From contig JAIPGE010000001.1 in NCBI GenBank assembly GCA_021736285.1, positions 1-24,666 on the forward strand: a stretch of DNA of 24,666 bases. Reading direction: 5' to 3'. Shown here piece by piece: positions 1 through 24,666 of this stretch. The position numbers and the translations under genes were made by a program. The first letter of the stretch is position 1. Every line of letters begins with the position of its first letter. This DNA is from Candidatus Izemoplasma sp. GTDB lineage: Bacteria > Bacillota_I > Bacilli_A > Izemoplasmatales > Izemoplasmataceae. The notes below the pieces were generated by a model. The model searched no databases. It worked only from the letters and a program-made list of their open reading frames with translations, and was not told the origin of the DNA.

Positions 1-925
1 CATTCGGTAACACAACTTTAAATGTTGTTTGTGTATGATTTGCTCCTAACGCAAGCGATGCAAATCGGTAAGCATCAGGAACAACTTTTAATGATTCTTC
101 AGTTGCTCGGATGATAACTGGAAGCAAAATAACCCCAAGTGTCAAACTCCCTGAAATTAAGTTCCCACTTGTTGCGCTGGTGTACCTTACAGTCAAAGGA
201 ACAAATACAGCGAGTCCCATTAATCCAAAGATGATACTTGGAACCCCCGTTAAGACTTCAATCATACTTCTTAACGTATTGGTAAATGGATTCTTACGTG
301 CAAATTCATTTAAATATATTGCGGTAAAGATTCCTATTGGCAGACTAAATAACAAACTCATTCCAATCACATAAAGCGTTGTAATAATAGAACCCCTGAT
401 TCCACCACCTAGTGATGTAAAAACAATTTCACGAAATCCGTCTGAGTTCTCAAGTTCATTAATCATATATTCTGCGCCGTAAATCGGTAATGCAGAATTT
501 TTATCTTCAAATTTAATCGCAGTAACAATATTGCCTTTTTCGATACCAAAACTGTCTGCAGTATCGTTGTTTTTATCATTTAATGTTTGGAACGGTGAGT
601 CTTCAGCAATGAAGACTACTGTAATATTGTTCTTGCCTTCACGGTCTATGCCATCTTCAAATGCAATCCCCCATTTTTCTGAGTAATACGTATCGTCATT
701 TAAACTATCAGGCCGTTCTGTGTTGCTGTAGCTAATTGGTTCATCAATATTCGCATTATAATATTTTGCATGATAATCATTTACGAGCAATCCAAAATCT
801 AATAAATCTGACCCATTACGAAAGACAAAAATAAATATTAATGATAATACAATAACAGCGATTGAAGAGGCAAAAAAAGTAATGCCTTGATATAACCGAT
901 CAACTCGTCTTCTTTTATTTGACAT
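1..925 (-). CDS. pstA: Phosphate ABC transporter permease PstA, partial (C-terminus runs off the left edge), with a ~135-aa extracytoplasmic insert
   Basis: Not in the ORF track because it has no stop in the window. Manual translation from ATG 925 (overlaps the pstC end by 11 nt): MSNKRRRVDRLYQGITFF...GGGIRGSIITTLY...LPIGIFTAIYLNEF...IEVLTGVPSIIFGLMG...LTLGVILLPVIIRATEESLKVVPDAYRFASLALGANHTQTTFKVVLPN. These are PstA-type TM and EAA-loop motifs, and the gene follows pstS-pstC. Confidence 0.93.
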   Translation of the reverse strand, partial: MSNKRRRVDRLYQGITFFASSIAVIVLSLIFIFVFRNGSDLLDFGLLVNDYHAKYYNANIDEPISYSNTERPDSLNDDTYYSEKWGIAFEDGIDREGKNNITVVFIAEDSPFQTLNDKNNDTADSFGIEKGNIVTAIKFEDKNSALPIYGAEYMINELENSDGFREIVFTSLGGGIRGSIITTLYVIGMSLLFSLPIGIFTAIYLNEFARKNPFTNTLRSMIEVLTGVPSIIFGLMGLAVFVPLTVRYTSATSGNLISGSLTLGVILLPVIIRATEESLKVVPDAYRFASLALGANHTQTTFKVVLPN

Positions 926-1880
926 CGACATTACCTACTTTCTTCTTAATAAAATTCAAGGTTAAGTTTGTCAGTAAGATAACGACCATTAACACAATTC
1001 CGACACTAAAGCGAATATCATAATCGATTCCAGTTGTCTCTTTTAATCCTTGTAACATTGTTGATGTTAGTGTTGATGTGATTTGAAAAAAGCCAATTGA
1101 TGGACCACTTCTTGCATTTCCGGCAACAAGTGAAACGGCAGTTGCTTCACCTAATGCTCGGCCAATTCCTAAAATAGCTGCGGTAAATATTCCGGATTTA
1201 GCACTTGTTAATACCACTTTAAAATTGGTTTGCGTTTTTGTTGCTCCAAGCGCAAGTGATCCTAGTACAATGTCTTTATTGACACTTCTAATTGCCACTT
1301 CACTCAGTGCGGTAATTGTTGGTAAAATCATTAATGCTAGCACCAAGACAGTGGCTAAAACACTATTTCCACCTTTTGATTGGACATTGAATATTTTAGC
1401 TAAGTTATAAACAAACGTAAGAATAATGCCACTTCCAAATAATCCATAGACAATTGATGGTATTGAAGCCAACAATTCAATAATTGTTCGTAATACTTCA
1501 GCAATTTTCTTTGGAGCAATACGTGCAATATAAAGCGCAGTTAAGACACCAATTGGTAACGCTACTAAAAGTGATAAGAAAGCAATATATAATGTATTAA
1601 CGATAATAAATCCAACACCATATAGATTAGAAACAAAGGCTGTTCCTTCAAGCCACACGGTGCCTGTTAAAAAACGCCATAAATTAACTGGTCCAACACC
1701 ATCATTATCGGTCACAAAGGGGATTATCCCTTCTGCTGTGACAAAAACAATAATGATTATGATGAACGAGGCACTTATAATCGTAGATAGTAAAAAGAAA
1801 CTCTTGATGAAAAAATCAATTGCATCATTTTTGGTATAAAGATGTAATTTAGATTGTATTTTCTTTATAAATGTCGCCAT
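915..1880 (-). CDS. pstC: Phosphate ABC transporter permease PstC
   Basis: IELLASIPSIVYGLFG, LMILPTI...SEVAIRSV...SLALGAT, GIGRALGEATAV are PstC motifs. RBS AGGAGG at 1888-1893. Confidence 0.95.
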   Translation of the reverse strand: MATFIKKIQSKLHLYTKNDAIDFFIKSFFLLSTIISASFIIIIIVFVTAEGIIPFVTDNDGVGPVNLWRFLTGTVWLEGTAFVSNLYGVGFIIVNTLYIAFLSLLVALPIGVLTALYIARIAPKKIAEVLRTIIELLASIPSIVYGLFGSGIILTFVYNLAKIFNVQSKGGNSVLATVLVLALMILPTITALSEVAIRSVNKDIVLGSLALGATKTQTNFKVVLTSAKSGIFTAAILGIGRALGEATAVSLVAGNARSGPSIGFFQITSTLTSTMLQGLKETTGIDYDIRFSVGIVLMVVILLTNLTLNFIKKKVGNVDVK

Positions 1881-1899
1881 CGGTATTCCTCCTTATATC

Positions 1900-1937
1900 G
1901 CAAGAAAAGCCCCCACATTAGAAGGGCTAGTTCTTGC
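1900..1937 (-). other. Imperfect stem-loop between pstS and pstC (mRNA stabiliser or attenuator)
   Basis: gcaagaa(1900-1906)/ttcttgc(1931-1937) and agccc(1908-1912)/gggct(1924-1928) are complementary. There is no U-tract. Confidence 0.55.
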
Positions 1938-1979
1938 TATGATGAAATAAAATAAAAGGCAGAGTATATATTATTAGTT

Positions 1980-2906
1980 TTAGTTAAGTAGTTCATCCCA
2001 AGTGGTAACATCACCTGAGTAGATATTTTTTAGATCTTGAGCTGTTACACTATTTAATTCATTGTTAAGATTAACAATTGCAACAATAGCATCCCATGCT
2101 AATTGACCTTGAGTCCCATCAGCACCAGCTTCTGAATCTTTGAATGGCCGTGATGCAAATCCGATATGTTTATAATTGTCGCCATCTTTTTCGCTACCTT
2201 GTGTCCGCTTGAATCCATCAGATGATCCTGTATGATCATGCTCTGGTACAAAGTCTCCACATTTTGGCGCAAATGCTGCAGATAATGCTTCAGCAATTTT
2301 TTGAATTGAATCTGACCCACCAAAACGAATTACAGTCCCACTGTTGTCTTGTTCACAGACCGGATAATCAGCTTTGATATCATCCCATGTGTTAGAACTA
2401 TCAAGTGGAACAGCACCTTGGTTGGTGATAACATCAGCACCATCTGTTGTTCCCATGAATGCTACAAATGCAAGTGACAGATTTTTTTCTGTATCATTTT
2501 CGTAGTCATCTAATGCTCTTGTAACATAATTGAATGGCCGTTTTAGTCCATATGTGTTATTGATAACATTCGCTACTGACGGTTCAACACCATCAAACGA
2601 TAACCCTTTAACCTCATCATTGAGTGTTGCTAATGAAATATAACCAATGCCATATTCATCTGTAACAATTGATGATAAAATTCCTGTATTATCTTTAATA
2701 ACAAATCCATCAACTAATAAACTATCGTCTTCAGCAGCATCACCAAAGTCAATACCACCCATAAATCCAGCACGTGTTCCACTAGAAGTGTCCCGTGTGT
2801 ATACAGTAATGTTACTTGATGAATCCCAACTGTCTGTCGATCCACCACATGCACTTAATGTTAGTGTTAATACAAATGCAGCGATCAATAAAATTATTTT
2901 TTTCAT
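1980..2906 (-). CDS. pstS: Phosphate-binding lipoprotein PstS (circularly permuted lobe order)
   Basis: Lipobox LSAC (C20). Motifs TRDTSSGTR, GIGYIS, DGVEP, RPF, FGGSDS, IGFASR, DAIVAIVN, LKNIYSG..TTW. First gene of the pst operon; RBS GAGGAGG at 2917-2923. Confidence 0.92.
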   Translation of the reverse strand: MKKIILLIAAFVLTLTLSACGGSTDSWDSSSNITVYTRDTSSGTRAGFMGGIDFGDAAEDDSLLVDGFVIKDNTGILSSIVTDEYGIGYISLATLNDEVKGLSFDGVEPSVANVINNTYGLKRPFNYVTRALDDYENDTEKNLSLAFVAFMGTTDGADVITNQGAVPLDSSNTWDDIKADYPVCEQDNSGTVIRFGGSDSIQKIAEALSAAFAPKCGDFVPEHDHTGSSDGFKRTQGSEKDGDNYKHIGFASRPFKDSEAGADGTQGQLAWDAIVAIVNLNNELNSVTAQDLKNIYSGDVTTWDELLN

Positions 2907-2941
2907 TTAATTGTTTCCTCCTCAAATTTTCTTACACTTAA

Positions 2942-2995
2942 ACTATAGCAAACAACTATTTATTCTCAATTGTAATTGTGTTAAAGTTGTGTTAA
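2942..2995 (-). promoter_or_regulatory. pstS promoter with Pho-box-like direct repeat
   Basis: Extended -10 TG-C-TATAGT (hexamer 2942-2947) and -35 TTGAGA (2964-2969, 16-nt spacer). Perfect 9-bp direct repeat TTAACACAA at 2987-2995 and 2976-2984 (11-bp period), matching the Bacillus-type PhoP half-site TT(A/T/C)ACA. Confidence 0.75.
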
Positions 2996-3013
2996 CAAAA
3001 ATCTTAAAAGCGT

Positions 3014-3042
3014 AAAAAAAAGACGAGCCAACACTCGTCTTT
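3014..3042 (-). terminator. Intrinsic terminator after phoP
   Basis: Stem aaagacgag(3019-3027)/ctcgtcttt(3034-3042), 6-nt loop, A-run 3014-3021 (U-tract on the minus strand). Confidence 0.85.
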
Positions 3043-3045
3043 AAC

Positions 3046-3711
3046 CTAGACTAACTTATATCCGATACCACGGACTGTTTTAATGTGGTTCGCTTCGGGA
3101 TCAATTTTTTCTCTTAATTTAAAGATATGTACATCTACGACACGTGAGTCTCCATCATAACTAAATCCCCATAGATTTGTTAAAAGTTGATCACGTGATA
3201 ATGCTTTTCCTTTATTCTTTAATAAATATAGTAACAATTCAAATTCTTTTAATGTAACCTCAATTTTTTCTTCATTCCGAAACACTTCATAACTGCTTTG
3301 AATAATTGTTAAATCATTATAATAAAGTGTATCATCATTTTTCATGAGTCCTTGTCTTCTTAAACCCGCTTTAATTCGGGCTAACAGTTCTCGTGGTGAG
3401 AACGGTTTTTTAATATAATCATCCGCACCTACGTCAAACCCTTTGATGACATTATATTCATCATCAAGTGCCGTCAACATGATAATATATACCTCATTGC
3501 CTTCGTCACGTAATTTTTTACAGATTTCCATTCCGTCCATATTCGGCAACATCAAATCAAGCAAAATAATATCATAATGTTTTGTACTGGCTTTTTTATA
3601 TCCTTCAAACCCATCTAATGCCGACTCAACATCATAGTTCATTTGTGTTAAATCATATTCTATCATTCGTTGAATTGCTTGTTCATCTTCAATAATTAAT
3701 ATTTTTGCCAT
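3046..3711 (-). CDS. phoP: OmpR/PhoB-family response regulator, PhoP-like
   Basis: Receiver motifs ILIIEDE, IILLDLMLP (phospho-Asp), KPF; winged helix SRVVDVHIFKLREKI, TVRGIGY. Start moved from GTG 3720 to ATG 3711 because GAGGTG (3718-3723) sits 6 nt upstream. The PhoP call rests on context. Confidence 0.8.
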   Translation of the reverse strand: MAKILIIEDEQAIQRMIEYDLTQMNYDVESALDGFEGYKKASTKHYDIILLDLMLPNMDGMEICKKLRDEGNEVYIIMLTALDDEYNVIKGFDVGADDYIKKPFSPRELLARIKAGLRRQGLMKNDDTLYYNDLTIIQSSYEVFRNEEKIEVTLKEFELLLYLLKNKGKALSRDQLLTNLWGFSYDGDSRVVDVHIFKLREKIDPEANHIKTVRGIGYKLV

Positions 3712-3730
3712 AGCGAACACCTCTATTTAT

Positions 3731-3780
3731 ACTATATCACAACTGTTATCATTCAGTGAAGTCATAACAGTTATTTAACA
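3731..3780 (-). promoter_or_regulatory. phoP promoter with inverted repeat and Pho-box-like pair
   Basis: Extended -10 TG-A-TATAGT (3731-3736). Inverted repeat aactgttat(3741-3749)/ataacagtt(3764-3772). Plus-strand ATAACA(3764)/TTAACA(3775) with an 11-bp period. Confidence 0.55.
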
Positions 3781-3794
3781 ATTATAAACGGAAT

Positions 3795-5480
3795 TTAAAC
3801 TTCATAATCCATTTCTTCGTTATAGTAGTACTCTTGCATGACATTGATGACAATATTATTGCAGTGATCCCCAATTCGTTCAATATTAGATAAAATATCG
3901 ACATAAAGACCATCTTGTGTCTCTGATGATTGTTTATTATTGATGCGCATAATATGACGTTTACGATTTTTAATTACCAAGCGATCAATAACATCTTCGC
4001 GATCCATCACTTTCTTCGCTGTGATTTTATCTTGTGTATCAAAAGCTTCAATGGTTAAATGAAGCGTTTCTTGAACAACATCATAAAGTGTTCTTAATTC
4101 ATTCAACGCATCTACACTGAGTACAAGTTTATTTTCATATCGATCCTCAAAGAATTGTAATAAATTGGTACAGTGATCCCCAATCCGTTCAAAATCACGT
4201 ATTGTATCAACAAATGCGGCTTGGTCTGATGAAGACTCTCGATCAAGATCATTCTGCGCTATTTTGACAAGATAATCGTGTGCTTTCTTATCAATGGTAT
4301 CGAGCATCTCTTCAATCTGCATCCCATTTTCATAAAGTTTTTTATCTTCTTTAAACGAATATTCAATTGTTGACTCAAACATTTGTTCAGTTAGTTTACC
4401 CATATTTAAAACAACAACTTTTGCACTTTCTAAGGCAAGAGAAGGTGCATCTAAAATCAATTCATCACTTAGTGCGTCAACATCTACTTCAACTAAACCA
4501 TCTTCACCTCGAATAATGAATGTTGCCAACCCGACAAGTTGTTTGATGAACCAAAACATAATGAAGGTATTAATGAAATTAAAGCCCATGTGTGCGAAAC
4601 TAATTGTCATTTTACTTGTTTCTCCATGCAACACAGTATCTTCTAGATATTGAATAAAATGAGTATATGGTCGGAGTAACAACATAAAGATAATACTTCC
4701 CACTAAGTTAAACATAACATGAACTGCGGCAGTCCGTTTTGCAGCAATACTACCGCCAAGTGAAGCTAAAACAGCAGTGAAAGTTGTTCCAATATTATCT
4801 CCAAATACAATGGCTATCGCACCAATTAAAGGAATTGCACCTGTTGTATATAACTCTTGTAAAATACCAATTGTGGCACTACTTGATTGGATTGCTGCGG
4901 TTGTTCCAGCACCAACAATAAGCCCTAGTACAGGTGTTTCACCAACTTGATGTAACGCATTTTCAAACCATGGTTGATACGCTAGTTGTTTGAGTGCCCC
5001 TCCCATAACATCTAATCCAAAGAAGAGCATTCCAAAGCCTAGTAAAACACCACCAAATTGCCGATATTTTTTTCGGGTAGAAAAAAATACAAGAAAGCTT
5101 CCTGCTGCCATAATCGGTAATGCGTATGCTTTTATCTTTAATCCAAGTAAAAATGATGTGACGGTTGTTCCTATATTTGCCCCTAGTATAATCCCCACGG
5201 CCTGAGGCAATGTCATTAACCCTGCACGTACAAGTCCAATCGTTAATGCCGTTGTCCCAGAGGAAGATTGAATTAATCCGGTAATAATAATTCCTACAAA
5301 TATACCCTTAATTGGCGTATTGGTCGATTTTTCAATAATCAACTTTAACTTATTTCCCGCAATTGCTTTTAAAGAATCTCCCATTAAGTTTATCCCATAT
5401 AAAAAGATTCCTAATCCGCCTACAATTTCAAAAATAGTTATTTGCCAATTGATTTCTGTTGCAACAGCTAATATTAACAT
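3795..5480 (-). CDS. Na/Pi cotransporter (NptA/YqeW-like) with C-terminal PhoU-like domains
   Basis: Two QSSS signature repeats (LIQSSSGTT, AIQSSSATI), GANIGTT and GDNIGTT, a hydrophobic N-terminal half, and a helical C-terminus with two ERIGDH motifs. RBS AGGAGG. Confidence 0.93.
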   Translation of the reverse strand: MLILAVATEINWQITIFEIVGGLGIFLYGINLMGDSLKAIAGNKLKLIIEKSTNTPIKGIFVGIIITGLIQSSSGTTALTIGLVRAGLMTLPQAVGIILGANIGTTVTSFLLGLKIKAYALPIMAAGSFLVFFSTRKKYRQFGGVLLGFGMLFFGLDVMGGALKQLAYQPWFENALHQVGETPVLGLIVGAGTTAAIQSSSATIGILQELYTTGAIPLIGAIAIVFGDNIGTTFTAVLASLGGSIAAKRTAAVHVMFNLVGSIIFMLLLRPYTHFIQYLEDTVLHGETSKMTISFAHMGFNFINTFIMFWFIKQLVGLATFIIRGEDGLVEVDVDALSDELILDAPSLALESAKVVVLNMGKLTEQMFESTIEYSFKEDKKLYENGMQIEEMLDTIDKKAHDYLVKIAQNDLDRESSSDQAAFVDTIRDFERIGDHCTNLLQFFEDRYENKLVLSVDALNELRTLYDVVQETLHLTIEAFDTQDKITAKKVMDREDVIDRLVIKNRKRHIMRINNKQSSETQDGLYVDILSNIERIGDHCNNIVINVMQEYYYNEEMDYEV

Positions 5481-5514
5481 CGTGTTCCTCCTTTATAAGT
5501 ACCAAACAAAATAT

Positions 5515-5580
5515 ATCATATAATTAACACTTTTTAAATATTTAAATAATTATTTAATATTTATTAACACTATCTTAACA
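5515..5580 (-). promoter_or_regulatory. Promoter region of the Na/Pi cotransporter with Pho-box-like repeats on the opposite strand
   Basis: Candidate -10 TATGAT (5515-5520). Plus-strand TTAACAC at 5524 and 5564, and TTAACA at 5575 (11-bp period with 5564). The region is very AT-rich. Confidence 0.5.
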
Positions 5581-5599
5581 ATTAAGATTATTTTTCCAT

Positions 5600-5621
5600 A
5601 AAAAAAAGGACTACAGTCCTT
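5600..5621 (-). terminator. Intrinsic terminator overlapping the stop codon of the second DHH gene
   Basis: Stem aaggac(5606-5611)/gtcctt(5616-5621), 4-nt loop, A-run 5600-5607. Confidence 0.7.
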
Positions 5622-6576
5622 CTTTATACGATTTGGCTAATTGATCTGCATCTTTTAGTATTAATTCTGTTCGCTCCCATGTGCCAAGGCTGGCACCACT
5701 TGCCATTGCGTGGCCCCCACCATCATATTTACCAGCAAGTTCATTAATTGCTGGGCCTTTTGAACGTAAACGACATCGAACAATGCCTTCTTCATACTCA
5801 GCAAATAATGCCCAAATTGGACAATCTTTAAATTTACCCAATTCATTAACAAGACTCGTTGCTTCTTCAAGGTTAACATCAAACTCTTCTAAATACTTTG
5901 GTAATATCTTGAAATAAACGACTCCGTTTTCTGTCTTTTCATAATTTTGTAAGACAAAGCCTTTAAAGCGGGTAAAGTTTTCCGTTCTTGTATCTAAGTA
6001 ATCATATACTTCACCGGCATCTAATCCTGAATCATAAAGCATTGCAACATTTCGAAATGTATCGCCATTAACACCACTATACTTAAAGCGGCCTGTATCA
6101 GTGAGAATACCAAAGAATAACGCATCTGCAGCTGCTTTTGTTAAGATATAGTCTTCTTTAAACATATTATATAAATCAAGCACAATCAACGCTGCTGCTG
6201 GGCGTGATGTATCGATATATTCGACATCACCATAGGTTTCTACCTTAATGTGATGATCAATCTTGATTGTTTTTTCACATAACTTAAATCGTTCATCTCC
6301 CATACGGTCGATATTCGCTGTGTCAACCAATATTCCAAGTGCATCAGCAAAGATATTATCCTCTTCTAAAACATCTGGTACACCGATAAATGAGGTGAAC
6401 TCACTTGATTCTCCAACAACATAGACTGTTTTATCTTGAAAGCTTGCTTCAATCATATGTTTTAGTCCAAATGCTGTTCCCATCGCATCACCATCAGGGC
6501 GTTGATGCGGAAATATAATAATTGTTTTGTATGATTTAATTAATTCATGTATTGCTTGTAATTTTTTACTATCCAT
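5611..6576 (-). CDS. nrnA: DHH/DHHA1 phosphoesterase, NrnA-like (nanoRNase/pAp phosphatase), paralog 2
   Basis: HQRPDGDA, ILVD, IDHH, LTDTGRF, VRCRLRSKG, GGGHAMASG. Confidence 0.88.
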   Translation of the reverse strand: MDSKKLQAIHELIKSYKTIIIFPHQRPDGDAMGTAFGLKHMIEASFQDKTVYVVGESSEFTSFIGVPDVLEEDNIFADALGILVDTANIDRMGDERFKLCEKTIKIDHHIKVETYGDVEYIDTSRPAAALIVLDLYNMFKEDYILTKAAADALFFGILTDTGRFKYSGVNGDTFRNVAMLYDSGLDAGEVYDYLDTRTENFTRFKGFVLQNYEKTENGVVYFKILPKYLEEFDVNLEEATSLVNELGKFKDCPIWALFAEYEEGIVRCRLRSKGPAINELAGKYDGGGHAMASGASLGTWERTELILKDADQLAKSYKEGL

Positions 6577-7510
6577 TATTTTGGCTCCTAACTATGTGCT
6601 CGTGTAAATCATCTAATAGTTGATTGGTTTCTTCAAAAGAGTTAATCACACACCCGCAAGCGAGTGCATGGCCTCCGCCACCATATTGTTTTGCAATATC
6701 AACAATTGGCGTTTCTTTACTGCGTAACTCAACCATAATGCCTACTTCATCTTCTGTAAAATTAACCCAGGCGTCAATCCCTTTAATTCCACTCATTTGA
6801 TTGACCATGGCACGTGAGACTGTAAAGGTTGAGACATTATATTCTTTTGTAACATCCATTGAGTTTTCCATATACGCAATATGGTCTCTATAAATCTTGA
6901 AGTTATTAATAAAGTATCCTTTTAATTTTTTAAAATTCAACTCTTCTGTGTATAAGTTTTCATAAATCCATTGTAATGCGCCACCCCGTCTTAATAAAAA
7001 GGCTGATATTTCTAATGTATCTGCTTGAGTATTTGAATATAAAAAGCGGCCACTGTCTGTAATAATACCCGCAAGGAACGCTGTTGCTGCTTGGGCATTA
7101 AATTGTAAATTGTAATCCGTTAGGATATCAACAATCATTTCGGCACAGGCAATCTTGCTTGAATCAATGTGGGCAACACACTCAATATTTGGTGTATTTA
7201 AATGATGATCTAGGATCAATACTTCATCAGCTAATTCATAGCGATGATCACTAATCATTTGTTTGACACAGACATCAACAATAATAGCAAGTGCACCATC
7301 ATAAACGTCATCTTCAATATGATCCATATCCCCTAAAAATGAAAACACGTTTTCATCGCCAACAGCGTAGACTTGTTTTTCTGGATAATTGAGTTCGATC
7401 ACATGTTTTAAACCGAGTTGGCTTCCATAGGCATCCCCATCTGGATTGTTGTGTCGATGAATGATGATTGTGCTGTATTGTTCGATTAATTTTATAACAG
7501 TTTCTTTCAT
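6569..7510 (-). CDS. nrnA: DHH/DHHA1 phosphoesterase, NrnA-like, paralog 1
   Basis: HRHNNPDGDAYGSQ, IIVD, LDHH, ITDSGRF, ELRSK, GGGHALACG. Start moved to ATG 7510 (GGGGTG at 7517-7522 is 6 nt upstream). The stop overlaps the next start by 8 nt. Confidence 0.88.
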   Translation of the reverse strand: MKETVIKLIEQYSTIIIHRHNNPDGDAYGSQLGLKHVIELNYPEKQVYAVGDENVFSFLGDMDHIEDDVYDGALAIIVDVCVKQMISDHRYELADEVLILDHHLNTPNIECVAHIDSSKIACAEMIVDILTDYNLQFNAQAATAFLAGIITDSGRFLYSNTQADTLEISAFLLRRGGALQWIYENLYTEELNFKKLKGYFINNFKIYRDHIAYMENSMDVTKEYNVSTFTVSRAMVNQMSGIKGIDAWVNFTEDEVGIMVELRSKETPIVDIAKQYGGGGHALACGCVINSFEETNQLLDDLHEHIVRSQNNG

Positions 7511-7527
7511 CCTTTTCACCCCTAATA

Positions 7528-7545
7528 TAACATTACATTATACCA
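7528..7545 (-). promoter_or_regulatory. nrnA-pair promoter, extended -10, containing the shared 16-bp element
   Basis: TG-G-TATAAT (hexamer 7537-7542). GTATAATGTAATGTTA (7528-7543) is identical to 18377-18392. Confidence 0.7.
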
Positions 7546-7591
7546 TAAATCCATGGTTTCCTGTAAGCATTATTTGAAGATTTATGGTGTT

Positions 7592-8728
7592 TTAATTCCA
7601 ACGATTATAATTGGGTTGATCGTTTTCATAATCCCAATAATAATCTAATAAATTACTCCATTGTCCCCGTTCGTTTAGAATCGCATCATCTTCCGCAATA
7701 TGCATCCATGCATTATATGTATAATCCCCATAACTTAAGTCTTCTCCTGCGCCAAATTCATATTTTACTTGAGCAAGACCTTGTCTAACGACCATATAAT
7801 TCAATAAGAAATAATCGGTTTCTCCTGGTAACTGTATCCAAATCCAACCAAGTAATCTACCATGGGTGTCTAATAGCCCATCACCAGGGTCGGTTTGGAT
7901 GGCAATCTTTTCAGCTTCTTCTAACAAGGAACAGGTATACACACTTGCTGGTTTTCCCCATTCTTCTTCACCACCGGGATAGGTTTCTTCGGTATCCATA
8001 TTCAAAAACCGAACACTTTTGGCACTACTTTGAATAGCATCATAGATATCATCTGGATAATGAAAGCGAGCAGTATCTCCATCTGTACAAGAAAGTAATG
8101 TCACTTCAAAAGCCCCACCACGGGGATTTAAGTATGACTGTTCAAATAAACTTTCATCTAATAACGGACCATTATAATCTAACTCTAATGGACTAAAATA
8201 GGTATCTGTGGTTTCACGAACATACGCGTATACTTTGATCCCCACTGCACTGATTGGATCATATAAATCTCCAGCTTGTTGTTCGCCAACATATCCAATA
8301 ACCTCGTCATCTAAAGTTTCGTCACTTGTCTCAACATATTCAAAGTAAAATGGTGCGCCTAACTCATTAAAAAGTGGGGCAATATCAGCAAAAGTCAGTC
8401 CCGTTAAGACTGGCAGTTCAATCCAATCATCTGTGTATACTGGATAAATAACAACCGTAACACTTTCTTCAGTATTCACCATATCACCGATTGAATGGTC
8501 TTGGTACATCATGAAGATTCCTTCAAGATCATCTACTTGATCTTCTGCATACACTATCTCATATGTTACATCAAGTCGTTCTAACTCTGTACGAACTTGA
8601 ATTTCTGTCTTATCATTTAAATTAGGCAATAACACCCAATCGTTACTTTGGTTATCCGGTACGTCTTCACACCCGTATAATCCAATTATTCCTAGTACGA
8701 TTAATACCACTACTATAACCTTTTTCAT
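7592..8728 (-). CDS. Lipoprotein: two PASTA-like domains plus a thermonuclease (SNase) domain
   Basis: Lipobox LYGC (C20). Residues ~31-96 and ~102-168 both follow the PASTA pattern (LPxLxG...L..LG..Y....G.......V...VY). SNase catalytic set is intact: DGDT (D216/D218), R240, DTEE (D245/E248), DTHGR (R291). Confidence 0.85.
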   Translation of the reverse strand: MKKVIVVVLIVLGIIGLYGCEDVPDNQSNDWVLLPNLNDKTEIQVRTELERLDVTYEIVYAEDQVDDLEGIFMMYQDHSIGDMVNTEESVTVVIYPVYTDDWIELPVLTGLTFADIAPLFNELGAPFYFEYVETSDETLDDEVIGYVGEQQAGDLYDPISAVGIKVYAYVRETTDTYFSPLELDYNGPLLDESLFEQSYLNPRGGAFEVTLLSCTDGDTARFHYPDDIYDAIQSSAKSVRFLNMDTEETYPGGEEEWGKPASVYTCSLLEEAEKIAIQTDPGDGLLDTHGRLLGWIWIQLPGETDYFLLNYMVVRQGLAQVKYEFGAGEDLSYGDYTYNAWMHIAEDDAILNERGQWSNLLDYYWDYENDQPNYNRWN

Positions 8729-8744
8729 ACGCTCACCTCGAGTC

Positions 8745-8762
8745 TAACGTATCATTATATCA
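8745..8762 (-). promoter_or_regulatory. Promoter of the PASTA-SNase gene
   Basis: Consensus extended -10 TG-A-TATAAT (hexamer 8754-8759), just downstream of the terminator. RBS GAGGTG. Confidence 0.7.
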
Positions 8763-8782
8763 CAAAAACAGTAAAATCAAAC

Positions 8783-8812
8783 AAAAAAACACCACTTTTG
8801 CAAGTGGTGTTT
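8783..8812 (-). terminator. Intrinsic terminator ending the ABC-nuclease-scaffold operon
   Basis: Perfect 11-bp stem aaacaccactt(8787-8797)/aagtggtgttt(8802-8812), loop ttgc, A-run 8783-8789. Confidence 0.9.
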
Positions 8813-8825
8813 AAGTGTTGAACTA

Positions 8826-11800
8826 TTATTCTGTATGACTTCCGATATAATCAAATGTATCTTGATCATATACATCCCATTCACCTGGTGTCCAAGTTGC
8901 ATTTGGTGCACCAGAATTACGAACTAATGTGTTATTCTGGGTAGATCCAGTTCCAACTGTCCAATATATATCTTCACCAACAACACCAATGACGTCAACA
9001 ACTGTACCATTATTAACTAATTCAAGTGCATCATTACCATTAAAGTAAGTAATATTTGATACGACATCACCTTCATCAGCTATTGCGGCAACTGCACTGC
9101 TATTATAGATAACGTAAACGTCACCTGCAGCAATTGTTACATCAGATAAATCTAATGTTTGACTAGGACTCGTTCCACCATTTGAATATAATAATATTTC
9201 ATATCCAGTTAGTGTCACAGGTACTGTATTTGGATTATAGAGTTCAACAGCTTTGTTACTGCTACCTCCCTCAATATATTCCGAAATATAAATTTCTGAT
9301 AAATTTACATAAGCAGGAACGGTTACAGTTGATGTTACAGTTGATGTTTGATCATCGACAGTAACAGTAGCTGTTAAGGTTACGGTTGCATCCGCTTCAC
9401 CTTCAGCAGGTTGTGTCACTGTACCATCTGTTGCGATAACTGTTTCATCACTGCTTGCCCATGTAATAACAGCATCAAAATCTTCTAATGTTGTAGGTAA
9501 ATCTAAATCGCCTGTTGTAGTTACGCCATCAAAATCTGCGTAGTGTTCAGCAACTACTACATTTTGAGCATCTAAGAACATTGGTGTAACTGCACCAATA
9601 CGAACATTGCCATAATAATCTACTTTGTTTACATTAAATTCGAAACGTAATGTAGTATTAAGTGCAAAAAGTTCAATATATGGTGCCCAATCAGATGCTT
9701 TCATGACGATATCTTTGGTTGCGCTACCTTCAAATACGATGTAACCAAATCCATCATCATACTCGATGACTTTAAGGTTCATAATGAGGCGTTCACTAGC
9801 GTAATCAGATGTGTTATTTGCTAAAGTTAATGCATTAACACTTGGTTGTACATAAACTGTATTACCAGTTGATCTGATTTCAACTAATTCCCAACTTTCT
9901 AGCTGAATTGTATCATCATAAATATCTACCGATCCACGTAATACAACTTCATCACCGATATTTGCTTGTAATACATCGCTCCAATCATATAATGATAAGG
10001 CTGTTCCATCTGGATCTTGAATTTGTGCATTGCCATCTTTATCAAAGCCAGTTACAACCCCAACCACAAATACATCAATTGGATCAGTGTCAGCAGCTAC
10101 TGCTGCTGCATAATCAGCTAATACATCAGTAACTGTATCTGGTTGTTCAACATCATTGGCATCTGCAACAGTAACATCAAATGTTCTTGTTACTGTTTCT
10201 GTACCTACTGTAACTGTGACTGTTAATGTGACAGCTGTTTCACTACCATTAACCATTGAAACGGTCCCATCAGTTGCGATGACTGCTTCATTAGTACTTG
10301 CCCACGCCATTGTAGCAGCAGGATCAGTATTGGCTGTTGGTAAGTCTAAGTTGCCAGTAACATAGTCAGGTAATTCAAGTGCGTCAGCTAATGCTTGTGC
10401 AATACCTGCATCTGGATATGTATAAGTAGACGCATCAGCAGCTACTTCTGTGATATCTGCAGCAACACCATTGAATAAGACAGAACCATCTTGATATGGA
10501 ATAACTGTCAATGTGATAACTTTACCTTCTAATGCAGCAACGTCATCTGCGTTTGAACGATAGTAAACTTTTACTTTATCGCCAGTTGCACCGTAAATTA
10601 CAGCATCATCGTAGTCACCTTCAAGAACAACTTCACCAGTAATTGTAACTGGTTGTCCTTTAAGAACTGCGCCACTGTTAATACCTTCAACAGTACCATC
10701 TATAATTGTAGGATAAGCAGCATCAGCAGTTTCATCAATATCATATTCGATAGGATTTGCTTGTAATAATCCACCATAAGCACCTAAATATCCTAAGATT
10801 GTGATTTCATCGCCAGGTGCTAAATCATCTGATGTTAAATAATCATTAGCTGTATCATCATCATCTGTAAAGCTACTACCTGCATAAACGAATAAGAATC
10901 CATCACCTGAAGTAATGTAAAATCCGTAGTGTGCTTCTTCATAAACATAACCAGTAACTTCGAAGTATGATCCAACTTCCATTGCACTTACTTCTGCAGC
11001 ATTACTGTTAATAGGAACAACAACTTCAAATGTTGCAGTAGCTGTTTCAGTACCTTTTGTTGCGGTACCAGTAAATGTGACAGTTACAGTTTCAGTTGCA
11101 CGTGCAACAAATGTACCATCATCAGCAAAAACATCAGTATTACTACTTGTCCAACCGCTATAAGTTGAACCATTATTACCTGTTGTAGGTAATGTAATTG
11201 TTGCAACTGCGACACTTGGTGCAACAGGGTTTGCATCTTGATCAGCAACAACTGCTTCAGCATCAGTTAATGGTGCATCCATAATGTCATCAGTTGTTCC
11301 ATCAAAGGCAATTAATACGCCGTTGCGACTATGCTCAGTATAGTAAATAATATCAACGGTAACTTTGACACCTACTTTATCATAAAGGGCATCTAAGCTA
11401 TCTGATAAACTACTGTAGTAGAATAATAATTTGTCGTCTCCGTCTTCGATGAATAACGAATCATATCCATCTGCATTTTGACCTTCAACTAATGTTCCTG
11501 AAACACGGTAGATCATACCATGAACAAGTGGATCAGAAGAATCTAATGCCAAGACTTCAGCGACTGTTTTTTCGATTGGTGCTAGATCATTTGTACCATC
11601 ACCAGCAGTAACGATTTCTTCTTCAATAACATCACTGATTTGGAACAATGTATTATATTTAGCATATAATCCTTTAACATATACTTCATCACCAATTGTT
11701 AAATCTAATGAACTTGATGGGTTATACACACCAAATGCATTCGTTCCATCAGTTAAGAAATATCCACCATCGAATAATCCGCTAACAGTTCCTTGGAAAC

Positions 11801-12494
11801 TGACTGTGTTTCCTAATGTTTCAGTTACGATATTAGCAACAACTGTATACGCATTTGTCGCAGCTTCTTCAGCAACAATAATGTCAAATTCTTTAGTTGT
11901 TGAAGCATCGTTTAATGTAATTGTTGCCGTTAAGGTAACTGACGCATTTCCTTCACCAGCGGCAGGTTGTGTCACTGTACCATCATCAGTCACTACTTCA
12001 GTATTTCCAGATGACCAAGTAACCGTCGTTCCATTTGCACCAGTTGCTGGTAACGTGAAACTAGATGAAACGATTCCCGTTACTGGTAAGAGTAACGCTT
12101 GTTTTGCTAACATGACTTTATCTAAATCTGTGACTTCATCAGCAGCAAGTACGGTAACCTCAAATGTTTGTGTTAAGGTTTGATCCATTAACGATACATA
12201 TGCGGTTAATGTTACATCTTTGTCACCTTCATAATTCATTGGACGTGTGACAGTTCCATCATTCGCGATTACGTCTGTATCGCTTGATTCCCATGTGATT
12301 TCAACCTCATTTACTTCTGTGGTTGGTAGCACTAAATCTTCGCTTGTCGTACTCGGAATAGCAAGTGCATCAACAGCTTCGTTGATCATCTCCAATACTT
12401 CTTGTGTGGTTGGTCCATCATCGGTTGGATTACATCCTGCCAATGTGACTGCACCAAGTACAACTAACACAAATGTTAATAATTTTTTAAGCAT
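8826..12494 (-). CDS. Large surface lipoprotein, Ig-Ig-[OB-OB-Ig]x3-lamin-tail domain (LTD); putative non-catalytic nucleic-acid capture protein
   Basis: Lipobox LAGC (C21). Five Ig-like repeats (LxLP...W.SS...V...DGTV...VTLT) at ~43-117, 134-208, 430-493, 705-778, 990-1061. Six OB-like units (V.G.V....G.f..DG....vY....GDEV...G) occur in pairs. C-terminal LTD (IYISEYIEGGSSNKAVELYN...FNGNDALEL...NTLVR...QDTF) at ~1066-1220. Confidence 0.8.
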   Translation of the reverse strand: MLKKLLTFVLVVLGAVTLAGCNPTDDGPTTQEVLEMINEAVDALAIPSTTSEDLVLPTTEVNEVEITWESSDTDVIANDGTVTRPMNYEGDKDVTLTAYVSLMDQTLTQTFEVTVLAADEVTDLDKVMLAKQALLLPVTGIVSSSFTLPATGANGTTVTWSSGNTEVVTDDGTVTQPAAGEGNASVTLTATITLNDASTTKEFDIIVAEEAATNAYTVVANIVTETLGNTVSFQGTVSGLFDGGYFLTDGTNAFGVYNPSSSLDLTIGDEVYVKGLYAKYNTLFQISDVIEEEIVTAGDGTNDLAPIEKTVAEVLALDSSDPLVHGMIYRVSGTLVEGQNADGYDSLFIEDGDDKLLFYYSSLSDSLDALYDKVGVKVTVDIIYYTEHSRNGVLIAFDGTTDDIMDAPLTDAEAVVADQDANPVAPSVAVATITLPTTGNNGSTYSGWTSSNTDVFADDGTFVARATETVTVTFTGTATKGTETATATFEVVVPINSNAAEVSAMEVGSYFEVTGYVYEEAHYGFYITSGDGFLFVYAGSSFTDDDDTANDYLTSDDLAPGDEITILGYLGAYGGLLQANPIEYDIDETADAAYPTIIDGTVEGINSGAVLKGQPVTITGEVVLEGDYDDAVIYGATGDKVKVYYRSNADDVAALEGKVITLTVIPYQDGSVLFNGVAADITEVAADASTYTYPDAGIAQALADALELPDYVTGNLDLPTANTDPAATMAWASTNEAVIATDGTVSMVNGSETAVTLTVTVTVGTETVTRTFDVTVADANDVEQPDTVTDVLADYAAAVAADTDPIDVFVVGVVTGFDKDGNAQIQDPDGTALSLYDWSDVLQANIGDEVVLRGSVDIYDDTIQLESWELVEIRSTGNTVYVQPSVNALTLANNTSDYASERLIMNLKVIEYDDGFGYIVFEGSATKDIVMKASDWAPYIELFALNTTLRFEFNVNKVDYYGNVRIGAVTPMFLDAQNVVVAEHYADFDGVTTTGDLDLPTTLEDFDAVITWASSDETVIATDGTVTQPAEGEADATVTLTATVTVDDQTSTVTSTVTVPAYVNLSEIYISEYIEGGSSNKAVELYNPNTVPVTLTGYEILLYSNGGTSPSQTLDLSDVTIAAGDVYVIYNSSAVAAIADEGDVVSNITYFNGNDALELVNNGTVVDVIGVVGEDIYWTVGTGSTQNNTLVRNSGAPNATWTPGEWDVYDQDTFDYIGSHTE

Positions 12495-12513
12495 TCGTTG
12501 TTTCCTCCTTTTT

Positions 12514-13968
12514 TTAATTAAATTGTATGTCGTTTACATTTGTTAACATAATTTGGTACTCACTCATATAACGGCTTAGTGGTCCAGTAACATCAATCAC
12601 ATCTCCAACCGTAAATAAATCCATTGTAAGGGTGGTTGGTGCAGCTTCAGATACCCGAATGTCTACGCTATTGCCACTACTGTCTTCTGCAGTAATAGTA
12701 AACGCACCATCATTGCCTTCATATAAGCTTGTTATCGTAAGATCTTCGACTTTCAACAAACTCCCGATGTGATTCATGGTAATATCAGGAATTGTTACTA
12801 CATTGGGAGAGACCGTATTGTCACGGCTTAAAACTTGTGAATATGGCTCTCTTGTTTGATAGTTAGATACTTGTACAGCACCAGTTGCTTCATCTGGATA
12901 ATAAGTCACGGTTAGTCCTGATAATAGGACTTCGTTTCCGACAGATAAATCTGGTGCCCATGCGCGATTATAGAGGTACACGCCATAATCCCCTTGTTGG
13001 ATGAATGCTGCCCCACCTAATGTTCGCGAGACAATTCCTTGAATGGCGACTTTTGTACCGTAATACGTTTCCGCATTTGTCACCAATTCTTCAATGGTTA
13101 TTTGAACACCCTCTAAACTATAGTCATAATCAGGGTCGGTTTCACCCCAAACACGTCTGCCACTATATTGAACTTCCAAATTCACATCAAAGATCAATTG
13201 GCCATATAAGGTATCCATACTACCGCTTGCTTTTGAGTAAGCTAACTCTACCAATTCTAAATTAAGTAATCTACCATCATACCATACCCAAGCCAAATAC
13301 CGGGTATCATAACTATCCAACCGTCCTGCGGCTGGATCAGCTTGTAAGACGATCGTTTGCGCATTGGTGAGTTTGTCACAGGTAAAATCACTGGCTGCTT
13401 TTCCCCATGGTTCAAATTTGGCAGTTGATTCAGGGGTATTAATCCCTAAGAACCGGACTGAGAAATTTGTGCCATTTTCAGAGAAGAATGCGGTATCACC
13501 ATCAACACATCTCACCAACTCAACTTCACCAACACCATCAGGTAAAAAATCATATTGTTCGTAGGCAAAATCTAATGCGAGTGTGTCTGTTTCATCCGTA
13601 TTTAGTTCAATATGCTCAGGAACTTCCTCAGCAACAACTGTAAATTCATACGCTTTGGTAATCACTGTGTCCCCTTTTGTAAGGGTTAAGATTAAGGTAA
13701 CTCTCTGATTCCCATTTACATAACTAGGTATTGTAACATTCCCATCTTCATCAAGATAGTTGGGTTTATCTGAATACCACGATGCACTGACACCTTCCTC
13801 ATCAATTGTAGGTAACGTTAGATCTTCAGTTAATTCTGTTTGTTCAAATGTAATTGAAGACCGAATATCATACAATACCTCACTGTCAGATTTAGGTGTA
13901 TTACCACAGGCTGTAAGCGTAATAATCAGTATTATGAGTAAACTTCCCAAAGCAAATTTTTTAAACAT
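12514..13968 (-). CDS. Lipoprotein nuclease: Ig-like + thermonuclease (SNase) + two OB-fold domains
   Basis: Lipobox LTAC (C21). Ig repeat at ~39-114. SNase at ~148-276 with DGDT, VRFLGINTPE, EPWGKAAS, DSYDTRYLAWV, LNLELVE. OB-like units at ~305-370 and ~402-480. Confidence 0.88.
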   Translation of the reverse strand: MFKKFALGSLLIILIITLTACGNTPKSDSEVLYDIRSSITFEQTELTEDLTLPTIDEEGVSASWYSDKPNYLDEDGNVTIPSYVNGNQRVTLILTLTKGDTVITKAYEFTVVAEEVPEHIELNTDETDTLALDFAYEQYDFLPDGVGEVELVRCVDGDTAFFSENGTNFSVRFLGINTPESTAKFEPWGKAASDFTCDKLTNAQTIVLQADPAAGRLDSYDTRYLAWVWYDGRLLNLELVELAYSKASGSMDTLYGQLIFDVNLEVQYSGRRVWGETDPDYDYSLEGVQITIEELVTNAETYYGTKVAIQGIVSRTLGGAAFIQQGDYGVYLYNRAWAPDLSVGNEVLLSGLTVTYYPDEATGAVQVSNYQTREPYSQVLSRDNTVSPNVVTIPDITMNHIGSLLKVEDLTITSLYEGNDGAFTITAEDSSGNSVDIRVSEAAPTTLTMDLFTVGDVIDVTGPLSRYMSEYQIMLTNVNDIQFN

Positions 13969-13990
13969 AAAATCTCACACTTTCTTTAAT

Positions 13991-15433
13991 TTAAGCTCCT
14001 AATTGACGAACCATGTCATCAATTACTTCTTGTGCACTATAGCCTCCGAACAGTGCTTCCATCGCAACACCTGCTTGGAAACGCGCATCACTTGATGTAA
14101 CAGCCCCAGCAAATGCTGGATCATATTCGAAGTATTCGTATTGTGCGTATGCAGCTTGAGCTGCTAATGAAGAATAATATAAACTATCTGTTGGACTATC
14201 AATTTCTAAGAATGCTTGATAATCTGCAGATTGAACACCGCTATGACGAACAGGTAAATATCCTGTTTCCATTGCCCATGCGGCTGTATTTTCAGCTTTT
14301 GTTAAATATGTAATTAACAACCATGATGCCAAACGTTCAGCATCTGTTGTATTACTCATTATCGCAACATTCGGTCCTTGTTGAACAGCTGATTTAGAAT
14401 CTAAATCATATTGAGGCACAGGGACAACGCCAACTTCAAATTCTCCACCTGGAGGAATATTGTAGTTAATCCCTGCAGTTGAACCAACACTCATACAAAC
14501 GTCTCCCGCGATAAAGTTATTTGAACCATAACTTTCATTCCATGCAAGTGGTAAACTGAATGTATTGTCTGCAAAACGTGTTTTGACATAATTTAACATA
14601 TCAATGGTGTTTTGATTATCAACTAAGATATCACCATCTGAGTTGGTATATCCACCACTCCATTGTCGTACACTATTAATGAAAAAGTTACTCGATGAAT
14701 CGAAGTTAATTAAATATTGACAACTATCTGCATCGTTTGAACCAACTGTGTAATTTGGATCAACCATGGTATCAGCCCATATGTCTAAGTCAGCCCACGT
14801 GATAACGCGATCAGTTGGAACAGTAATTCCTGCTGCATCGAACTTATCCTTATTATAAACCATCATTTCAGTAGATTTAGAATATGGGAATGAATACATA
14901 TATCCCCCTGCATATTGTTTGTTTTCTGCAAGATAAGATTCGATGAAATCATCTAGGTCAACACCATAATTTTCATCATAGATAAAATCATCTAGTGGAA
15001 TAACAGCATTTCCTTTGAGATACCCAGCAACATGATCTGGATATCCAACAACCATTGTTGGTGTGTTTCCTGCTGTAATGGCATTTAATGTGTTGTTACG
15101 GATTGTTGTATAATCTCCTTGAGAAACAGCTTCAACGGTTACATTTGGATAATCTGCTTCAAATTCATCAATAAACTCTTGAAGCAACGCCCCTTTACTT
15201 TCCCCATAAACGTGCCAGAATGTGATTGTAACTGGCTCGTTTGGTAAAGCATCAAGTACATTAATGATGCCTGGTGCACCATCAATGGCACCACCACCAT
15301 TATTATCCAAACAACTAACGTGATTTGGATATTCGTCACAATCTACTTCATAAGGATCTTCTTCAAACTGTACACATCCGGTTAAACCTAAGGCAAAGAC
15401 ACCCATGAGTAGTAACGCTAATACTTTTTTCAT
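13991..15433 (-). CDS. ABC transporter solute-binding lipoprotein (CUT1/family 1, UgpB-like)
   Basis: Lipobox LTGC (C20). VTITFWH, PNVTVEAVSQG, FPYSKSTEMMVYNKD, QGPNVAI, WAMETGYLPVR are family-1 SBP patterns. RBS AGGAGG. Confidence 0.9.
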   Translation of the reverse strand: MKKVLALLLMGVFALGLTGCVQFEEDPYEVDCDEYPNHVSCLDNNGGGAIDGAPGIINVLDALPNEPVTITFWHVYGESKGALLQEFIDEFEADYPNVTVEAVSQGDYTTIRNNTLNAITAGNTPTMVVGYPDHVAGYLKGNAVIPLDDFIYDENYGVDLDDFIESYLAENKQYAGGYMYSFPYSKSTEMMVYNKDKFDAAGITVPTDRVITWADLDIWADTMVDPNYTVGSNDADSCQYLINFDSSSNFFINSVRQWSGGYTNSDGDILVDNQNTIDMLNYVKTRFADNTFSLPLAWNESYGSNNFIAGDVCMSVGSTAGINYNIPPGGEFEVGVVPVPQYDLDSKSAVQQGPNVAIMSNTTDAERLASWLLITYLTKAENTAAWAMETGYLPVRHSGVQSADYQAFLEIDSPTDSLYYSSLAAQAAYAQYEYFEYDPAFAGAVTSSDARFQAGVAMEALFGGYSAQEVIDDMVRQLGA

Positions 15434-15472
15434 TATTCTCCTCCTATTAATATAGTTTTTCTTTTATATGTT

Positions 15473-16357
15473 TTAACCCTTGATTCCACTACGTGATACT
15501 CCGCGCATAATGTATTTTTTAAGAAACATAAATACAATTAGTAACGGTAACGTAACAATTAATGCTGCAGCCATCTGCTGACTGTAGTTTACCATACCAA
15601 AGAAATCTTGATATGCTTCACGAAGACCATTGGTCACAAGTGGATATTCTGTCGCAACCAATTTAGGCCAGATATAAGCACTCCAAGTTCCCATTGCATT
15701 TAAGATAACGATTGTAATGATTGTTGGTGAGGCAATTGGAACCATAATTTTCCACAAATATTTCCAGTCGCTTGTTCCATCGACTTTCGCCGCGAGATAT
15801 AACTCATCAGGAATTTGTTTGAATGCTTGGCGTAAGAAGAACAAGTAAAATACACTTGTCATAAACGGCATTGTTAACGCTAAAAATGCTTCTGTTTGGG
15901 TTTGCCCTAAGGGGCTATACCATCCTAAGTTAGATACTGTAATGTAGTTTGTGATAACAAACATTTCACCAGGAATCATCATTGTTGAGATTAGCGCAAG
16001 GAATAGAAAATCTCTTCCTTTAAAGTTCAATCTTGCAAATGCGAATGCGGCAAAGATTGTGGTAAAGATTGTTCCCGTTGTTGAAATCGCGGCAACAGCT
16101 ACTGTTCTTAACATATATTGATAGTATGGTGCTGCATTCCAAGCAGATGCATAGTTCTCTAAGAAACGGATATCTTTTAACCCAATAATTAAACTTGGTG
16201 GCACTTCAGTCCGTACTTGTTGAAAACTTTTTAGTGATGTTAAGACCATCCAGTAAAATGGAATTAACACGAAGATAGCAAATCCAACTAAAAAGGTGTA
16301 GACCAACACTTTGAAAAGAATGGTACGAATACGTGTTTCTCTTATTGTATTTTGCAT
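15473..16357 (-). CDS. CUT1 ABC permease (UgpE/MalG-like)
   Basis: PFYWMVLTSLK, AAFAFARLNFKG, EAA loop FKQIPDELYLAAKVDGTS, MAAALIVTLP. Confidence 0.92.
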   Translation of the reverse strand: MQNTIRETRIRTILFKVLVYTFLVGFAIFVLIPFYWMVLTSLKSFQQVRTEVPPSLIIGLKDIRFLENYASAWNAAPYYQYMLRTVAVAAISTTGTIFTTIFAAFAFARLNFKGRDFLFLALISTMMIPGEMFVITNYITVSNLGWYSPLGQTQTEAFLALTMPFMTSVFYLFFLRQAFKQIPDELYLAAKVDGTSDWKYLWKIMVPIASPTIITIVILNAMGTWSAYIWPKLVATEYPLVTNGLREAYQDFFGMVNYSQQMAAALIVTLPLLIVFMFLKKYIMRGVSRSGIKG

Positions 16358-16369
16358 GTCATAACCCTC

Positions 16370-23733: not shown

Positions 23734-24549
23734 TTATTTAGATTCAAAATCATCATAATATGTATGCACCTTGCCATCTTGTTTCCATCTAACAATACTG
23801 TCAAGATTCACATTTTCTGCAGCACGGAATATGTTTTTATCGATATCATCAAATTGTTCTTTTAATGTTTTAATGAGTTGTTTTGTGGTTGCGCGTTTGC
23901 TGGTAATATCGCATGTTGCAAGCTGACAGCCACATCCCATTGTTTCAATATTATTTGTTTTCATTATCCGCTTGATATCTTTTTCTCGAATAAGATACAT
24001 CGGACGAATGAGCTCAATCCCTTCATAATTTTTACTTTTTACTTTGGGAAGCATTGTTTTGAAACTCCCTGCATAAAACATATTCATTAACGTTGTTTCT
24101 ATCACATCATCAAAGTGATGTCCGAGTGCAAGTTTATTACAGCCCAATTCTTTGGCAAAATTATATAAAAATCCCCGGCGCATACTCGCACATAGATAAC
24201 ATGGTTTCCCTTTTGCATGTTTGCTTAAAATATCAAATGTGTTAGACGGCCTTATTTCAACAGGAATATCTAATTTTTTTGTATTATCGGCAATGAGATC
24301 AAGATTGACTTGATTAAACCCCGGATCCATTGTTATAAAGACGAGCTCAAAACTTATTTCTGGATGCCTTTTAAGTTCCTGAAACAATTTAGCCATAATT
24401 AAACTATCTTTTCCTCCAGAAATCGTCACAGCTATTTTATCCCCGTTTTGAATCAAATTATATTTTTTTATACCTTGGATAAGACGATTCCATAACGATT
24501 TTCTATAAGTGCTCATAATACTGCGTTCAAACTTTGTGTGTGGTTTCAT
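23734..24549 (-). CDS. ttcA: tRNA 2-thiocytidine(32) synthetase TtcA-family protein
   Basis: PP-loop SGGKDS, PCYLCASMRRG, ALGHHFDD, LIRP, second Cys cluster GCGCQLATC. RBS GAGGTG at 24556-24561. Confidence 0.88.
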   Translation of the reverse strand: MKPHTKFERSIMSTYRKSLWNRLIQGIKKYNLIQNGDKIAVTISGGKDSLIMAKLFQELKRHPEISFELVFITMDPGFNQVNLDLIADNTKKLDIPVEIRPSNTFDILSKHAKGKPCYLCASMRRGFLYNFAKELGCNKLALGHHFDDVIETTLMNMFYAGSFKTMLPKVKSKNYEGIELIRPMYLIREKDIKRIMKTNNIETMGCGCQLATCDITSKRATTKQLIKTLKEQFDDIDKNIFRAAENVNLDSIVRWKQDGKVHTYYDDFESK

Positions 24550-24625
24550 TTTTTACACCTCGTTTTAATACGGTGTAAGTATACTATACTATTTAATTAA
24601 TAAAAAATAATAAAAAATAATTTTC

Positions 24626-24654
24626 TTGATATTCTTCATTAAAAAAGGTATAAT
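24626..24654 (+). promoter_or_regulatory. Near-consensus sigma-A promoter for a gene beyond the right edge
   Basis: TTGATA(24626-24631)-17 nt-TATAAT(24649-24654), preceded by a tandem TAAAAAATAA x2 (24601-24620) resembling an UP element. Confidence 0.7.
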
Positions 24655-24666
24655 ATAAGATATAGT

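What the first reader, a model, noticed from the sequence alone, without database searches (positions are those of the whole stretch)
8826..12494. 1222-aa modular lipoprotein Ig-Ig-[OB-OB-Ig]x3-LTD: nuclease accessory modules with no catalytic domain
Seen: a regular triad of two OB-like units plus one Ig repeat occurs three times and is capped by an LTD. I find no SNase DGDT/R/E set, no EEP (NxxN/SDH), no Endonuclease I/HNH and no metallophosphoesterase motif. It is the last gene of the ABC-nuclease operon and has a strong AGGAGG RBS. Known: LTD and these OB units are accessory domains of secreted nucleases of the ExeM/YhcR/NucH type. Inference: a stand-alone 'DNA antenna' that holds long extracellular nucleic acid at the membrane for the neighbouring SNases and the SBP, limiting product loss. 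This would be comparable to SusD/E-like glycan capture but for DNA. It is the strongest candidate for an undescribed component.
Basis: partly seen in the sequence, partly recalled or inferred. Interest (0 to 1): 0.85.

Follow-up and report, generated by a model that had tools for sequence, protein, structure and literature searches.

The report
Enzyme-free surface DNA-catching lipoprotein
This is a large membrane-anchored surface protein of a wall-less, DNA-eating bacterium, built only from nucleic-acid-binding-type folds and spacers, that most likely holds outside DNA next to the cell's own nucleases and importer; the idea was published for its ortholog in 2021, so it is a well-supported but not new candidate.

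Summary
The gene at 8826-12494 (-) encodes a 1222-aa lipoprotein, Ig-Ig-[tandem OB-Ig]x3-LTD. It has no catalytic domain and no unassigned stretch that could hide one. A high-confidence model (pLDDT 96.6) shows each 200-aa spacer is a rigid OB pair, most like the N-terminal OB pair of B. subtilis YhcR. The same module sits on the adjacent SNase lipoprotein, where Pfam calls it DUF5689.

In 25 of 26 related genome loci the multi-OB gene lies beside SNase, ABC-importer or NrnA-like genes, and it never carries an SNase itself. Natural fusions join the importer's binding protein to the OB/Ig array; one of them also carries the LTD.

The "DNA antenna" reading is therefore plausible (about 0.6) but untested. 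It is also not new. Wasmund et al. 2021 (PMC8289736) described this locus and proposed the same DNA-holding role for the ortholog. I found that ortholog to be colinear at 37% identity, and their "endonuclease I domain" is not reproduced. A 2025 preprint makes the Sus-like analogy for DUF5689 protein DdbD. This scan has also reported the same kind of protein several times on other genomes.

One caveat is that the protein is extremely acidic (net charge -161). Verdict: a new member of a known, still unproven kind.

The parts
12504..12509 (-). AGGAGG ribosome-binding site, 9 nt before the ATG at 12494
   Evidence: Read directly from the sequence.
12432..12494 (-). Signal peptide and lipobox (residues 1-21, ...TLAGC; Cys21 is the lipidated residue)
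   Evidence: Translation. Cys21 is kept in 90% or more of 23 homologs.
12141..12407 (-). Ig-like repeat 1 (aBig_2, residues ~30-118)
   Evidence: Pfam PF20578, 5 stretches, E 2.9e-83. Repeat borders come from self-comparison.
11865..12140 (-). Ig-like repeat 2 (aBig_2, residues ~119-210)
11241..11861 (-). Tandem OB module 1 (residues 212-418; OB-a 212-305, OB-b 306-418)
   Evidence: AF2 model with pLDDT 96.6. Matches YhcR with TM 0.71 and single OB folds with Z up to 12.5.
11007..11240 (-). Ig-like repeat 3 (aBig_2, residues ~419-496)
10419..11006 (-). Tandem OB module 2 (residues 497-692)
   Evidence: hhalign against module 1 gives 99.8% probability, E 5e-29. The A2 profile matches it at E 9.6e-47.
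10164..10418 (-). Ig-like repeat 4 (aBig_2, residues ~693-777)
9570..10163 (-). Tandem OB module 3 (residues 778-975; the b unit is the most divergent)
   Evidence: hhalign against module 1 gives 98.8% probability over the full length. The A2 profile matches it at E 2.7e-36.
9321..9569 (-). Ig-like repeat 5 (aBig_2, residues ~976-1058)
8829..9320 (-). C-terminal lamin-tail domain (residues 1059-1222), at the end farthest from the membrane
   Evidence: Pfam LTD, E 6.5e-17 on the isolated segment. Residues 1059-1220 align to positions 18-174 of the 884-position ExeM model, which is the non-catalytic N-terminal part only.
8787..8812 (-). Terminator-like hairpin (11-bp stem plus T-run) 13 nt after the stop codon
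12514..13968 (-). Upstream partner: SNase lipoprotein (aBig_2, then SNase, then one copy of the same tandem OB module, which Pfam calls DUF5689)
   Evidence: Pfam. The A2 profile matches residues ~291-463 at E 1.6e-14. DGDT and RFLGINTPE motifs are present.
13991..18348 (-). ABC importer: ATPase, two permeases and a lipoprotein substrate-binding protein
   Evidence: Pfam and NCBIfam.
7592..8728 (-). Downstream SNase lipoprotein with PASTA-like N-terminal part; it has its own extended -10 promoter
   Evidence: Pfam. DGDT, RFLNMDTEE and HGRLLG motifs. Promoter read.
5611..7519 (-). Two NrnA-like DHH/DHHA1 genes, presumably cytoplasmic oligonucleotide trimming enzymes
   Evidence: Pfam.
3795..5480 (-). 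Na/Pi cotransporter with PhoU domains
   Evidence: Pfam.

Best explanation
This is a non-catalytic surface protein anchored by a lipid on Cys21. It projects from the membrane of a wall-less Izemoplasmatales-type bacterium as a string of 13 beta-domains: two Ig spacers, three [tandem OB + Ig] cassettes and a distal lamin-tail domain.

Inferred mechanism: the six OB folds, possibly with the LTD, each bind nucleic acid weakly and without sequence preference. Together they hold long extracellular DNA or RNA at the surface by avidity. There the two co-encoded SNase lipoproteins cut it, the ABC importer takes up the fragments, and the two NrnA-like enzymes trim them.

Shown here: the architecture, the OB fold, the absence of an enzyme domain, the shared module with the adjacent SNase, the conserved synteny, and the natural fusions to the importer's binding protein. 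Inferred: nucleic-acid binding itself, multivalency, and hand-off to the nucleases and importer.
For: 1. Fold. The tandem OB model has pLDDT 96.6. Its best whole-module match is the OB pair of the nuclease YhcR, TM 0.71. Other matches are tandem-OB DNA binders such as HIN-200/AIM2/p202, RPA and Teb1. Single-OB Z reaches 12.5. Profile hits to STN1, RPA32 and S1 OB folds are weak, E 0.007-0.07.
2. Same module on a real nuclease. In this genome the module occurs only in the target (three copies) and on the adjacent SNase lipoprotein, E 1.6e-14, where Pfam calls it DUF5689.
3. Published function of related modules. In ExeM the YhcR-like double-OB region is essential for nuclease activity, and loss of the LTD lowers in vitro activity. 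The DUF5689 protein DdbD is the proposed DNA-binding partner of a DNA-utilisation transporter.
4. Synteny. Five loci read gene by gene are colinear, including Acholeplasmataceae at 27-28% identity. Of 26 genome loci with two or more modules, 25 are flanked by SNase, ABC or DHH genes. The multi-OB ORF never carries an SNase in cis, and in most loci the gene immediately upstream is an SNase with one module.
5. Natural fusions. P0079 is SBP + aBig_2/OB array + LTD. P0150 and P0091 are SBP + aBig_2 + OB module. P0146 is LTD-OB-SNase-5'-nucleotidase-DUF5689-LPXTG.
6. No catalytic domain or motif.
7. In the cultured relative X. coldseepsis, genes of this locus are induced by DNA.
Against: No binding data exist for this protein or any ortholog.

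The mature protein is extremely acidic: 33 K+R against 194 D+E, net -161. Every OB unit is net negative, and OB2a has no K or R at all. The acidity runs through the family, with a median of -9.45 per 100 aa over the 132 top representatives. This argues against simple electrostatic DNA binding. It is softened because the SNase domains next door are also net negative, at -12 and -20.

The tandem-OB fold also occurs on histidine kinases, GGDEF proteins and on CBM20- and peptidase-containing proteins. Two of three distant multi-OB proteins that I checked lie outside nuclease loci. The fold alone therefore does not fix the ligand.

The conserved synteny is largely inherited within one lineage.
Confidence: 0.6

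Rival explanations
1. It is a scaffold or stalk. The OB/Ig array binds no nucleic acid. Instead it organises or spaces the SNase lipoproteins and the binding protein on the membrane through protein-protein contacts, or it forms a polyanionic surface coat on the wall-less cell.
For: The protein is extremely acidic, and OB2a has no basic residue. It is built of Ig spacers and repeats whose copy number varies from 2 to 5 in orthologs and from 1 to 9 in the wider set. The partner SNase carries a like module that could pair with it.
Against: Related double-OB regions are needed for nuclease function in ExeM and are genetically linked to DNA uptake as DUF5689/DdbD. A spacer role would not explain six well-conserved OB barrels. 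I did not test any protein-protein contact.
Confidence: 0.15
2. It retains products rather than capturing polymer. The OB units bind short oligonucleotides or nucleotides released by the SNases and pass them to the ABC binding protein, limiting loss by diffusion.
For: Natural fusions place the array on the same chain as the importer's binding protein. The gene follows the SBP and SNase genes directly. PF01336-type OBs bind short single-stranded stretches, which I state from general knowledge of the fold.
Against: The tandem arrangement most resembles dsDNA-binding HIN and DUF5689 modules. A protein with six OB folds that may reach tens of nm from the membrane (inferred from 13 domains, not measured) seems built for polymers.
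Confidence: 0.1
3. It binds something other than nucleic acid, such as a polysaccharide, a mineral or particle surface, or divalent cations, and sits in the locus for another reason.
For: The same fold occurs with CBM20, beta-helix, peptidase and sensor domains. Two distant multi-OB proteins lack nuclease neighbours. The polyanionic surface would chelate Ca2+ or Mg2+.
Against: 25 of 26 related loci are nuclease, importer or NrnA loci. The array is fused to SNase/5'-nucleotidase proteins and to the locus's binding protein.
Confidence: 0.1
4. It is a cryptic nuclease. This follows the published annotation of the ortholog as carrying a C-terminal 'endonuclease I' nuclease domain.
For: Wasmund et al. 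list such a domain from a CDD BLASTP search. JGI names some homologs 'predicted extracellular nuclease'.
Against: Pfam finds only aBig_2, LTD and weak OB hits on the very protein they described, at E<=0.1, and likewise on the window's protein. The ExeM model matches only its LTD part, scoring 107 bits against a cutoff of 1300. No metal- or phosphate-binding motif is present, and the protein has only 5 His. No residues are left unassigned.
Confidence: 0.04

Closest known systems
'Large protein' (peg.646, scaffold_255) of the Ca. Izemoplasma acidinucleici 'DNA-degradation locus' (Wasmund et al. 2021, Nat Microbiol, PMC8289736, Fig. 6 and supplement)
   Same: It is the ortholog: colinear over residues 188-1208, 37% identity, E 1e-144. 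The locus order is the same: ABC importer, SNase-OB, large protein, SNase-PASTA, two DHH, Na/Pi. The authors proposed the same role, holding polymeric DNA near the cell.
   Different: The published gene call of 1049 aa lacks the N-terminus, which lies in a separate 157-aa ORF at L012:10477-10950. Their 'endonuclease I domain' is not reproduced. The window's protein comes from a different lineage found in a lake-water metagenome; its full-length best match is 50% identical.
ExeM / Xds extracellular nucleases (Shewanella, Vibrio; NCBIfam NF033680; PMC6085458)
   Same: Both have an LTD and a YhcR-like double OB region. In ExeM the OB region is essential and the LTD contributes to in vitro activity.
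   Different: The window's protein has no EEP catalytic domain and no GlyGly-CTERM anchor. Its LTD is C-terminal and distal rather than N-terminal. It has three OB pairs instead of one. It scores 107.5 bits against a cutoff of 1300.
B. subtilis YhcR (P54602), a wall-anchored Ca2+-dependent nuclease
   Same: It is the best structural match to the tandem OB module as a rigid pair: TM 0.71, rmsd 3.9 A over residues 1-198.
   Different: YhcR carries SNase and 5'-nucleotidase domains and an LPXTG anchor. None of these is present here.
DdbD (DUF5689) of the Bacteroides thetaiotaomicron ddbABCDEF DNA-utilisation locus, and its Riemerella natural-transformation homolog (bioRxiv 10.1101/2025.03.18.642099)
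   Same: Both are non-catalytic, surface-exposed tandem-OB proteins with HIN/p202-like structure inside a nuclease-plus-transporter locus, and both are proposed to be the DNA-binding arm in a Sus-like scheme. DUF5689 is what Pfam calls the sister module on the adjacent SNase. A DUF5689 protein is among the AFDB structural matches.
   Different: [quoted passage not shown] Here there are three modules with Ig spacers and an LTD on a lipoprotein of a wall-less cell, working with an ABC importer. The target's own modules do not reach Pfam DUF5689.
SusD/E/F-type surface glycan-binding proteins of polysaccharide-utilisation loci
   Same: This is a functional analogy only: a non-catalytic lipoprotein that would hold polymer for co-encoded surface hydrolases and an importer.
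   Different: The folds, the substrate and the cell envelope are unrelated. No homology was sought or found.

Membership tests
Izemoplasmatales DNA-degradation-locus large OB/LTD protein (Wasmund 2021) | Colinear sequence homology to the described protein peg.646 | tested here: met
   37% identity over residues 188-1208, E 1e-144.
Izemoplasmatales DNA-degradation-locus large OB/LTD protein (Wasmund 2021) | Position between the SNase genes, downstream of the ABC importer and upstream of the two DHH genes and the phosphate transporter | tested here: met
   Window genes. The same order is seen in L001, L003, L004, L005 and L012. 25 of 26 loci have such neighbours.
Izemoplasmatales DNA-degradation-locus large OB/LTD protein (Wasmund 2021) | OB-fold (YhcR-like) regions plus a lamin-tail domain | tested here: met
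Izemoplasmatales DNA-degradation-locus large OB/LTD protein (Wasmund 2021) | C-terminal endonuclease I / nuclease domain, as annotated in the paper | tested here: not met
   No such Pfam or NCBIfam hit in P0001 or in peg.646 itself. The feature appears to be an annotation artefact rather than a family trait.
ExeM-type extracellular nuclease (NF033680) | EEP catalytic domain and a whole-protein score at or above the cutoff | tested here: not met
   107.5 bits against 1300. Only model positions 18-174 are matched.
ExeM-type extracellular nuclease (NF033680) | LTD plus double OB region | tested here: met
YhcR-type nuclease | SNase and 5'-nucleotidase/metallophosphoesterase domains, LPXTG anchor | tested here: not met
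   None is found at meaningful E-values, and the motifs are absent.
YhcR-type nuclease | N-terminal tandem OB pair | tested here: met
   TM 0.71 to P54602.
DUF5689 (PF18942) / DdbD | Match to the Pfam model above the gathering score | tested here: not met
   The target's modules give no DUF5689 hit at E<=10. The sister module on the adjacent SNase does, at 31.6 bits against 28.6. The relation is therefore at fold and profile level only.
Bacterial lipoprotein | Signal peptide with a lipobox L-[AS]-[GA]-C | tested here: met
   MLKKLLTFVLVVLGAVTLAGC. The Cys is conserved. Lipidation itself cannot be tested here.
Nucleic-acid-binding protein (functional class) | Demonstrated binding of DNA or RNA | not testable with these tools
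   Only fold, fusion and context evidence is available. The net charge of -161 is a caution.

The most novel reading that the evidence does not exclude
The polyanionic OB/Ig array captures nucleic acid through bridging Ca2+ or Mg2+ ions rather than basic side chains. This would concentrate both the substrate and the Ca2+ cofactor for the neighbouring SNases. The array would then pass the fragments physically to the ABC binding protein, as the natural SBP-array fusions suggest. That would make it the first demonstrated 'surface nucleic-acid-binding protein' of a nucleic-acid utilisation locus in wall-less or monoderm bacteria.
Probability: 0.15. Interest if true: 0.6.

Novelty: new member of a known kind. 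Interest (0 to 1): 0.35.

Why it matters
Extracellular DNA is a major phosphorus, nitrogen and carbon pool in sediments and stratified waters, and Izemoplasmatales are specialised DNA feeders. If this protein really tethers DNA, nucleic-acid foraging would follow the same capture-cut-import logic as polysaccharide utilisation. It would also supply an experimentally tractable, enzyme-free binding module.

Related modules are very widespread: about 12,400 representative proteins match the profile. Most of the best-matching ones that I scanned also lack a recognised enzyme domain: 41 were sampled, none had SNase or EEP, and two had PLDc_2.

The practical gains here are modest. The published annotation is corrected: there is no nuclease domain, and the published gene call is truncated at the N-terminus. 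The module is defined structurally. The SBP-array fusions and the striking acidity should guide how binding is assayed.

Tried and rejected
- Self-BLAST of the whole protein and of 110-aa pieces found only the Ig repeats. The OB modules needed profile-profile comparison.
- Pfam on the isolated spacers gave nothing, apart from a sub-threshold DUF5666 hit on module 2.
- A single-sequence AF2 run of residues 205-500 failed, with pLDDT 37. This used one of the two fold jobs, so modules 2 and 3, the Ig repeats and the LTD were not modelled.
- I considered extreme acidity as a refutation of DNA binding and down-weighted it, because the intact SNase domains next door are also net negative.
- The paper's 'endonuclease I domain' was checked and not reproduced.
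- 'EddB', induced about 20-fold by DNA in X. coldseepsis, may be this protein's ortholog. I could not verify which gene carries that name.
- No RNA runs hold the sequence. Only lake-water metagenome DNA runs do, so transcription and the operon boundary were not checked with reads.
- Complex prediction was not used. It gives no verdict for protein-DNA jobs, and I make no specific protein-protein claim.
Full report
**What is there**

The window is AT-rich (about 36% GC), and nearly all of its genes lie on the minus strand. The ORF at 8826-12494 (-) encodes 1222 residues. It begins MLKKLLTFVLVVLGAVTLAGC, a signal peptide with a lipobox. AGGAGG lies 9 nt before the ATG, and only 19 nt separate the gene from the one upstream.

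Pfam finds five aBig_2 Ig-like repeats (E 2.9e-83) and a lamin-tail domain at residues 1066-1171. NCBIfam matches only residues 1059-1220, and only to positions 18-174 of the 884-position ExeM model. That is ExeM's LTD end, not its EEP catalytic half, and the score is 107.5 bits against a cutoff of 1300.

**The three spacers**

Three spacers of about 200 aa lie between the Ig repeats: 212-418, 497-692 and 778-975. They have no significant Pfam match. Profiles cut from a 23-homolog alignment show that they are homologous to one another at 99.8%, 98.8% and 97.9% probability. Each consists of an a unit and a b unit that match in register.

I pooled the three modules of the 23 homologs into a 69-row alignment. 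The resulting AlphaFold2 model of 212-418 has pLDDT 96.6 and pTM 0.90 and shows two five-stranded barrels.

- Single-unit matches are classical nucleic-acid OB folds: AsnRS/AspRS anticodon-binding domains, RPA, Ten1/Stn1, MCM and YgiW, with Z up to 12.5 at about 2 A rmsd.
- As a rigid pair, the best match is the N-terminal OB pair of B. subtilis YhcR (TM 0.71).
- Next come tandem-OB DNA binders: HIN-200/AIM2/p202, RPA and Teb1.

**No enzyme**

Every residue is assigned to a domain. No catalytic family appears in Pfam at E<=1 or in NCBIfam. None of the SNase, EEP, HNH, PLD, DHH or metallophosphoesterase signature motifs is present. The protein has only five histidines and one cysteine, the lipobox Cys.

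**Context**

Upstream lie an ABC ATPase, two permeases, a lipoprotein binding protein, and an SNase lipoprotein with the layout aBig_2-SNase-DUF5689. Downstream lie a second SNase lipoprotein with PASTA-like repeats, two NrnA-like DHH/DHHA1 genes, and a Na/Pi transporter. Both SNases keep the DGDT, R...[DN]T.E and R motifs.

An 11-bp-stem hairpin with a T-run follows the target's stop codon by 13 nt, and a TGnTATAAT element follows that. 'Last gene of the transcription unit' is therefore reasonable, although the functional locus continues.

In the 1.06-Mb draft genome, the tandem-OB profile hits only two proteins significantly: the target, three times, and the C-terminal part of the adjacent SNase at E 1.6e-14. 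This is the region Pfam calls DUF5689. The target looks like an amplified, enzyme-free version of its neighbour's accessory parts.

**Relatives**

Full-length homologs at 37-56% identity are annotated, where named at all, as Ca. Izemoplasma lamin-tail-domain proteins.

Five loci read gene by gene show the same gene order. They include Acholeplasmataceae at 27-28% identity. In a scan of one genome per species, 26 loci carry an ORF with two or more modules.

- 25 of the 26 have SNase, ABC and/or DHH genes in the flanks.
- The multi-OB ORF never carries an SNase.
- In most loci the gene just upstream is an SNase with one module.
- Module number varies from 2 to 5, and the LTD is not always detected.

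Against 1.84 billion representative proteins, the module profile finds 12,388 proteins at E<=1e-3 and 400 at E<=1e-30. Of 41 sampled from the top 150, 36 have aBig_2, 12 have LTD, 8 have PF01336, 2 have a PLD-type domain, and none has SNase or EEP.

I checked three of them with Pfam:

- P0079: SBP, then the aBig_2/OB array, then LTD.
- P0150 and P0091: SBP, then aBig_2, then OB modules.

Two others are full YhcR-like nucleases. These fusions tie the array functionally to both the importer and the nucleases.

Not all distant relatives are in such loci. Of three checked, one was and two were not. AFDB fold clusters also show the module on sensor kinases, GGDEF proteins, and CBM20- and peptidase-containing proteins.

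**Literature**

Wasmund et al. [quoted passage not shown] In their supplement they describe a 'large protein' with OB (YhcR-like), LTD and 'endonuclease I' domains. They hypothesise that it holds polymeric DNA near the cell so that the secreted nucleases can digest it and the transporters can take up the products with little loss by diffusion.

I fetched that scaffold as L012. Their peg.646 is colinear with the window's protein at 37% identity, E 1e-144. Its N-terminus lies in a separate 157-aa ORF. Pfam finds no nuclease domain in it.

Other relevant papers:

- In ExeM the double-OB region is essential for nuclease activity, and LTD loss lowers in vitro activity.
- In cultured X. coldseepsis, genes of this locus are induced by DNA, and one called 'EddB' rises about 20-fold. 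Its identity with this protein is unverified.
There the DUF5689 protein DdbD, structurally like p202 HIN, is proposed as the DNA-binding partner of a TonB-dependent transporter in a PUL-like DNA-utilisation locus. Its Riemerella homolog is needed for natural transformation.

**Caveat**

The mature protein has 33 K+R against 194 D+E, a net charge of -161. Every OB unit is net negative. The whole family is acidic as well. This is unusual for a DNA binder. However, the neighbouring SNase catalytic domains are also net negative, and the sample is a lake-water metagenome. Acidity may therefore be a trait of this group's surface proteins, with binding relying on aromatic stacking or on bridging Mg2+/Ca2+.

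**Verdict**

This scan has also reported the same kind of protein on several other genomes. It is a new member of a known, still unproven kind, of moderate interest.

Noticed in passing
L012:10477-14090 (Ca. Izemoplasma acidinucleici scaffold_255): The published 1049-aa 'large protein' is an N-terminally truncated gene call. A 157-aa ORF carrying aBig_2 ends at 10950 and overlaps the start at 10941, so there is a frameshift or an assembly error. Pfam finds no endonuclease I domain in the protein.
   Followed up: partly
P0079, P0150, P0091, P0137 (metagenomic representatives): These are natural fusions of the locus-type ABC substrate-binding protein with tandem-OB modules. Pfam confirmed SBP + aBig_2 for P0079, P0150 and P0091, preceded by Flg_new repeats. 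Only P0079 also has the LTD. P0137 was seen by phmmer only.
   Followed up: partly
window 12514-13968 (-): The upstream SNase lipoprotein carries one copy of the same tandem-OB module (residues ~291-463), which Pfam labels DUF5689. Its Ca2+-site motif reads INTPE (N in place of the usual D).
   Followed up: partly
window 7592-18348 (-), extracellular proteins: All four predicted lipoproteins of the locus are very acidic: net -47 to -55 for the SBP and the two SNases, and -161 for the target. The permeases are basic and the ATPase is neutral.
   Followed up: partly
window 7592-8728 (-): An SNase lipoprotein with PASTA-like repeats occurs in a bacterium presumed to lack a cell wall. In the Acholeplasmataceae loci (L003) the equivalent gene also carries an LTD.
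   Followed up: no
window 8754-8762 (-): A TGnTATAAT extended -10 lies just after the terminator hairpin, which suggests a separate promoter for the downstream SNase-PASTA gene.
   Followed up: no
L016:8995-10999: The closest genome match is labelled 'Bacillales bacterium KhS_metabat.25', at 81% identity on the best segment. The contig ends inside the gene. The label is probably a misclassified Izemoplasmatales-type MAG.
   Followed up: no
P0055 / L086:558-7417: A 1352-aa protein made almost only of OB units (12 matched stretches, no aBig_2) sits directly after an SBP gene and an SNase gene. This is the same locus logic with a different build.
   Followed up: partly
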